Shown here: one piece after another, positions 1-64,000 of the stretch
How the letters are laid out: each line of letters opens with the position of its first letter
Position numbering within the stretch: the stretch's first letter is position 1
Assembly: GCA_050950765.1 (NCBI GenBank)
Contig: JBMNIF010000002.1
Coordinates: 672,001-736,000, forward strand
Direction: 5' to 3'
Source: Bdellovibrionota bacterium
GTDB taxonomy: Bacteria; Bdellovibrionota_C; UBA2361; JAAYZI01
DNA length: 64,000 nt
Position numbers and translations under genes: made by a program
Notes under the pieces: generated by a model
Database searches by the model: none
Seen by the model: the letters and a program-made list of their open reading frames with translations, nothing else
Told to the model about the DNA's origin: nothing

Positions 1-152
1 GCCTTTTTTATAGCGCCGTTTACAACAAAAGCTGACATCTCGAGACCTTGCACAGGTTTGTGAACTTCAAGAGCGTACTTAGCGCGGCTTCCGCTAAGGC
101 GTGCTTGATTGGGGGCAAGGAGTTCATCTTCAAAGATAGCAAGGTAATTCAT
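1..152 (-). CDS. rsmE: RsmE-like 16S rRNA m3U1498 methyltransferase, N-terminus only (runs off window)
   Basis: Manual translation from ATG at 152 gives MNYLAIFEDELLAPNQARLSGSRAKYALEVHKPVQGLEMSAFVVNG, resembling RsmE N-termini. Only 50 codons are visible. Confidence 0.55.
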   Translation of the reverse strand, partial: MNYLAIFEDELLAPNQARLSGSRAKYALEVHKPVQGLEMSAFVVNGAIKK

Positions 153-182
153 AAAATATTTTAAAAATCATCAGTAAAAGAG

Positions 183-209
183 GAAAGTTTTTTTATTATG
201 TGGCGAAGA
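183..209 (+). promoter_or_regulatory. Sigma28/FliA-like promoter
   Basis: GAAAGTTT-N11-GGCGAAGA versus consensus TAAAGTTT-N11-GCCGATAA, ~100 bp upstream of the ORF at 307. Confidence 0.4.
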
Positions 210-306
210 GGGTAACAGGTATTCGTTGGAACGTTAGTAACACATCTCGCATGGTGAAGTTTTAGCGAATTTTTAAAAAATTATCTATTTTTTTGGAGAG
301 ATTATT

Positions 307-927
307 ATGCCTGATGTAAATCCTGTGAATCCTTCTTCGCAACTTAACTTAAATTGTGCTACCACCAATGAGGTTAGTGGTCAATGTATTGCACAAAGTG
401 CACTGAATATCATTGCTCATTCTGGGAGAAGCTACGCTTTTTCGGAGGCACCAAGTAGCCCTTATAAAAATCTTTCCGGAAATAAAGTTCCGAATCAGAC
501 GCAGATTGCGTGGTTAAAGAATAAAAATAAATGCAATCAGTTTGTTGGAGATGCTTTAAGTGCTGCTGGAGTTGGTGTGCCGACAAATCGTATGGCTGAC
601 GGAACGGAACATTATAAGATTGCAGAATCCTTTCCGAACGAGAGCGCTTACTTTTCAAAGTTGGATAGCACAGCTGATGTGCAGGTGGGAGATGTTTTTG
701 TAAAAGATTATGGTGCTGATGACGGAGAGTGTGGTGGACACACTGAAGTCGTTGTAGAGGTAGACCGTAGAAGGAATGTGATTAAGTTGGCGGGAGCCCA
801 TAGAAATGGGGCCTACGTTTCTGAAATGAGTTTAAATAATGAAAGTTGGAAGTTTAATCCACTTCAAAAATCTTGGACAAACGGATTGGATAACATCTAC
901 TTTTTAAGAGCACGAAAAAAAGCGTAG
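307..927 (+). CDS. CHAP/NlpC-P60-like cysteine amidase
   Basis: Cys...His arrangement KCNQFVGDAL ... GDVFV ... GGHTEVV. GGAG RBS upstream. Confidence 0.55.
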   Translation: MPDVNPVNPSSQLNLNCATTNEVSGQCIAQSALNIIAHSGRSYAFSEAPSSPYKNLSGNKVPNQTQIAWLKNKNKCNQFVGDALSAAGVGVPTNRMADGTEHYKIAESFPNESAYFSKLDSTADVQVGDVFVKDYGADDGECGGHTEVVVEVDRRRNVIKLAGAHRNGAYVSEMSLNNESWKFNPLQKSWTNGLDNIYFLRARKKA

Positions 928-1160
928 TTATTTAATTATGTTTTTTAGCGTCGGATTTATAGAGAATTATTAAAAAAATCTTCTGTCTCTTCGATTTCTC
1001 GTTACATCTATAAGTCCGACGTTTTTTTCTTATTTTTTAAGAGCACAAAAAATGTAGTTATTTAATCATGTTTTTTTAGCGTCGGATTTATAGAGAATTA
1101 TTAAAAAATCTTCTGTCTCTTCGATTTCTCGTTACATCTATAAGTCCGACGCTTTTTTTA
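899..1160. repeat. ~131-bp tandem duplication of a gene 3' end plus long-loop hairpin
   Basis: Two near-identical copies (agcgtcgg at 947 and 1078). Each has a 15-17-bp stem (agcgtcggatttataga / tctataagtccgacg) followed by a T-run. Confidence 0.9.
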
Positions 1161-1246
1161 TCTTTCCTAGTGAACTCCTATAAAAACGTGACGTTTTTTC
1201 TTCTTCTCCAGCGAAAACTTTTATTAAATTTAGAATTTTTATTTTT

Positions 1247-1275
1247 TTGACACATCCCTTAAAGTACCATATATT
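1247..1275 (+). promoter_or_regulatory. Sigma70 promoter of serS
   Basis: TTGACA-N17-TATATT. Confidence 0.65.
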
Positions 1276-1334
1276 TTAACGGTCATTTCCCTATTTTTTT
1301 AATAAGTTAGGGAATTTTTTCTTAGGAAAATATC

Positions 1335-2615
1335 ATGTTAGACATCAATAGAATTAGAGAAAATCCGGAAGCCGTTAAAAACGCCCTCCTTAAGAGAATG
1401 GATAGTGTCGATTTTACAAACCTCCTTAAAGAAGATGCGGAATGCCGTAAATTATTGCAAGAAGTTGAAGGTCTTAAAGCTAGAAGAAATAAAGTTTCCG
1501 CAGATATTCCGCGCTTAAAAAAAGAGGGGAAAGATATCTCTTCTTTAATGGATGAGATGAAGGAGGTCGGAGAATCTATTAAGTCTCTTGATGCGCGGTG
1601 TGCAACTTTGCAAGATAGTATCCGTACTTTTATGGAATCGCTACCGAATGTTCCTGCTGATGATGTTTTGCCAGGAAATAAAGAAAACAACAAAGTTGTT
1701 AAAACTTTTGGAGAAAAACCGACCTTTTCTTTTAAAGCGAAAGATCACATTGAGATCGCACAAAGCCTTAAACTGATTGATTATGAACGTGGTGTAAAAC
1801 TTGGTGGTAATGGTTTCTGGATCTATCAAGGAGAGGGGGCGCGCTTAGAATGGGCGCTGCTGCAATACTTTATTGATCAGCACATCAAAGACGGTTACAC
1901 CTTTATGCTTTTGCCGCACATCTTAAACTGGCAATCTGGAATTACGGCAGGGCAGTTTCCGAAGTTTGTTGATGATGTTTTTACCTTAACAGGTGCAGAG
2001 GATAAAGAGCATACGCAATTCCTTCTGCCTACTGCTGAGACGGCTTTGATCAACCTTTATCGTGATGAAATTATTCCTGAAGCGGAATTGCCGAAAAAAC
2101 TGTTCGGTTATACTCCATGTTACAGAAAGGAAGCGGGAAGTTATCGTGCAGCAGAACGCGGCATGATTCGCGGACATCAATTTAACAAGGTAGAGATGTT
2201 CGCTTACTGTTTACCGGAAGATTCTGATAAGATCCTTGATGAGTTAATCGCTAAAGCAAGTGCTTTAGTTGAAGGGCTGGGGTTGCACTATCGTGTTAGT
2301 AAACTTGCTGCGGGAGATTGCAGCGCTTCTATGGCAAAAACTTTTGATGTTGAAGTCTGGATTCCTAGCATGAATGAATATAAAGAGGTTAGCTCCGCTT
2401 CCAATGCTCACGACTATCAGGCACGTCGCGGAAATATTCGTTACAAACAACAAGCCAGTGGTAAAAATCTTTTCGTACACACCTTAAACGCTTCAGGTCT
2501 TGCTACCAGTCGCCTCTTCCCCGCTATCTTGGAGCAGTTTCAGCAGGAAGATGGATCGGTTGTGGTGCCGGAGGTGTTAAGAAAGTGGGTTGGAAGAGAT
2601 CAACTAACTTTGTAA
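1335..2615 (+). CDS. serS: Seryl-tRNA synthetase
   Basis: MLDI start, N-terminal coiled coil, LLPTAE, YRKEAG, RGHQFNKVE, HTLNASGLA motifs. Confidence 0.98.
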   Translation: MLDINRIRENPEAVKNALLKRMDSVDFTNLLKEDAECRKLLQEVEGLKARRNKVSADIPRLKKEGKDISSLMDEMKEVGESIKSLDARCATLQDSIRTFMESLPNVPADDVLPGNKENNKVVKTFGEKPTFSFKAKDHIEIAQSLKLIDYERGVKLGGNGFWIYQGEGARLEWALLQYFIDQHIKDGYTFMLLPHILNWQSGITAGQFPKFVDDVFTLTGAEDKEHTQFLLPTAETALINLYRDEIIPEAELPKKLFGYTPCYRKEAGSYRAAERGMIRGHQFNKVEMFAYCLPEDSDKILDELIAKASALVEGLGLHYRVSKLAAGDCSASMAKTFDVEVWIPSMNEYKEVSSASNAHDYQARRGNIRYKQQASGKNLFVHTLNASGLATSRLFPAILEQFQQEDGSVVVPEVLRKWVGRDQLTL

Positions 2616-2795
2616 ACGCTTTTTTCTACTGAAGATTTTATCGGTTAGGAAAATGCCTTAAGCGAGAGGGGGAAAAAAGATCGTTTAACTCCGTAAGTGC
2701 TTTTTTCTACTGAAGATCTTTTTTTTATTAGGGAAATACCTTAAGCGAGAAGAGGGAAAAAAAGATCCTTTAACTCTGCGGGTGCTTTTTTCTCT
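2538..2795. repeat. Degenerate 81/85-bp tandem repeat copying the serS 3' end
   Basis: gcttttttct recurs at 2618, 2699 and 2784. gaagat..atcggtt..ttaag..agat..taact..taa is shared with the last serS codons. Confidence 0.8.
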
Positions 2796-2817
2796 GTAAC
2801 GGCAAAGATAGTTTTTA

Positions 2818-2869
2818 GGAGCGATATTATAAGAGGTGTAAATTATTTTCTCTTACAAACTATCGCTCC
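2818..2869. terminator. Hairpin between convergent serS and FG-GAP genes
   Basis: ggagcgata-ttataagag ... ctcttacaa-ac-tatcgctcc inverted repeat. Confidence 0.5.
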
Positions 2870-2889
2870 ATCTTTATAAAAAGAAAAAA

Positions 2890-4638
2890 TTATTTAATTC
2901 TTATTTTCTTTAGAGTGATTGAAGAGTCAGTTGTAGCTTCGGTTAAAATATAACCTTTTTTAAGGCTTTTTTTAATGTTGCAATTTAGTTGAATCTTCTT
3001 TGATTTCTTAGGCTTTAAAGTTTTGATGGTGGATTTTTTACAGAGCTTGTCTTTAGAGTCTATAACTTTATTTTTTGAAATATACGTTTTAATTTGGATA
3101 TTATTACCAGCATCTTTGCCGTTATTTTTTATGACAAGTGTAGAAGACAATTTGTTGTTAGTTACTTTAGTATTTCTAAAATTAAGCTTTAGGATGACAT
3201 TTTTTTTGTTGTCATTTATGATAGGATCCTTAGAGTCTTCATTTTTTTCTGGAAGTTTTTCACAAGCATCAATTTTTCCATTGGAGTTATTATCTATAGG
3301 GAAATATTCGGCAAAGACGAGACCTGCTTTGGGAAGGTAATTGTTTATGTCTATAAAATCAGGATCTGAATATAAAGAATCTATATAGCCATCACCATTA
3401 ATATCTCCAATTGTTACAGCACGAGAAAATTTAAATACATCGGAAGTTATTTGACGTTCGATAATAAGGTCTTTGTTGGCACCAGAATAGATGGATAAAG
3501 AACCGTATTCTCCTGTGTAGACCATAAAATCAGCATGACCATCATTATCTACATCAGATAATGGCCAAACATCATCGTATGTTAAATCTGGTGTGCCATT
3601 GTCGATCCTATATAGTTCAGAGAGATCTTTCCCTGATAAAAAGTAGACAATGCCGATTGCGCCTATGTTAGGTGTGGCAACTACAGCTAAATCAGAATAA
3701 CCATCTTTATTTAGATCACCTAATTCACGTAAAATTCCACCAAAGTTAGTTTTTGTATCGGTATCTAAGATGATAATGCCCAACAAATCACCATTAGCAC
3801 CTGAGAGGAGTGCCACAAAGCCATCAATGAGCGTAGAGCTGTAGATATCATCATTATCTTTTGTTAATGAAACCCCTGATGCTGAAACGAGGATATCGGC
3901 TATATTGTCATTATTATAATCATGAAATAGAAGAGCAGCATCTCCGAATGTATAAAACCCACTTACTTTAGCGTACGCAAAATCGTCGACTGTGTAATTA
4001 TTCACCCAAATGAGAGAACCATCTATTCCAGAGTGAGCATAAATTACAGAATTCTCAGAATCTGTAATTATATAATCAGGATAGCCGTCTTTGTTTAAAT
4101 CTTTTCCACCTGTTACTGTAGAGCCATAGTTTGTTATAACCCTTCTTCCATAAATAGGAGAGGTATGATGTCTGATTTTAGTACCTGTTTTTCCTGAAAA
4201 AATAGTGACTACACCGTTTGATCCTATATCAATTGTGCCGCCGATCGCAAAATCATCAAAGCCGTCTTTGTTAATATCACCTAACGGAAATGCAGTATTG
4301 CCATAAACAGATAACGCATTTGAATAACTACTTGTTATTTTGTAGAGCTCTATGCCGGTTTTTCCTGAGTAAACATGTACAACTTGATGGGTATAGTTTG
4401 GTGCTTTAACATCACTATTTGCGCCTAAATAAAAATCAGGAACGCCATCTCCGTTTACATCACCGATAGGACCCAGCGTAGAGCCAAGTCGGTCTGAAAC
4501 GTATGAATTACCAGAAGGGGCAGCTGCACCTTTGTAGTGAAAAATCAATGGACATTCCTGGGCGTAAGCGAAATCGAAATTTAATAAAAGAAAAGTGATA
4601 AAAACATATAAGGTATAAAATTTATTTATTATTTGCAT
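2890..4638 (-). CDS. Secreted FG-GAP (integrin-alpha-like beta-propeller) protein with Lys-rich Ig/CARDB-like C-terminus
   Basis: Signal peptide (AYA|Q) and repeated GDxNxDGxxD motifs (GDVNGDGVPD, GDINKDGFDD, GDLNKDGYSD, GDINGDGYID). Confidence 0.85.
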   Translation of the reverse strand: MQIINKFYTLYVFITFLLLNFDFAYAQECPLIFHYKGAAAPSGNSYVSDRLGSTLGPIGDVNGDGVPDFYLGANSDVKAPNYTHQVVHVYSGKTGIELYKITSSYSNALSVYGNTAFPLGDINKDGFDDFAIGGTIDIGSNGVVTIFSGKTGTKIRHHTSPIYGRRVITNYGSTVTGGKDLNKDGYPDYIITDSENSVIYAHSGIDGSLIWVNNYTVDDFAYAKVSGFYTFGDAALLFHDYNNDNIADILVSASGVSLTKDNDDIYSSTLIDGFVALLSGANGDLLGIIILDTDTKTNFGGILRELGDLNKDGYSDLAVVATPNIGAIGIVYFLSGKDLSELYRIDNGTPDLTYDDVWPLSDVDNDGHADFMVYTGEYGSLSIYSGANKDLIIERQITSDVFKFSRAVTIGDINGDGYIDSLYSDPDFIDINNYLPKAGLVFAEYFPIDNNSNGKIDACEKLPEKNEDSKDPIINDNKKNVILKLNFRNTKVTNNKLSSTLVIKNNGKDAGNNIQIKTYISKNKVIDSKDKLCKKSTIKTLKPKKSKKIQLNCNIKKSLKKGYILTEATTDSSITLKKIRIK

Positions 4639-4841
4639 ATGATGCCTTAAAAAAATGTTAAATTATATTCCTGTTATAAGAGCTAATAGTATATGAGATA
4701 GTTATTTTAATTAAGTGTTGTTTCCCATTTTATAAAAGTTCTTATAAGCTGTGTTACTAAAATGTAAATATTGCAATTTAGGTTGAGGCTTCGTGATACA
4801 ATTTAATGATAAAACATTAACATCTATCCCCTTGTTTTAAA

Positions 4842-6131
4842 TTATGCCTGTTTAAAATAAAGCACCTCTTCGGATCTGTTTTGTGGAAGTCCTGTTGCAA
4901 CCTCTCCATTAAGAACGTTATTAACGTAAGTGGCATAATCCGACTGGACGTTTGGGATGGTCTGACCGTTTGCCGTTAAAGCGTTACACAATATTTCGCG
5001 TAAGCCTTGCGGTGTATTTGGATTATCTCCCTGACCGTCTCTTAGGATAGTTTGTAGTGTAGAGGCAGCTTCTGAAACTTTCTGATCAGAGATAATGCGC
5101 AACATCTCATCTGGAGATGATTTTAAACGTAAGATTTCGTTATCTACCTTTGTCGCATATTCTTCTCTGTTCATACCTTTTGCTGGATAAAGCATACCGT
5201 AACGTGATTCTAAGCCGACATTCTTCATCGCCTCTGCTGCAACTCGCATCTCTAACGGATCGGCAGAGAGAACATTTTCTCCAAACATTTCAAAAGAGAG
5301 TTGAGAGCCTTTAATATCTTCTGCTTTTAAGAGAGTAGTATCACCTGTTTTAGCGTAAGCGTTATTGATCCAATGCCCTGTATTGGGGTCATAACCGATG
5401 AACTCTTTCCCAAAACCTTCAACACTACCATCGTTATTATTTCTCTGACTTGCGAAGAGATCACTTTGTTTAGAAAGAGCGGCTTCATAATCTTTAAAAG
5501 AGGGCAGCGCTTCCCTTAATTGTTCGTTTCGTTCTGCTTGATATTCCTTTGTTGAGACGTGAAAAAGTTTATTAGAAACAAACTTTGCTAAGTGTGTTGT
5601 TAAAGGATCCATCTTTCTAACGGTTGAGCTACGTTGATATAGAGCACCGAGTGGCTCCCCTTTAAAAGCAGTCGCTGCCATACACGCTTCACTACCGTTT
5701 AAGTCGTCACCTTTAGCGGCACGCATAGCTTCACCGTTTTTAGCGGTGATATAGGTGCCCATAATAGCGGCAGCGATCCCTGCTGTGGCAGCCCCTGCAC
5801 CAGCACAAGAGGCAGCACCACCTGCGGCGCAACCTGCACTACAAGTTGTGGCGCCTGCTGCGGTAGTAGTAGCGCTGCTGAAGATCGTTCCGGAGAGCCA
5901 ACTTTTTAAATAATTGCTAACGAAACCTTTAAAGGTATTATTTATAACCTCTAAAAAAGCAGGAGTATTATCTATCTGCATATTGTGAGGAGAAAGAGGA
6001 GGTTCTTGAGAGGTTATTTTTTGTTGTGCTGAAATAGAGGGTGTTGTGCCTTGTTGTATCATCGCAGCATTTAAACTCTGATAGTAATTAATCAGATCTT
6101 GATATCTGTTTTGAGATGAGATGGTTTTCAC
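4842..6131 (-). CDS. Hypothetical protein with Gly/Ala/Cys-rich hydrophobic segment
   Basis: 429-aa ORF, GTG start with GGAG RBS. No family recognised. Confidence 0.7.
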   Translation of the reverse strand: MKTISSQNRYQDLINYYQSLNAAMIQQGTTPSISAQQKITSQEPPLSPHNMQIDNTPAFLEVINNTFKGFVSNYLKSWLSGTIFSSATTTAAGATTCSAGCAAGGAASCAGAGAATAGIAAAIMGTYITAKNGEAMRAAKGDDLNGSEACMAATAFKGEPLGALYQRSSTVRKMDPLTTHLAKFVSNKLFHVSTKEYQAERNEQLREALPSFKDYEAALSKQSDLFASQRNNNDGSVEGFGKEFIGYDPNTGHWINNAYAKTGDTTLLKAEDIKGSQLSFEMFGENVLSADPLEMRVAAEAMKNVGLESRYGMLYPAKGMNREEYATKVDNEILRLKSSPDEMLRIISDQKVSEAASTLQTILRDGQGDNPNTPQGLREILCNALTANGQTIPNVQSDYATYVNNVLNGEVATGLPQNRSEEVLYFKQA

Positions 6132-6148
6132 TGTGTCTCCTATAAAAT

Positions 6149-6224
6149 AAAAAACTACTCGTGAAAAACCTTTCTCTTTTAAATAAAGAAGGAGATTGTG
6201 AAACGTTCAGGATTTCACGAGTAG
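6149..6224 (-). promoter_or_regulatory. Leader hairpin (12-bp perfect stem, 46-nt loop) with T-run just before the RBS
   Basis: ctactcgtgaaa (6155-6166) / tttcacgagtag (6213-6224), followed on the minus strand by TTTTTT and then GGAG. Confidence 0.55.
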
Positions 6225-6337
6225 GTCTATACCACATTTAAGTTAAGAGAATGTGTATAAGGTGTCTTCGCACCTAATTTAAAAAAGTTGTCTTTAAAAG
6301 TATTTTTTTGCACCTTCGATTGAAGGGAGTGTGAAAA

Positions 6338-6446
6338 TTATAAAAAAGCTTAATTAAATAAATATGTTGAAGGAGATATGATATTAGAAAATTTAAATAT
6401 AAAATTAAATTATTGATGCGGACTATATAAAAAACTGAAATTTGGG
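6338..6446. mobile_element. Solo, degraded right end of the IS1634-like element
   Basis: Ungapped 109-bp match to 31176-31284 with about 13 mismatches, mostly transitions. The match ends exactly at the TIR tip. Confidence 0.85.
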
Positions 6447-6523
6447 AAGGGTTTCAATCTCCCTCCTGTTTGGAGGTGTGGTTTTATTTTCTTTTATGTT
6501 ACCTATGATCGCACCCTCTTTGC

Positions 6524-7393
6524 TTATTCATCCTCTTCTAAGTTTTCATCTTTAAGCGGAAGTCCTTTTGTTACATCGCTAATAAGCTTTCCAAAATCGA
6601 TGGCGTTTTTAGGTGTAATAACGGGCTTTCCTGTTTCTTGTTCAAGCGTTTCCTTTGCCACCTTCGCTACATTTCCACCTCGTTTGGCAACTTTTTTATT
6701 TTCTTCTAAACCTTCTGGATTTGATGTATTGGCGATATCTTTAGTCGCTGTTTCTGCAAGCATATTTAGAATAAGTTCGGTCGTTGACATATTGTCCCTA
6801 AGGTTTTGCTTTTTAAGTCCTTTGAAGTCTTTATATTCTCTCGTAGTCATGCCTGACCAAGCTTTTGAAATCTCGTTTGTGAGTATGGCGTACTCCATGC
6901 CTTCTTTTACACCGTGGTCTTGCCAAGTATCGGTAAGTTCTTTTCTTACCTGAATTGCCTGAAGCCTTTGGTTAATCCACTCTCGTGAGTAGCCTTTTTT
7001 TAGATATGTTTCCAAAGCACGCTCAATAGTAAGTTCTGGGTCTACTATTTCATCTAATCGTTCTTTACCCACTTCGGCTAACCACATCTTGAAAGGCTCG
7101 GCTTTAGGAGATGGGATAGATTGAATAATACGGAAGATTCCCTGCATATCTGCAACATCGGTATTACGCATTTTCCCATCAGCTGCTTTTAATTTCAAAG
7201 CGTGACAAAATGTCACGGTTTCACTTCCCTCTTCTTTTAAGCGTTGTTTTAGCTTTCTCCAGTATGCTCCTGCGTCTTTACTCTCCGTTAAAACTCCTAC
7301 GATATCTACAACGCTAAAATACCACTCTTCCTTTTCTCTATCCCATAAAGAACGTATCTGATTTCCTTCAAATATTTTAATTTCATTATTCAT
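6524..7393 (-). CDS. BRO-N domain / phage antirepressor-like protein
   Basis: IRSLWD..EEWYFSVVDIV..YWRKLKQRL, DGKMRxTD, RIIQSIPSPKAEPFKxWLA. Confidence 0.85.
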   Translation of the reverse strand: MNNEIKIFEGNQIRSLWDREKEEWYFSVVDIVGVLTESKDAGAYWRKLKQRLKEEGSETVTFCHALKLKAADGKMRNTDVADMQGIFRIIQSIPSPKAEPFKMWLAEVGKERLDEIVDPELTIERALETYLKKGYSREWINQRLQAIQVRKELTDTWQDHGVKEGMEYAILTNEISKAWSGMTTREYKDFKGLKKQNLRDNMSTTELILNMLAETATKDIANTSNPEGLEENKKVAKRGGNVAKVAKETLEQETGKPVITPKNAIDFGKLISDVTKGLPLKDENLEEDE

Positions 7394-7739
7394 TGTTCTG
7401 CCTCTGGTGGAAATGGACTTTTGTTATGCCGTGAAAATTTAGTTAGCATACCTGAACTTGTTACTCAATGTTGTAGTTAGTAAGAGAGGGGGGGAGACCT
7501 TACTTTCTAATGGGTGCAGATCTTGTTACGGATAACTTAACACGAAGTGTAGTGATGTCATAAGTTTAAAGTAGAAAGGTGAGAGGGGTGGAGGTGATAA
7601 ATCAAAAGCAATAAAGACCTCCTTAAAAATCTTATATTTTCGAAAAAATAGAAATGGGGTAGAACGACTGATAAGGGTGCGTTAGTTTCAAAAATAGCTT
7701 AGAAACTTTTGAATAAAAGTAGGTCAAGTTTTTAAAAAG

Positions 7740-9626
7740 GTGAACAAAATGAACAGGGAAGAGTTCAATCATCCAGTAAGTGCTAATAATCTTGATTCAA
7801 AAAAAGAAGATATCGAAAACATAAATAACAATCTTCAAGGAGAGAAAAAGAGGAGGATTGCAAAAGTATCAGCGCATCTGATTATCTTGCTAATGGTATT
7901 AGCTGCGGCGTTATTAGTAACTTCATGTAGCGATAAGGCAAATAATTGCCCATTAAAGAAAGAGGAAGTTAGACTTGATGAGATAAAGCTTAGCTCTGAA
8001 GAATTAAATGCCTGCATCGCTCTGGCAGAGAAGGGAAATGTAGTTGTTCAATTAAATTTAGGTAATGTATATCTGCGAGGGCACGGAGTTCCAAAAGATT
8101 TTGTAGAGGCGATTAAATGGTACAAAAAAGCAGCAGATCAAGGAGATGCTAACGCTCAATTTAATTTAGGCGTTATATATAGTGACGGGAAGGTGGTTTC
8201 TCAAGATCTTGCAGAGGGGCTTAAGTGGCTTAGAAAAGCAGCTGACCAAGGATATGCTTTTGCTCAAAATAATTTGGGCTATATGTATGAAAATGGATAT
8301 GGAGTTTCTCAAGATTATAAAGAAGCAGTTAAGTGGTATAAAAAGGCAGCGGATCAAGGATGCGCTCCCGCACAGTTCGGTTTAGGCAATATGTATGGTG
8401 AAGGAAGGGGAGTTCCTCAAGATTATAAAAAAGCAGTTAAGTGGTATAAAAAGGCAGCGGATCAAGGAGATGCTCTTGCTCAAAACATTTTAGGCATTAT
8501 GTATGCTGAAGGACACGGAGTTCCTCAAGATTATAAAGAAGCAATTAAGTGGTATATAAAGGCAGCGGATCAAGGATTTGCTTTAGCTCAAAACGCATTA
8601 GCTAATATCTATTTTTTAGGGCAAGGAGTCCCTCAAGATTATAAAGAGGCGCTTAAGTGGCTTAGGAAAGCAGCTGAACAAGGTGAGGGAGAGGCTCAAA
8701 ATAATTTAGGCTTTATGTATAAAAATGGGCATGGAGTTCCTCGTGATTATAAAGAAGCAGAGAAATGGTTTCGTAAAGCGGTTGAACAAGGGAATGTTGC
8801 CGCACAATCCAATCTAGGTGTTATGTATCTAGAAGGGGAGGGAGTTTCTCAAGATTATAAAGAAGCAGCTAAATGGTTTCGTAAAGCGGCTGATCAAGGA
8901 CATATTCCCGCACAACTTCTTTTAGGCAATATGTATCGGCAAGGGATAGGAGCTCCCCAAGATTATAAAGAGGCAGCTAAATGGTTTCATAAGGCAGCTG
9001 AACAGGGAGATGCTGCTTCTCAAAGTAATTTAGGTCTTATGTATCTAGAAGGGATGGGAGTTCCGCAAGATTTTGTAGAAGCAGCTAAATGGAATAGGAA
9101 AGCAGCAGAACAAGGAGCAGATATAGCTCAACATAATTTAGGGGTTGCATATTATAATGGAAATGGTGTTCCTCAAGATTATAAAGAGGCTGTTAAGTGG
9201 TATAGAAAAGCAGCAGAACAAGGATATCCTCTTGCTCAAAATAGTTTGGGCGATATGTATGAAAATGGGCGCGGTGTTAAACAAGATTACAAAGAAGCAG
9301 AGAAATGGTTTCGTAAAGCGGCTGAACAGGGAAACGTTAATGCTCAATTTAATTTAGGTAATATGTATATATCTGGACAAGGCGTTGCAAAAGATTATAA
9401 AGAAGCATTTAAGTGGTTTAAAAAAGCAGCGGAACAAGGAGACCCTCAAAGTGCTTTAAATGTCGGTATAATGTATTTTCAAGGTGATGGTGTAAAGGTA
9501 GATCATAAAGAATCTTTTAAATGGCTTCAATTGGCTAAAAAGCAGAAGAAAGATTCAGGTGTTATGGTAAAAGCGATATATTTTCAGATAAAACACGGAG
9601 ATGTGTTTGATAAATTTAATGAATAG
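7740..9626 (+). CDS. Sel1-like repeat protein (14 repeats), probably membrane-anchored or lipoprotein
   Basis: 14 tandem 36-aa repeats AxQGxxxAQxxLGxxYxxGxGVxQDYxEAxKWxxKA. Hydrophobic segment ends in LLVTSC. Start may be ATG 7749. Confidence 0.95.
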   Translation: MNKMNREEFNHPVSANNLDSKKEDIENINNNLQGEKKRRIAKVSAHLIILLMVLAAALLVTSCSDKANNCPLKKEEVRLDEIKLSSEELNACIALAEKGNVVVQLNLGNVYLRGHGVPKDFVEAIKWYKKAADQGDANAQFNLGVIYSDGKVVSQDLAEGLKWLRKAADQGYAFAQNNLGYMYENGYGVSQDYKEAVKWYKKAADQGCAPAQFGLGNMYGEGRGVPQDYKKAVKWYKKAADQGDALAQNILGIMYAEGHGVPQDYKEAIKWYIKAADQGFALAQNALANIYFLGQGVPQDYKEALKWLRKAAEQGEGEAQNNLGFMYKNGHGVPRDYKEAEKWFRKAVEQGNVAAQSNLGVMYLEGEGVSQDYKEAAKWFRKAADQGHIPAQLLLGNMYRQGIGAPQDYKEAAKWFHKAAEQGDAASQSNLGLMYLEGMGVPQDFVEAAKWNRKAAEQGADIAQHNLGVAYYNGNGVPQDYKEAVKWYRKAAEQGYPLAQNSLGDMYENGRGVKQDYKEAEKWFRKAAEQGNVNAQFNLGNMYISGQGVAKDYKEAFKWFKKAAEQGDPQSALNVGIMYFQGDGVKVDHKESFKWLQLAKKQKKDSGVMVKAIYFQIKHGDVFDKFNE

Positions 9627-9632
9627 CGGGGG

Positions 9633-9728
9633 TGTAGAGGGTGTAATAATTTTTGTGTAAAACTAAAAGTTCACTCCCTCTACATACCCTCTTAAAATAG
9701 TAAAATACACAAAATTATTTACACAACC
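9633..9728. repeat. Interleaved inverted repeats; motif also present at 55255-55294
   Basis: tgtagaggg/ccctctaca and gtgtaataatttttgtgta/tacacaaaattatttacac. Confidence 0.6.
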
Positions 9729-10009
9729 AATTTGTGTCTACAAAGCTTTAAAACCCAAACTTTTCTGTAATTTACGTAACTATAAAATAGCAATATTGTT
9801 ATAGCCGATAGAAGTCTTTTAAAAATTAGCGCTAAAAAAGGGGGGACTTTTTTGCTGCTTCGGCATACATATTTAGATATGGAAAAGAAAATAAAAATCC
9901 CCCTGATTGGGCAAGAAAATATCGAGAGAAAAGAAAGGAGTTACGTCTTATCAATGGAAGATATTACCCCTTAACATACGTAAGGGGAGGAGGGGTTTGG
10001 GTTAAAACC

Positions 10010-10507
10010 TTACTTCTCTAAGATCCAAGCCTTACGCCAAGCACCTTTAAAGCGTTCTTGTAAGGTGTCCTCTAAGGCACGCATCTTTTTCCCCTCTTCT
10101 TTCGGTACATCTACATGATCATAACCGAGAAGGTGCAACATTCCGTGCATCAAAAGACGTAAAACCTCCTGCTCTGGAGTTACTTTAAATTTAACGGCTT
10201 GATTTAACGCCGTATCAAGAGAGATCACAATATCTCCCAAAGATCCCCCTTCAAAATCTAAACCATCTTCGCCTTCAAGTTGAGAAAACGATAAAACATC
10301 TGTCGGTTTGTTTTTATTACGATAGATCTTGTTAAGCCTTCTTATCTCTCTATCGTCAGTAAACACTACTCCGACCTCATTAGCTCGTTTAGAAATACCT
10401 TCCGATGAAAGGGAGGTTAAACCGTCTCTTAATAAACGTACGACAACCTCTTTACGCACCACTAGAGTAGGGTGTTGATTCTGAACTTCGACCTTCCACT
10501 GTTTCAT
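10010..10507 (-). CDS. ybeY: rRNA maturation endoribonuclease YbeY
   Basis: PTDVLSF, LGDIVIS, HGMLHLLGYDH. Confidence 0.97.
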   Translation of the reverse strand: MKQWKVEVQNQHPTLVVRKEVVVRLLRDGLTSLSSEGISKRANEVGVVFTDDREIRRLNKIYRNKNKPTDVLSFSQLEGEDGLDFEGGSLGDIVISLDTALNQAVKFKVTPEQEVLRLLMHGMLHLLGYDHVDVPKEEGKKMRALEDTLQERFKGAWRKAWILEK

Positions 10508-10537
10508 TTTTATAAGTTATCCTTATGAGTGGGTTGT

Positions 10538-12115
10538 TTATATACCGAGCCGCTTTAAATCTTCCTGCGGCTTCTGTTTCTCTGCCTTTTCTTCATTTTT
10601 AGCGGGGGGCTCGTCTGTAACGTCTGTGGCTTTTGCTGCCTGTTTCTCTGCTGTCTTTTCTGCCGGTTCAGCATAGGCTATGCGCTGATGATAGATGCCG
10701 TTTAAAACTCGATTAAATGTCTTTGCTATAAAGTGTAAGTCTTTTAAGGTTAATTCACACTCATTTAATTCGCCACTTGCAAAAACTTTATTGATCATCT
10801 TTTGAACCATACCTTGAATGCGGTCAGGGGTAGGATCGGAGATAGTTCTTGAAGCAGCTTCTACACCATCAGCTAACATTAAAATTGCAGCTTCTCTACT
10901 TTGTGGCTTAGGACCAGGATAGGCATAAAGGCTGCGATCTACGGTTGTCTCTGTACCTGTCTCCGCTGTTTCTTTTGTGGCCTTATCGTAAAAATATTCA
11001 ATGAGTGAGGTGCCGTGATGTTGAGCAATAATATCGATAACCGGTTCTGGTAGCTTGTATTTTCTGGCTAAATCGATGCCGTCTTTAACGTGAGACCTGA
11101 TAATTAGAGCTGACATGGAGGTGCTTAATTTATCGTGCCGATTTTCTCCGCCACTTTGATTCTCCACAAAATAGAGCGGTTTCTTTGATTTGCCAACGTC
11201 ATGAAAATAAGCACCGACTCGAGCTAAAACAGAGTTGGCACCGATGGCATCCGCTGCAGCTTCTACCATCATACCGATCACCATAGAGTGATTCCATGTG
11301 CCTGGTGCTGAAAGACTTAATTCCTTTAAAATAGGGTGGTCCAGTGTCGCCATCTCTATTAGACGCATATCCGTAACATAACCACAGAGGTGCTCAACAA
11401 CAGGTGTAATCCCCGTAGCTAAAAAACTACACGCCACACCACCAATTAAAGCAACTAAAAAGGCTATTGATATATGTGCAAAATCAAGGGTGTTGCTTGT
11501 TATTAAAGATGCTATTGCAAAGGGGAAGGAAAAGAGCGCTACATATAAACCTGCTTTGACATAATCTCCACGTGATCTAAAACGACGTAAACTAAGAGAG
11601 GCGGCAAGGTTTGTAATTAAAACAAACGGTATGAAAACTTTGGCATCCGGAAAATAAAATCCTGCAATGATCGATAAGTTTAAAGCAAAGACTAGCGCAT
11701 GACTCATCCCTAAAACTGCTTGGATCAGTAAGCCTCCCATCGCAAACGGAATTAGAAAGAAGAGGATATTTTCACTTAAAACACCACCGAATTCTAAGTT
11801 GTGTAACTGCGTAATGACAGCACCGATAATAAAGCGGGTGATGGCAACAATTCCGATTAAGATAGCAAGTGCACTATGAATAAAGAGGAGATCTTTTAAG
11901 CGTCTGCCATAACTACGGATACTTAAGGTTGCGAAAAAATGGATCGTAAAAAGAGAGATAAATAAGATTAAAACTCGTGCAATAGAGTTTGTTAAAACTA
12001 CTTCAGGTAAAAACTTTCTAAAAGCTAACTCTGCTATAATAGAGCTAAGTAAGCAGACGGTTACGCCATGCCACAATTTTAACGGTTGTTTCCCTATTGT
12101 TATAGTATTTTCCAT
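10538..12115 (-). CDS. 7TM-HD family phosphohydrolase (PgpH-like)
   Basis: Multiple TM helices, then APGTWNHS, YFHDVGK, YFVENQ, QHHGT, YPGPKPQS, LADGVEA. Sits in the usual phoH-HD-ybeY context. Confidence 0.92.
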   Translation of the reverse strand: MENTITIGKQPLKLWHGVTVCLLSSIIAELAFRKFLPEVVLTNSIARVLILFISLFTIHFFATLSIRSYGRRLKDLLFIHSALAILIGIVAITRFIIGAVITQLHNLEFGGVLSENILFFLIPFAMGGLLIQAVLGMSHALVFALNLSIIAGFYFPDAKVFIPFVLITNLAASLSLRRFRSRGDYVKAGLYVALFSFPFAIASLITSNTLDFAHISIAFLVALIGGVACSFLATGITPVVEHLCGYVTDMRLIEMATLDHPILKELSLSAPGTWNHSMVIGMMVEAAADAIGANSVLARVGAYFHDVGKSKKPLYFVENQSGGENRHDKLSTSMSALIIRSHVKDGIDLARKYKLPEPVIDIIAQHHGTSLIEYFYDKATKETAETGTETTVDRSLYAYPGPKPQSREAAILMLADGVEAASRTISDPTPDRIQGMVQKMINKVFASGELNECELTLKDLHFIAKTFNRVLNGIYHQRIAYAEPAEKTAEKQAAKATDVTDEPPAKNEEKAEKQKPQEDLKRLGI

Positions 12116-12127
12116 AATCTTATCGCC

Positions 12128-13120
12128 TTAGTTATCAAACTTTTGATATGCATTGATAATACGAGCCACCAGAGGGTGCCTAATTACATCTTGATCGGAG
12201 AAATAGATCATGCTGATACCTTCAACTCCTGCAAGGATGTTTTCTGCATGAATCAAACCTGACTGTACTCCATTAGGCAGGTCTATCTGTGTAATGTCTC
12301 CTGTCACAACACATTTAGATCCGAAACCTAAACGCGTTAAAAACATCTTCATCTGCCCTTTGGTGGCGTTCTGTCCTTCATCCAGAATTACAAAAGCGTT
12401 CGATAAAGTTCGTCCGCGCATAAACGCTAATGGCGCAACCTCGATCGCTTTACACTCCAGTAGCTCCTCCGCTTTTTCAAAATCAACCATATCATAAAGC
12501 GCATCATAGAGGGGTCTTAAATACGGATTAACTTTATCCGCCATATCACCAGGTAAAAAACCTAACTTTTCACCAGCTTCGACGGCAGGACGACATAAGA
12601 TCAGTTTCTTAACATCCTTTCTCAGTAGCGCCGCCAATCCCATCGCCATCGCCAGATAAGTTTTACCTGTACCAGCAGGACCAATTCCAAAAACTACATC
12701 AGAAGATCTTATAGCATCGATGTAGTGTTTTTGGCACACCGTTTTCGGGGCTATCATGTGTTTGCGTCCACCAACTTTGATATGATCTCGAAAGATATCA
12801 GATAACTTTAAGTTTCTGTTGTCAGATAACATCTTAATGGAGCGTTCAATGTCACCACTAAAAATCTGTTCTCCACGTTGAATAATCTCACTTAACTGTC
12901 GAAGTAGATCAGCTGCTAGTTCTACATCAGCATCAAGCCCTGCAATAGAAAGACCTTTTTCGTGTCTTTTTATCTGTACATCCAAGCGTTTTTCAATTAG
13001 ATGCACATTAACATCATGCTCTCCCATCAAAGTTTGCAGTGTGTTCCCTGTCGTAAACGGTAACACCAACTGTGTAGGTTTGCATTTTGGAGAATTTTTT
13101 ACGCCATTTGTTTTCGCCAT
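12128..13120 (-). CDS. phoH: PhoH family ATPase (YbeZ-like)
   Basis: GPAGTGKT, RPAVEAGEKLGFLPG, FMRGRT, GDITQIDL. Confidence 0.97.
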   Translation of the reverse strand: MAKTNGVKNSPKCKPTQLVLPFTTGNTLQTLMGEHDVNVHLIEKRLDVQIKRHEKGLSIAGLDADVELAADLLRQLSEIIQRGEQIFSGDIERSIKMLSDNRNLKLSDIFRDHIKVGGRKHMIAPKTVCQKHYIDAIRSSDVVFGIGPAGTGKTYLAMAMGLAALLRKDVKKLILCRPAVEAGEKLGFLPGDMADKVNPYLRPLYDALYDMVDFEKAEELLECKAIEVAPLAFMRGRTLSNAFVILDEGQNATKGQMKMFLTRLGFGSKCVVTGDITQIDLPNGVQSGLIHAENILAGVEGISMIYFSDQDVIRHPLVARIINAYQKFDN

Positions 13121-13131
13121 ATGTTACTAAT

Positions 13132-15783
13132 CTACGCTATAAGGTGAAAAACTTTATCTAATGCTTTTTGAATCTGATCTGGAGCAAGTCCACCTGCTTG
13201 AGCAAAATCAGCACGACCTCCTCCCTTACCACCACTTACCTTTGCAGCTTCTTTAACAAGAGTTCCAGCAGAGACCCGTTCGGTCAGATCTGGTGTAACT
13301 CCGACAACTAAGACGGCGGCACCGTTCTGTTCAGCTGCTAATGCCACTACACCTGAAACTATCTTTAAACGTAAACGATCTACCATCGTTCTGAGTGTCG
13401 TTACATCAGGTGCCTCAACTATTGCTGTTAAAACTTTCACACCTGAGGCGGAGCTTTTTACTTGACTTTCAAGGTCTCCCACTACACTGCCAGCAAGTTT
13501 ACTCTTTAATAATTCAATCTCTCTCTCAAGATCCTTAGTCTGATTAAGTATGCTATCAATTTTTGTGACGAGTTGATCAGGTTCTGTTTTTAATTTTTCA
13601 ACAAGGGCATCTCTTACAGAACGTTCTGATAACACCTCTTCAAGCGCAGCTGCTCCCGCTAAACACTCTATACGACGCACTCCAGCAGAGATACCACCAT
13701 CGCTTGCAATTATAATTAGACCGATGTCACCTGTCTGTTTAACATGTGTACCTCCACAAAGCTCTTTTGAATAGCCGTCCATACTAACAACACGTACTTC
13801 AGAGCCGTATTTTTCCCCGAAAAATGCGATAGCCCCACTTTTTTGAGCATCAGCTAAACTCATAATGTCGGTACTAACTGTAACGTTTTTTCTAATCTGA
13901 GCATTAACAATCTCCTGCACCTCTTTTAATTGTGCTGCCGTTGGTTGTTCAAAGTGAGAATAGTCAAAGCGCAAAGTCTTTTCAGAAACTTTTGATCCTG
14001 ATTGCTTAACGTGATCACCTAAGACCTTCCTTAAGGCTGCGTGTAAAAGGTGCGTGGCAGAGTGGTGCGCTGCAATGCGAGCGCGTCTCTCCGTATCAAT
14101 TTTTAAAGATGCTATACTTCCAACATCTTTAGCAGAAACTTCACCACTTACTACTTCACAGATATGTAGGTGGTGTACCTCTTGCACCTTCTGGGTATCG
14201 AGAACTCGTAAAGTTGTGTCACCAAAAACGATAGTGCCACTATCACCGATCTGTCCGCCGCATTCAGCATAAAATGGAGTCTTATCAAAAAGCAAAGAGA
14301 CACGATCTCCTGCTTTTGCAAGGTCTGCACCTGCATTCAAAATAACTTGCGTTATCTTAGAGGTGCTTTCAGAAACTTCATATCCGCAAAATTGGCTAGG
14401 GGCGGCTGTTACGTTTATCGTTTGAAAGACGATGTCTTGAGCTTTTCGATCTTCCCTTGAACGTGCTTTCTGTTCAGCCATAGCTTTTTCAAAGGCAGGG
14501 AGATCAACGCGTTTGGAATAGGCTTTTAAAACATCTTCTGTTAAGTCCAGCGGGAATCCGAAGGTGTCGTGTAGTAAGAAAGCTGTTTTGCCAGAGAAGA
14601 GTTCATCTTCGTGCAACTTCTCTACCTCTTTTTGTAGTAAGTTTAGACCGGATTCTAATGTTTCCTGAAATTTCCTCTCTTCTGCTTGTACTAAACGAAA
14701 GATAAGCTCTCTCTGTTCATTTAATTCCGGAAAGTGTCCACCCATAGTTTTAACAACAGTGGCAGTTGTTTCTATTAAAAACGGTTCTTTAAATCCGAGT
14801 ACCCTACCGTGACGAACGGCACGACGAATTAGTCTCCTTAAAACATATCCACGTCCATCAGCGGCAGGTTGCACACCGTCGGCGATCAGAAAGGCGATAG
14901 CTCTGGAGTGATCGGCAATGACGCGCATCGCCACATCGCGAGCGTAAGGGATATCTGTTTTTAAATCGCGCTCAAGATAGGAAGAGCCATCGTATTTATA
15001 ACCTGAAAGCTCTTCACAACGGGTGATAATATCACGTAAGAGGTCGCAATCATAATTAGCTTTTACGCCTTGCATAATAGCAGCAACACGCTCCAGCCCC
15101 ATGCCGGTATCCACTGAAGGGCGTGGTAAGGGGGGCATCGTTCCATCTGCCGATCTATTAAACTGCATAAAAACTAAGTTCCAGATCTCAAGAAAAGATC
15201 CGTCATCTCGTTTTAAATCATCCTCAGTCTGCGCTTGCGGGTTATCTCCAAGATAGTAATGAATTTCTGAACACGGTCCACACGGTCCTGTATCTCCCAT
15301 AGCCCAGAAGTTATCCTTTTCTCCTAGTCTGACGATACGTTCTTTCTGAATTCCCGTTAGATCGTGCCATAAAGTTGCTGCTTCATCGTCTTGTTCAAAG
15401 ACTGTTACCCAAAGCCGCTCCTTATCCAGTTTTAAAACTTCTGTAATAAACTCCCAAGCAAAAGGGATAACCTCTTTTTTAAAGTAATCTCCGAAAGAAA
15501 AGTTTCCCAACATTTCAAAAAAAGTGTGGTGTCGTGCAGTAACTCCAACGTTCTCAAGGTCATTGTGTTTTCCTGAAATGCGTAAGCATTTTTGTGCCGT
15601 TGTAGCTCGAGTGTAATCACGTTTTTCTGCACCGAGGAAGAGATCCTTAAATTGATTCATCCCAGCATTACTGAAGAGCAAAGTCGGATCGTTGTGTGGT
15701 ACCAAAGAAGAGCTGGCGACGATACGATGCCCCTTTGATTCAAAAAACTTTAAAAACGCTTCTCTAATCTCTGCACCTTTCAT
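13132..15783 (-). CDS. alaS: Alanyl-tRNA synthetase
   Basis: NAGMNQFK, HHTFFEMLGNFS, HSATHLLH, ELCGGTH, GGKGGGR. ATG 15783 chosen for RBS spacing. Confidence 0.99.
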   Translation of the reverse strand: MKGAEIREAFLKFFESKGHRIVASSSLVPHNDPTLLFSNAGMNQFKDLFLGAEKRDYTRATTAQKCLRISGKHNDLENVGVTARHHTFFEMLGNFSFGDYFKKEVIPFAWEFITEVLKLDKERLWVTVFEQDDEAATLWHDLTGIQKERIVRLGEKDNFWAMGDTGPCGPCSEIHYYLGDNPQAQTEDDLKRDDGSFLEIWNLVFMQFNRSADGTMPPLPRPSVDTGMGLERVAAIMQGVKANYDCDLLRDIITRCEELSGYKYDGSSYLERDLKTDIPYARDVAMRVIADHSRAIAFLIADGVQPAADGRGYVLRRLIRRAVRHGRVLGFKEPFLIETTATVVKTMGGHFPELNEQRELIFRLVQAEERKFQETLESGLNLLQKEVEKLHEDELFSGKTAFLLHDTFGFPLDLTEDVLKAYSKRVDLPAFEKAMAEQKARSREDRKAQDIVFQTINVTAAPSQFCGYEVSESTSKITQVILNAGADLAKAGDRVSLLFDKTPFYAECGGQIGDSGTIVFGDTTLRVLDTQKVQEVHHLHICEVVSGEVSAKDVGSIASLKIDTERRARIAAHHSATHLLHAALRKVLGDHVKQSGSKVSEKTLRFDYSHFEQPTAAQLKEVQEIVNAQIRKNVTVSTDIMSLADAQKSGAIAFFGEKYGSEVRVVSMDGYSKELCGGTHVKQTGDIGLIIIASDGGISAGVRRIECLAGAAALEEVLSERSVRDALVEKLKTEPDQLVTKIDSILNQTKDLEREIELLKSKLAGSVVGDLESQVKSSASGVKVLTAIVEAPDVTTLRTMVDRLRLKIVSGVVALAAEQNGAAVLVVGVTPDLTERVSAGTLVKEAAKVSGGKGGGRADFAQAGGLAPDQIQKALDKVFHLIA

Positions 15784-16030
15784 TAACAAATCTCCATAAG
15801 TTACGGCTTTTGATAGTCTCTAATGTATAATCATTTTCTCTTTTTAGAGAGGTGGTTTTGTAATCATTTATTTTAGTACGCTAACTTAGCGCGATTTAAA
15901 ATAAATGTCGATTTTATAAGCGTTGCTCAAGATAAAATTTTAAAAAACTGCTTTTAAAAGTTTAAAAAATAATAAATTAAGCCGATTTTTTTAAGATAAT
16001 TTAAATAAAATTAAGTATATTTAAGGCATT

Positions 16031-16062
16031 AAAAAGGGGAAGCTGAAAAGCCTCCCCTTTTT
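16031..16062 (-). terminator. Intrinsic terminator of groESL
   Basis: aaaaaggggaagct-gaaa-agcctccccttttt hairpin. Confidence 0.8.
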
Positions 16063-16123
16063 AAGTTTTTCTATGAGTGTGGGTAACACAACTGCATAAA
16101 AGTCATAGTGTTTATGACCTCTA

Positions 16124-17782
16124 TTACATCATGCCGCCCATACCGCCCATGCCACCCATACCGCCCATGCCACCCATACCAGCAGCGGCGTTAGCGTTAC
16201 AATTATCAGCCGGTTTATCAGCGATAAGAGCTTCTGTGGTCAACATCAATCCTGCAATGGAGGCTGCATTCTCAAGCGCTGTACGAACAACCTTAGTCGG
16301 ATCGATAATTCCAGCCTTAATCATATCTTCATAGGTATCCGTTGCAGCGTTGTAACCGAAAGCTCCCTTCTCACTACGAACTTTGTTAACAACAACGGCA
16401 GGCTCTGCACCGGCATTCTCTGAGATTGTGCGAATTGGAGCCTCCAAAGCGTCACGAATGATAGAAACACCGAATCTCTGTGCTTCATTATCAACTTTAA
16501 GAGCTTCAAGGGTTTCAATGGCACGTAAGAGAGCAACACCACCACCTGGAACAATGCCTTCTTCAACGGCAGCACGAGTTGCATTAAGAGCATCTTCAAC
16601 ACGTCCTTTTTTCTCTTTCATTTCAATCTCTGTGGCAGCACCGACCTTAATTACTGCAACACCGCCAACCAACTTAGCCAAACGCTCATGCAGCTTCTCC
16701 TTGTCATAGTCTGAGGTTGAAGCTTCAATCTCAGCACGGATTCTAGCTACACGACCTTTAATGTCATCAGCAGATCCAGCACCATCAATGATAGTAGTAT
16801 CATCCTTTGTAACAACGATACGTTTAGCCTCTCCGAGGTCTGCTAAGGTGATGTTTTCCAACTTCACACCGAGATCTTCAGAGATACATTTTCCACCGGT
16901 CAAGGTAGCGATATCTTCAAGCATCGCCTTTCTACGATCTCCAAAGCCAGGGGCTTTTACGGCGCAAACGTTTAAGGTACCACGAATCTTATTAACAACT
17001 AAGGTTGCTAAGGCTTCGCCATCAACATCTTCAGCGATGATTAATAGTGGACGACCCTGTTTTGCAACTTGCTCGAGAACTGGAAGAAGGTCTTTCATAC
17101 TTGAGATCTTCTTTTCGTGAAGGAGGATTAAAGCACCTTCAAGTTCTGTCTCCATTCTCTCTGGATTCGTTACAAAATAAGGAGAGAGGTAACCACGATC
17201 GAACTGCATACCTTCAACAACATCGAGTGTTGTATCGAGACCTTTTGCATCTTCGACGGTAATAACGCCCTCTTTTCCAACTTTCTCCATCGCTTCTGCA
17301 ATAATTTTACCGATCTCTTGATCGTTGTTGGCAGAGATAGTGCCGACTTTAGCGATATCATCTTTACCGGCAGATGGTTTGCTGAGTTTGCGTAGTGATT
17401 CAGTTACTGCCACAACAGCCTTATCAATGCCGCGTTTAAGAGTCATCGGATCGTGACCTGCTGCTACAAGCTTTAAGCCTTCACAGTAAATAGCATCTGC
17501 TAAAACTGTGGCAGTGGTTGTGCCGTCACCGGCGACATCTGAGGTTTTGGAGGCAACCTCTTTCACCATTTGAGCACCCATATTTTCGAACTTGTTTTCA
17601 AGATCGACTTCTTTAGCAACTGTTACACCATCTTTTGTAATTGTCGGAGCGCCGAAGCTTTTTTCAATAACAACATTTCTTCCGCGTGGTCCCATCGTCA
17701 CTTTTACGGCCTTAGCGAGAGTGTGTACACCCTTAAGGATCTCTCCTCTTGCCTCGAGTCCAAAACTTAACTGTTTAGCCAT
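16124..17782 (-). CDS. groL: Chaperonin GroEL
   Basis: [21 protein letters not shown]-terminal GGM repeats. Confidence 0.99.
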
Positions 17783-17830
17783 GATAATTTTCCTTTTTAT
17801 ATTTTTACACTTAATTAGATATTAGATTAT

Positions 17831-18133
17831 TTATTTCTCAAGAACACCGTAGACATCATCTTCTTTCATGATGAGGTACTCCTCACCATCGACTTTGATC
17901 TCTTGACCGGAATATTTCCCGAAAATTATGATATCACCAACCTTCACATCCATCGGTCTGATGTTCCCATCTTCTTTGACTTTACCTTTTCCGGCGGCGA
18001 TAACTTTTCCTTGCTGTGGCTTTTCCTGCGCTGTGTCGGGGATGTATAAGCCGGATGCGGTTTTCTCTGTATTATCTAATCGTTTTACTATCAGACGATC
18101 TTGTAATGGTCTGATTTTGCATTCGCTACTCAT
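17831..18133 (-). CDS. groS: Co-chaperonin GroES
   Basis: [28 protein letters not shown] 18133 follows a GGAGG RBS. Confidence 0.98.
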
Positions 18134-18734
18134 TATATCTTTTCCTCCAAATAAGCTCCCGCTAAACACAGATTACTCTTTGTTTAAAGGGGATAATTGT
18201 TTTATTGATAACCGTTCACGTCATATCTTTAAAGACGATGCGAATTATCACGTTTGTTCAAAGCGAAGAAGTAGGTCTCCAGTATCAATCCGAATTATCA
18301 AAATTAGCCGGAAAATTATTTTAGGATCCCCTGCCCTCGTCCGTTTCTTCTAAATACCGCACAAAAGGCTTCTGCAAAGAAGGTTGCATTTTGCTTAAAA
18401 TAAATAGCGTATTGCTATAAATTGTAGATAAATCAAATAGTTGTTTTTATCTGACAGAGTACGGTAGTAAAAAATACAAACGTTACATCGCTTACGGCAA
18501 AGCCAATATGCGCACGGTTAGAGACGATTTCAAGGGTGAGACACAAAAAATATGCTCTCACATAGAAATAAAATAGCGTTTTATTTTAAAGAGTTATCGA
18601 AAAACACCCCTTAGAACTGTTTTGTGGTGTCACAGTTTGCGGTCACTTACTCTTTTAGCATATCATTAAGGTTTATGCTTAAATAAAGAGGTCGCTTTTT
18701 TCTTATAAGCGTGTAAGTGAGATAGTTTGAGGAT

Positions 18735-19928
18735 ATGATGGCTAGTGTAAATAACGATCTGGGTTCTGCCGAATACGTTGATGATGGCGTTTTTTCCGGA
18801 GTAAGTACTTTGTGTGAAAAAGGTGTTCAGGATGGAACTTTTCCAGGTTGTGTAATTTCAGTTGCTGTCGGTGGTCGCGAATTATATAAGCGTGCCTTTG
18901 GAGTAAAATCTTTAATTAGAGAGAAAGATGAAGCTCCGCTACCGATGCACCTTTCAACTGTCTTTGATATCGCTTCAGTTACAAATGTGCTTGTAACAAC
19001 CACCATTTTGATGAGGTTGGTGCAAAGTGGTCGCATCGGACTTGATGATCGGGTCTTAAGATATATTCAAAGTTTTGGAGTAAACGGTAAATCCACTATT
19101 ACTATTAGACACCTTTTAAATCACTCTTCTGGTTTGCCCTCTTGGGTGCCGTATTTTGAAGAGTTAATACGTTTACACGAAGGTGAGAGACGGGGCATTT
19201 TAACCAGTAGTGGTGCTAAAGAATACGTCTATAACGCCATCAATAGAGCACAGTTAAAGTTTGAACCAGGAACAAAGCAGGTTTATAGCGATGTCGGTTT
19301 TATCTTGTTAGGTCATTTGATTGAGATCGTAACAGGTACAAAGTTAGATCGAGCTGCGCAACAATACGTTTTTCAACCTTTGGGGCTGAAGAGCACTAGC
19401 TTTATTGATCTAGCAATGATTAGACGTAGAGGGATTCATCCAGTTAAAGATATGATCGCTCCGACGGAAGATTGTCAGTGGCGCGGTCGGGTCTTATGCG
19501 GTGAAGTCTTTGATGATAACGCTTGGGCAATGGGTGGAATCACTGGTAATAGCGGAGTTTTTAGTAGTCAAGCTGATCTACACACCTTTGCTGTTAAGAT
19601 GTTGCGCTCTTATACAGGACAAGATGATTTTGTTAGCCGAGATGTGGTGCGAGAGTTTTGGGGTGATGCAGAGATCTCTGCGGGGGATGGTTGGCGCTTA
19701 GGCTGGGATTCTCCAAGTAAAGAAAATGCTCTGTCTGAAACAAAATTATCACCGAATGCTGTTGGACAAAATGGTGCCTCTGGTTGTTCGATCTGGTTGG
19801 AGCCGGAGAGAGGGATCGATATTGTTTTACTTTCAAATAAGGTACATCCTTCAAGATCTAATAAGAAGTTGCGTACTTTCAGACCTATTTTGATTGATGC
19901 AATTTTAACAACACTTGAAAAGTTGTAG
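18735..19928 (+). CDS. Beta-lactamase class C / serine hydrolase family protein (degenerate active site)
   Basis: FPGCV, FDIAS, LLNHSSGLP, YSDVGF, PLGL motifs. SxxK reads SVTN. Confidence 0.88.
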   Translation: MMASVNNDLGSAEYVDDGVFSGVSTLCEKGVQDGTFPGCVISVAVGGRELYKRAFGVKSLIREKDEAPLPMHLSTVFDIASVTNVLVTTTILMRLVQSGRIGLDDRVLRYIQSFGVNGKSTITIRHLLNHSSGLPSWVPYFEELIRLHEGERRGILTSSGAKEYVYNAINRAQLKFEPGTKQVYSDVGFILLGHLIEIVTGTKLDRAAQQYVFQPLGLKSTSFIDLAMIRRRGIHPVKDMIAPTEDCQWRGRVLCGEVFDDNAWAMGGITGNSGVFSSQADLHTFAVKMLRSYTGQDDFVSRDVVREFWGDAEISAGDGWRLGWDSPSKENALSETKLSPNAVGQNGASGCSIWLEPERGIDIVLLSNKVHPSRSNKKLRTFRPILIDAILTTLEKL

Positions 19929-20025
19929 CTACCGTCAATAATATTTTTTTGTGTAAAGTAGTGTAGTTTCCTTAGTAGGAATATCTTTTTTTTAATTTTA
20001 TAAGAAGCGCAAGAAAGGTGTCGTC

Positions 20026-21093
20026 ATGTGGACAAGATTAGAAGAGGTGGAAAAGAGATTTGAAGAGTTGGGAAAAGAGCTTTCCTCTCCCGATATTGCG
20101 AATGATGTGCAGGCATTAAAAAAATATTCTAAAGAGCATAAAGATTTAAGTGAGATCGTTGAGACGTTCAGACAATATAAAAAAGTTAAGACCGAGATTG
20201 AAGATAGTAAAGAGCTACTTTCAGGTGGTGATGCTGATCTGGCAGCACTTGCTAAAGAAGAGTTGTCAGAGCTGCAGGAAGAGTTACAAGAGTTGGAGGA
20301 TAGATTAAAAGTCTTACTTTTGCCGAAAGATCCTAACGATGAAAAAGATGTTATTTTAGAGATTCGTGCTGGTGCTGGTGGTGATGAAGCAGCTCTTTTT
20401 GCAGCGGAACTATTCAGATTGTATTGTCGTTATGCTGAACAACGTGGTTGGAAAGTGGATATCATGGGGATAAGTGAAGCTTCTTCGGGTGGATATAAGG
20501 AGGTCTTAGCAACGATCAGTGGAGATTCCGTTTTTAGCAGATTAAAATTTGAACGTGGTGTGCATCGTGTGCAACGTGTGCCTGTAACTGAGACTCAAGG
20601 AAGGATACATACTTCGACGGTTACGGTAGCAGTTTTACCAGAAGCTGAAGATGTTGATATTGAGTTGCTTGATAAAGATCTAAGAATTGATGTTTATCGT
20701 GCCGGTGGACCAGGGGGACAGTGTGTTAATACAACTGATTCGGCAGTGCGCATTACGCATATACCTACGGGAATGGTGGTTGCGATTCAGGATGAAAAGT
20801 CTCAACATAAAAATAAGGAAAAAGCTTTAAAATTGTTACGTGCCAGACTCCTTGAGAAAAAACAGGAAGAGGCTGATGCCGAGAGGCGTGATGATAGACG
20901 TAGCCAAGTCGGAACGGGAGATCGTTCAGAAAAAATTAGAACTTATAACTTTCCACAGTCGCGTATAACTGATCACAGGATAGGGTTGACCATTCATTCT
21001 ATAGATCAGGTGATGATGGGGGATTTAAATCAGTTACTTGAACCGTTAATGGCTTACTACCAAGCGGAAGCATTAAAGGGCGGTAATGGTTAA
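20026..21093 (+). CDS. prfA: Peptide chain release factor 1
   Basis: PVT motif (QRVPVTE), GGQ, RTYNFPQ. Confidence 0.98.
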   Translation: MWTRLEEVEKRFEELGKELSSPDIANDVQALKKYSKEHKDLSEIVETFRQYKKVKTEIEDSKELLSGGDADLAALAKEELSELQEELQELEDRLKVLLLPKDPNDEKDVILEIRAGAGGDEAALFAAELFRLYCRYAEQRGWKVDIMGISEASSGGYKEVLATISGDSVFSRLKFERGVHRVQRVPVTETQGRIHTSTVTVAVLPEAEDVDIELLDKDLRIDVYRAGGPGGQCVNTTDSAVRITHIPTGMVVAIQDEKSQHKNKEKALKLLRARLLEKKQEEADAERRDDRRSQVGTGDRSEKIRTYNFPQSRITDHRIGLTIHSIDQVMMGDLNQLLEPLMAYYQAEALKGGNG

Positions 21094-21183
21094 TACTTTA
21101 AAGGGTAGGTATAAAAACTGCTCTTAAGGATTGTTGAAAGCGTGGATATGATTGCGTTTGCAAAGTAGAGATAAGAACTGATT

Positions 21184-22065
21184 ATGAACCAAAGTTACGA
21201 TGAGATACTAATATCTTCTGCGGCTGAATTGGTGGATTATTCAAGCACTCCACGTCTTGATGCTGAAATTTTACTTGCCTTAGCTCTCTCGATAGACCGC
21301 ACTACGTTGCACGCTAATTTAGATCAGAAGATCACCTCTGCTGAATACGATCGTTTCTGTGTTTTTCTTACAAGAAGAAAAGCTTTTGAGCCTATCGCCT
21401 ATATCGTAGGAAAAAAAGAGTTTTATGGTTTAGATTTTTTAGTTAATCGTTCTGTCTTGGTGCCACGCCCTGAAAGTGAATTGATTATAGAGAAAAGCTT
21501 ACGGTTTTTAGAAAATTACAACTCGGATCCTTTAACAGTTCTGGATTTAGGGACTGGTTCCGGTTGTTTGGCGGTTACTTTGGCAGTGGAGTTAAAAAAA
21601 CGGCAGAGGCGGGTTGATATCTTGGCGACGGATCTCTCTGGTGATGCTTTAGATATTGCTGCGGAGAATGCCTTGCGTCACGGTGTGACGGAAGATATAG
21701 CTTTTTTAGAAAGCTCATGGTTCTCTGCTTTAGATCAAAATGAAGATCTTTTTGATCTAATTATCTCCAATCCGCCGTATATCTCACTTAAAGAACAGAA
21801 CTTACCTCGTGACTTGCGCCATGAACCGCAAGAAGCTCTTTTTTCAGGCATTGACGGTTTAAATGATATCGAAGAATTGATTTCTAAGGCATCATCTTTT
21901 TTAAAAACAGGTGGACTCTTTCTTTGTGAGATCGGTGAATCTCAAAAAAGAGAGATAATGGAGCTTTTTTTGCAGATTAATCCGCAATTAAATACACCTT
22001 ATAAAGCCATCACCTTTTATAAAGACTTTGCGGGACGAGACCGCATCATGGCGTTAAAAGTTTGA
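21184..22065 (+). CDS. prmC: Release factor glutamine methyltransferase
   Basis: EPIAYI, VLVPRPESE, LDLGTGSG, NPPY. Directly follows prfA. Confidence 0.96.
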   Translation: MNQSYDEILISSAAELVDYSSTPRLDAEILLALALSIDRTTLHANLDQKITSAEYDRFCVFLTRRKAFEPIAYIVGKKEFYGLDFLVNRSVLVPRPESELIIEKSLRFLENYNSDPLTVLDLGTGSGCLAVTLAVELKKRQRRVDILATDLSGDALDIAAENALRHGVTEDIAFLESSWFSALDQNEDLFDLIISNPPYISLKEQNLPRDLRHEPQEALFSGIDGLNDIEELISKASSFLKTGGLFLCEIGESQKREIMELFLQINPQLNTPYKAITFYKDFAGRDRIMALKV

Positions 22066-22109
22066 TCGATCTCTTAACGCAGAAGTAGAGCCTACCTAAA
22101 ATTAACGCA

Positions 22110-23237
22110 TTATGATTTCTGCAAGATAAAGTCTTTACCGTGTAGCGTTGTGTTTAGCGGTTCTATAACAACCTCTCTATCTTTTGCCTCTTCAATCTCA
22201 CCTGCGATTACACCATTTAAGTTTACTGTTTTTGCAAGTTCCACAGCTTTTTCTGCACTTGCTTGATCGGGAAGATAAACAGCAAGCCCTGCACCGTAGT
22301 TAAATATCTCAACCATGCGTGAAGGTGGTGTGTTGCTGTGTTCTTCGATAAAGGAAAATACTTCTGGAACGGGTAGCATCTTGTTTATAACGTAGCGATA
22401 CGGTTTCGCCGAACGCATTAACTTTTGCCAACCGTGACCTGTAATGTTTTCAATGTTTGTAGGTTTTATTCCAGCCTTGAGGAGGGTCTGAACGTAAGGG
22501 GTATAAAGTTTTGAACCACGATTTATAGCACGCCAGTACTCTTCACCACTTGGCAAAGTTGTGCGATAACCGTGAGGCAAGCGGCTTGCTAATTCGCGCA
22601 GTGCTGTAAAACCGTTTTCATGGGGACCAGAGCTTTCGATAAAAACGATCTTGTCTCCAGCTTTAATGGCGTTGCTACTAATCGGGGAGAGTCCCGCTGG
22701 CATAAGTCCGAAAAGTGCCCCTGCGATATCGAGTTTGTCTGTAACGATTTTATTCTTAAGTTGTGGTGTTTCTCCCGAAAAATAAACGCACTTTACAAGG
22801 CGGCAGCCATCTACGAAACCATCAAGAAAGCCTTTTAAAAACTCTTCATTAAAAACTATCTCGGGTGAGCTGCTCGGTAGGTAAAGCCCGAGTAGAATAG
22901 TTTGTAGCCCTGAAGCAGCAGCATCATTGGTTAGTGCAGACATCATCTTTGTAGCGATGTTATACCAGAATTCGTATTGTTCAGATTTTGAGAGATCTTC
23001 AGGGCGGGCATCATCAGCTGTGCCCAAGCCTTCTGGAAGGAGGGTGATATAGAGATTTTCCGCGCCTGATCTGATGTATGGCGCAAGGTTTAGGGAAAAG
23101 ATATTAGCGCTAGCGCCGAGTTTCGTATCAGGCACGAAGCCGAAATCTTCAGCGAACGTTAATGTACGTCGTGCTGCTTCAATAAAAGCCTGTTTGGCGC
23201 GGTCAAGTACGTTATATTCAACTTGATCTAATGTCAT
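22110..23237 (-). CDS. Divergent PurM / AIR synthase-like protein
   Basis: EGLGT, ND, GETP, GDKIVFIESSGPHENG, NITGHGW, FNYGAG. Confidence 0.8.
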   Translation of the reverse strand: MTLDQVEYNVLDRAKQAFIEAARRTLTFAEDFGFVPDTKLGASANIFSLNLAPYIRSGAENLYITLLPEGLGTADDARPEDLSKSEQYEFWYNIATKMMSALTNDAAASGLQTILLGLYLPSSSPEIVFNEEFLKGFLDGFVDGCRLVKCVYFSGETPQLKNKIVTDKLDIAGALFGLMPAGLSPISSNAIKAGDKIVFIESSGPHENGFTALRELASRLPHGYRTTLPSGEEYWRAINRGSKLYTPYVQTLLKAGIKPTNIENITGHGWQKLMRSAKPYRYVINKMLPVPEVFSFIEEHSNTPPSRMVEIFNYGAGLAVYLPDQASAEKAVELAKTVNLNGVIAGEIEEAKDREVVIEPLNTTLHGKDFILQKS

Positions 23238-23526
23238 GCTAATACCTCACAATAATATAGTAAGAAATATAGTAAGAGCTGTTTTAAAGTAAAAATACAC
23301 TTTTGTTATTAAGTTTAAAACAGATCCTTGCTTTGATTCAAGGTTGTTAAGAACCATTAGGGGGGCTTATGGCTCAAAAATAATGTCACTTTTTGAGGCG
23401 ATGCGGGGTGTTGTATAAGTTCTGAAGGAATACCATTACAAATTCGGGGGGTAAAACGTTATAAAAACAGAGCTACCTGTATAATTTATACTTGAATCAT
23501 AGAAACGGGAGGGGTAGGTTAAGTTT

Positions 23527-24018
23527 ATGGTATTTAATAAAGTCAAAAAATTTCCAGGTTTAAAGATGAAGAAACTTGCAGGTGGCAAACATCCTGTAAA
23601 GTTAGTAGAGGAGTTTATTACTAAGCGCGGCTTCGATCCGAACGTTTGTCTTAGTGAAAAAACAGCCGATACTGTGCGTTGGATGCTTAAACTTGGTGAT
23701 GAAGAAGAGCTTGAAGTTTTAGTCGAAGGTTTAACGAAACCGGCAGAAACTACTATTTATATGGGGGTGAATATCGCAACCGTACCTATTCGGGGTGCCC
23801 TTGATATGTTGGTTTCGGCGTTAGAGATTGCAGATGGGTTGGTTGGGATAAAAGTTAGTTTAGTCGGACATTTTCTAGTATTAAGTGCCAGCTTAGGACT
23901 CTCCGGAGTTTCAGTAGATGATCTAGAGTATAATTATAACCTAATCGAGGCGCAACAAGCTTGGTTTAAAAACGCTCTTTCCGAAGAGTTAGGGTTAGAA
24001 AATTTCTCAGAAGAATAA
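23527..24018 (+). CDS. YbjN / CesT-like (type III chaperone fold) protein
   Basis: Small acidic protein with the strand-helix-strand-terminal helix pattern of YbjN-like proteins (DMLVSALEIAD..KVSLVGHFLVL..SVDDLE). Confidence 0.55.
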   Translation: MVFNKVKKFPGLKMKKLAGGKHPVKLVEEFITKRGFDPNVCLSEKTADTVRWMLKLGDEEELEVLVEGLTKPAETTIYMGVNIATVPIRGALDMLVSALEIADGLVGIKVSLVGHFLVLSASLGLSGVSVDDLEYNYNLIEAQQAWFKNALSEELGLENFSEE

Positions 24019-24180
24019 TTTTACTATGCGCCTTTAAGTGGGAGAGGAAAAAATGCTCTTTCCGAAGAGTTAGGATTAGAAAATTTCTCAGAAGAATAAT
24101 TTTACTATGCGCCTTTAAGTGGGAGAGGAAAAAATGCTCTTTCTGAAGAGTTAGGATTAGAAAATTTCTCTGAAGAATAA
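23968..24180. repeat. 81-bp tandem repeat (~2.6 copies) copying the 3' end of the 163-aa gene
   Basis: gctcttt at 23974, 24055 and 24136, with few substitutions. Confidence 0.95.
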
Positions 24181-24219
24181 ACTAAACATAGATCCTCAAG
24201 GGGGGAAAAAATTTTTACG

Positions 24220-25884
24220 TTATAACCGTGGGCGTGGTAAGATGTATTGAGTTACCAGTTCTTCATTTTTCGCTTGTAGTTCGAGGTTTTTGATTAAGAT
24301 TGCTGGTGAGATGGTTGAAACGGGGATGATTCCTGATTCAGCACCGCAGTAGTGATTCTCCAGAATCTGTTCATCTCCAACAGCGATGATGCTACTTAAT
24401 GCTTGTAGAGGGGTTCCGACAAAATTTACTCCGCGCACTACATATTCGCGACCTGTTTTTGTAACAAGGGTAGCGTAAGAAATTTCACCTGAAAAAGCTT
24501 GGAAATCGTATTTTGTCGTATCAGTTTCTCCACCAGCAGTTTCATATACGATCATACCAAACGGTTTCTTCTGTGCTCGAATCTCTTCTATTAGTTTCTG
24601 CTTCAACTCATCCCACGTGACGGGGTTTTTGCCTTTTACGATCGTTACGGCCATACGGCTAATGGGACGTTGATACTTTCGACTGCGTGCGTGTCCGTTT
24701 AAGGTGTTATTTGGAACGGGGATGGCAGCGCGTGAGTTTAAAAATCCCGTTAATGCACCGTCTTGTACTAACTTTGCTTCGGCAGCAGGAGTGCCTTCAT
24801 CATCGAAATCATACGCTCCTATACAACCGCGACTTTTAAAGCGTGTAACTGTGGGATCGTCCGAGATGTCTAGAGGAACTTCAATAATCTTTTGTCCGAC
24901 CTTCCCCTTAAAAGTTTGTCCTTCGCCACTGAAGAGAAGGCGATTCCCTTCAAGTCTGTGTCCGATAGCTTCGTGAAAGAGTAGCCCCGCTGGTTTTTGA
25001 GCAAGTAGTACCGGTCCTGAGAAGGAGTGAATTCGTTTTGAATGTATAAGATTTAGGAGTTGCTTATGTTTTTCAAGGATCAGTTTTTTAAATTGTTTAG
25101 CAGTGGGGAGCTCTTTTTGTGTTGTTACATGGAAAACTAAATTTTGCTCGATATTTACCCCCTCTTTTGTGAGATTGCGCATTACTGCAAATAGGGAAAA
25201 AATTCTAAAGTGACGCACGATGATACGATTTTCTGTACTAACGAAAAGTTTTGTTTCTTGAGAAGTATCAAACTCAACCCAGCTGGTGGAAACTTTTGGT
25301 AGCTCTGCGATCCACTTTGAAGCTGTTTTGCAGAAATTAACCCACTTATTTTCATCTAAGGTTTCTAGTCGTGAGTATTTAACATCATAACAAGGTGGTA
25401 GCTTTGTAAAGGAGGCATATTTACCGTTTTCATCAACCGTAGAAACGCGAGCGGCTTCTTTTTCACTGTAATCAGTTAAGGCTTCACGAAATTTTGCTTC
25501 GGAAAGACGCCATAACGCCAAGCGTAAAGCATCGTGACACTTAGTATCGATCGGTAACGTGATGTGATTGATCGATTCCAACTCATCATCGTTATCAAAG
25601 AGTCCGCCGTTTGTAGTCTGGTCTCTCTTATAACTATTAACTCTGATATCGGCGTAAACGTTACGGGTGTGATCAGATCTTTTGCGGTAGACAGAACCGC
25701 TACTAGCCCAAGTGTTAAACCATTCAATGTCACGTAATAAAAAAGAGCAGTAGTATGGAGACGGAAAACCGCGAACCTTCATCTTTAAGGTTCTTTTGCT
25801 GTCTTTACGCAAAATGGGGATTAACATATCTATTGTCGAACGGTCTAACATATTAAATCCGATAAAAATCCTAAAAAATAACAC
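24220..25884 (-). CDS. TldD/PmbA family metalloprotease (TldD-like)
   Basis: LFHEAIGHRLEG, YDFDDEG, NGHAR, YCGAESG, VSTISP. Start may be ATG 25851. Confidence 0.9.
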   Translation of the reverse strand: MLFFRIFIGFNMLDRSTIDMLIPILRKDSKRTLKMKVRGFPSPYYCSFLLRDIEWFNTWASSGSVYRKRSDHTRNVYADIRVNSYKRDQTTNGGLFDNDDELESINHITLPIDTKCHDALRLALWRLSEAKFREALTDYSEKEAARVSTVDENGKYASFTKLPPCYDVKYSRLETLDENKWVNFCKTASKWIAELPKVSTSWVEFDTSQETKLFVSTENRIIVRHFRIFSLFAVMRNLTKEGVNIEQNLVFHVTTQKELPTAKQFKKLILEKHKQLLNLIHSKRIHSFSGPVLLAQKPAGLLFHEAIGHRLEGNRLLFSGEGQTFKGKVGQKIIEVPLDISDDPTVTRFKSRGCIGAYDFDDEGTPAAEAKLVQDGALTGFLNSRAAIPVPNNTLNGHARSRKYQRPISRMAVTIVKGKNPVTWDELKQKLIEEIRAQKKPFGMIVYETAGGETDTTKYDFQAFSGEISYATLVTKTGREYVVRGVNFVGTPLQALSSIIAVGDEQILENHYCGAESGIIPVSTISPAILIKNLELQAKNEELVTQYILPRPRL

Positions 25885-26339
25885 TTCGGCAAACGGTTAT
25901 ATCTCCATAGGAAGGTAAAAACATTGCTTCTTTGTTAGTGGTGACGTTCTATTTTGTCGGCATTCTAGGATAGAAAGTTAAATTTTTAAAGAGATTAAGG
26001 GGTTAGTAAAGATAGTGAAAGGTTAAAAAACATGAGAGGGGATGATTGTTGTAAGGGGGTTAAGTATTATAGCGCAGTTATTCGGCACCCCTGTTTTTAC
26101 TTTTAATTTACCTATCGAGGTAATGAAAGGCGTTTTATTAAAACCATGTTCCAAAAGATGTTGTGATATAGAGGTGCATTCAATAGTTATGAAAAAAGCA
26201 CAAGAGTTTTTATTGAGGAAAAAAGGAAGTCTTAAAAGCAAGAAAGTTCTCGGTGAGGAAAAAAATCTGTTGTGAATGGCAAAGGGGGTAAGGAAAAAAA
26301 TCGAGACCCTATATTTTAAATGAGTGAATGGTATAGGAG

Positions 26340-26372
26340 CCCTCCTTATTGAGATAATCCCAGTAAGGAGGG
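26340..26372. terminator. Hairpin downstream of SulP gene
   Basis: ccctccttattg ... cagtaaggaggg inverted repeat. Confidence 0.55.
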
Positions 26373-26417
26373 TGTGAGGTGTTTTATCCAGAGTTGTGAT
26401 GTTGGAATAGTTTTTCT

Positions 26418-28076
26418 TTATTGTGGTGTGCTGGCTTGTAGTTTGCTAGCAGCTATAATAGCTTGGTCAGCGCTCCAGAAGATATGATCTGCGCCGATAT
26501 CTTCTATTAAGCCACCTCTTTGCAACATCTCTTCTACTTTGGGGTTTAAGCCTGCTAACATCAATCCACCCCCTGCCGCCTGTAAACGATCGTTTAGTTT
26601 TTCAAGTACTCTTAGACCTGAAGAATCGATAAAGGGCATGCCGCGTATTGAAAGCACCAGATATTTTATGCCGTCAATATTAGCAAAGGCTTCATTGAAA
26701 TAACTTGTTGCTGCAAAGAAGAGTGGTCCATACAGGTAGGCAACTTTAATATTTTTACAACCGTGACAGACTTCAAGACCTTTTTTAATAAGCTTATCAC
26801 TATCAACATCTTCAATTACAATATCTATTTCAGAAACTTGGTTAAGGAAGATTAAAGCAGAAAATATAGATCCGACAAGGATAGCTTGTGTAAGATCCAA
26901 CACGATTGTAGCGAGTAGTGTAATTAAAAAGGCAGCAATTCCAGTTTTAAATTTCTTAGAAAAATAAAAATGGATAGCATCCCATTCATTCATGCGCCAA
27001 GCTGTAACTAATAGCACGCCTGCTAAGGCAGCCATCGGAACTTTTGAAATGATACCACTAAGTAAAAACATAGATGCCATTAAAATGATGGCGTGAATGA
27101 TGCTTGCCATGCGGGTTTGTCCACCGGAAGTAATACCGATAGAGCTACGTGCAATTGCTGCTGTGGCGGGTATGCCGCCCATAAAAGGAATTAAGATATT
27201 TCCGACACCTTGTGCTATTAACTCTTGGTTGGCACGTAATCTGATACCTGTCATATTACCGCCGACGGCTCCGCACAGTAAACTTTCAACCGCTCCTAAA
27301 GCTGCGATAGCCATAGCGGGAGCGATGAAGACCTGTAGATTATCCCACGGCATCTGAGAAAATGAAAAATGATCGTCAAGAAAAAGCGATCGCGGGATCT
27401 CTCCGATCTTAGCAATGGGGAGACTGAGCCCTTCACTTATTATAGTTGCTAAGATAATACCCACTAATGAAGATGGAACTTTAGCATTCCACTTTTTAGG
27501 CCAAAAGATCATAAAGGCGATAACAAGGCAACTTATTATCAAAGATGATGGATCAGGGGTTGGAAGCTCTTTAATATACCACAACACTTTGCCTACGGCG
27601 GTGGTTGTTGGTGCACTTTTAACACCAAAAAAATTATCGAGTTGTCCGAATACGATGGACAAAGCTATGCCGGAGGTAAACCCTGTAATAACAGGAGCCG
27701 GAACAAAAGCGATAAAGCGTCCTAATTTTAAAATACCGATCAGGAGTAAGAAGATACCGGCGAGTAGCCCAGCCACCCAGATCCCTTCCATCCCGTATTG
27801 TTGAGCAAGTGGAATTAGAATTGGACACATAGCACCGGTGGGACCTGAGATCTGATACGGTGCGCCGGAAAGGGCTCCGATAACTAAGCCTGCAACTATG
27901 GCTGTAACTAAACCTGCTGCTGCACTTGCTCCGGAAGCTGTACCAAAAGCCAAAGCTAAGGGTAGTGCGACAGCTGCTACGGTGCAGGCTGCAAAGAGGT
28001 CTTGGACAAATTTCTGTTTTGAATAATTACTAAACTCTCGGCGGTACAGTCCCACCAAACTGTGATCTTTTATCAT
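26418..28076 (-). CDS. SulP family inorganic anion transporter with STAS domain
   Basis: VALPLALAF, QISGPTGAM, NQELIAQG, PATAAIAR, GPLFFAA, FIDSSG. Confidence 0.96.
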   Translation of the reverse strand: MIKDHSLVGLYRREFSNYSKQKFVQDLFAACTVAAVALPLALAFGTASGASAAAGLVTAIVAGLVIGALSGAPYQISGPTGAMCPILIPLAQQYGMEGIWVAGLLAGIFLLLIGILKLGRFIAFVPAPVITGFTSGIALSIVFGQLDNFFGVKSAPTTTAVGKVLWYIKELPTPDPSSLIISCLVIAFMIFWPKKWNAKVPSSLVGIILATIISEGLSLPIAKIGEIPRSLFLDDHFSFSQMPWDNLQVFIAPAMAIAALGAVESLLCGAVGGNMTGIRLRANQELIAQGVGNILIPFMGGIPATAAIARSSIGITSGGQTRMASIIHAIILMASMFLLSGIISKVPMAALAGVLLVTAWRMNEWDAIHFYFSKKFKTGIAAFLITLLATIVLDLTQAILVGSIFSALIFLNQVSEIDIVIEDVDSDKLIKKGLEVCHGCKNIKVAYLYGPLFFAATSYFNEAFANIDGIKYLVLSIRGMPFIDSSGLRVLEKLNDRLQAAGGGLMLAGLNPKVEEMLQRGGLIEDIGADHIFWSADQAIIAASKLQASTPQ

Positions 28077-28237
28077 AATTTAACCTGTAAAGTAGTTTTT
28101 TGTGTTTTGTCTAAAATTACTGATTCCTGTTCGTACCGATCTTCCTTCTTGTACCGATTGTGCCGATTTTTTACCTGTAATCTTGACGCATTGGAAAAAT
28201 GAACTGCTTTGTGTTTATGCCATCTATGGATAGAAAA

Positions 28238-28396
28238 CTCAATATTGTTAGGTAAAAACTTCAAGGTAGCCGTCTTTAAGCTGAATGTTGTTAGGTAAAA
28301 AAACTTTAAGGTGCCTGTCTTTAAGCTCAATGTTGTTAGGTAAAAAAACTTCAAGGTGCCCGTCTTTAAACTGAATGTTGTTAAGTAAAAACTTCA
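28238..28396. repeat. 43-45-bp tandem repeat (~3.5 copies)
   Basis: tta(g/a)gtaaaaa at 28248, 28291, 28336 and 28381. Units alternate ctcaat/ctgaat. Confidence 0.92.
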
Positions 28397-28441
28397 CACT
28401 TAAAACGGATCGTAACAATTATGAGGATGAGATAAGTGATA

Positions 28442-28501
28442 TCAAGTGTGTTTACAAGGTTTGATAAAGGTAGCGGAAGGGGCTTCATCTATTTTTTTCA
28501 T
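28442..28501 (-). pseudogene. Probable 5' stub of a BsuBI/PstI-family restriction endonuclease
   Basis: ATGA overlap with the MTase stop. Reads MKKIDEA, then diverges and stops after 19 codons. Confidence 0.45.
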
Positions 28502-29437
28502 ATATATCTCGCTAAAATTCCGTCACAGGTCTCAACGGACATATTTCGAACACTGATTAGTTCATTTCCCATGTTTTCAATGGATTCCATAGATGGTACG
28601 GGCATGGAGTTAATTTCAGTTGAATTTACTTGGGTAGAGCCGTTCAGAATTCTATAATACTGATCATACAGGGTGGAGTTAAATATGACATATAATCCAA
28701 ACACAACACATTCTGATAAATCCTTAAGTCCTGTTATAAAGTTTAATTTGTTTTGAGTGCTTATTGTATCTAGTTCCGGATACTTTCTTGCGAGGTAAAC
28801 TGCAGACTGTAAGCGTCTTGGTTCTTCTTTAGAAGTAAATCTCTTTACAAAAAGATAGTTGCTGTTATTTTGTAATAGTCTAGGTCGTTTTTTTAATATA
28901 AACTCCTCTTCTCGTCCTATCGGAAATTCAACTTTTCCATTTTTTATATGTTGAGGATAGAACAAGGGGACAGAATTCTCTTCATAATCGTCTACAAGAT
29001 AATCTTTGTTCCTATAATTTACGGTAAGCCCCGTTTTCATTTTAAGCCCTAAATCAGGAAGGGTGTTATCAAATACAGATAGTTTTTCCAGAACTTTTAA
29101 TTCATCTCGGTTGGTAACTAGATAAACATACTTATCTTCTCCAGATACAATGATATTATAAGGAACTTTAAATTCATTAGTTTCAGTAAACGAGTTGCTA
29201 TCAATTGATGTTGAAATGGTAATTTTTTTCAACTTTTCATTAGTTTTTTTAGCCTTTAGGATCATAGTTTCTTGCAATACATTTTCTTGAGTGAAGACCC
29301 TATCTCGACTTTCAAATAAGTGTATATGTTCCAGAGAAGCTTCTTTTAAGAATTTCTTTCTGAATTTTGTGAAATAAGCTCCTGATGTCCAAGATCTTGG
29401 AATAATATAAACTAACTCACCACCATCTATTAGATTA

Positions 29438-31284
29438 CCTAAATTCCCGTTTTTTTTATAGTCTACACCTTAGTATTTAATATTTTATCGACAAAAATCT
29501 TCTGGTCAATTTCTAATGCTTCTAAAATATCTTTTTGTTTTTTTGTTAATGGCTGTAGTAGCATGCTCAGATTTTCATTATCTATGCGTCTTATCATTTT
29601 AAGCGCTTCTAAAACTCTCTGAATGGTTTTTTCTACTTTTTTGTTATTATTATTTATAGTTCTTTGTAAGTCTGACCACATAATTAAGCTAAGAAAGGAG
29701 ACGAAGCTTTTGCCGTCAGTAGTTTTTTCATTATGTGTTAGCATACGGTCATTATCCAATTCATTTTTTAAATTATCGAAAGCTTTCTCAATAAAGTCTC
29801 GTCGTGAATAGATATGAAGTGCTTCTTGTGGTGTCATTGTTGAGTGGTTACTCAAAAAAGCAAAAACTCCTAGCATAGATAAGATATCGGTAATTTTTTC
29901 ATGATCCCTTTCAAAACTTTCTAACTGCACTTCTTTCTTAGTTTTTATTTTGTAGTATTTAGAGTAGCGACTCATACTCATAGGCTTTTTCATTTCTTTT
30001 AGTTCATCTTCTAATCTGTCAATATGAGAGTAAAGAGTGCTCTCTTCCTCAGATGCACTTTTTGTATTTAAGTAAACGTAGAGAGAAAATTTTTCTCCAT
30101 TTATCACAATATCTTTTCTTACCCCATAACAATTTGTCCCAGATATGTGATTCCTAGAAGAGCGAAGAGTAACAGATGCTTCCCTCATAGTATCGTTGTA
30201 ATTTTTCTGAGATTTAGGAACAGCTACGAGAAATTCTATTTGCTCTTTTTTTATATATTCTAAATTTTCTTTTGTAATAAAACCTCTATCCAGAACATAA
30301 AATATATCATCAATACCTAAGCTTTTAGAGTATTCCATCATTGTTGTAAGAAAAACTTTATCAACAACACTTCCACTGTAAAGAAAAAAACTTATTGGTA
30401 AATTGCTGTCGGTAGCGTATAAAAGTCCGACATTTAGTTGTGGTAAATATTCTTTGTCTCTATTGTATCCATTCTCGGCAAGTGGCAAGTCTGCATAAGT
30501 AGAAAGGCTCGTAACATCATAAGCTACAGTCTCATTGTTTTTCATAGCATAGTTTTTCCACACAGAAAAAAACTTCATTTGATCTTGTTTGGTAATCGAT
30601 GAAAAAAGCTCACTTGTCTTTTGCGAAGATAGAGATATGTTTTTAGGGGTAAGAGTATTTTGCGAAAAATTATCTATATTCATCATTACATTGCCTTCGT
30701 AAGCCATGTATAACGCAGTATAAAAGATATCTTCGTATTTATCGGGGAAGATTGTTTTTAAGCATTTTAATAACCCTATAGCCTCAGCTCTCATCTTTAA
30801 TGCGACTACGTGACCTGCGTCCCAAACAAAGCGAGAAGAAGCTAGATCAATAACGTCAGATGGCATTGGATAATATTTTCTAAAGTTCTCATTAGGAATC
30901 ATTCTTCCTTGTCTATCAGGGTCTATCTTTCCCACAATCACTTCATCACAAGTAGGTGTGCCGTTTTTATTACGACGATGACCAAGTACGTGATACACAT
31001 ATTTTACGTTTCCTTTGCTATCTTTTTTATACGAAATCTTTTTTTCTGGAATTGGAATTGAAATATTTATTAAAGCCATTTTGTCTCCTATTTTTTTACT
31101 GTCTCGTAGACTACGGAAGTATAGTCTACAAAGCAAAAGATGTCAATAGTTTTTTTAAAAAAATTAAAAAAACTTTTATAAAAAAACTTAATTAAATAAG
31201 TATGTTGGAGGAAATATAATATTAGAAAATCTAAATATGAAATTAAATTATTGATATGGACTACATAAAAAACGGGAATTTAGG
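29438..31284 (-). mobile_element. IS1634-like insertion sequence, 1847 bp
   Basis: 26-bp TIRs (cctaaattcccgtttttt.., 24/26 identical), flanked by direct repeat TAGATTA (29431-29437 and 31285-31291). Confidence 0.93.
29463..31079 (-). CDS. DDE transposase, IS1634-like
   Basis: YDVTS, GYNRD, VLDRGF, YSRRDFIEKAFDNLK. ATG 31079 follows AGGAG. Confidence 0.92.
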   Translation of the reverse strand: MALINISIPIPEKKISYKKDSKGNVKYVYHVLGHRRNKNGTPTCDEVIVGKIDPDRQGRMIPNENFRKYYPMPSDVIDLASSRFVWDAGHVVALKMRAEAIGLLKCLKTIFPDKYEDIFYTALYMAYEGNVMMNIDNFSQNTLTPKNISLSSQKTSELFSSITKQDQMKFFSVWKNYAMKNNETVAYDVTSLSTYADLPLAENGYNRDKEYLPQLNVGLLYATDSNLPISFFLYSGSVVDKVFLTTMMEYSKSLGIDDIFYVLDRGFITKENLEYIKKEQIEFLVAVPKSQKNYNDTMREASVTLRSSRNHISGTNCYGVRKDIVINGEKFSLYVYLNTKSASEEESTLYSHIDRLEDELKEMKKPMSMSRYSKYYKIKTKKEVQLESFERDHEKITDILSMLGVFAFLSNHSTMTPQEALHIYSRRDFIEKAFDNLKNELDNDRMLTHNEKTTDGKSFVSFLSLIMWSDLQRTINNNNKKVEKTIQRVLEALKMIRRIDNENLSMLLQPLTKKQKDILEALEIDQKIFVDKILNTKV

Positions 31285-31822
31285 TAGATTAAATACGGAC
31301 ATACCCATAAATAGGAAATATAGATTCGGCGCTCCATAGCAGATATCTTGCATAGATCGGGCTTCCGATTCATTTTTTCCTATTTTCAAATACGGAGGGT
31401 TTCCTATAACCAAATCATATTTTTGAGGATTAGAGCAGGCTCCCAACATTCCATTGTATTCAAAACTCTGACTATTGATGTAGTTCTTAGTTATTATAGA
31501 AAACTTCAACTCTATGTTTATAGTCTCTTTAATCCAAGAAAGATTGTCTTTTAGTACAGGAATGACTTCTTTATCGGTTTCATAGCAAGTTAAAATTATT
31601 CTTTTCACCTTTGATGATTTACATATTCTTTCTATTAAGGCAGAGCTTAAAATTCCTGTACCCGCTCCTGGATCTAGGATATGCAATTCTTCTTTTTGTG
31701 GTATTTCAAATAAATTTGCCATGAAAACAGCTATTTCTTTGCTGGTAAAGAATTGTCCATAAGATTTTCTGTTTTCTTTGGATTTAGATTCAACATATAC
31801 ATTTGTTGAATTTTCAACATAA

Positions 31823-32046
31823 TCAACGATCTTCATTCCTTACCACCTTTATAATATCTGAAATGTCACAATTCAAAACGGCACATATTGGCAATAAGAA
31901 CTCCGTCGTAACATTTTCCGATTTTTTTATTTTATAAAAAGTGCTTCTACTTATATACTCACGTTTCATTAAGTCTTTATTAGTCATATCTTCATCGATT
32001 AATCTTTTAAACAACATTCATAGGAAAGATCAATTTTTGAAGACAC
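31823..32046 (-). pseudogene. Cro/C1-type HTH regulator of the RM locus, probably frameshifted near its 5' end
   Basis: LFKRLID..ISRSTFYKIK..ENVT..ICAVLNCDISDI. A GTG at 32046 with GAGGGG RBS gives SSKIDLSYE, out of frame by 1 nt with the ORF starting at 32017. Confidence 0.7.
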
Positions 32047-32426
32047 GCCAGCCCCTCTAATCTCTTCTTGCTTTATCTGTTAATTATATCACATTCCTCA
32101 CTTAAGCTATTACAAAGTTACTTTTTTCTTGAACTTTTTCATTGATAAAAAACAGATGGTCTGAAGATCCGTCCAATTTTCTATCCTAGCTCCCGTGTGT
32201 TGTTTCCATAAATTGCTTTATGCGTAAGCGTTGAACACTTATTGCTACTTGTGTTCTTAGAAAAAAAGATAAAAATGTTTAGAGTGTTTGTGTTAAAGAT
32301 AAAGAGGTGCAGATATCTGTTGAGGCTACCTTGAATGACCTTTGGATGATTTGTAACTGATTGTAATAATAGTAGTTTTGCTTTTTAGGGATTTACTGGA
32401 ATATTTATTTTTTATACAGAGAAGGG

Positions 32427-32867
32427 ATGATGAAACGGATAATTATATTAAGTGTAGCTGTGTTGGCGTTAGGGGCTTGTAACTTAACAACTCCTCGTAA
32501 CGTTTCAAGACGAGAATTAAGACGTGAAGCTGCTACAAAAGAAAAAAGTTTAGCACCCGTTCCGATTGAAGCCTTAGATGTTCAAAACGGTGTGGCTGCA
32601 ACTGATGTTGAGATCTTATGGATTCCGCCAACGGATCCTGTTGATGGGTTTGTTGTACGATACGGTTATTCAAAAGACGATCTAAATGAGACAGTTAAGA
32701 TTCCGTTAGCAGAGGCTGAAATAATAAACGATCCTAAACACGGAAATGTAATGCACTATATTATTCGTGATGTTGCAGCTGATAAAAAACTGTATATCAC
32801 CCTTTCAATCTTTATCGGAGATACAGTTTTTTTACCTGATGAGATGTTTGTAGCTAATCCCTATTGA
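32427..32867 (+). CDS. Lipoprotein with FN3-like domain
   Basis: Lipobox LGAC, then W-x-PP..VDGFVVRYG. Confidence 0.7.
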   Translation: MMKRIIILSVAVLALGACNLTTPRNVSRRELRREAATKEKSLAPVPIEALDVQNGVAATDVEILWIPPTDPVDGFVVRYGYSKDDLNETVKIPLAEAEIINDPKHGNVMHYIIRDVAADKKLYITLSIFIGDTVFLPDEMFVANPY

Positions 32868-32869
32868 TC

Positions 32870-33037
32870 TTTTATTGAGGATAAAAGTTTTTCAAACGAT
32901 GCCTTCTGTTTGTACTATTGAGGTTAAAAGCGTGATTTTTTAGTTATGAATTTTATTTTAGCAACGTTTTAATTAGTCAATCTCTAAAGGGCTTTTTATT
33001 GAGGTTAAAAATTTTTAAACTATACCTTTTGCTTGTA
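32870..33037. repeat. Degenerate duplication of the response-regulator 3' end
   Basis: tattgagg(a/t)taaaa at 32873, 32916 and 32997. 32870-32914 aligns with 32994-33037. Confidence 0.75.
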
Positions 33038-33845
33038 GAAAATCGCGCACAGCCTCCTCTTCTCCTTCTTTAAAGAGACGTGCTTCCAAACCTTGCAAAA
33101 CGATCCTTTTAGCACGACCTATTTCACGAGCGATATCGGCTTTTTTAGGCGGCTTTACTAAAAAGCCACTAGCTCCAGCAGTGAGACACTCTAATAAACA
33201 ATCAGTGGTGCCGAAAGCAGTAAGAACAATGATCGGAATGTTTTTGATGGCTGGCTTGCTTCTGATAGAACGTATCAATTCATGACCTGTCATTCTGGGC
33301 ATCTTGATATCGGTAAAGACGCAATCAAACGGCTGGTCTTCTCCTTCCAATAATTCCAGCGCTTCTTTGCCGGAGCTGACCCCCTTTGTTTTAATGGAGA
33401 ATCCGGACTCTTCTAAGTATATGCAGATAATATCACGTGGAGATTCTAAATCATCTACAACAAGAATATTAAAGTCAGAGTCTTTTTTAGGACGTTCTTC
33501 AAGGTAGTGTGTAAGGATCGTTCTTAATCTCTCTAGAGCGTTATTCCCCTCGATAACTTCCGCTCCAGAAAGTCGCATCTCTAAAGCTTTGTCTTTTTTT
33601 GAAGTGTTAATAATGAATAAAAGGTTTTCTATGCGCTTTTTCCACAACTCTCCTGCTAAAATTTGTTGAATATTGAATGGAATATCACTGTCAATAATAA
33701 GGATATCGAACTCTCTAAGTGAAAACCATTCCAACGCTGTTTTTGCATTCTGAACGGAACGGTATCGAAATCCTATTTCAGCAAGGAGAGGCTCTAGCGC
33801 AGCGCTTAATCTGTTGTTTGAGGTATATATTAAAACATCCGGCAT
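33015..33845 (-). CDS. Response regulator with degenerate and intact receiver domains
   Basis: C-terminal REC has VVDD, FTDIKMP, LTA and KP. The N-terminal REC-like domain lacks the acidic pair. Confidence 0.88.
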   Translation of the reverse strand: MPDVLIYTSNNRLSAALEPLLAEIGFRYRSVQNAKTALEWFSLREFDILIIDSDIPFNIQQILAGELWKKRIENLLFIINTSKKDKALEMRLSGAEVIEGNNALERLRTILTHYLEERPKKDSDFNILVVDDLESPRDIICIYLEESGFSIKTKGVSSGKEALELLEGEDQPFDCVFTDIKMPRMTGHELIRSIRSKPAIKNIPIIVLTAFGTTDCLLECLTAGASGFLVKPPKKADIAREIGRAKRIVLQGLEARLFKEGEEEAVRDFLQAKGIV

Positions 33846-33890
33846 CGTCTTCTCCTGATCTTACTCCAACACCTCCTTAAAATTTTTGTC

Positions 33891-34229
33891 CTAAGAGGGT
33901 GAGCTCTTTAGATCCTTAATGCTAAGCTCGATCTGTTCTAAAAGAGCTTTTATTTCAAAGTTGCGTTCTATGGTTTTTATAAGTGGAGCTTCAAAAATCG
34001 TTTCTAATTGTGCAGCCAGTTCGGCGATCTGTGATAGCCCAAACATTCCAGCTGCTCCCTTTATTTTGTGAAACTCTTGGCAAAAATCGGTCTTTAACCA
34101 AGTGCTTGGCATCGTATCTGAGCAGGCAGAAAGTAGCTCTCTTACCTTGCTACACTGTTCTTCCAGCTCTGCCATTAACATTAAAAAAGCCTTTGAGTCT
34201 TTTGGCCACGTCTCTTGTATCTCTTTCAT
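33891..34229 (-). CDS. Stand-alone Hpt histidine phosphotransfer protein
   Basis: FHKIKGAAGMFGL..AAQLE. Confidence 0.9.
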   Translation of the reverse strand: MKEIQETWPKDSKAFLMLMAELEEQCSKVRELLSACSDTMPSTWLKTDFCQEFHKIKGAAGMFGLSQIAELAAQLETIFEAPLIKTIERNFEIKALLEQIELSIKDLKSSPS

Positions 34230-34408
34230 ATTGACACTTTCGGAAGAAAAGAGGGTAAACTTGATATGAAAATATTTTTTATCCTTCTCATTTGTCGTAG
34301 GTATGTAGTTAAAAAAGCAGGGGAATGGGTAAAAAGATCTGTATTGTTGTTTTTAGCGGCATTGGTTAGTATTGGGGCAATTTGGCATCCTATTTGTGTG
34401 TATTTATT

Positions 34409-35488
34409 ATGAAAAAAATACTTTTACCTATAATTCTTATTGCGGTTGTTGTTGCTGCTTTTTTCCTGACGAAAGATGAGAAGCGTACAGATTCTTCAAC
34501 TGAGAGCTCCTCTACAACTGTAAAACAGGAAGATGTGACTACTCCTACTGAAGACATCGCCACGACGGCAACTCCTACCGCCACTGAAGTTGAAAAAGAA
34601 GATGACGCCAAGTTTGTTGAATTGGAGCCCGTTGAAGAGATTCGTCCGGCGACTGAGTTGTATAACTCGGCTGATGAAGCTTTCAATGCAATTAAAAAAG
34701 GTTCTGAAAGTTATGACGATTCAGTACTTGAACAGTTCTCCGACCTTGAAAAAGATTGCAGATGGTGTGATGAGCTTTATAACAAAGTTCAAGAGGCGAT
34801 GCTTAATGCCTCCACTGAAGAGGAGCAGCGTAGCTATTTTGCTGAGATCTTAGCTTCCAGCGGAAAACCTGAAAATATAGCTGCTCTTATCTCTGCTATG
34901 AAGGATGCTAAGAGTGAGGATGATGCTGATACGTATTTGGAAGCGCTAGAGATTACGATGGGAGATGATAAGACAGTTGATTATCTTAGTTCTCAACTTG
35001 ATACGGATAATGAAAAGCTTAAGAGCTCTCTAATCGCCGCTATTACTAATCACGGCACTCCGTTAGCTATTGAGACGTTGTATGAACAAACTGTGCAGAG
35101 TGGTGATACTGATGGCTATTACTCATTGGGAATCGGTTTAGGAGAGGTTATTCCTGATGAGGAGAGTTTGCCGTTCCTTACAGAGCTAGTAAATAAACGG
35201 GATCAATATTCGCACCTTGCAGTGAAAGCTTTACTTAATTACGGCGTGGATGGCTTGCGGGTGGTGTTTGATACATTGGAGCTTTCCTCTGATGCAGAGA
35301 CCGATCGCAAGATGTTGAAAGATGCTATTGACCATGTCAGTTATGAAGAAGAAACAGAAGCGTATGCAAAAGAGATCTTGAATAAATCAAAGAATCCCGT
35401 AGTGCAGGATTTCGCTCGGGAGATAATTAAAGAGTTTGATGTAGAAGATCTTGAAGATGAAGAAGATGAAGATGCGGATGAAGAGTAG
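34409..35488 (+). CDS. Membrane-anchored acidic HEAT-repeat-like protein
   Basis: MKKILL N-terminal TM, Thr/Glu linker, CRWC, helical repeats, acidic tail. Confidence 0.65.
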   Translation: MKKILLPIILIAVVVAAFFLTKDEKRTDSSTESSSTTVKQEDVTTPTEDIATTATPTATEVEKEDDAKFVELEPVEEIRPATELYNSADEAFNAIKKGSESYDDSVLEQFSDLEKDCRWCDELYNKVQEAMLNASTEEEQRSYFAEILASSGKPENIAALISAMKDAKSEDDADTYLEALEITMGDDKTVDYLSSQLDTDNEKLKSSLIAAITNHGTPLAIETLYEQTVQSGDTDGYYSLGIGLGEVIPDEESLPFLTELVNKRDQYSHLAVKALLNYGVDGLRVVFDTLELSSDAETDRKMLKDAIDHVSYEEETEAYAKEILNKSKNPVVQDFAREIIKEFDVEDLEDEEDEDADEE

Positions 35489-35531
35489 CTTCTAAAACGT
35501 AATACCGTAAAAGGTTTCAATAATAAGGTCT

Positions 35532-35568
35532 AAAAAAAAGGGGGAGATATAGTTCTCTCCTTTTTTTT
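35532..35568. terminator. Bidirectional intrinsic terminator
   Basis: aaaaaaaagggggaga-tatagt-tctctccttttttt. Confidence 0.75.
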
Positions 35569-35614
35569 GTAGCTAATCAAGTGGGAGCAGGTGAGAGCTT
35601 AACTTCTTAGCTCT

Positions 35615-35818
35615 AAAAAGCTTCTGAACTAGAGAGTTAAGATCAAACAGATAAAAGTGCTATTTTTTTTTGGGGTCTCAAGTGCGAAGTTGGGAAAAAA
35701 GCTTCTTAACTAGAAAGTTAAGATCAAGCAGATAAAATTGCTATTTTTTTTTGGGGGCTCAAGTGCGAAGTTAGGAAAAAAGCTTCTTAACTAGAGAGTT
35801 AAGATCAAGCAGGTAAAA
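35615..35818. repeat. 81-bp tandem repeat (~2.5 copies), intergenic
   Basis: gcttct at 35620, 35701 and 35782. Confidence 0.93.
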
Positions 35819-35851
35819 ATTACTACTAATATCTTAACTTTTTACCTTACT

Positions 35852-38074
35852 CTACTTAATACGGATAAAGTGATTTTCTCCGATAAATAGCGGTAATTTC
35901 TCTTTCTCTTTAAAAACGATACGTAGCGGGCGCACGGAGTCTTCTGTTTTTGGAATTGGGATCTCAAAGGTGTGCCATGATCCGTTAGCAGGGAAAGTAA
36001 GAGTATAAAAGGGAGAATCTTCTATCCGTTTTTTTGCAAAGAGTTCAACACTACATATTTTGTTATCATTTTTTAGAGTTCTTAAAGATATCTGAAGTTT
36101 ACCTTGCGGGTATGAAGGAACTTGAAGAAAGTAGTCGTCAGTAACAGGGATGTTAGGAATTAACTCAAAGAGCTTCCAGCCGAAGCTATCTTGTCCGTGA
36201 TCGATAAGTTGCGTTTGAAACTCTTTTAAACGTGCTGCAAAAGCGTTTTCTTCAAAGGTAGATTCTGAAGTTGTATCAAAAAGGATAAAGCGTAGCCCTG
36301 AAATGGTGGTGAGAGCGATTAAAGAGCGGTTATCTGGAAAGTTTGCCATCTTACGGGGATAGTCGCGCATCAGTTTTGTTATCATGCCGCTATAGCCGTT
36401 AAAGATCTTTAATTCGAGAGGAGCAGCCATATTCATATAGGCGGTGTTTTGCACGGCGTAATCTTGCCAACTCTTTACAGTCCCGTCTCTATTTAAGGTT
36501 GTAGTAAGGGGGAGAACCATAGTGACGTCTTGTGGTCTAGCCATAGTGGCAACTTTTTTAAAGATGGGAGGAGTTTGTGTTAAAGGTTCAACGGGGAAGA
36601 TAGGGTAATAATTTTCAAAAATAATTAGGGAACAGAGGATAGTAGTTAATAAAAGTCGACTCCGCTTTTTAGTTGTAAGATTCATAATAGCAAACGGGAT
36701 TAGAAGCGCTACGCAGAAGGTAACAACAACACAGAAGCGACTGATGTCGCGAACGCTATTCATACCTGGGATAAGATAGAACGCTGAACTAAAAACTCCG
36801 AAGGCTAACTCTTTATGTTTTGGTCCCGTATTACCGAGAGGGCCTAAGGAGAAGATAAAAAAGATATAAGCACAAAAGGCGAAAATTATAATAATGTCGC
36901 GGTTAGTCAGGTATGAACAATTTGCAGAACGTTCAAATTTACCGAATTTGTAGATAAAAACAGTTAAGATAATTATAGAAAACCAACTAGAAAAAGCTGT
37001 TATAAATCTGAGCAGGTCTCTACTTTGTGTTGCGTCTTTAAAGTTAAAAGCAGATGAGATAACGGTAAGTAAGACTAAAGCGCTACAAACGGCTAACAAC
37101 TTTTTATGAGGAGAAATTTTTAAACGTAAAATAGCATAAAACGCTAATACCGTTACGGTTACACCGGAAGAGAGAAAACGTGCCATCTCACTAGAAAATA
37201 AAAATGTGCCTGTAAGGTTTCTCCAAAAATTGGAGCCTAAGTAAGAGAGTGTAGTAGCGGCAAAGGCGTACGGCTCGGAGAGGTCTCTAACACCGAAAGT
37301 TTCTTTAACGGCTAAGTACGGTAACAAAAACGGGATGATCGGAAGTGTTCCGAGTAGGCAACTAATAGCGAGTGTGGTAAAGTCTTTAAGTGTAAATTGA
37401 GAAGGACGTAGTAGAAAAACGGTGCCGCAGATAATAAAGAGGAGAGGCGGAATAAAAACGGCATAATAAACGGTAGATAAAAAAGCAGCTACCTCTGTCA
37501 GTCCGAGAAGGATTCCGAAATAGAACTTTTTACCTGAAAAAAAAGAGATCAAAAAATAGACGCTTAGTGGGATAAAAAAAGCGAATTGAAGTTGAGGGTG
37601 TCCGATATTTGCGCAAAAGAAGCCGTAAGCCATAAAGGCTACTCCAGCTGCTAACGCTGGAAGAGACCTTCCGGAAAGTTTTGCTGCAACAAGAAAGGTG
37701 CAAAATCCGTTTAAGAAGGTAGCTGCTAAAAAAACGAGGTTGTATGAAATAATTTGAGAGATGCCGAGTTTCGTTAAGATTAGGCCGATAAAGGAGGGGA
37801 GTAAGAAATTATCACTCCACGCTAATGTTTTGGTGTATGGATAAAAAGCGGCGGTGTTAAACCAACCTTCTGAGAGCATCTGCTTTATATTAGAGTTAAA
37901 AAGCCAGACGTATAATCCAGCATCGCCACTTGCGCCACCTAAGTATTGTGAAGAGAGGGTGCTAAGACCGTGATATCTTATAATGACCGTTACAAGTGCG
38001 TAAATTATAACGGAAAGTAAGATCTCTTTTGTCGTTAATCTTTTGTCTTGAATAAATGGTATCTGAATATTCAT
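35852..38074 (-). CDS. Polytopic membrane protein, GT-C / YfhO-like glycosyltransferase
   Basis: Many TMs; GDxxLxxW, FYPYxxTLAWSD, HPQL, R..SRF, NGYSG. Confidence 0.65.
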   Translation of the reverse strand: MNIQIPFIQDKRLTTKEILLSVIIYALVTVIIRYHGLSTLSSQYLGGASGDAGLYVWLFNSNIKQMLSEGWFNTAAFYPYTKTLAWSDNFLLPSFIGLILTKLGISQIISYNLVFLAATFLNGFCTFLVAAKLSGRSLPALAAGVAFMAYGFFCANIGHPQLQFAFFIPLSVYFLISFFSGKKFYFGILLGLTEVAAFLSTVYYAVFIPPLLFIICGTVFLLRPSQFTLKDFTTLAISCLLGTLPIIPFLLPYLAVKETFGVRDLSEPYAFAATTLSYLGSNFWRNLTGTFLFSSEMARFLSSGVTVTVLAFYAILRLKISPHKKLLAVCSALVLLTVISSAFNFKDATQSRDLLRFITAFSSWFSIIILTVFIYKFGKFERSANCSYLTNRDIIIIFAFCAYIFFIFSLGPLGNTGPKHKELAFGVFSSAFYLIPGMNSVRDISRFCVVVTFCVALLIPFAIMNLTTKKRSRLLLTTILCSLIIFENYYPIFPVEPLTQTPPIFKKVATMARPQDVTMVLPLTTTLNRDGTVKSWQDYAVQNTAYMNMAAPLELKIFNGYSGMITKLMRDYPRKMANFPDNRSLIALTTISGLRFILFDTTSESTFEENAFAARLKEFQTQLIDHGQDSFGWKLFELIPNIPVTDDYFLQVPSYPQGKLQISLRTLKNDNKICSVELFAKKRIEDSPFYTLTFPANGSWHTFEIPIPKTEDSVRPLRIVFKEKEKLPLFIGENHFIRIK

Positions 38075-38434
38075 ATAACTGAAGAAGTTTATAAGCTATC
38101 ACTATTTTTTATAATAACGACTAATAAAGGTTCCGCCAATAGTAACACTTACTACTAGGAAGGTGTATTTGAAAAAGCGCTCTGTTTTTGTTGCGCTCTC
38201 TGTTTATTATCTTGAGGGGCTTAGCTTAATATTTTATATCTTATGACGGTTTCTCTTGGATGATTGCAAGGTGTTTTTTATGGCTAGCACCGTAATTACA
38301 ATGCAATATTTAGGAGGTGTTTAGTGTCTCTTTCTTTAGTTTTATAAATAAGTATCGTTTTGGTAGCAGGATAGCGAGAGCACTAAGAGATCGGAGGTTT
38401 TAACTGATTTAATTAAAAACAATCGGAAATAAAG

Positions 38435-39343
38435 ATGAAGGTGCAAAATATACTTGAGACGATCGGAGATACTCCACATGTTAAGATCAATAAACTCTTC
38501 GGAGATGAGATTAACGTTTGGATGAAGATTGAAAAACTTAACCCTGGGGGAAGTGTTAAAGATCGGGTGGCGCAAGGTATGATTGAAGACGCTGAAGCGC
38601 GGGGGCTCTTACAACGTGGTGGAACTATTGTAGAGCCTACTTCAGGTAACACCGGCATCGGGTTGGCAGTGGTGGCTGCTGTTAAAGGATATAACCTTAT
38701 CCTTGTTATGCCGGAATCAATGTCACTTGAAAGGCGGTGTTGTTTGGAGGCGTTGGGAGCTAAGATTGTATTAACTCCGGCAGAAGAGGGGATGGCAGGC
38801 TCAATTAAAAAAGCAGATGAGATAGCGGCGGAGGAAAGCGCTTGGATGCCGCAGCAGTTTAACAATCCTGTTAATTCTAAAGTGCATTATGAAACAACGG
38901 CGCAGGAGATCTTAGCTGATTTTAGTTGTGGCGTAGACTTTTTTTTCAGTGCCGTTGGTACGGGTGGACAGATCTCTGGTATCGGAAAAGCGTTAAAAGA
39001 GAGAAATAAACGAACAAAGGTTATCGCTATCGAACCGGACACTTCAGCTGTTTTAAGTGGTGGGCAGGCAGGATCGCACGCCATACAAGGGATCGGTGCT
39101 GGTTTTATTCCGAAGGTGTTGGATACTACGATTATCGATGAGGTTGTTTGTATTTCAAAAGAAGAAGCGTATGAGTATACGCACCGTTCTGCTAAAGAAG
39201 AGGGGATCCTTGTTGGTATTAGTAGCGGTGCCACCCTCGCTGCTATCGCTAAGAAAAGGAGCTCTATTCCAGATGGCAGTACAGTTATTCTTATCGCCTA
39301 TGATACAGGGGATAGGTACCTCTCTGTGGATGGTTTATTTTAA
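38435..39343 (+). CDS. cysK: Cysteine synthase A
   Basis: [35 protein letters not shown]. Confidence 0.97.
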
Positions 39344-39443
39344 AAGAGATCTTCTTAACGGAGTAAGGGTTAATACTATAAATCTTTAAATAAAATACAC
39401 TTACTTAAGTAGTGGTTTGAATAATATTATCGGATTTTAAGTA

Positions 39444-39499
39444 AATAGGGAGTAAAAGAATATAGAGTATTCATCTTCTGCTTTTTGCTACTCCCTATT
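39444..39499. terminator. Long-loop hairpin between convergent cysK and PepSY genes
   Basis: aatagggagta / tactccctatt, 11-bp perfect inverted repeat. Confidence 0.5.
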
Positions 39500-39537
39500 A
39501 TTAGAATTATTAGGGTAAGTGTTGTGCTTTTTAGGCA

Positions 39538-39885
39538 TCAATCATCGCGCTCTTCTTTTACCTTTAGAACTGTGCCTTTTATACCGTCAATTAACACTTC
39601 AAAAACTTTCCCATCTTTTACAACTTCAACTTCAAAAGTTGGTGTGGCGGAGTCATCTTCAATAGAGGCAGAGATAGCTTTGCCTGAAGTGTGTTTTTCT
39701 GCAATTTGAATGGCATCAATTAATGTAATTTTTGCCTGTTTTAGTTGTTGCACCTCTTCTTTGTCGTCTAAATGTGAAGTTGCCCCTGCTACGGCATTAA
39801 CCTCTTGAGCAGTTACGTTAGAGCTGAAAAGAGATAATGTTAATAACGCACTTAAAAATAGAGGAAACAGTCTTCTTCGTATCAT
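39538..39885 (-). CDS. Secreted PepSY-domain protein
   Basis: Signal peptide; AKITLIDAIQIA..GKAIS..FEVEV..EVLIDGIKGTVL. Confidence 0.88.
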   Translation of the reverse strand: MIRRRLFPLFLSALLTLSLFSSNVTAQEVNAVAGATSHLDDKEEVQQLKQAKITLIDAIQIAEKHTSGKAISASIEDDSATPTFEVEVVKDGKVFEVLIDGIKGTVLKVKEERDD

Positions 39886-40195
39886 AGGAACCTCCTTAAA
39901 TAAATTTTAAGGGAGTCTGACACAACTCTAAAAAGAGCACCAGATAAGATAAGGTCAAGGTAGAGCCTGAAAATATAACAATATCTCCGGTGGTGTTGTT
40001 TGAATATTAGGAGTGTTTCCAAAAGCTAATGATGTTTTTTGAAGAGAAGCTTAAAGTTATTTCTATCCGCTAAAGTGTTGAAAAACTCTTAAAACTACTT
40101 AAACTTACTAGCTGTTTTTACTGAATACCGCTATGCTGTACCATGTAAGTACTCTTTCCTATATTTTATCTGTAAATTAACGACGGTAATTTTTA

Positions 40196-40921
40196 ATGAT
40201 AGAAGCGATCGGATTATATAAACGATTTGGTGAGGTCTTAGCTGTTCGGGATGCCACTTTTTCAGCGGCAAAAGGGGAGGTGGTAGGATTTCTTGGACCT
40301 AACGGTGCCGGAAAGACAACGACTTTACGGATGCTTACTACCTTTCTCGCTCCTACGGGGGGGACAGCTAAAATTGCAGGTTTCGATATCGCACAGAACA
40401 GCGCAGAGGTGCGTAAGCAGATCGGGTATCTGCCGGAGACACCGCCACTTTATAATGAGTTAACGGTGCAGGAGTATCTGACCTTTGCTGCTAAGGTGCG
40501 TGGAGTGCAAAAGAAGCTCCTTAAAGGTGCTGTGGAAAACGTTATTGAGAGGTGCTCTCTTACGGAGATGCGGAAACGTTTATGCGGAAGCCTTTCAAAA
40601 GGTTATCGTCAACGGGTCGGGTTGGCACAAGCTTTAGTACATAGCCCCCGTGTGGTGATCCTTGATGAGCCGACAAGTGCTTTGGATCCGCAACAGATAA
40701 TACAGGTGCGGGAGTTGATCGCTTCCTTAAAAGAAAATCATACCGTTATCTTAAGCACCCATATTTTACCGGAAGTTGTAGCGACCTGCACTAAAGTAGT
40801 TTTAATCAATGATGGTAAGGTTGTTCTCTCTGAATCTTTGGATACTCTTTTACAACGAAGTTCCTTAGAAGAGGTCTTTCTTCATTATGTAGCCGGAGAG
40901 AGCGGCGATCAGGAGGAGTAA
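40196..40921 (+). CDS. ABC transporter ATP-binding protein (GldA-like)
   Basis: GPNGAGKTT, LSKGYRQR, LDEPT, STH. Confidence 0.95.
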   Translation: MIEAIGLYKRFGEVLAVRDATFSAAKGEVVGFLGPNGAGKTTTLRMLTTFLAPTGGTAKIAGFDIAQNSAEVRKQIGYLPETPPLYNELTVQEYLTFAAKVRGVQKKLLKGAVENVIERCSLTEMRKRLCGSLSKGYRQRVGLAQALVHSPRVVILDEPTSALDPQQIIQVRELIASLKENHTVILSTHILPEVVATCTKVVLINDGKVVLSESLDTLLQRSSLEEVFLHYVAGESGDQEE

Positions 40922-41691
40922 TGGCAGCAACGATGACCGTATTTAAAAAAGAGTTGTGGAGTTTTTTTGTTTCCCCGATAGCTTATTGTGTTGTGACGGG
41001 GTTTTTGTTGATAAGCGGATACCTCTTTTTTGCATATCTGGGCAGTTATAATATGGCGATTGTAAAACTACTTGAGTCAAACGGCTTAAGTAATGCACCT
41101 GTGACTTTGAATGAATGGGTGATAGGGAGATATTTCCACACGTTGGTATTTGTTTTAATCTTTGTAATACCACTTTTAACGATGCGCCTTTTTGCAGAGG
41201 AGCGTCGTCGTGGTACCTTTGAGATGTTGCTAACCTCCCCTATTTCAGTGACGCAGATTGTTGTCGGAAAATATTTAGCAGTAACATCTATAACGCTCCT
41301 GATGCTTTTTTTAGCAGGAGTTTTCCCCGCTCTACTCTGTTTTAAAATGGATCCTGAAGTAGCGCCGCTAGCGGTTGGTTTTTTAGGAGTTCTTTTTTGC
41401 GGAGTTTCTTTTGTTGCGCTCTCAATGGCGGCAGCGTGCTTTTCAGAAAATCAGATCATTGCTGGCATCTTGGGTTCAACGGTACTCCTTTTATTGTATG
41501 TAATCTTTTCACCTGCACCGTCACTCGGAGCGACGGCAGAGTTGATCTTAAAATATATCTCTCCAGGTTGGCAGGTTGATGCTTTTATAAAGGGAATTCT
41601 TTCGATAAAGGGGTGTGTCTATTTTATAACGCTGACTTTATTCGGACTAATTATTACAAAACGTATCCTTGATACGGAACGGTGGCGTTAA
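40921..41691 (+). CDS. ABC-2 permease (GldF-like)
   Basis: KELxSFFxSPIAY, PLLTMRLFAEERRRGTFEMLLTSP. Confidence 0.92.
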   Translation: MAATMTVFKKELWSFFVSPIAYCVVTGFLLISGYLFFAYLGSYNMAIVKLLESNGLSNAPVTLNEWVIGRYFHTLVFVLIFVIPLLTMRLFAEERRRGTFEMLLTSPISVTQIVVGKYLAVTSITLLMLFLAGVFPALLCFKMDPEVAPLAVGFLGVLFCGVSFVALSMAAACFSENQIIAGILGSTVLLLLYVIFSPAPSLGATAELILKYISPGWQVDAFIKGILSIKGCVYFITLTLFGLIITKRILDTERWR

Positions 41692-41711
41692 AGGGGGAGA
41701 TAGGAAAAGCT

Positions 41712-43304
41712 ATGTCAAAAGAGAAAAGATCAACTTTTGCTGCTGTCTTAGGATCTGTTCTGATTGGATACGGTTTATTTGTTGCGATTATAAAGGGAAG
41801 CTTTTCTGGGGCTTTCGTGTGGCTGCACGTTGGATGTGGCGTTCTTTCCCTTCTTTTGTGGTTTTTAAAGGGGGGAGCTTATGCTGTAAAAGAGAGCAAG
41901 TCTGTTACAGCTTTAAAAAGGAGAGTAAGGGGTGCTTTACACGTCTGTTTTGATGTATTGGTGGTACTACTCATCCTTGTATGTATAAATATCATAGCGA
42001 ATCGTTATGATAGACGTCTTGATACAACAGAAGCTAAAGTTAATAGCCTTGTGCCGGAAACAGTGCAGGTAATCGATCAAATTCGTCATCCCGTCCATAT
42101 CACAGCTGTAATAGGTCCGAACGATCGTGCGGAGAGAGAGAGCACAGGAAATTTGCTTGAGCTGTACAGGCGGCAAAAACGGGACTTTATTACTTATGAG
42201 ATAATAGATCCTAGAAAAAATCCGCACCGTGTGGAGAAAGAGCTTAAGCTTAAAGCAGGAGAGACTCTTGCCATAGAGTATAGAAGAGATGGACAGACAG
42301 ATATTGCGCGGGCTACGGGAGCTTCAGAGAATGTCATTACAAATGCTTTGGTGAAGCTTATTAGTGGCGAAGCAAAGAAGCTCTATTATGTAGTTGGACA
42401 CGGAGAGCCACGTCTTGATAAGAGCACGCCTGAAGGGATGAAAGGAGTTTATGAAGCTCTTACAGAGCTTGGTTATAATGTTAGCACGATAGTGTTAGCA
42501 GAACATTCTGAGATTCCGAAAGATGGTGTGGGGGTGCTATTTGTAGCTCCGCAATATCCGATCTTGCCTAATGAAACTGAGATATTAAAGCGTTATTTGG
42601 AGGATGGCGGTGGAGTAGTTGTCTTAGCAGATCCAGATGTTTCAGAGGAGTTGAGATCTTTTACTACTGAGTTCGGAATAGAGATCGGACGAGATGTTAT
42701 CTTAGATAAGATGCAAGGTCTGCAAGGTGCACCGGAAGTTGGCTGGCAGATCGTTGCTCGTGAATACGGTTATCATCCGATTACGCAGCATCTCGGTAAT
42801 GGAGATTATACCGTTTATCTTACTGCTTCTACCGTCTCTTTAATGGAGCCTGAAAAACGTAAGCCAACTTCGGAATACACTCCATTAGTTTTAACTAAAA
42901 GTATCACTGCTTGGGCGGAAACAGATTTAGCACTCCTCTTTAGTGAAAAACCGCAAGCGTTATTAGATCCGCAAAGTGATAAGTTGCCGCCACTGGCAAT
43001 AGCTGTTGCTTATGAACACAGGATCTCTGAAAAAAGAGGTTCTCGCATGGTGGTTTTCGGTGATAGTAATTGGGTGCGTAACGCTAATTTAAATATTTAC
43101 GGGAATAAAAACCTCTTTTTAAATACAGTAAATTGGGTGACGCAAGAGAAGAATACTCTTGTGATACCAACGCGTGAGATGCGTCAAAACAATCAATTAA
43201 TATCTCAAGGTGATTTTAATAAGATGGTGGTGATGGGGCTCCTTTTATCAGAGGTGATTTTAATAATGGGGCTAGCGATCTGTAGAAGACGAAAGAGATT
43301 TTAA
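41712..43304 (+). CDS. GldG-like ABC auxiliary protein
   Basis: RLDTT..NSL, YYVVGHGE, VVFGDS, NKNLFLNTVNW. Start ATG 41712. Confidence 0.88.
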   Translation: MSKEKRSTFAAVLGSVLIGYGLFVAIIKGSFSGAFVWLHVGCGVLSLLLWFLKGGAYAVKESKSVTALKRRVRGALHVCFDVLVVLLILVCINIIANRYDRRLDTTEAKVNSLVPETVQVIDQIRHPVHITAVIGPNDRAERESTGNLLELYRRQKRDFITYEIIDPRKNPHRVEKELKLKAGETLAIEYRRDGQTDIARATGASENVITNALVKLISGEAKKLYYVVGHGEPRLDKSTPEGMKGVYEALTELGYNVSTIVLAEHSEIPKDGVGVLFVAPQYPILPNETEILKRYLEDGGGVVVLADPDVSEELRSFTTEFGIEIGRDVILDKMQGLQGAPEVGWQIVAREYGYHPITQHLGNGDYTVYLTASTVSLMEPEKRKPTSEYTPLVLTKSITAWAETDLALLFSEKPQALLDPQSDKLPPLAIAVAYEHRISEKRGSRMVVFGDSNWVRNANLNIYGNKNLFLNTVNWVTQEKNTLVIPTREMRQNNQLISQGDFNKMVVMGLLLSEVILIMGLAICRRRKRF

Positions 43305-43306
43305 CG

Positions 43307-44710
43307 ATGAATACGGCTACAAAAAAAAGTTTTCTTTTAGGGGTGTGCGCTGCTGCGCTGCTGGGGTATGTAGCATTTTTTGTCTTAAGTCCTGAACCGA
43401 TGTCAGATGAAGGATTTATATTTGCAGGAGTGGATCGGGAGGAGATTGAGAAGATCTCTATTGAAAGTGAGTTCGGTGCATATACATTTGTTAATCCATA
43501 TCCGAAAGAATTACCTGATCGTGGGACGCAAGATATGGAGCTTGATCCAGAAATCTTATTAACGTGGCAATTAGAAGATGTACCAACTGCGCGTTTAAAT
43601 ACCACCGAGTTAAACTCTCTTATTATAAATGTTTTACAAACGCGTGTACTAAATCCACTTACTCCGCAGGAAGACCTTTCGATGTATGGTTTAGATATAC
43701 CTGGTGTAAGAATAGCTGTAAAATATCTGGGAGGTAGCCACGTTATTGAGATCGGCGATAGGTCGGAATTTGTTGGGACGTATTTTGCATTACTGGACGG
43801 TAAGGCTCTCTTTATGGTGGAAGATAGGTTGATTAAGGCAGCTCTTAAACCTGTTACTGAATTTAGAGACCTTGAAATCTTACAGAAAAGAGAGGGCGAG
43901 GTACGTGAAATAAAGATCGTTAGAGATTTAACGCATCAGATCGTATTAAGACGTGATGCCGATGGTTGGAATATCTACGAGCCTGATTTTTATCCTTGTG
44001 ATCAAGGTGCTGTTCAAACGCTTTTAAAATCCCTGTTTTTATTAACAACGAAGAGTTTTTTTGAGATAGAACACAACCCACTGGATAGTGCTGGATTGGA
44101 AAACCCTGCGATTAAGTTTGTAGTGAATGATGGTCTAGGACGACGTATCTTAATGCTTTCTGATGTGCCTTCAGATACCCTTAGATACAATCTTTTTGCT
44201 TATATTGAGGGAGAGCCTTCTCTCTCTCTAGTAGATAAAGGTAGTATCGGAACATTTCCTCTTTCACTTTTTGCTTTAAGAAAAAAACGGTTTGTTTCTT
44301 TTAATCCAGAAGATATCTCTACTGTCTCCCTTGAAATGGTGGGACGAATGCCGCTTAGTCTTGAAAGATCTACTGAAGGGTGGAAGGTTAACGGCTTTGA
44401 AGGGGATACGCCCTTTATTGAAAAGTTTTTAAAAGACCTTAGTCAGATGGAAGCTGCAGAGTTCCCTGATTATGGTGAGATGGTTAGCTTTGAGCATCCC
44501 CGTTTACGCTTAGTGCTTAAGAAAAAAGACGGCAGGGAGTTGATTGTGCTTGTTGCTAAACAATTGAAAGTTCTTTCTCCGCAAGAAACGCAATATTTTG
44601 TGATGGGTGCAGATGTAAGTGAGCCTTATTTAATAGATGCGCGAACTTTTCGTGCTATTAGCCCTTCTGCTGAAATGCTTTCTGTAGTTATTCCGATTCA
44701 AGAGGAGTAG
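43307..44710 (+). CDS. DUF4340-type membrane-anchored protein
   Basis: N-terminal TM, repeated LSMYGLDxP / AGLENP motifs, FRD. Usual position after GldG. Confidence 0.8.
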   Translation: MNTATKKSFLLGVCAAALLGYVAFFVLSPEPMSDEGFIFAGVDREEIEKISIESEFGAYTFVNPYPKELPDRGTQDMELDPEILLTWQLEDVPTARLNTTELNSLIINVLQTRVLNPLTPQEDLSMYGLDIPGVRIAVKYLGGSHVIEIGDRSEFVGTYFALLDGKALFMVEDRLIKAALKPVTEFRDLEILQKREGEVREIKIVRDLTHQIVLRRDADGWNIYEPDFYPCDQGAVQTLLKSLFLLTTKSFFEIEHNPLDSAGLENPAIKFVVNDGLGRRILMLSDVPSDTLRYNLFAYIEGEPSLSLVDKGSIGTFPLSLFALRKKRFVSFNPEDISTVSLEMVGRMPLSLERSTEGWKVNGFEGDTPFIEKFLKDLSQMEAAEFPDYGEMVSFEHPRLRLVLKKKDGRELIVLVAKQLKVLSPQETQYFVMGADVSEPYLIDARTFRAISPSAEMLSVVIPIQEE

Positions 44711-44715
44711 TTCTT

Positions 44716-47172
44716 ATGTTGAAAAAGATCTTTGTAGTGTTAGTTATCCTCGGAGTGTTGGGAAGTGTTGTGCTCGGAATCGGTCTTGTTTGGGGGTATC
44801 ACTATTTTACGAGAGACCTGCCGAAGTTTACCAGTATGGAAGATTATAAACCTGCTGCTGCTTCCTTAATGTATTCGAATGACGGCACCTTAGTTGGTGA
44901 GTTTTATCTACCATCTGAAAGACGGTATCCTGTACCGCTTTCTGAAATCCCATTATTTGTTAGACAAGCTTTTCTTGGAGCTGAAGACGCTTCTTTCTAT
45001 AAACATCCAGGCATTGATCCCGTTAGTATTTTACGTGCTTTTATTAAAAACGTTAAAACAGGTTCTTCAAAGCAGGGGGGAAGTACAATTACACAACAGG
45101 TCGTGAAAAACCTTCTTTTAACTCGTGAGAAAAGTTTAGAAAGAAAGATTAAGGAGGCGATTTTAGCTTATAGAATTGAACACCGCTTAAGCAAAGATCA
45201 GATCTTGGAGATCTACTTAAATCAGATCACCTTTGGACATAACACCTTTGGTGTAAAAGCTGCTGCGAAAGTTTACTTTCGAAAAGAGTTAAATGAATTA
45301 ACTTTAGCAGAAGCTGCTATCTTAGCCGGATTGCCAAAGGCTCCTTCAAAATACTCTCCACTTAGAAATTTTGCTGCTGCTAAGAGAAGGCAGAAGTATG
45401 TTTTAGGTCAGATGCTTAAAGCCGGATTTGTTACTGATCCGAAAGAGATAGAAGATGCTTATAAGCAGGAGTTGAAGGTTTATTCAGATTCGAAGAGTCG
45501 CTTAATGCGGGCGCCGTATTACATTGATGCTATTCAAAAAGTTTTTGCAGAAGAGTGGAAGGAGCTTGATCTGGAGCGGGATGGGTTAAAGGTTTATACG
45601 GCATTAGATCTAGATGCGTATGATTCCTCTGTGCGCGCTATGCAGAGAGGGCTTAAAGAAGTTGATAAGAGGCGTGGCTGGCGTGGTCCTCTAGAATATC
45701 TTTCTGAAGATGCAGAAGCTACCTTTGCTAAAAAATATGCGAGTCGCATTCCTACTGTATTAAAGCAGGATACGGTTTATCCCGCTTTAGTTGTCTCTGC
45801 TGCAAATAAAAACGGCAGATTACACCTTAAGCTTGGTACAGTTAATGGTGTTGTTGATATTAAGAAAGCCACTTGGGCGAGGGTTATGATCGATAAAAAC
45901 GATCGCACAAAGGGTATTAGACCTGAAAACTCTTTACGTGCTGGAGATGTGATAGAGGTTTCATTTCTAGCAGATGACTTAAAAAAATATTACGATAATA
46001 AAAATCCGACGGCGTTATTAGAAGCAGCTCTTGATCAAACGCCTGATATTGAAGGCGCTTTGGTGGCTTTAGATCCGCATAGTGGCAAGGTTGTAACGGT
46101 AGTTGGTGGGTATGATTATGATTATCAACGTAGCGTTTTTAATCGAGCCATTCAGGCACATCGGCAACCTGGTTCTGTTTTTAAACCGATCGTATATTTT
46201 ACTGCGATTGATCGTCACGGCTATACTCCTGCTACAATAGTTTATGATACTCCTAAAACTTTTCAGATTGGGGATCAGGTTTGGACACCTGGAAATTATG
46301 AAAAGAACTTCCTCGGACCCATTACATTACGAACTGCTTTGCAAAAATCGAGGAACCTTGTCTCTGCTGATATCGTTTACAAAATTGGGGTTGATGATGT
46401 GATTAGAACGGCTAAACAGTTGGGGATTACCAGTCCGATCGGTCGTAATTTATCAATCTCTTTAGGGAGTAGTGAAGTTTCTGTTCTTGAACTAACACGT
46501 GCCTACGGTGTTTTTGCTGCTGGTGGAGTGCTTTTCCCAAGTGTGTTTGTAACGCGTATTGAAGATAGAAACGGCAAAGTTATCTTTGATTATAATGCCG
46601 AGCGCTTAAAGTTGGCAAAACGTGTTATCGATGAAAATAGCGCTTTTATTATGGCGCATATGATGAAGGGTGTCGTTGAAAACGGTACGGGTTACCGTGT
46701 TAAAGCTTTGGGGCGTCCGACAGCGGGAAAGACAGGAACTACTAACCATTTTATGGATGCTTGGTTTGTCGGGTATACTCCTGATTGGGCTTGTGGAGTT
46801 TGGGCAGGATTTGATGAAAAGAAAACGATTAAAGCAGGGGAGACGGGTGGACGTGTTTCAGCACCGATCTGGTTGTACTTTATGACGGACTTTTTGGCAA
46901 AACAGGATGCTTTGGCTTATGAAAAGTTAGTGGAGGAGTCAAAACAGGAAGCTGCTCGTTTAGGAGTGGAGTATGATAAGCCGGAGCCTTTAAAGCCGCG
47001 TGATTTTGATGTACCGGACGGAGTAGATCCGTATTGGGTTACAAAGGATGGCGAATTAACAACTCCTTCTACTCCAGGGGCTATCCTTGAGTATTTTAGA
47101 AAAGATGCACCACCACAGCGACGTGAACAGAAGCAGCAAGAGGCTGATTATTGGAACTCTCCGGAATTGTAA
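44716..47172 (+). CDS. mrcA: Penicillin-binding protein 1A
   Basis: AEDASFYKH, GGSTITQQ, RKIKE; transpeptidase SVFK, SRN, KTG. Confidence 0.95.
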   Translation: MLKKIFVVLVILGVLGSVVLGIGLVWGYHYFTRDLPKFTSMEDYKPAAASLMYSNDGTLVGEFYLPSERRYPVPLSEIPLFVRQAFLGAEDASFYKHPGIDPVSILRAFIKNVKTGSSKQGGSTITQQVVKNLLLTREKSLERKIKEAILAYRIEHRLSKDQILEIYLNQITFGHNTFGVKAAAKVYFRKELNELTLAEAAILAGLPKAPSKYSPLRNFAAAKRRQKYVLGQMLKAGFVTDPKEIEDAYKQELKVYSDSKSRLMRAPYYIDAIQKVFAEEWKELDLERDGLKVYTALDLDAYDSSVRAMQRGLKEVDKRRGWRGPLEYLSEDAEATFAKKYASRIPTVLKQDTVYPALVVSAANKNGRLHLKLGTVNGVVDIKKATWARVMIDKNDRTKGIRPENSLRAGDVIEVSFLADDLKKYYDNKNPTALLEAALDQTPDIEGALVALDPHSGKVVTVVGGYDYDYQRSVFNRAIQAHRQPGSVFKPIVYFTAIDRHGYTPATIVYDTPKTFQIGDQVWTPGNYEKNFLGPITLRTALQKSRNLVSADIVYKIGVDDVIRTAKQLGITSPIGRNLSISLGSSEVSVLELTRAYGVFAAGGVLFPSVFVTRIEDRNGKVIFDYNAERLKLAKRVIDENSAFIMAHMMKGVVENGTGYRVKALGRPTAGKTGTTNHFMDAWFVGYTPDWACGVWAGFDEKKTIKAGETGGRVSAPIWLYFMTDFLAKQDALAYEKLVEESKQEAARLGVEYDKPEPLKPRDFDVPDGVDPYWVTKDGELTTPSTPGAILEYFRKDAPPQRREQKQQEADYWNSPEL

Positions 47173-47187
47173 GAGCCTCTTCTTTTA

Positions 47188-47320
47188 TAAAGGGTTGAGG
47201 TAGTGATTTTAAGTAGTGATCTAAAAAAAGGGTAAAGGCTTGAAATACTGACTTTAAGTAGTATTTTGAGAAAGGGTAAAGGTTTGAGGTAATGACTTTA
47301 AGTAGTGATCTGGAAAAAAG
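47188..47320. repeat. 44-45-bp triplication of the gatC RBS/start region
   Basis: aagtagt at 47211, 47256 and 47300. The third copy contains the gatC ATG. Confidence 0.85.
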
Positions 47321-47582
47321 CGCACGTTCGGCACGACTAGGTGTTAATGAAGCGGAACTGAAGGCATTGAAAGAGGATGTTGCTAAGATCCTTGAATACG
47401 TTAAAGAGCTTGAAGAGTACGACCTCTCTGAAGTAGAGCCGCTTTATTATGTGCATGAACAGTGTAATGTTTTACGTGAAGATGTTGCCGCTACTCCGCT
47501 CTCGAGAGAGGATGTTTTAAAAAATGCCCCTGATACAGACACCGTTTATTTTCGTGTGCCATTAATTATGGAACAGAAGTAA
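47292..47582 (+). CDS. gatC: Asp/Glu-tRNA amidotransferase subunit C
   Basis: ARSARL, VEPL, LRED, NAP..YFRVP. Confidence 0.93.
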   Translation: MTLSSDLEKSARSARLGVNEAELKALKEDVAKILEYVKELEEYDLSEVEPLYYVHEQCNVLREDVAATPLSREDVLKNAPDTDTVYFRVPLIMEQK

Positions 47583-47587
47583 GTGCT

Positions 47588-49042
47588 ATGCTGAAACTTA
47601 CGCAGTTAACATTAAAACAGTTACGTAACGGCTTAGATAAAAGAGAGTTTTCTGCAAAAGATCTTATTCAAGTAACGCTAGCTGCGATCTCTGAGAAGAG
47701 TGATTTAAATGCGTTTATTACCGTTTGTGATGATGAGGCTTTAGCTGCAGCAGCAGAGGCTGATAGAAAAATTAAAAGGGGAGAGTCTACTCCGTTACTT
47801 GGAATTCCTGTGGGGGTAGAAGATCGGATTATGACTAAAGGTATCAGAACTACCTGCGGTAGTAAGTTACTACGATCTTTTATCCCTCCTTATGATGCTA
47901 CGGTGGTGCGGAGGCTTTTGGAGGCGGGTGCCATAATAATAGGTAAGAGTAATTTAGATGAATTCTCAATGGGGTCTTCTGGAGAAAACAGTGCTTTCGG
48001 TGTTGTAAAAAATCCGTGGAATAAAAGTTGTGTAGCGGGAGGAAGTAGTGGTGGCGCTGCAGTAGCAGCACAACTTGTGCCTGCGGTAGTAGCTACTGAT
48101 ACGGGAGGGGGGCTTAGGCAAGCGGCGGCGTTTTGTGGAGTGTACGGTTTGAGACCGACTTACGGTAGAATTAGTCGTTATGGTGTTGCAGCTTTTGCCT
48201 CGTCATTAGATCAGGTCGGTGTTTTATCAAAAAGAGTAGAAGATTTAGGAATAATAACTACCTTAATAGCGGGTTATGATAGCCGTGATGCTACATCTAT
48301 GGATGTAAAAGTTCCTGAGTTCTCACCTCCCTTTGATTGTGGTTTAGACGGCGTTACTATCGGTGTGCCGCAGGAATATTTTTCTTCTCTTGTGGAGAGT
48401 GAAGTTTTAGAAAAAGTTAAAGTTGCGATCAATCGTTTTGAAGAGTTGGGCGCAAAGGTTGTTTATTTAAAATTAGAACATACTACATCTGCTCTTTCTG
48501 CATATTACGTGATCTCTTCCGCAGAAGGTGCTTCAAACCTAAGTCGTTTTGATGGAGTGCGTTATGGGGAGCGTGTAGCGGGATCTGATTTAGAAGAGAT
48601 GTATTTGAAAACTCGTTCTGAAGGTTTTGGATCGGAAGTTAAACGGAGGATCTTATTTGGGACTTATGTTTTATCTAAAGAGTGTCGCTCGCGTTATTAT
48701 TTACAAGCGCAGAAGATGCGACGTTTAGTGTTAGATGATTTTAAAAAAGCTTTTACTCAGTGTGATCTCCTTATTACGCCTGTTACTCCGAGTGGTGTTT
48801 TTAAAATAGGTCAAAAAACATCAGATCCTTTAAGTATGTATCTGAATGATGCTTTTACTGCGCCTGTAAGTTTGGCAGGTTTACCGGCTTTAGGTATTCC
48901 GTGTGGAGTTGATAGTGCAAAGCTACCTATTGGGATGCAGTTGATCGCAGATTATTGGTGTGAAGAGTTGTTGCTTAAGGTAGCAGCTACTTATCAGAAG
49001 GTAATGGATGTGTGGGGAGGTGGAGGTAAAGGTACTAAATAA
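47588..49042 (+). CDS. gatA: Asp/Glu-tRNA amidotransferase subunit A, catalytic Lys and Ser replaced
   Basis: GKSNLDEF, GGSSGG, SNLSRFDGVRYG, EVKRRI. KD reads ED; DTGGS reads DTGGG. Confidence 0.96.
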   Translation: MLKLTQLTLKQLRNGLDKREFSAKDLIQVTLAAISEKSDLNAFITVCDDEALAAAAEADRKIKRGESTPLLGIPVGVEDRIMTKGIRTTCGSKLLRSFIPPYDATVVRRLLEAGAIIIGKSNLDEFSMGSSGENSAFGVVKNPWNKSCVAGGSSGGAAVAAQLVPAVVATDTGGGLRQAAAFCGVYGLRPTYGRISRYGVAAFASSLDQVGVLSKRVEDLGIITTLIAGYDSRDATSMDVKVPEFSPPFDCGLDGVTIGVPQEYFSSLVESEVLEKVKVAINRFEELGAKVVYLKLEHTTSALSAYYVISSAEGASNLSRFDGVRYGERVAGSDLEEMYLKTRSEGFGSEVKRRILFGTYVLSKECRSRYYLQAQKMRRLVLDDFKKAFTQCDLLITPVTPSGVFKIGQKTSDPLSMYLNDAFTAPVSLAGLPALGIPCGVDSAKLPIGMQLIADYWCEELLLKVAATYQKVMDVWGGGGKGTK

Positions 49043-49125
49043 AAAAGTATTGTTATTATGGCGGCTACTTTATTAGAAGATAGTGTGGTGCTAAAGGAGG
49101 CAAAAAATTTGGGTAGTGACTGTAA

Positions 49126-50553
49126 ATGGAATATGAAACAGTTATAGGTTTAGAGGTTCATATACAACTTTTAACGCAAAGTAAGGCTTTTAGTGCAGCT
49201 GCAGCGAGTTTTTGTATAAAACCGAATACGGAGGTTGATGAAGCTTCGTTAGGGTTAGCGGGGGCGCTCCCTGTTATAAACTCTAAGGTGTTACGTTATG
49301 CTATTATGTTGGGACTTGCTACGAAGTGTAGTATTAGAGAGGTGAGTCGTTTTGCTAGGAAACACTACTTTTATCCGGACCTCCCGAAGGGTTATCAGAT
49401 CTCGCAATTTGAGGAGCCTATCTGTGAAAATGGAGATCTTGTAATTAGATATAATGGAGAGGAGCGGGCGATCGGCATTCGTCGTATTCATATAGAGGAG
49501 GATGCTGGTAAGAATATTCATGATAAGGAGGGGGGAGTTTCACTCCTTGATTTTAATCGTGTTGGAGTACCACTCTTGGAGGTTGTTTCAGAACCTGACC
49601 TCTCAACCCCTGCAGAAGCTGCTGAATATTTAAGAACGCTTAGGCAGCTAGTGCGTTATCTTGCTATCAGTGACGGCAATATGGAGGAGGGGAGTTTACG
49701 GTGTGATGCCAATATCTCTCTTCGTCCTAAAGGTGAAAAAAAATTCGGAGTAAGAACCGAGATAAAAAACGTTAATTCATTCCGTTTTGTTGAAAAGGCT
49801 TTGGAGTATGAAGTTTTAAGGCAGAGAGGTATCCTTGAAAAGGGTGGTGTTGTAAAGCAGGAGACACGTTGGTTTGATAGTGTCACCTCTAAAACTTATC
49901 CGTTACGGAGTAAGGAGGAGGCTGCTGATTATCGTTATATGATAGACCCTGATCTACCACCATTAAAGGTTTCAGAAGAGTTTATTTCTCAAGTCCTTGC
50001 TGAATTACCACAACTGCCGCAGGAGTATCTGGAGTTATTAACTAAAGAGCACGGCTTAAGTGAGTATGATGCCGCTTTACTTACGAGTGAGAAGGGGATC
50101 GTTCGTTATTATCAAGATGTTGTGGCAAGTTGTCATAATCCGAAAGTAGCTTGTAACTGGATTACGGGAGAGCTTTTTGCGTTACTTAAGAAAAACGGTT
50201 TGGAGATAGAGGGTTCTCCTATCTCTGCAGCGCACTTAGGAGAGTTAATCTTATTAGTGGAGAGGGGGGAGATTAGTGGAAAAACGGCTAAGTTTGTTTT
50301 TGAAGAGATGGCGCAAAGTGGAGAATCTCCAGAAAGTATCGTTACAAAAAAAGGTTTGCGGCAGATCACTAACACACTTGAACTGCAAGAGATCGTGCAG
50401 GGAGTTTTAGAGGAGAATCCTCGTCAATGGGCAGAGTATAGAGCAGGTAGTGAGAAGCTTCTTACGTTTTTTATTGGACTTGTTTTGCGTGCCTGTAAAG
50501 GGCGTGCCAATCCAGAGGTGGTGAAAAAAATGTTGCAAGATTTGGCTAAATAA
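49126..50553 (+). CDS. gatB: Asp/Glu-tRNA amidotransferase subunit B
   Basis: IGLEVH, YFYPDLPKGYQISQ, HIEEDAGK, LEVVSEPD, EIKNVNS, YqeY-like tail. Confidence 0.98.
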   Translation: MEYETVIGLEVHIQLLTQSKAFSAAAASFCIKPNTEVDEASLGLAGALPVINSKVLRYAIMLGLATKCSIREVSRFARKHYFYPDLPKGYQISQFEEPICENGDLVIRYNGEERAIGIRRIHIEEDAGKNIHDKEGGVSLLDFNRVGVPLLEVVSEPDLSTPAEAAEYLRTLRQLVRYLAISDGNMEEGSLRCDANISLRPKGEKKFGVRTEIKNVNSFRFVEKALEYEVLRQRGILEKGGVVKQETRWFDSVTSKTYPLRSKEEAADYRYMIDPDLPPLKVSEEFISQVLAELPQLPQEYLELLTKEHGLSEYDAALLTSEKGIVRYYQDVVASCHNPKVACNWITGELFALLKKNGLEIEGSPISAAHLGELILLVERGEISGKTAKFVFEEMAQSGESPESIVTKKGLRQITNTLELQEIVQGVLEENPRQWAEYRAGSEKLLTFFIGLVLRACKGRANPEVVKKMLQDLAK

Positions 50554-50790
50554 ACACGTATCTTCTATTATTTCACGTTGAGAAAAACGCTTCCAGACTT
50601 GTTTTTAGTAGATTAAATAGGTAGATACGTCTTAGGAAAAGAGAGTTTTTACTCAAACTTACGAGCTTTTTGGAGTTTTTAGCTAAAAGCTTTTAAAAAC
50701 TGCCTTAACTTGGAAGTAGGAAAAAGGAGTTTTACTCCTCTTATTATTCTTTAAGAAAGCCTGTCTCTATGGGGGAGGTGGGTAGATAGC

Positions 50791-51108
50791 TTGGAAGAGC
50801 CTTACACGATGCCGCTTGATGTTGTGGAAATAACCGCTGTTGATGATGAAACTTCTGTTATATGTTTAGAGTTACCACCGTCTAAGGTGGTTATCTTACA
50901 AGGGGCTTTTGAGCTATTGGAGGGGATCGGCATATTAAGGACTCTCGATACTGAGAGAGCTTTAATCTGTGTGATTACCACACCGAGTCTTGTGCGGGAG
51001 TGCGTGGATGTGCTTAATGCGTTACAAGAGGCGGTGTTATGGCGCGTTGCAGAGGTGCCGCCAGATGTAACATTTCTAGGTGATTTTGAGAAGGATTGTT
51101 ATGATTAA
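50791..51108 (+). CDS. DUF4911-like small protein
   Basis: LQGAFELLEGIGILRTLD pattern. Start uncertain. Confidence 0.65.
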   Translation: MEEPYTMPLDVVEITAVDDETSVICLELPPSKVVILQGAFELLEGIGILRTLDTERALICVITTPSLVRECVDVLNALQEAVLWRVAEVPPDVTFLGDFEKDCYD

Positions 51109-53005
51109 GCTTATTCGTAAGCATATGAAGTCTGTTGCTTTTACTACTATTTCATTAGTGATCGCTTTTTCTATGACGGGGTTCGGTGTTGGTCTTTATA
51201 GGGGTGCCAACCGTGATTATGTTGCTCGTATTGATGGTCATGACATCTCCAGAGAAGACCTGCGGAAGTTGAGAAATGATCTGGAAGAGCGGTATCGCGC
51301 AGCTTGGGGTAACTATTACGATCAGTTAGCTGAATTAACCAAGTTAGATCTTGAAAAAGAGGCACGAGAAAATATTGTGCCGATCTATCTTGTAAATCGA
51401 GCTGCTACTGATATGGGGCTAGCCATCGGAAGGTACGGTCTAAACAAAAAAATCAATGAGATGTTCGGTGGAAAACTTAATAGTGAACTTTATAGGAGCT
51501 TCTTACAGCAAAGACGACAGACCGCACCGATGTTTGAGGCAGAGGTGCGACAGAAGGCAGTTTCAGAGCAGTTGCGTGATATCATTGCAGAGCTCAGTTT
51601 TGCTTCAAAGGCGGAAGCGTTGGCGTTACTTGCGCAGGAAGAAACAACTTTTCAAGTTAAATATCTTGAATTTGATCCAGAAGCTTTTGTCTCAAAGGTG
51701 ACTGAACCTTCAGAGGAAGAGCTTAAGGAGTATTATGATAATAATGCCGCCGAATATGAGAAAGAGGAGCAAAGCGCTTATAAATTTATACCTTTTGAAC
51801 CTAACAAGATGCTCGATCTTGTTGAAATTGCACCTGAAGATGTTGAGATGTATTACACTGATAATGAAGGTGAATTTACCATTCAAGATAGCGCTAAGAT
51901 TCACCTGATAAAGTTGGAATCTTCTAAGGATGATGATCCTGAAAAAGCTGCTGCCAATAAAGATGAAACAAGGCTGAAAGCAGAAAAAATTTATGGTGCT
52001 GCAACAGGTGGAGAAGATTTTGCGAAGTTAGTTAAGTTATACTCCACTGATGAAGCGACTAAAGAAAAAGGCGGAGAGGTTGGTTTAGTTACGCAAGGCG
52101 ATCAAAGTTTGCCGAAGCAGTTAATGAAAGTAATATTTAATTTTGCTGCTGATGGTATCGCAGATGTGGTTGAAGTTGGAGATGCTTTTTATATTGTAAA
52201 AATTTCAGAGTTTAAAAAAGGTGGTTTAACGCCTTTAGAAGAGGTTCAAGAGCAGATCGTTACATTCTTAAAGAAAAGGGAAGCTCCAGCTTGGATTAAT
52301 GAACACGCTTATGCTCTCTTTGATGCTTGGAGAGCGAGTAAAAAAACATTAGAAGAGTTTGCTACTGAAAAATCTTTAGTTGTAAAAGATAGTGGTGGAT
52401 TGTTAATTAAAGATAAAGATCCTGAAGGAGCATTTTCGGGGCTAACAGCAGCAGTGCTAAAACTAAAAGATCAAGAGAAAGTTGCTGTGGTTGAAGTTGG
52501 TAACAACCTTGCTTTAGTTGAGGTCTCTGAGTTTAAAGATGCCTACATTCAAGATTATGCTGAGGTGGCGGAGGTTGTTAAAGGTGGTGTTATAAAACAG
52601 AAGAGCATTAAACTTGCAGAGGAAGCGGCAAAGGGGGTTATCTCCTCTTTTGCTGAAGAAAAGGTTACTGATTTAGCACAAGCAGCTACTCCGTATGGGG
52701 TAAAGGTTAAAGAGGAAAAAGATTTAAAGCGGGGATCTTTAAAAGCTCCGTTTACAGATACTGCTATGCAGGAAGCTCTTTTAAACACCTATCAAGCGCT
52801 TAAAGCACCGCAGACCTTTTATGTAGCTTCTGGGAAGTATTATATTTTTCAAGTAAGCGCAATTCAGAAGCCTGATCTATCTACTGTAACTCCTGAAAAA
52901 CTTGCAGAGTATCGTGAGAAAGCTACCGAGAGAAACGGTGAAGAGGTGATGAATGTTATGGTAAAAAAATTGAAACTCTCTTCTGAAATAGATGAGAGGA
53001 TGTAG
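51101..53005 (+). CDS. PpiD/SurA-type periplasmic chaperone with parvulin domain
   Basis: MIKLIRK plus TM, VARIDG, DFAKLVKLYSTD..KGGEVG. Confidence 0.88.
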   Translation: MIKLIRKHMKSVAFTTISLVIAFSMTGFGVGLYRGANRDYVARIDGHDISREDLRKLRNDLEERYRAAWGNYYDQLAELTKLDLEKEARENIVPIYLVNRAATDMGLAIGRYGLNKKINEMFGGKLNSELYRSFLQQRRQTAPMFEAEVRQKAVSEQLRDIIAELSFASKAEALALLAQEETTFQVKYLEFDPEAFVSKVTEPSEEELKEYYDNNAAEYEKEEQSAYKFIPFEPNKMLDLVEIAPEDVEMYYTDNEGEFTIQDSAKIHLIKLESSKDDDPEKAAANKDETRLKAEKIYGAATGGEDFAKLVKLYSTDEATKEKGGEVGLVTQGDQSLPKQLMKVIFNFAADGIADVVEVGDAFYIVKISEFKKGGLTPLEEVQEQIVTFLKKREAPAWINEHAYALFDAWRASKKTLEEFATEKSLVVKDSGGLLIKDKDPEGAFSGLTAAVLKLKDQEKVAVVEVGNNLALVEVSEFKDAYIQDYAEVAEVVKGGVIKQKSIKLAEEAAKGVISSFAEEKVTDLAQAATPYGVKVKEEKDLKRGSLKAPFTDTAMQEALLNTYQALKAPQTFYVASGKYYIFQVSAIQKPDLSTVTPEKLAEYREKATERNGEEVMNVMVKKLKLSSEIDERM

Positions 53006-53031
53006 TCTATTTACCCTTTTAAAATAAGGAA

Positions 53032-54693
53032 ATGATGAGAAGCGATCGTATTACAAAGGGAGTTGAAGCAGCTCCGCACAGAAGTCTTTTAAGAGCTGTT
53101 GGATTAAAAGATGAAGATTTTGGGAAGCCACTAATAGGGGTTTGTAATTCCTTTAATCAAGTGATTCCAGGTCATGTGCACCTTAATAAAGTTGGAGAGT
53201 ATATACGTTCGTGCATCATTAAAGCAGGTGGTGTGCCGTTTGAGTTTAACACAATCGGGATCTGTGATGGTGTGGCGATGGGGCATATCGGTATGAAATA
53301 TTCCCTGCCCAGTCGAGAGATTATAGCTGATAGTGTTGAGGCCGTAGTGGAAGCACACTGTTTTGATGGTTTAATCTGTATTCCCAACTGTGACAAGATC
53401 GTGCCAGGTATGTTGATGGGAGCTTTGAGGGTTAATATCCCGACCATCTTTGTCAGTGGTGGTCCGATGGAAGCTGGTAAAAAACGTGATGGGAGCGCCG
53501 CAGATCTGATCACGATGTTTGAAGGGGTGGCAGCTTGTACGAGAGGTCAGATCTCGGAAGCTGAATTAGAAGAGTTGGAAAAATGTGCCTGTCCAGGAGC
53601 GGGATCGTGTTCAGGTCTTTTTACTGCTAACTCCATGAACAGTTTGTGTGAAGCGATCGGGATTGCACTTCCAGGAAACGGCACTGTGCTTGCTACGACA
53701 TCTCAGAGAAGGAAACTGTATAGACAAGCGGCGCAGATTATCGTGAAGATGGCACAAGAGGGCGCTCCGTTACCGAAAGATCTTGTAACGCAAGATTCTT
53801 TGGATAACGCTTTTGTGCTTGATATGGCGATGGGAGGAAGTAGTAATACGGTTTTGCATGCTCTTGCTATCGCTAGAGAAGCAGGGGTTGAGTATGATAT
53901 CGACAGGATTGATGCTATCTCAAAAAAGACCCCAAATATCGCAAAAATCTCCCCTTCTTCTAAGTTTCATATGCAAGATGTAGAGGCAGCAGGTGGTATC
54001 AGTGCTATCTTAAAAGAGGTCGGAAAACTTCTACATAAAGATTGTATTACCGTTACTGGCAAGACGCTTTGGGAGAATGTAAGGCGTGCTAAAAATAAAA
54101 ATCAGGAAGTGATTCGTCCTTTAAGTAATCCGTATTCTCCTGACGGTGGATTAACTATCTTACGTGGTAACTTGGCTGAAGAGGGGGCTTGCGTAAAGAA
54201 AGCCGGAGTTTCCGAAGTTATGTTAAAGTTTGAAGGGAAGGCGATTATCTTCAATTCTCAAGAAGAGGCGTGCGAAGGGATCTTAAAAGGACGTGTACAG
54301 GCAGGTCACGTTGTGGTCATCCGTTATGAAGGTCCAAAAGGTGGGCCAGGTATGCAAGAGATGTTGGCTCCAACCTCTTATATTATGGGGCAGGGGCTGG
54401 GAGATAGTGTGGCGTTAATTACAGATGGACGTTTTTCAGGTGGCACGCACGGTGCCTGTATCGGACACGTTTCACCAGAAGCTGCAGAAGGCGGTTTGAT
54501 TGGATTGTTGCAAGACGGTGATGTGATTAGGATCGATATTCCTAACAGACGGCTTGAAGCGGTATTAAGCCCTGAAGAGATTGCGGCACGTAGATCTGCT
54601 GCAAAACCGTTTACCCCTAAAATTCTTTCCGGATATCTAAAGAGGTATTCTGAAAGTGTACAGAACGCTTCAGCTGGTGCTGTTCTTAAATGA
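53032..54693 (+). CDS. ilvD: Dihydroxy-acid dehydratase
   Basis: [36 protein letters not shown]. Confidence 0.98.
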
Positions 54694-55238
54694 TGTATCT
54701 CGTAACAATCTTTGGAATTGCATTTGCACTAGCTTGTGATGCTTTTTCTGTCGGATTAGCTATCGGTACAAAATCACCGACGGCGCGGGGTATTTTTAGG
54801 TTGTGGTTTCACTTCGGATTATTTCAATTTTTAATGCCGTTATTAGGTTGGTATCTCGGGAGTGCGCTAGCTGATACTATCGGAGCGGCGGGGCAGTGGG
54901 TAGCAAGCGTGCTACTCTTTTTTATCGCTTTTAAAATGTGGTGTGAAAGTAGAGAGTGTTGTGATGCTACGGAAGAGAGAGATCAGACACGGGGTTTATC
55001 TTTACTTATTCTCTCTTTTGCTACCAGTATTGATGCTTTAGGTGTCGGTGTCGGGATGGGTATTGCTGGAGAAAGTATCTTGTATCCGGCTTTTATTATC
55101 GGTGTAGTTGCTGCTGTAATGACTTACGCTGGGGTGCGTTTAGGGTATAAATTATCAACTGTTTTCGGAAAGCGGGTGGAGGTGTTGGGTGCTACGGTGT
55201 TGTTTATAATTGCACTTAAGCTACTACCTATTTGGTAA
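54690..55238 (+). CDS. mntP: Manganese efflux pump MntP
   Basis: [28 protein letters not shown]. Confidence 0.93.
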
Positions 55239-55301
55239 GAAATAAGGGCTTTTCCCCTGAAATAGAAAATACACAAAATTTGTTACACCCTCTAATTAAA
55301 G

Positions 55302-58300
55302 TCAATCTCTTATCAACCTTCGTAGTAGAGCTTCAATCTGTATATAGAGCATATCAAAAGGAGGAGGTGCTTGTTCTTCTCCTACTATTGAGAGGGTTAA
55401 GTTTTTACCGAACTTGTAAGTTTTCGGTGCATTTTTTTCTAAGAGTAACAGTTTTTGAATATCAACTTTAGCATTTGGACTAAACGAGAGGTATAGTTTG
55501 CCTCTACTCCATTCCGCTTTTGTTACGCCGAACACCCTTAATAAACTACGTAGTCGCATCATCTCAACGAGATTGCGTACTTCAGGTGTCAGGGGACCGA
55601 AGCGATCTTCCAACTCTAAAGTTAATTCCTGTGCCTCTTCCGATGATCTGATAGATGCTAAACGTTGATACAACACTAACCTTTCAGAGATGTCTGGCAC
55701 GTAATATTCAGGGATAAAGGCGTTTACAGGTAGTTTAACTTCAGGATCAATTAAACTCTCCAACTCCAACTCTTCTCCTTTGATATGACTGATAGCTTCG
55801 TGCAAGATCTTTGTATAAAGCTCATACCCGACCGAGACAACGTTTCCAGATTGCTCTTTCCCTAGTAAATTACCAGCACCACGAATTTCAAGATCTCGAA
55901 CTGCTAGATTGAAGCCGAGACCTAAGTCATCCAGAGATTGTAAAACTTTTAATCGTTGCTGTGCTTCTGCACCGAGACGCTTTGTATTAGGGATTAGAAA
56001 ATATGCGTAAGCCTGTTTTGTGCTACGTCCGACTCTGCCCCGTAATTGATAGAGTTGTGCTAAGCCGAACATATCGGCTCTATCTATGATTATGGTATTA
56101 GCATTAGGGATATCTAAGCCAGATTCAATAATGGTGGTACTGACTAAAACATCTATCTCATGATTGACAAAGCGTCGCATAATATTTTCAATCTGAATTT
56201 CCGACATCTGACCATGTGCGCATTCAACCCGCATTTCAGGCACGAGCTCACTTAAAGCGGCGCTAACTCCTAAGATACTCTGTACCCGATTGTGTACAAA
56301 GAAAGCCTGTCCTCCACGTTGATGTTCTCTAATAAGGGCATCTCTAATAAGGATTTCGTTCCGTGTGGCGATATAAGTTTTTATCACTCTACGATCTACG
56401 GGAGGTGTGGTGATAACAGTGATATCCCTGATATTTAAAAGAGACATCTGTAAAGTTCGTGGAATCGGTGTGGCTGTTAAGGTTAAAACATCGACCTGTT
56501 TTTTTAACTGCTTCAGTCGCTCTTTCTGTTGCACTCCGAAGCGGTGCTCTTCATCAATAATAAGTAGACCCAGATCTTTAAAGGCAATATCTCTCTGTAA
56601 GAGCTTATGTGTGCCGATAACGATATCGATCTTGTGGTTAGCTAAGCCTTCGATAGTTTTTTTATTATCTGCTGTTGAGTAGAAGCGGCTAAGTGCTGCA
56701 ACCGTAACGGGATAGTCTGCAAAGCGACGTATAAAACTCTGCTTATGTTGCTCGACCAGTACCGTTGTTGGAACGAGGATACAAACTTGAAGTCCTGCTT
56801 GAATACATTTAAAAGCAGCGCGTAGGGCGACCTCTGTTTTACCAAAACCGACATCTCCGCAAATTAACCTATCCATCGGCTTTTCTGAAGCCATATCATT
56901 TAAAACGGCTTTGATAGCTTGTAATTGGTCAGGTGTTTCATCGAACTCAAAATAGTCGGCAAAGACCTCGTCGTCTGGACCGTGCGGTTCAAAACAGAAT
57001 CCTTTAGAGATGCTGCGTGCAGCATAAAGACGGATTAAATCTCCTGCTAAAGCGAGAACGGCTTCTCTGACTTTTAATTTTGTTTTCGCCCAACGTTGAG
57101 AGCTTAGTTTATCAAGCTTGGGAGATTGCCCTTCAATTCCAACATATTTTTGAACTCTTGAGATGTTTTGAATCGGTATGTAGAGCTTACTATCGGCATA
57201 TTCAAGGTGTAAAAAATCACCTTGAATATTTTCAACTGTTAAATGTACTAAACCGTGATAGAGACCGACTCCATAATCTTCATGTACTACAAAGTCATTA
57301 TCTTTCAGTTGTGCTAGAGAGTTTAGTAGCCGCTTTATAGTACGTTCACTGGCTATCTTCCTTGTGCGTTGAGAGCGTCGTGAAAAGATCTCATTTTCAG
57401 AGATAAAGACAAGTTTTTTATCAGGCAGCTGGAAACCATTTGATAAGTTGCCTATTAGTACTGCTAGCGGATAACGATCTTTTAAACGAAACCAGTTTTT
57501 GAGAGAGCCGTTAAAAAATTTTAGTTCGCTGCCAAGATCCAGTAATAGTTTTTGTAGCCGTTCTACACGAGTTTCAGAACCGACCACGAATATGATCTTA
57601 TTACCGTGTTTTCTCCATGTTTTTAGTGCAGTTGAGAGAGGTTTCCAAGCCTCTTCTTGTCCTACTTTTGCTTGTAGCTGTGTAGATAATTGTGTGTTGG
57701 GAATGGAGCGGATATTGATATAATCTCTCTCTTCTGTAAGAGAGGTTGCAATATGAAGAGAGTCTATTTCTAGCTGCTTTTTAGTCGAGAGTATAGCGAA
57801 GAGCTCTTCTTCTAACAGGTATTGCTCACTCTGTTTTGGGATTAGGTAGTGATCTTCTGCTAAACGGGTGTGCCGTTCCGATATTAAAGTAGAAGCTGCT
57901 TCAAGCTCTGAGAGAAGTACCTGCTTGTCTATGTTAACGAAGAGAGTATCTTTAGCGGCATAATCGAAGATGGTTGCTAACGAGCCAAGCGCAGATATGT
58001 TTGCCAGTTCGATACTGGGGAATCTGCTACCATCACGTAAAGCGCTAAGCACTTTGGCAGTTTCTCGAAGAGGAGTTTCTAGCTCTCTACTCCGTTGTTT
58101 TATGTTTGTGATAGCAGATGAAAGTTTTTCTCCAAAGTAATCATTAGAATGAAAAGGGATAATTTCGCGTAACGGTAAAACTTGTAAGGTTTTTATCTGT
58201 GTTATTGAACGCTGCGTTGCTACGGAAAATAACTTAATCTTTTCAATAGTGTCTCCAAAAAACTCCAAGCGAACTGCCGTATCACTTCCGAAAGGAAAAA

Positions 58301-58766
58301 GATCAATTACTCCGCCACGCACGGCGCAATCTCCGATCTTTTCCACTAAAGAGACGCGTTGATATCCGGCGTTATCAATTTTAGTGAGTAATTCTTGACG
58401 TGCAATGGTATCGCCGAGAGAGAGTTGAAAGCTCAACTGCTTTAAAAACTCTTTCGGTAAGACACGTTGTAGAGCTCCTTCAGGTGGCACCACGCAGATA
58501 TAACTTTTTTCAGTCATTAAGGTGTGTAGTGTATGTAAGCGTTGTGCAGTGACCTCGATCTGCGGAGAAACGTTTTCAAAAGGGAGGGTGTCCCACGGCG
58601 GTAGTTGTACGATCGGAGAGTCTGGGATAAAAAAATGGAGATCCTGAAAAAGCTCTTCTGCTGCTTTCCGTTTAGCAGAGAATATTATAATTTTTCGGTG
58701 TTTTTCATGAAGTTGCGAGATTAGCCAAGCTCCTGCTGCACCGTATACTCCGATATATCGTTTCAT
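55302..58766 (-). CDS. mfd: Transcription-repair coupling factor
   Basis: VRGGVID, GDVGFGKT, DEEH, TATPIPRT, QLRGRVGR, TRCF domain. Confidence 0.98.
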   Translation of the reverse strand: MKRYIGVYGAAGAWLISQLHEKHRKIIIFSAKRKAAEELFQDLHFFIPDSPIVQLPPWDTLPFENVSPQIEVTAQRLHTLHTLMTEKSYICVVPPEGALQRVLPKEFLKQLSFQLSLGDTIARQELLTKIDNAGYQRVSLVEKIGDCAVRGGVIDLFPFGSDTAVRLEFFGDTIEKIKLFSVATQRSITQIKTLQVLPLREIIPFHSNDYFGEKLSSAITNIKQRSRELETPLRETAKVLSALRDGSRFPSIELANISALGSLATIFDYAAKDTLFVNIDKQVLLSELEAASTLISERHTRLAEDHYLIPKQSEQYLLEEELFAILSTKKQLEIDSLHIATSLTEERDYINIRSIPNTQLSTQLQAKVGQEEAWKPLSTALKTWRKHGNKIIFVVGSETRVERLQKLLLDLGSELKFFNGSLKNWFRLKDRYPLAVLIGNLSNGFQLPDKKLVFISENEIFSRRSQRTRKIASERTIKRLLNSLAQLKDNDFVVHEDYGVGLYHGLVHLTVENIQGDFLHLEYADSKLYIPIQNISRVQKYVGIEGQSPKLDKLSSQRWAKTKLKVREAVLALAGDLIRLYAARSISKGFCFEPHGPDDEVFADYFEFDETPDQLQAIKAVLNDMASEKPMDRLICGDVGFGKTEVALRAAFKCIQAGLQVCILVPTTVLVEQHKQSFIRRFADYPVTVAALSRFYSTADNKKTIEGLANHKIDIVIGTHKLLQRDIAFKDLGLLIIDEEHRFGVQQKERLKQLKKQVDVLTLTATPIPRTLQMSLLNIRDITVITTPPVDRRVIKTYIATRNEILIRDALIREHQRGGQAFFVHNRVQSILGVSAALSELVPEMRVECAHGQMSEIQIENIMRRFVNHEIDVLVSTTIIESGLDIPNANTIIIDRADMFGLAQLYQLRGRVGRSTKQAYAYFLIPNTKRLGAEAQQRLKVLQSLDDLGLGFNLAVRDLEIRGAGNLLGKEQSGNVVSVGYELYTKILHEAISHIKGEELELESLIDPEVKLPVNAFIPEYYVPDISERLVLYQRLASIRSSEEAQELTLELEDRFGPLTPEVRNLVEMMRLRSLLRVFGVTKAEWSRGKLYLSFSPNAKVDIQKLLLLEKNAPKTYKFGKNLTLSIVGEEQAPPPFDMLYIQIEALLRRLIRD

Positions 58767-59044
58767 TATAGTTGTAGTCTTTAAGATTAAATCTTTAGTT
58801 AGTTATTTTAAGTAAAATAGAGCGATTTTTAAAGCGCCTCCTTTTTAATACCTTAGGGCGGGTAATGAAACAGTAAAATATAATTCAATAAATTAAAAAA
58901 GTTAGTCGAATTTAAAAGCACTCTTTATATATTTTAAGCTTTTGTCGATAGAAGTTAGAGGGAGCTTTTCTTACTTAATGATGAAAGGGGTCTGAACGTT
59001 ATAAGGCTTTTAAGGGGTAGTACTATTTTAAAGGGAAGTGGGGC

Positions 59045-60106
59045 ATGGATATTACGCAACTTTTAAAATTTGCTTATCAACAAGATGCATCAGATCTGCA
59101 CATCAGTGCGGGAGAGTCTCCTATGGTGCGTCTTAACGGTGATATGAAAAAATTGAAAGTTCCCGAGCTTACTCCAGAAGTGACACACGCCATGATTTAC
59201 GACATTCTTGGTGATTCGCAAAGAAAAACTTTTGAAGAGTTTAATGATGTTGATTTCGCCATGCAGATCGGAGATATCGCACGTTTTCGTGTTAATGTTT
59301 TTAGGCAACAACGTGGTGTAGCAGCGGTATTTAGAAGGATTCCGACTAAAATTTTAACATTGCAGGAACTTGGTATGCCGGAGATCCTTTCTGAAATTAC
59401 GAGACGCGAGAAAGGCTTAATCTTAGTAACAGGTCCAACAGGGAGTGGTAAATCTACAACTTTGGCAGCTATGCTCGATCAGGTGAATAATGAGAGAGAA
59501 GGGCATATTTTAACGGTAGAAGACCCGATTGAGTTCGTTCATCATTCAAAGAAGTGTCTTGTAAATCAACGTGAAGTTGGTGCTCATGCCAACGGTTTTG
59601 CGCGAGCTTTGCGCGCAGCATTGCGTGAAGACCCTGATTATATCCTCGTTGGAGAGTTAAGAGACTTGGAAACGATTCAGTTGGCGTTAACTGCAGCTGA
59701 AACAGGACACTTGGTTTTTGGTACGTTACACACTTCGAGTGCTCCGAAAACAGTTGATCGTGTTATTGATGTTTTTCCGCCGGAGCAACAAGCACAAGTT
59801 AGGGCGATGTTTGCAGAATCAATTCAAGGTGTAATTACACAAACTTTGTGTAAAAAAATTGGAGGCGGGCGTGTGGCGGCTTTAGAGATATTACTTGGTA
59901 CAACAGCTATTAGAAACTTGATCAGAGAGGCAAAGATTCATCAGATCCCTAGTATGATGCAAACCTCACAAGGGATCGGGATGCAGACTTTGGAGATGCA
60001 CCTTCTAGATCTGGTAAGTGAGGGAATTATCAGTAAGGAAACTGCTATTGAAAAGACAGGTAATGCGCAGATGTTTAAAGAGTTTGAAGATAACGGGATG
60101 TTGTAA
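59045..60106 (+). CDS. pilT: Type IV pilus retraction ATPase PilT
   Basis: ASDLH, GPTGSGKST, EDPIE, AIRNLIRE. Confidence 0.97.
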   Translation: MDITQLLKFAYQQDASDLHISAGESPMVRLNGDMKKLKVPELTPEVTHAMIYDILGDSQRKTFEEFNDVDFAMQIGDIARFRVNVFRQQRGVAAVFRRIPTKILTLQELGMPEILSEITRREKGLILVTGPTGSGKSTTLAAMLDQVNNEREGHILTVEDPIEFVHHSKKCLVNQREVGAHANGFARALRAALREDPDYILVGELRDLETIQLALTAAETGHLVFGTLHTSSAPKTVDRVIDVFPPEQQAQVRAMFAESIQGVITQTLCKKIGGGRVAALEILLGTTAIRNLIREAKIHQIPSMMQTSQGIGMQTLEMHLLDLVSEGIISKETAIEKTGNAQMFKEFEDNGML

Positions 60107-60182
60107 AAGTAAATTTGTTAAAAATATAAGATAGGAAAATTATTTTTAATTCAAGACGCCGTTTTTTGTAGGAGTTGATCTT

Positions 60183-61346
60183 ATGTTGGATGCAACAAAG
60201 TTATTAAGTGTAATGGTTGAGCACGATGCTTCGGATCTCTATCTGACCGTTGATAGTGCGCCGATGTATCGGATCAATGGGGTGGTGCGTCCCGCAGGTA
60301 GTCAGAAGCTTACTGCGTTGGATACAGAAGCGATCGCTAATAGTATTATGAACGATAAACAACAGGCGCAGTTTGAAGGGGAAAATGAACAGAATCTCGC
60401 ACTATATTATTCAACACTTGGACGTTTTAGGGTGAATATCTTTAAGCAGCGTGGGGTGGTTGGTATAGTTTTTAGGCAGATTAGATCAAACATCCTTTCA
60501 ATTGATGACTTGGCGTTACCGCAAGTTTTAAAAGATGTGGCGTTAAGTAAACGTGGCTTAGTTTTGGTAGTTGGAGCAACGGGAAGTGGTAAATCAACGA
60601 CATTAGCTGCAATTATCGATTATAGGAATGCCAATACCTCAGGGCATATCGTAACGATTGAAGATCCGATTGAGTTTGTGCATGAACATAAAAAATGTAT
60701 CGTTACGCAACGTGAGATCGGGATGGACACCGAAAGTTATTCCGTAGCTTTAAAGAATGCCTTACGGCAAGCACCAGATGTGATTCTGATAGGTGAGATT
60801 CGAGATCTGGAAACTATGGAAGCAGCGATCGCCTTTGCGGAGACGGGGCACCTCTGTTTAGCGACGTTGCACAGTAATAACGCTAATCAGGCTATGGAGA
60901 GGATTATGAATTTCTTTCCGGCAGAACGGCATAAACAGATCTATTTACAATTAAGTTTAAACTTACGTGGTATCGTCAGCCAGAGACTCATTCCGACGGT
61001 AAATGAAGGACGTGTGGCAGCAGTAGAGATCTTACTGGATAGCCCCCGCGTAAAAGATCTAATTCACAAAGAGAAGATTGATGAGATTAAAGATGCTATG
61101 GAAAAATCAACTAATCTCGGGATGCAGACCTTTGATCAACACCTTTTTGAATTATATAGTGCAGGGCAGATTACACACGAGGCAGCTCTTAGAAATGCAG
61201 ATTCTGCTAACAACTTACGTTTAAAAATCAAACTTGCTGAAAAGGGTGGCTTCGAAAAAGAGGAGCCGCAAGCATTTAACACCTCTGAAAAGATGACCAC
61301 TCCTCTTAGTGACGATGAGGAAGAGCCGTTACAGATAGAATTTTAA
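60183..61346 (+). CDS. pilU: Type IV pilus ATPase PilU
   Basis: ASDLY, GATGSGKST, LRQAPD, ADSANNLRL. Follows pilT. Confidence 0.93.
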   Translation: MLDATKLLSVMVEHDASDLYLTVDSAPMYRINGVVRPAGSQKLTALDTEAIANSIMNDKQQAQFEGENEQNLALYYSTLGRFRVNIFKQRGVVGIVFRQIRSNILSIDDLALPQVLKDVALSKRGLVLVVGATGSGKSTTLAAIIDYRNANTSGHIVTIEDPIEFVHEHKKCIVTQREIGMDTESYSVALKNALRQAPDVILIGEIRDLETMEAAIAFAETGHLCLATLHSNNANQAMERIMNFFPAERHKQIYLQLSLNLRGIVSQRLIPTVNEGRVAAVEILLDSPRVKDLIHKEKIDEIKDAMEKSTNLGMQTFDQHLFELYSAGQITHEAALRNADSANNLRLKIKLAEKGGFEKEEPQAFNTSEKMTTPLSDDEEEPLQIEF

Positions 61347-61564
61347 TGTAGAAAGGCGAGCCGGATCTTATAACCAACAAAAGCTATACTCTTAGAGTGA
61401 GTGGTTCGCCAGAAGATGGCGGAGGTGAAAAAACCTTTTCAAGATATATTTAACGCCTCTTAAAATATCTCAATGTAATTAAAATCTAGTGTAAATAAAT
61501 TCAGTATGTTAAAGGAAGGTATCCTTTTCTTTTTTGTTTTGAATCTGTTTTTTATTGAGCAAAG

Positions 61565-62371
61565 ATGAACGGTGTTGAACACGCTACTGCCGGTATTTTA
61601 ATATTGATGGTTCTGTTTGTTGCACCCCTTCTGGTTTATATCAGAAAAGCGCGACAAGGAAAAAAGTTCTATGTGCGCAGGGTGGCAGGCATTGATGCTG
61701 TTGATGAGGCTGTGGGGCGTGCCGCAGAATTGGGCAGACCCATCTCTTTTTGTTCCGGTATAACTACAGTTAGCCCCGTGCTTTATGCCTGTTTAGGTGT
61801 GCTATTTCATATCGGGCGTAAGGCAGCACAATATAAGTCAAAGTTACTCCTTCCGCAGATATATCCTGATGTAATGGCTATCGCTGAAGATACCGTTAGA
61901 GATGCTTATCGTGAAGAAGGTAGGTTAAGCATCTTTGATCCGTCAAATATACAATTCCTTTCGGATGAACAGTTTGCTTTTGCCGCTGGTTATAGCGGTA
62001 TCGTACAGAGAGAAAAAGTTGCAGCAGCTTTTTTGTTTGGAGAGTTTGCTGCTGAATCTCTTGTCTTAGCGGAAGCGGGGCAGGCTGTTGGTGCTATGCA
62101 GGTAGCAGCTAGTGTCAGCCCTGAACAGGTGCCGTTTTTTATCTGTACCTGTGACTATACCTTGATAGGTGAAGAGCTTTATGCAGCATCTGCTTATTTA
62201 ACACGTGAGCCGGTGCAGGTCGGTAGTCTACTTGGGCAAGATAAAGCCAAGTTGCTCTTTTTTATTTTAATTATTATCGGTGTTGTGTTGGCAACACTCT
62301 CTTCTATCTATCCGCACCTTCAGATTAAAAATATTGATCACTATATCTTGTTAAATTGGGGTGAGTTGTAA
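61565..62371 (+). CDS. DUF6754-like membrane protein
   Basis: RRVAGIDAVDEAVGRAAELGRP, FAAESLVLAEAG, CDYTLIGEELYAASAYL. Confidence 0.78.
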   Translation: MNGVEHATAGILILMVLFVAPLLVYIRKARQGKKFYVRRVAGIDAVDEAVGRAAELGRPISFCSGITTVSPVLYACLGVLFHIGRKAAQYKSKLLLPQIYPDVMAIAEDTVRDAYREEGRLSIFDPSNIQFLSDEQFAFAAGYSGIVQREKVAAAFLFGEFAAESLVLAEAGQAVGAMQVAASVSPEQVPFFICTCDYTLIGEELYAASAYLTREPVQVGSLLGQDKAKLLFFILIIIGVVLATLSSIYPHLQIKNIDHYILLNWGEL

Positions 62372-63407
62372 CGTGAATTACCGTAAGACACTGATAAAAA
62401 TCGTAACATTTTTAGGTGGAATTTATTTCTTTTTAGAGTTCGTTCTGCCTGAAAAGATAGGGGGTGTTTCAATAAACGTTTATCACGATCAGATTTCATT
62501 AGGATTCGTGGCTGTGGGGGTGATGGCACTGGGACTGGGCTTGATTAACCTTCTAGCAGTGCACGGTTCAAAGCTACTCTTTAAAAAGAAAGGGTGGCTT
62601 TATAGCGCCGCTTTATTAGGCGGACTCTTTTCAATGACAATTATTATGATTTTTGATTGGGCAAGAAGTGCTGAAAACGCTAGCTATACAGAGAAGGTGC
62701 TTAATCTACGTGATTTTACCAATGTTATCGTAAGTGATGCAGCTTCAAATAAAGAAGGTGTGCCGCCAAAAGAAGTTCGGACTGAGGCTTTAGTTGGCGC
62801 TGTAAAAGAGGTGCTGCTAGAAGTAGAGGCTTCACTGCTGCAAGTAGAGGACTTAAAACTTCACTCTGCTGAAGTTTATAAGAAGTCTCGTCCAACTGTT
62901 AAATCTACACGGGAAACGATCGTTGCAATTCATCATCTTTTGGAAGGTGCGCAAGATCGTAGCGATGTTTGGTATACGACTATGGCAACAACTCTTGGAG
63001 AATTGGCAGCGAGTTGGGGTGATCTCCTTAATATGGAGTATGAAGTTTCTGCACCTAAACAATGGTACAACCTGTTATATGAAGGACTCTTCTTTCCACT
63101 CGGTGCCGCCATGTTTTCTTTACTCGGTTTCTATATTGCAGCTGCTGCTTATCGAGCTTTTAGGGTGCGTTCTGCCGAATCTGCTTTAATGATGTTAGCT
63201 GCTGTAATCGTGATGCTCGGGCAGATCCCGTTCGGGATCTGGATTTGGGAAGAGTTGCCGGAGGTGCGCTCTTGGTTGCTAAGTGTTCCTAGTACGGCAG
63301 CATTTAGAGCTATTGAGATAGGAGCTTCTGTTGGTGGCTTAGTGATGGCATTTAGAATGTGGCTTTCTATTGAGTCTGAATCCTTTAGTAAGGGAAAGGA
63401 GAGGTAG
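62361..63407 (+). CDS. Uncharacterised polytopic membrane protein with soluble helical insertion
   Basis: TMs at both ends; MFSLLGFYIAAAAYRAFRVRSAESALMM motif. Overlaps the preceding gene. Confidence 0.8.
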   Translation: MSCNVNYRKTLIKIVTFLGGIYFFLEFVLPEKIGGVSINVYHDQISLGFVAVGVMALGLGLINLLAVHGSKLLFKKKGWLYSAALLGGLFSMTIIMIFDWARSAENASYTEKVLNLRDFTNVIVSDAASNKEGVPPKEVRTEALVGAVKEVLLEVEASLLQVEDLKLHSAEVYKKSRPTVKSTRETIVAIHHLLEGAQDRSDVWYTTMATTLGELAASWGDLLNMEYEVSAPKQWYNLLYEGLFFPLGAAMFSLLGFYIAAAAYRAFRVRSAESALMMLAAVIVMLGQIPFGIWIWEELPEVRSWLLSVPSTAAFRAIEIGASVGGLVMAFRMWLSIESESFSKGKER

Positions 63408-63413
63408 AAGATC

Positions 63414-64000
63414 ATGTTACTGCAACGACGTCTCATATATATCTTTGTTTTGCTTGCACTCTCTCTACCTTTAATTTTTGAATACAGTAGTCCGCCTGCA
63501 CGTATGCCTGCGGCAGAGGCTGCTTTTAAAAGTGTGGAGGATTTAAAAGTTGCAACGGGAGAGATCGCTTTTGTAGCTCTTGATTTTGGACCATCAACAA
63601 AAGCTGAAAACGAATCACAGGCGTTAGTTTTAATTGAGCATTTAATGCGTAAAAGGATCCCGTTCGCCCTTTTTTCTTATTACTTTCAGGCAGAACCGTT
63701 TTTAACTTCTATCCCTGAACAGGTCGTAAATAAACTTGAAAAAGAGTATCCCGATCAGGTTTGGCGTTATGGTCATGATTGGGTCAATCTCGGATATCGA
63801 CCAGGTGCGGGAATGTTAATTCAAGCCATTCCGAAAAGTGAAAACTTGGTTCAGCTTTTTAAAAAGGATGCGCGTGGTAATAGCTTAGAACATATCCCTG
63901 CTTTTTCAAAAGTGCGCACAATTAAAGATATTAAGTTACTACTGGAGATCACAAGTTTAACCGGTGTTTTTGATGTTTATATACAGTATTTTCAAGCAGG
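63414..64000 (+). CDS. Uncharacterised membrane-anchored protein, partial (not in ORF track)
   Basis: Open frame from ATG 63414 to the window end after an AGGAG RBS: MLLQRRLIYIFVLLALSLPLIF..DFGPSTKAE..YGHDWVNLGYRPG.. Confidence 0.85.
   Translation, partial: MLLQRRLIYIFVLLALSLPLIFEYSSPPARMPAAEAAFKSVEDLKVATGEIAFVALDFGPSTKAENESQALVLIEHLMRKRIPFALFSYYFQAEPFLTSIPEQVVNKLEKEYPDQVWRYGHDWVNLGYRPGAGMLIQAIPKSENLVQLFKKDARGNSLEHIPAFSKVRTIKDIKLLLEITSLTGVFDVYIQYFQA

Follow-up and report, generated by a model that had tools for sequence, protein, structure and literature searches.

How can a GatCAB amidotransferase be kept as three full-length genes when its GatA subunit has lost the residues of the glutaminase site, and what might such an enzyme still do? 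The question arises from a stretch of 64,000 nucleotides (the window; positions 672,001-736,000 of contig JBMNIF010000002.1) in the assembly GCA_050950765.1 of a Bdellovibrionota bacterium, a genome that is 94% complete and is called G000 here. The genes gatC (47292-47582, 96 aa), gatA (47588-49042, 484 aa) and gatB (49126-50553, 475 aa) are all full length and lie on the + strand of the window. Each product scores above its own NCBIfam equivalog cut-off (GatC: TIGR00135, 77.6 bits vs 47.1; GatA: TIGR00132, 557.8 bits vs 481.1; GatB: NF004014, 643 vs 414, and also TIGR00133, 557.1 vs 314.8 bits), and the three thus belong to the GatCAB family. GatA matches the amidase-signature fold and region (PF01425, 447.5 bits), and a genome search identified gatA as the single amidase-signature gene of G000. 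Among solved structures, GatA matches 4wj3_A (E=7.7e-142) and GatB matches 3h0l_B (E=1.1e-159). Gene set and order are the canonical gatC-gatA-gatB when compared with solved enzymes, and order and neighbours are the same as in relatives.

Upstream of gatC, a consensus scan places a promoter-like site, TTGAAA-16-TATTTT (47240-47267, + strand), which is weak evidence, as the scan yielded 4 such sites against 6.8 expected from shuffles and thus no enrichment. A Shine-Dalgarno-like GAGG on the + strand can be read in the sequence itself between this site and the gatC ATG at 47292. At the other end of gatA, a 74-base stretch (49032-49105, + strand) consisting of the last 11 bases of the gene and spacer is tandemly duplicated in other strains; runs X15 and X9 each have it in their contigs as a joint that goes back 74 bases, and the duplication breaks no frame.

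An earlier note, made from the DNA sequence alone, had described two replaced catalytic residues and a 2-residue deletion in a GatA of full length, and codons, structure alignments and strain variants all agree with that description. The codon GAA (47819-47821, + strand) encodes Glu78 (GIPVGVEDR) in place of the amidase-signature Lys. GGG (48110-48112, + strand), two changes away from any Ser codon, encodes Gly175 (DTGGGLRQAA) in place of the nucleophile Ser, which is Ser178 in the numbering of S. aureus GatA (PMC2330236). The cis-Ser motif GGSSGG (residues 151-156; 48038-48055, + strand) is kept, and directly after it two residues are deleted relative to all relatives. Both columns and the gap were placed by alignment to 4wj3_A, 3h0l_A and 2df4_A. 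Further lineage-specific changes surround Gly175 (LG(T/S)DTGG to VATDTGG, RQPA to RQAA). As the cis-Ser motif is all that is kept of the Ser-cisSer-Lys triad, G000 GatA is, judged by its sequence, a pseudo-amidase.

Assembly errors could mimic such a state, or a second amidase or substitute residues could supply glutaminase activity, and the surviving GGSSGG motif is what can be said for hidden activity. We find this scarcely credible. Four distinct protein variants (P0001, P0122, P0123 and P0002), drawn from JGI, Logan, NCBI and ENA assemblies, share Glu78, Gly175 and the deletion. In three other studies, contigs of runs X17, X9 and X18 span one or both codons, and no change at these positions appears among the 40 listed of 77 strain differences. 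The dead site is neither chance nor assembly error. Against hidden activity stand the loss of both Lys, the general base, and the nucleophile Ser, and the deletion beside the cis-Ser motif. Moreover, no second amidase-signature protein, GlsA glutaminase or asparaginase was found in the 94%-complete genome, which leaves the earlier note's suggestion of ammonia from another amidase with no candidate.

The loss is specific to the lineage. All 34 GatAs of relatives within the taxonomic order keep Lys and Ser, and the dead state is limited to one species-level lineage among the 35 GatAs of the order. Of the 111 columns invariant in the 34 relatives, G000 GatA departs from 10; the next genome departs from 6, and the median is 0. 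At another locus (L151), Gln and Gly occupy the same two GatA columns beside a strong GatB; its GatA is only 44% identical to that of G000. Open-access full text yielded no report of a natural GatCAB that lacks the GatA triad. A dead glutaminase site in an otherwise whole GatCAB is confirmed as a real observation.

Does the cell need this enzyme? A need would be expected if GlnRS, AsnRS or an asparagine synthetase were missing, and all are present in G000: GlnRS (753 bits vs cut-off 425.8), AsnRS (609 bits vs 342.6), encoded on the same contig as gatCAB, and the ammonia-dependent asparagine synthetase AsnA (384 bits vs 292.8). AsnB was not found in the 94%-complete genome. The contigs that carry the direct-route genes and gatCAB have matching G+C (0.400-0.415). 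Among 41 genomes of the order, GlnRS occurs in 9, including all three genomes that lack GatA and GatB, and AsnA in G000 alone. The specificity column of AspRS holds Leu in G000, G002, G008 and G026, whereas 29 of 33 relatives, among them the sister genus (G001), have His; in addition, the anticodon-binding loop of G000 AspRS is two residues shorter. The T. thermophilus enzyme 6hhv, a "tRNA(Asp) ligase", has Leu and a loop of the same length as G000, and in the mycobacterial "tRNA(Asp/Asn) ligases" 4rmf and 5w25 the column holds His and the loop is longer. The experimental basis for this His/Leu column is reportedly the work of Bernard et al. in 2006. Going by this one column and the loop length, G000 AspRS looks discriminating. 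Because GlnRS, AsnRS and AsnA are present and AspRS has Leu, the indirect pathway looks dispensable in G000.

Redundancy on paper is not always fatal to the site, as five further genomes in the order with both GlnRS and AsnRS (G001, G005, G016, G030 and G039) all have a canonical GatA; the last four, not G001, also have AsnB-family genes above cut-off. The GluRS specificity column is uninformative (Arg in 30 of 30 genomes). Glu-tRNA(Gln) could still be made by GluRS, which would leave GatCAB a real job.

The substitution rate of all three subunits is about double that of the sister genus, whereas GluRS, AsnRS, GlnRS and AspRS are not accelerated. In trees of the order's genomes, the G000 terminal branch ranks first for GatA (0.747, 2.5x median, 35 sequences), GatB (0.644, 3.1x median, 34 sequences) and GatC (0.963, 1.85x median, 22 sequences). 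The control branches are 0.98x median for AspRS (rank 17/30) and 1.2x for GluRS (rank 9/30). Relative-rate tests of G000 against G001 gave 87 vs 43 unique changes for GatA (p=1e-4; significant with 32 of 33 outgroups) and 68 vs 38 for GatB (p=0.003; significant with 25 of 32 outgroups), compared with 44 vs 48 for GluRS, 44 vs 37 for AsnRS and 60 vs 52 for GlnRS. The earlier note had named beforehand what would refute its proposal of a GatCAB fed by ammonia, namely both GlnRS and AsnRS in the genome together with relaxed selection on gatCAB, and this combination is what we found. Given the direct-route enzymes and the acceleration, GatCAB seems not to be required for Gln-tRNA or Asn-tRNA.

Strain polymorphism was compared between gatA, gatB and the neighbouring pbp1A. 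Among the 40 listed of 77 differences, the ratio of non-synonymous to synonymous changes is 4:4 in gatA, 2:0 in gatB and 1:21 in pbp1A; for gatA and gatB together, 6:4 differs from pbp1A at p=0.0014 (Fisher), on small counts. Rough pN/pS values from these listed differences are 0.3-0.44 for gatA and gatB and 0.014 for pbp1A. GatC occurs in six strain variants, 1-5 residues away from that of G000, and amino-acid polymorphic sites across strains number 9 in the 96 aa of GatC and 16 in the 484 aa of GatA. An unannotated neighbour (43307-44710) has amino-acid variants at 7 of 467 positions, compared with 4 of 484 for GatA in the same strain.

The motifs that the earlier note had listed, SNLSRFDGVRYG and EVKRRI in GatA and GLEVH, YFYPD, HIEEDAGK, LEVVSEPD and EIKN in GatB, are present. 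Its description of GatB and GatC as intact holds for their full length and key motifs, but not for their invariant columns: 7 of 140 columns invariant in relatives are changed in GatB and 3 of 9 in GatC, more than in any relative. The GatB changes include YRYFPDPD to YRYMIDPD, DLNRAG to DFNRVG, FGTR to FGVR and LPG to LAG, all in otherwise invariant motifs. In yeast GatB, His, Glu and Glu are Mg ligands, and Glu, Thr/Ser, Asn and Ser bind ATP (PMC4027206); we mapped these residues to G000 by motif, not by structural alignment. GLEVH, HIEEDAGK, LEVVSEPD and CDANIS match the consensus of relatives, and GatB thus has the motifs of the metal/ATP site; its core and catalytic stretches and its tail domain are likewise conserved relative to that consensus. 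Both tRNA-Gln genes and the one tRNA-Asn gene keep U1-A72, the pair that GatB of bacteria recognises (PMC2811023). Keeping it is no sign of use, since genomes that charge through GlnRS and AsnRS share it.

If nothing were left to select for, GatCAB would be a functionless relic that is neutral now, in which a stop or frameshift has merely not yet arrived. Full redundancy on paper, the acceleration of the three subunits, the changes inside otherwise invariant GatB motifs and the high amino-acid polymorphism of GatC and GatA all agree with this, and the 6:4 ratio is indistinguishable from a neutral 3:1 (binomial p=0.28). A "vestigial" GatCAB has also been proposed in the survey PMC4206432. We nevertheless consider a relic unlikely. 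There is no stop or frameshift in gatC, gatA or gatB in any copy seen, and the rough pN/pS stays below 1. When sequences were simulated without constraint, the frame stayed open in 22% of trials for gatA and 25% for gatB at 5% extra divergence, falling to 6.75% and 5% at 10%; interpolated to the roughly 9% and 6% of extra divergence of the two genes, both would be open by chance with a probability of about 0.01-0.02, indels uncounted. Furthermore, the differences of G000 in excess of those of G001 amount to +0.05 in invariant columns of GatA and +0.24 to +0.27 in moderately conserved ones, and to +0.03 and +0.13 to +0.16 in GatB. Neutral decay expects equal rates, but invariant columns are spared about 5-fold. 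Selection is relaxed, not gone.

Frames kept open despite acceleration could also point to a new task. GatA might then be a pseudoenzyme that still binds Gln and serves together with GatB and GatC in, for instance, tRNA binding or sequestration, or regulation, and the faster change would be the mark of an altered function. Solved GatAs bind the carboxyl and amino groups of the substrate by an Arg and an Asp (PMC4027206). In G000 these residues, mapped by motif to EVKRRI and LND, are unchanged, being absent from the list of deviations, while the catalytic residues are lost. Yet there is no positive sign of a new partner or context, operon order and neighbours are those of relatives, and the changes look like scattered loss in one lineage with no new conserved motif. 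Such repurposing is very unlikely in our judgement.

Combined with the dead GatA site, the finding that the locus is not in simple decay means that any remaining transamidation must use free ammonia. A heterotrimeric amidotransferase is described to be active with 20 mM NH4Cl replacing Gln (PMC4027206). Anaerobic digesters, bioreactors, landfill and wastewater, all ammonium-rich kinds of habitat, are the sources of the runs that hold the stretch; 18 runs hold at least half of its words, and the 20 rows with any part of it span 14 studies. No RNA run holding it was among the matches listed. The earlier note had proposed that GatA is kept as a scaffold or channel in an enzyme that uses ambient ammonia. 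The open frames, the spared invariant residues, the GatB motifs and the habitats bear out part of this, but redundancy explains the dead site better.

The strongest form of that proposal is an adapted ammonia-dependent amidotransferase on which the cell relies, with GatA as scaffold and tunnel. Besides habitat and in vitro activity, the use of ammonia-dependent AsnA instead of AsnB agrees with it, as do the GatB ligand motifs, the tail domain and the U1-A72 pair. However, the direct routes are complete, AspRS looks discriminating, and the acceleration of GatB and GatC is unexpected for an enzyme that is still needed. There is also no genome-wide retreat from glutamine, as glutamine synthetase is present and the class-I amidotransferases CarA, GuaA and PyrG have all kept the nucleophile Cys motif (3/3). 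Finally, the state is confined to the one lineage. We therefore judge reliance on such an enzyme to be improbable. A more modest version is possible, which we offer tentatively and with some doubt: in this digester bacterium of ammonium-rich surroundings, GatCAB may work on free ammonia only and supply Asn-tRNA and/or Gln-tRNA by a second, glutamine-independent or clean-up route alongside AsnRS and GlnRS, with a recent and independent origin. If so, we see the lineage shortly after the switch, and the canonical sister genus allows direct comparison.

On balance, we lean towards the explanation that GatCAB was made redundant and is now under relaxed but not absent selection, the glutaminase site of GatA being the first function lost. 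The ancestral state was probably that of the sister genus, with GlnRS, AsnRS, a canonical GatCAB and a His-type AspRS of the non-discriminating type, and GatCAB would have served tRNA-dependent asparagine synthesis as in Bdellovibrio. The lineage of G000 would then have gained AsnA, and its AspRS would have taken on discriminating features by the change from His to Leu and the shortening of the loop by two residues. With the demand for transamidation reduced, both the Lys and the nucleophile Ser of GatA would have gone, and the three subunits would have come to change about twice as fast. What remains may be a low-flux back-up or clean-up transamidase that depends on GatB and draws on free ammonia, GatA and GatC acting as its scaffold.

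G000 and its sister genus offer a dated natural experiment, in which AsnA was gained, AspRS altered, GatA inactivated and the substitution rate doubled while the genes were kept. The order of pathway replacement that it indicates is loss of the glutaminase before the kinase and transamidase. G000 and G001 also provide a ready pair of enzymes for asking how far GatCAB works on ammonia alone.

Many bacteria retain GatCAB beside GlnRS and AsnRS, where it may or may not still act. In the survey PMC4206432, GatCAB stands beside both enzymes for tRNA-dependent asparagine synthesis in Bdellovibrio bacteriovorus, Legionella, Deinococcus and Thermus. G000 resembles this type in having GlnRS, AsnRS, GatCAB and a single bacterial-type AspRS, and the sister genus conforms to it (canonical GatA, His-type AspRS, no AsnA, no AsnB above cut-off). 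G000 differs by AsnA, the Leu-type AspRS and the dead GatA, and the Bdellovibrio-type reason for keeping GatCAB is gone. Every AsnA genome known in 2008 makes Asn-tRNA with AsnRS and not with GatCAB (PMC2330236), and 2 of 547 genera in the survey have genomes with AsnRS, GlnRS, GatCAB and AsnA only (PMC4206432). Compared with canonical GatCAB, G000 lacks two of the three GatA triad residues, with the deletion adjoining the third, its GatB is altered inside otherwise invariant motifs, and its genome needs no GatCAB on paper. The same gene set is found in the deltaproteobacteria with asparagine synthetase(s), AsnRS and GlnRS whose GatCAB the survey calls "maybe vestigial" (PMC4206432). In the survey's treatment of these genomes, that proposal is based on gene presence, with no catalytic-residue loss reported; in G000 the loss is visible in the sequence, and the acceleration that goes with it has been measured.

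The three genes run in the same direction, with gatC at 47292-47582, gatA at 47588-49042, starting five bases past gatC, and gatB at 49126-50553, and each is recognised by its NCBIfam equivalog model (77.6 against a cut-off of 47.1, 557.8 against 481.1 and 643 against 414, respectively). Read from the DNA, codon 78 of gatA is GAA (47819-47821), a Glu within GIPVGVEDR, and codon 175 is GGG (48110-48112), a Gly within DTGGGLRQAA. When the protein is aligned to the solved GatAs of P. aeruginosa, A. aeolicus and S. aureus, these two columns hold Lys and Ser, and a two-residue gap appears directly past GGSSGG. GatA works by a Ser-cisSer-Lys triad, and in the S. aureus protein glutamine is covalently bonded to Ser178 (PMC2330236, as excerpted). 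Since Glu78 and Gly175 occupy the Lys and Ser columns, two of the three catalytic residues are lost, and the third adjoins the deletion. The other triad members in S. aureus GatA we take to be Lys79 and cis-Ser154. By sequence family the predicted complex is a GatCAB, incomplete in the catalytic triad of its GatA. Upstream of gatC (47225-47290) a direct repeat, gggtaaagg(c/t)ttga, occurs at 47230 and 47274, and the word gtagtga is found before gatC and again before gatB (49100-49125); both may serve in regulation or be repeat elements. An ORF of 105 amino acids without an NCBIfam family (50791-51108) lies between gatB and a ppiD-like gene and overlaps the predicted start of the latter.

The substitutions and the deletion, which the earlier note had taken from this one sequence, are real. 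A search of 5.8 billion protein clusters returned as close relatives of this GatA only its own cluster and one 98%-identical cluster, the next match being 55-56% identical. The two clusters contain four distinct variants, which stem from different assemblers and archives and are all full length with Glu78, Gly175 and the deletion. Contigs from three other studies (the independent metagenome runs X17, X9 and X18) span one or both codons, and no difference was listed at these positions. That we are dealing with an artefact, or with a glutaminase activity hidden in the complex, is barely credible. The comparison set was made up of 34 GatAs (49-55% identical) taken from other genomes in its taxonomic order; every one of them keeps the Lys and the Ser and lacks the deletion, and the window GatA alone deviates. 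GatAs from a metagenome scan were 35-51% identical to it and those from a scan of a genome collection 28-50%, while a further GatB search of a large protein collection added one near-identical variant and nothing else. The dead GatA is an event within a single lineage, and in the literature searched we found no report of a natural GatCAB without the GatA triad.

Another metagenome contig locus, L151:2453-5623, contains a gatC-gatA-gatB operon whose GatA is 44% identical to that of the window (TIGR00132, 526.8 bits); in it, the catalytic Lys is replaced by Gln and the nucleophile Ser by Gly, and the adjoining GatB scores very well (685 bits). As predicted from its sequence, this is a dead-GatA operon independent of the window's. 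Three GatA-like genes on metagenome contigs (L165, L168 and L169; 38%, 35% and 45% identical) are also non-canonical at the Lys/Ser columns, with A/A, D/T and D/S, respectively.

The source genome, G000 (2.64 Mb in five contigs, 94% complete, 1.55% contaminated, with the window on contig 2), encodes direct routes to the products of the complex. Both glnS and asnS, for which the earlier note had proposed a check, are present above cut-off: GlnRS with 753 bits against 425.8, and AsnRS, on the contig shared with gatCAB, with 609 against 342.6. The ammonia-dependent asparagine synthetase AsnA is encoded outside the window (G000:C3:22438-23379; 384 bits against 292.8). No AsnB was found in this 94% complete genome (best match 78.6 bits against a cut-off of 267.1). 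For the suggestion that ammonia comes from another amidase there was no candidate: the window gatA is the only amidase-signature gene of G000 and neither GlsA glutaminase nor asparaginase was found in the 94% covered. The direct-route genes belong to the organism, since the contigs share their G+C (0.400-0.415) and in trees AsnRS and GluRS cluster with their sister-genus counterparts. On paper, GatCAB would be needed neither for the two amide aminoacyl-tRNAs nor for free asparagine, which would make the complex dispensable. An excerpt of PMC2330236 gives the rule that genomes with AsnA make Asn-tRNA via AsnRS, not GatCAB, and a survey called GatCAB kept beside direct routes 'maybe vestigial' (excerpt of PMC4206432). 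Our own reading, which on balance we hold to be probable, is that the complex is relaxed but kept: redundant, with a dead glutaminase site and with proteins under some selection.

Across the 41 genomes of the order, G000 counted among them, GatA and GatB occur in 38, AsnRS in 37, GlnRS in 9 and AsnA in one, namely G000, which suggests that AsnA was acquired by transfer. AsnB-family genes over the cut-off are found in 25, G000 not among them; AsnB presence was rejected as a predictor of the state of GatA, every GatA seen in these 25 genomes being canonical. The three genomes that lack GatA and GatB (G008, G026 and G037, of family f8) are small (1.5-1.9 Mb) and all have GlnRS. Two of them yielded AsnRS and none AsnA or an AsnB-family match, a gene content that may reflect asparagine auxotrophy. 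A canonical GatA stands beside GlnRS and AsnRS in five further genomes of the order, four of which also have AsnB-family genes over the cut-off, and these five count against relaxation by redundancy.

The synthetases were inspected for residues linked to tRNA specificity. The AspRS anticodon-binding domain has a column (R-D-H-G-G) that holds His in 29 of 33 sequences of the order, including that of the sister genus (G001), and Leu in four (G000, G002, G008 and G026). G008 and G026 are two of the three genomes without GatCAB, and the AspRS of G008 is the sister of the G000 enzyme in the tree (support 0.874). Bernard et al. reportedly found in 2006 that the His aids tRNA(Asn) recognition. The loop of G000 AspRS is two residues shorter than in the His-type relatives and aligns gap-free with that of the T. 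thermophilus tRNA(Asp) ligase 6hhv, which has Leu, unlike the mycobacterial tRNA(Asp/Asn) ligases 4rmf and 5w25, which have His and a longer loop. We infer from these features that G000 AspRS has shifted towards discrimination. In GluRS, all 30 genomes have Arg, with or without GlnRS, at the position matching T. thermophilus Arg358, to which Sekine et al. reportedly assigned a specificity role in 2001, and the column is thus uninformative on GluRS specificity.

Rates of change were assessed in three ways. In a leave-one-out count over columns that do not vary among the other genomes, G000 deviates at 10 of 111 in GatA (next genome 6, median 0), 7 of 140 in GatB (next genome 3, median 0) and 3 of 9 in GatC; the controls gave 3 of 139 for AspRS (maximum 8), 0 of 92 for GluRS, 4 of 180 for AsnRS and 9 of 239 for GlnRS (maximum 13). 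Terminal branches of G000 in LG+gamma trees were the longest for GatA (2.5 times the median, rank 1 of 35), GatB (3.1 times, 1 of 34) and GatC (1.85 times, 1 of 22), and unremarkable for AspRS (0.98 times, rank 17 of 30) and GluRS (1.2 times, 9 of 30); those of AsnRS (1.66 times, 3 of 13) and GlnRS (1.48 times, 1 of 8) were somewhat long, in far smaller samples. In relative-rate tests of unique changes in G000 against G001, GatA had 87 vs 43 (p=1e-4; significant with 32 of 33 outgroups) and GatB 68 vs 38 (p=0.003; 25 of 32), and no significance was reached for GatC (14 vs 8), GluRS (44 vs 48), AsnRS (44 vs 37) or GlnRS (60 vs 52). Six of the 10 changed GatA columns fall within the glutaminase signature region, the others being P297E, S315A, G365E and A369R, and the acceleration extends beyond it over the entire C-terminal two-thirds. 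GatB is altered within motifs invariant in 33 other GatBs (YRYFPDPD to YRYMIDPD, DLNRAG to DFNRVG, FGTR to FGVR, LPG to LAG), three of which are also common to the three solved GatBs aligned. Relaxed selection on gatCAB, the contrary outcome envisaged in the earlier note, is thus borne out: all three subunits are faster, with relative-rate significance for GatA and GatB, not GatC.

Loss of the glutaminase alone in an enzyme that is needed predicts normal rates in GatB and GatC, which is not what was observed. This counts against the strong form of the original proposal, an adapted ammonia enzyme on which the cell relies. A heterotrimeric amidotransferase accepts 20 mM NH4Cl in vitro (PMC4027206, as excerpted), and if the complex still transamidates, any such activity must draw its nitrogen from free ammonia. 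The window or part of it was present in 20 runs of 14 studies, 18 of which contain at least half of its sequence words; they come from anaerobic digesters, bioreactors, landfill and wastewater, and no RNA run is among those listed. However, there is no genome-wide retreat from glutamine: the presence of glutamine synthetase in G000 counts against a retreat driven by habitat, and the idea that ammonia-rich life strips glutaminase sites throughout the genome was discarded, as the motif with the nucleophile Cys is intact in CarA, GuaA and PyrG. We regard the strong form as quite unlikely.

Relaxed selection is not absent selection. No stops or frameshifts were found in gatC, gatA or gatB in any copy seen, and among the differences listed indels are intergenic only. 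In simulations of unconstrained substitution, the frame was still open in 22% (gatA) and 25% (gatB) of trials at 5% extra amino-acid divergence, in 6.75% and 5% at 10%, and in 0.5% and 0.25% at 20%. With excess changes in the relative-rate test of about 9% for GatA and 6% for GatB, gatA and gatB would both remain open with a probability of about 0.01-0.02 (interpolated, indels uncounted). Neutral decay would strike every class of column equally; instead, the excess (differences of G000 from the consensus minus those of G001) is low at invariant columns (GatA +0.05, GatB +0.03) and higher at moderately conserved ones (+0.24 to +0.27 and +0.13 to +0.16). GatB keeps its core stretches, and its tail domain has conservative changes only; tRNA-Gln and tRNA-Asn retain the U1-A72 pair. 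Selection on gatCAB is relaxed, not gone, and a functionless relic, for all the acceleration, is an unlikely explanation. Constraint of this kind would also suit a complex repurposed as a pseudoenzyme, which we consider highly improbable.

Variation among present-day strains was read from contigs of four runs aligned at 88% likeness, with coding effects taken from 40 of 77 differences. Among these 40, pbp1A had 21 synonymous and 1 non-synonymous difference, gatA 4 and 4, and gatB 0 and 2 (gatA and gatB against pbp1A, Fisher p=0.0014; rough pN/pS 0.44 against 0.014, all on small counts). Among protein variants, 9 sites vary in the 96 residues of GatC and 16 in the 484 of GatA, the latter including V77, G85, N145, S147, C148 and Q162, which adjoin the former active site. 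The one strain comparable throughout differs at 4 of 484 residues in GatA, 1 of 475 in GatB, 1 of 818 in PBP1A and 7 of 467 in an unannotated neighbour, all small numbers. This neighbour, an ORF directly upstream of pbp1A (43307-44710) without an NCBIfam family, is the most variable of the region, with two strain variants that each differ from it at 7 amino acids. The spacer between gatA and gatB is structurally variable between strains: 74 bases comprising the gatA end and spacer (49032-49105) are tandemly doubled in contigs of runs X15 and X9, and the first copy has diverged, with 16 other letters over the aligned piece 48690/48719-49105.

The simplest account of a GatCAB that is relaxed but kept would be that the direct routes took over its job. 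AsnA would have taken the place of tRNA-dependent asparagine synthesis, and AspRS would have ceased, or almost ceased, charging tRNA(Asn); the lowered demand would then have led to the loss of the glutaminase site and to faster drift of all three subunits.

The main value of the case lies in the natural before-and-after pair formed by G000 and its sister genus. In the latter, GlnRS and AsnRS accompany a canonical GatCAB, AsnA is absent and the only AsnB-like match is below threshold. This is the arrangement experimentally shown for Bdellovibrio bacteriovorus, in which asparagine is made on tRNA by a single non-discriminating AspRS and GatCAB (excerpt of PMC4206432). The survey in the same source, in the part excerpted, rests on gene presence, to which the GatCAB of G000 adds a GatA that has lost two residues of its triad.
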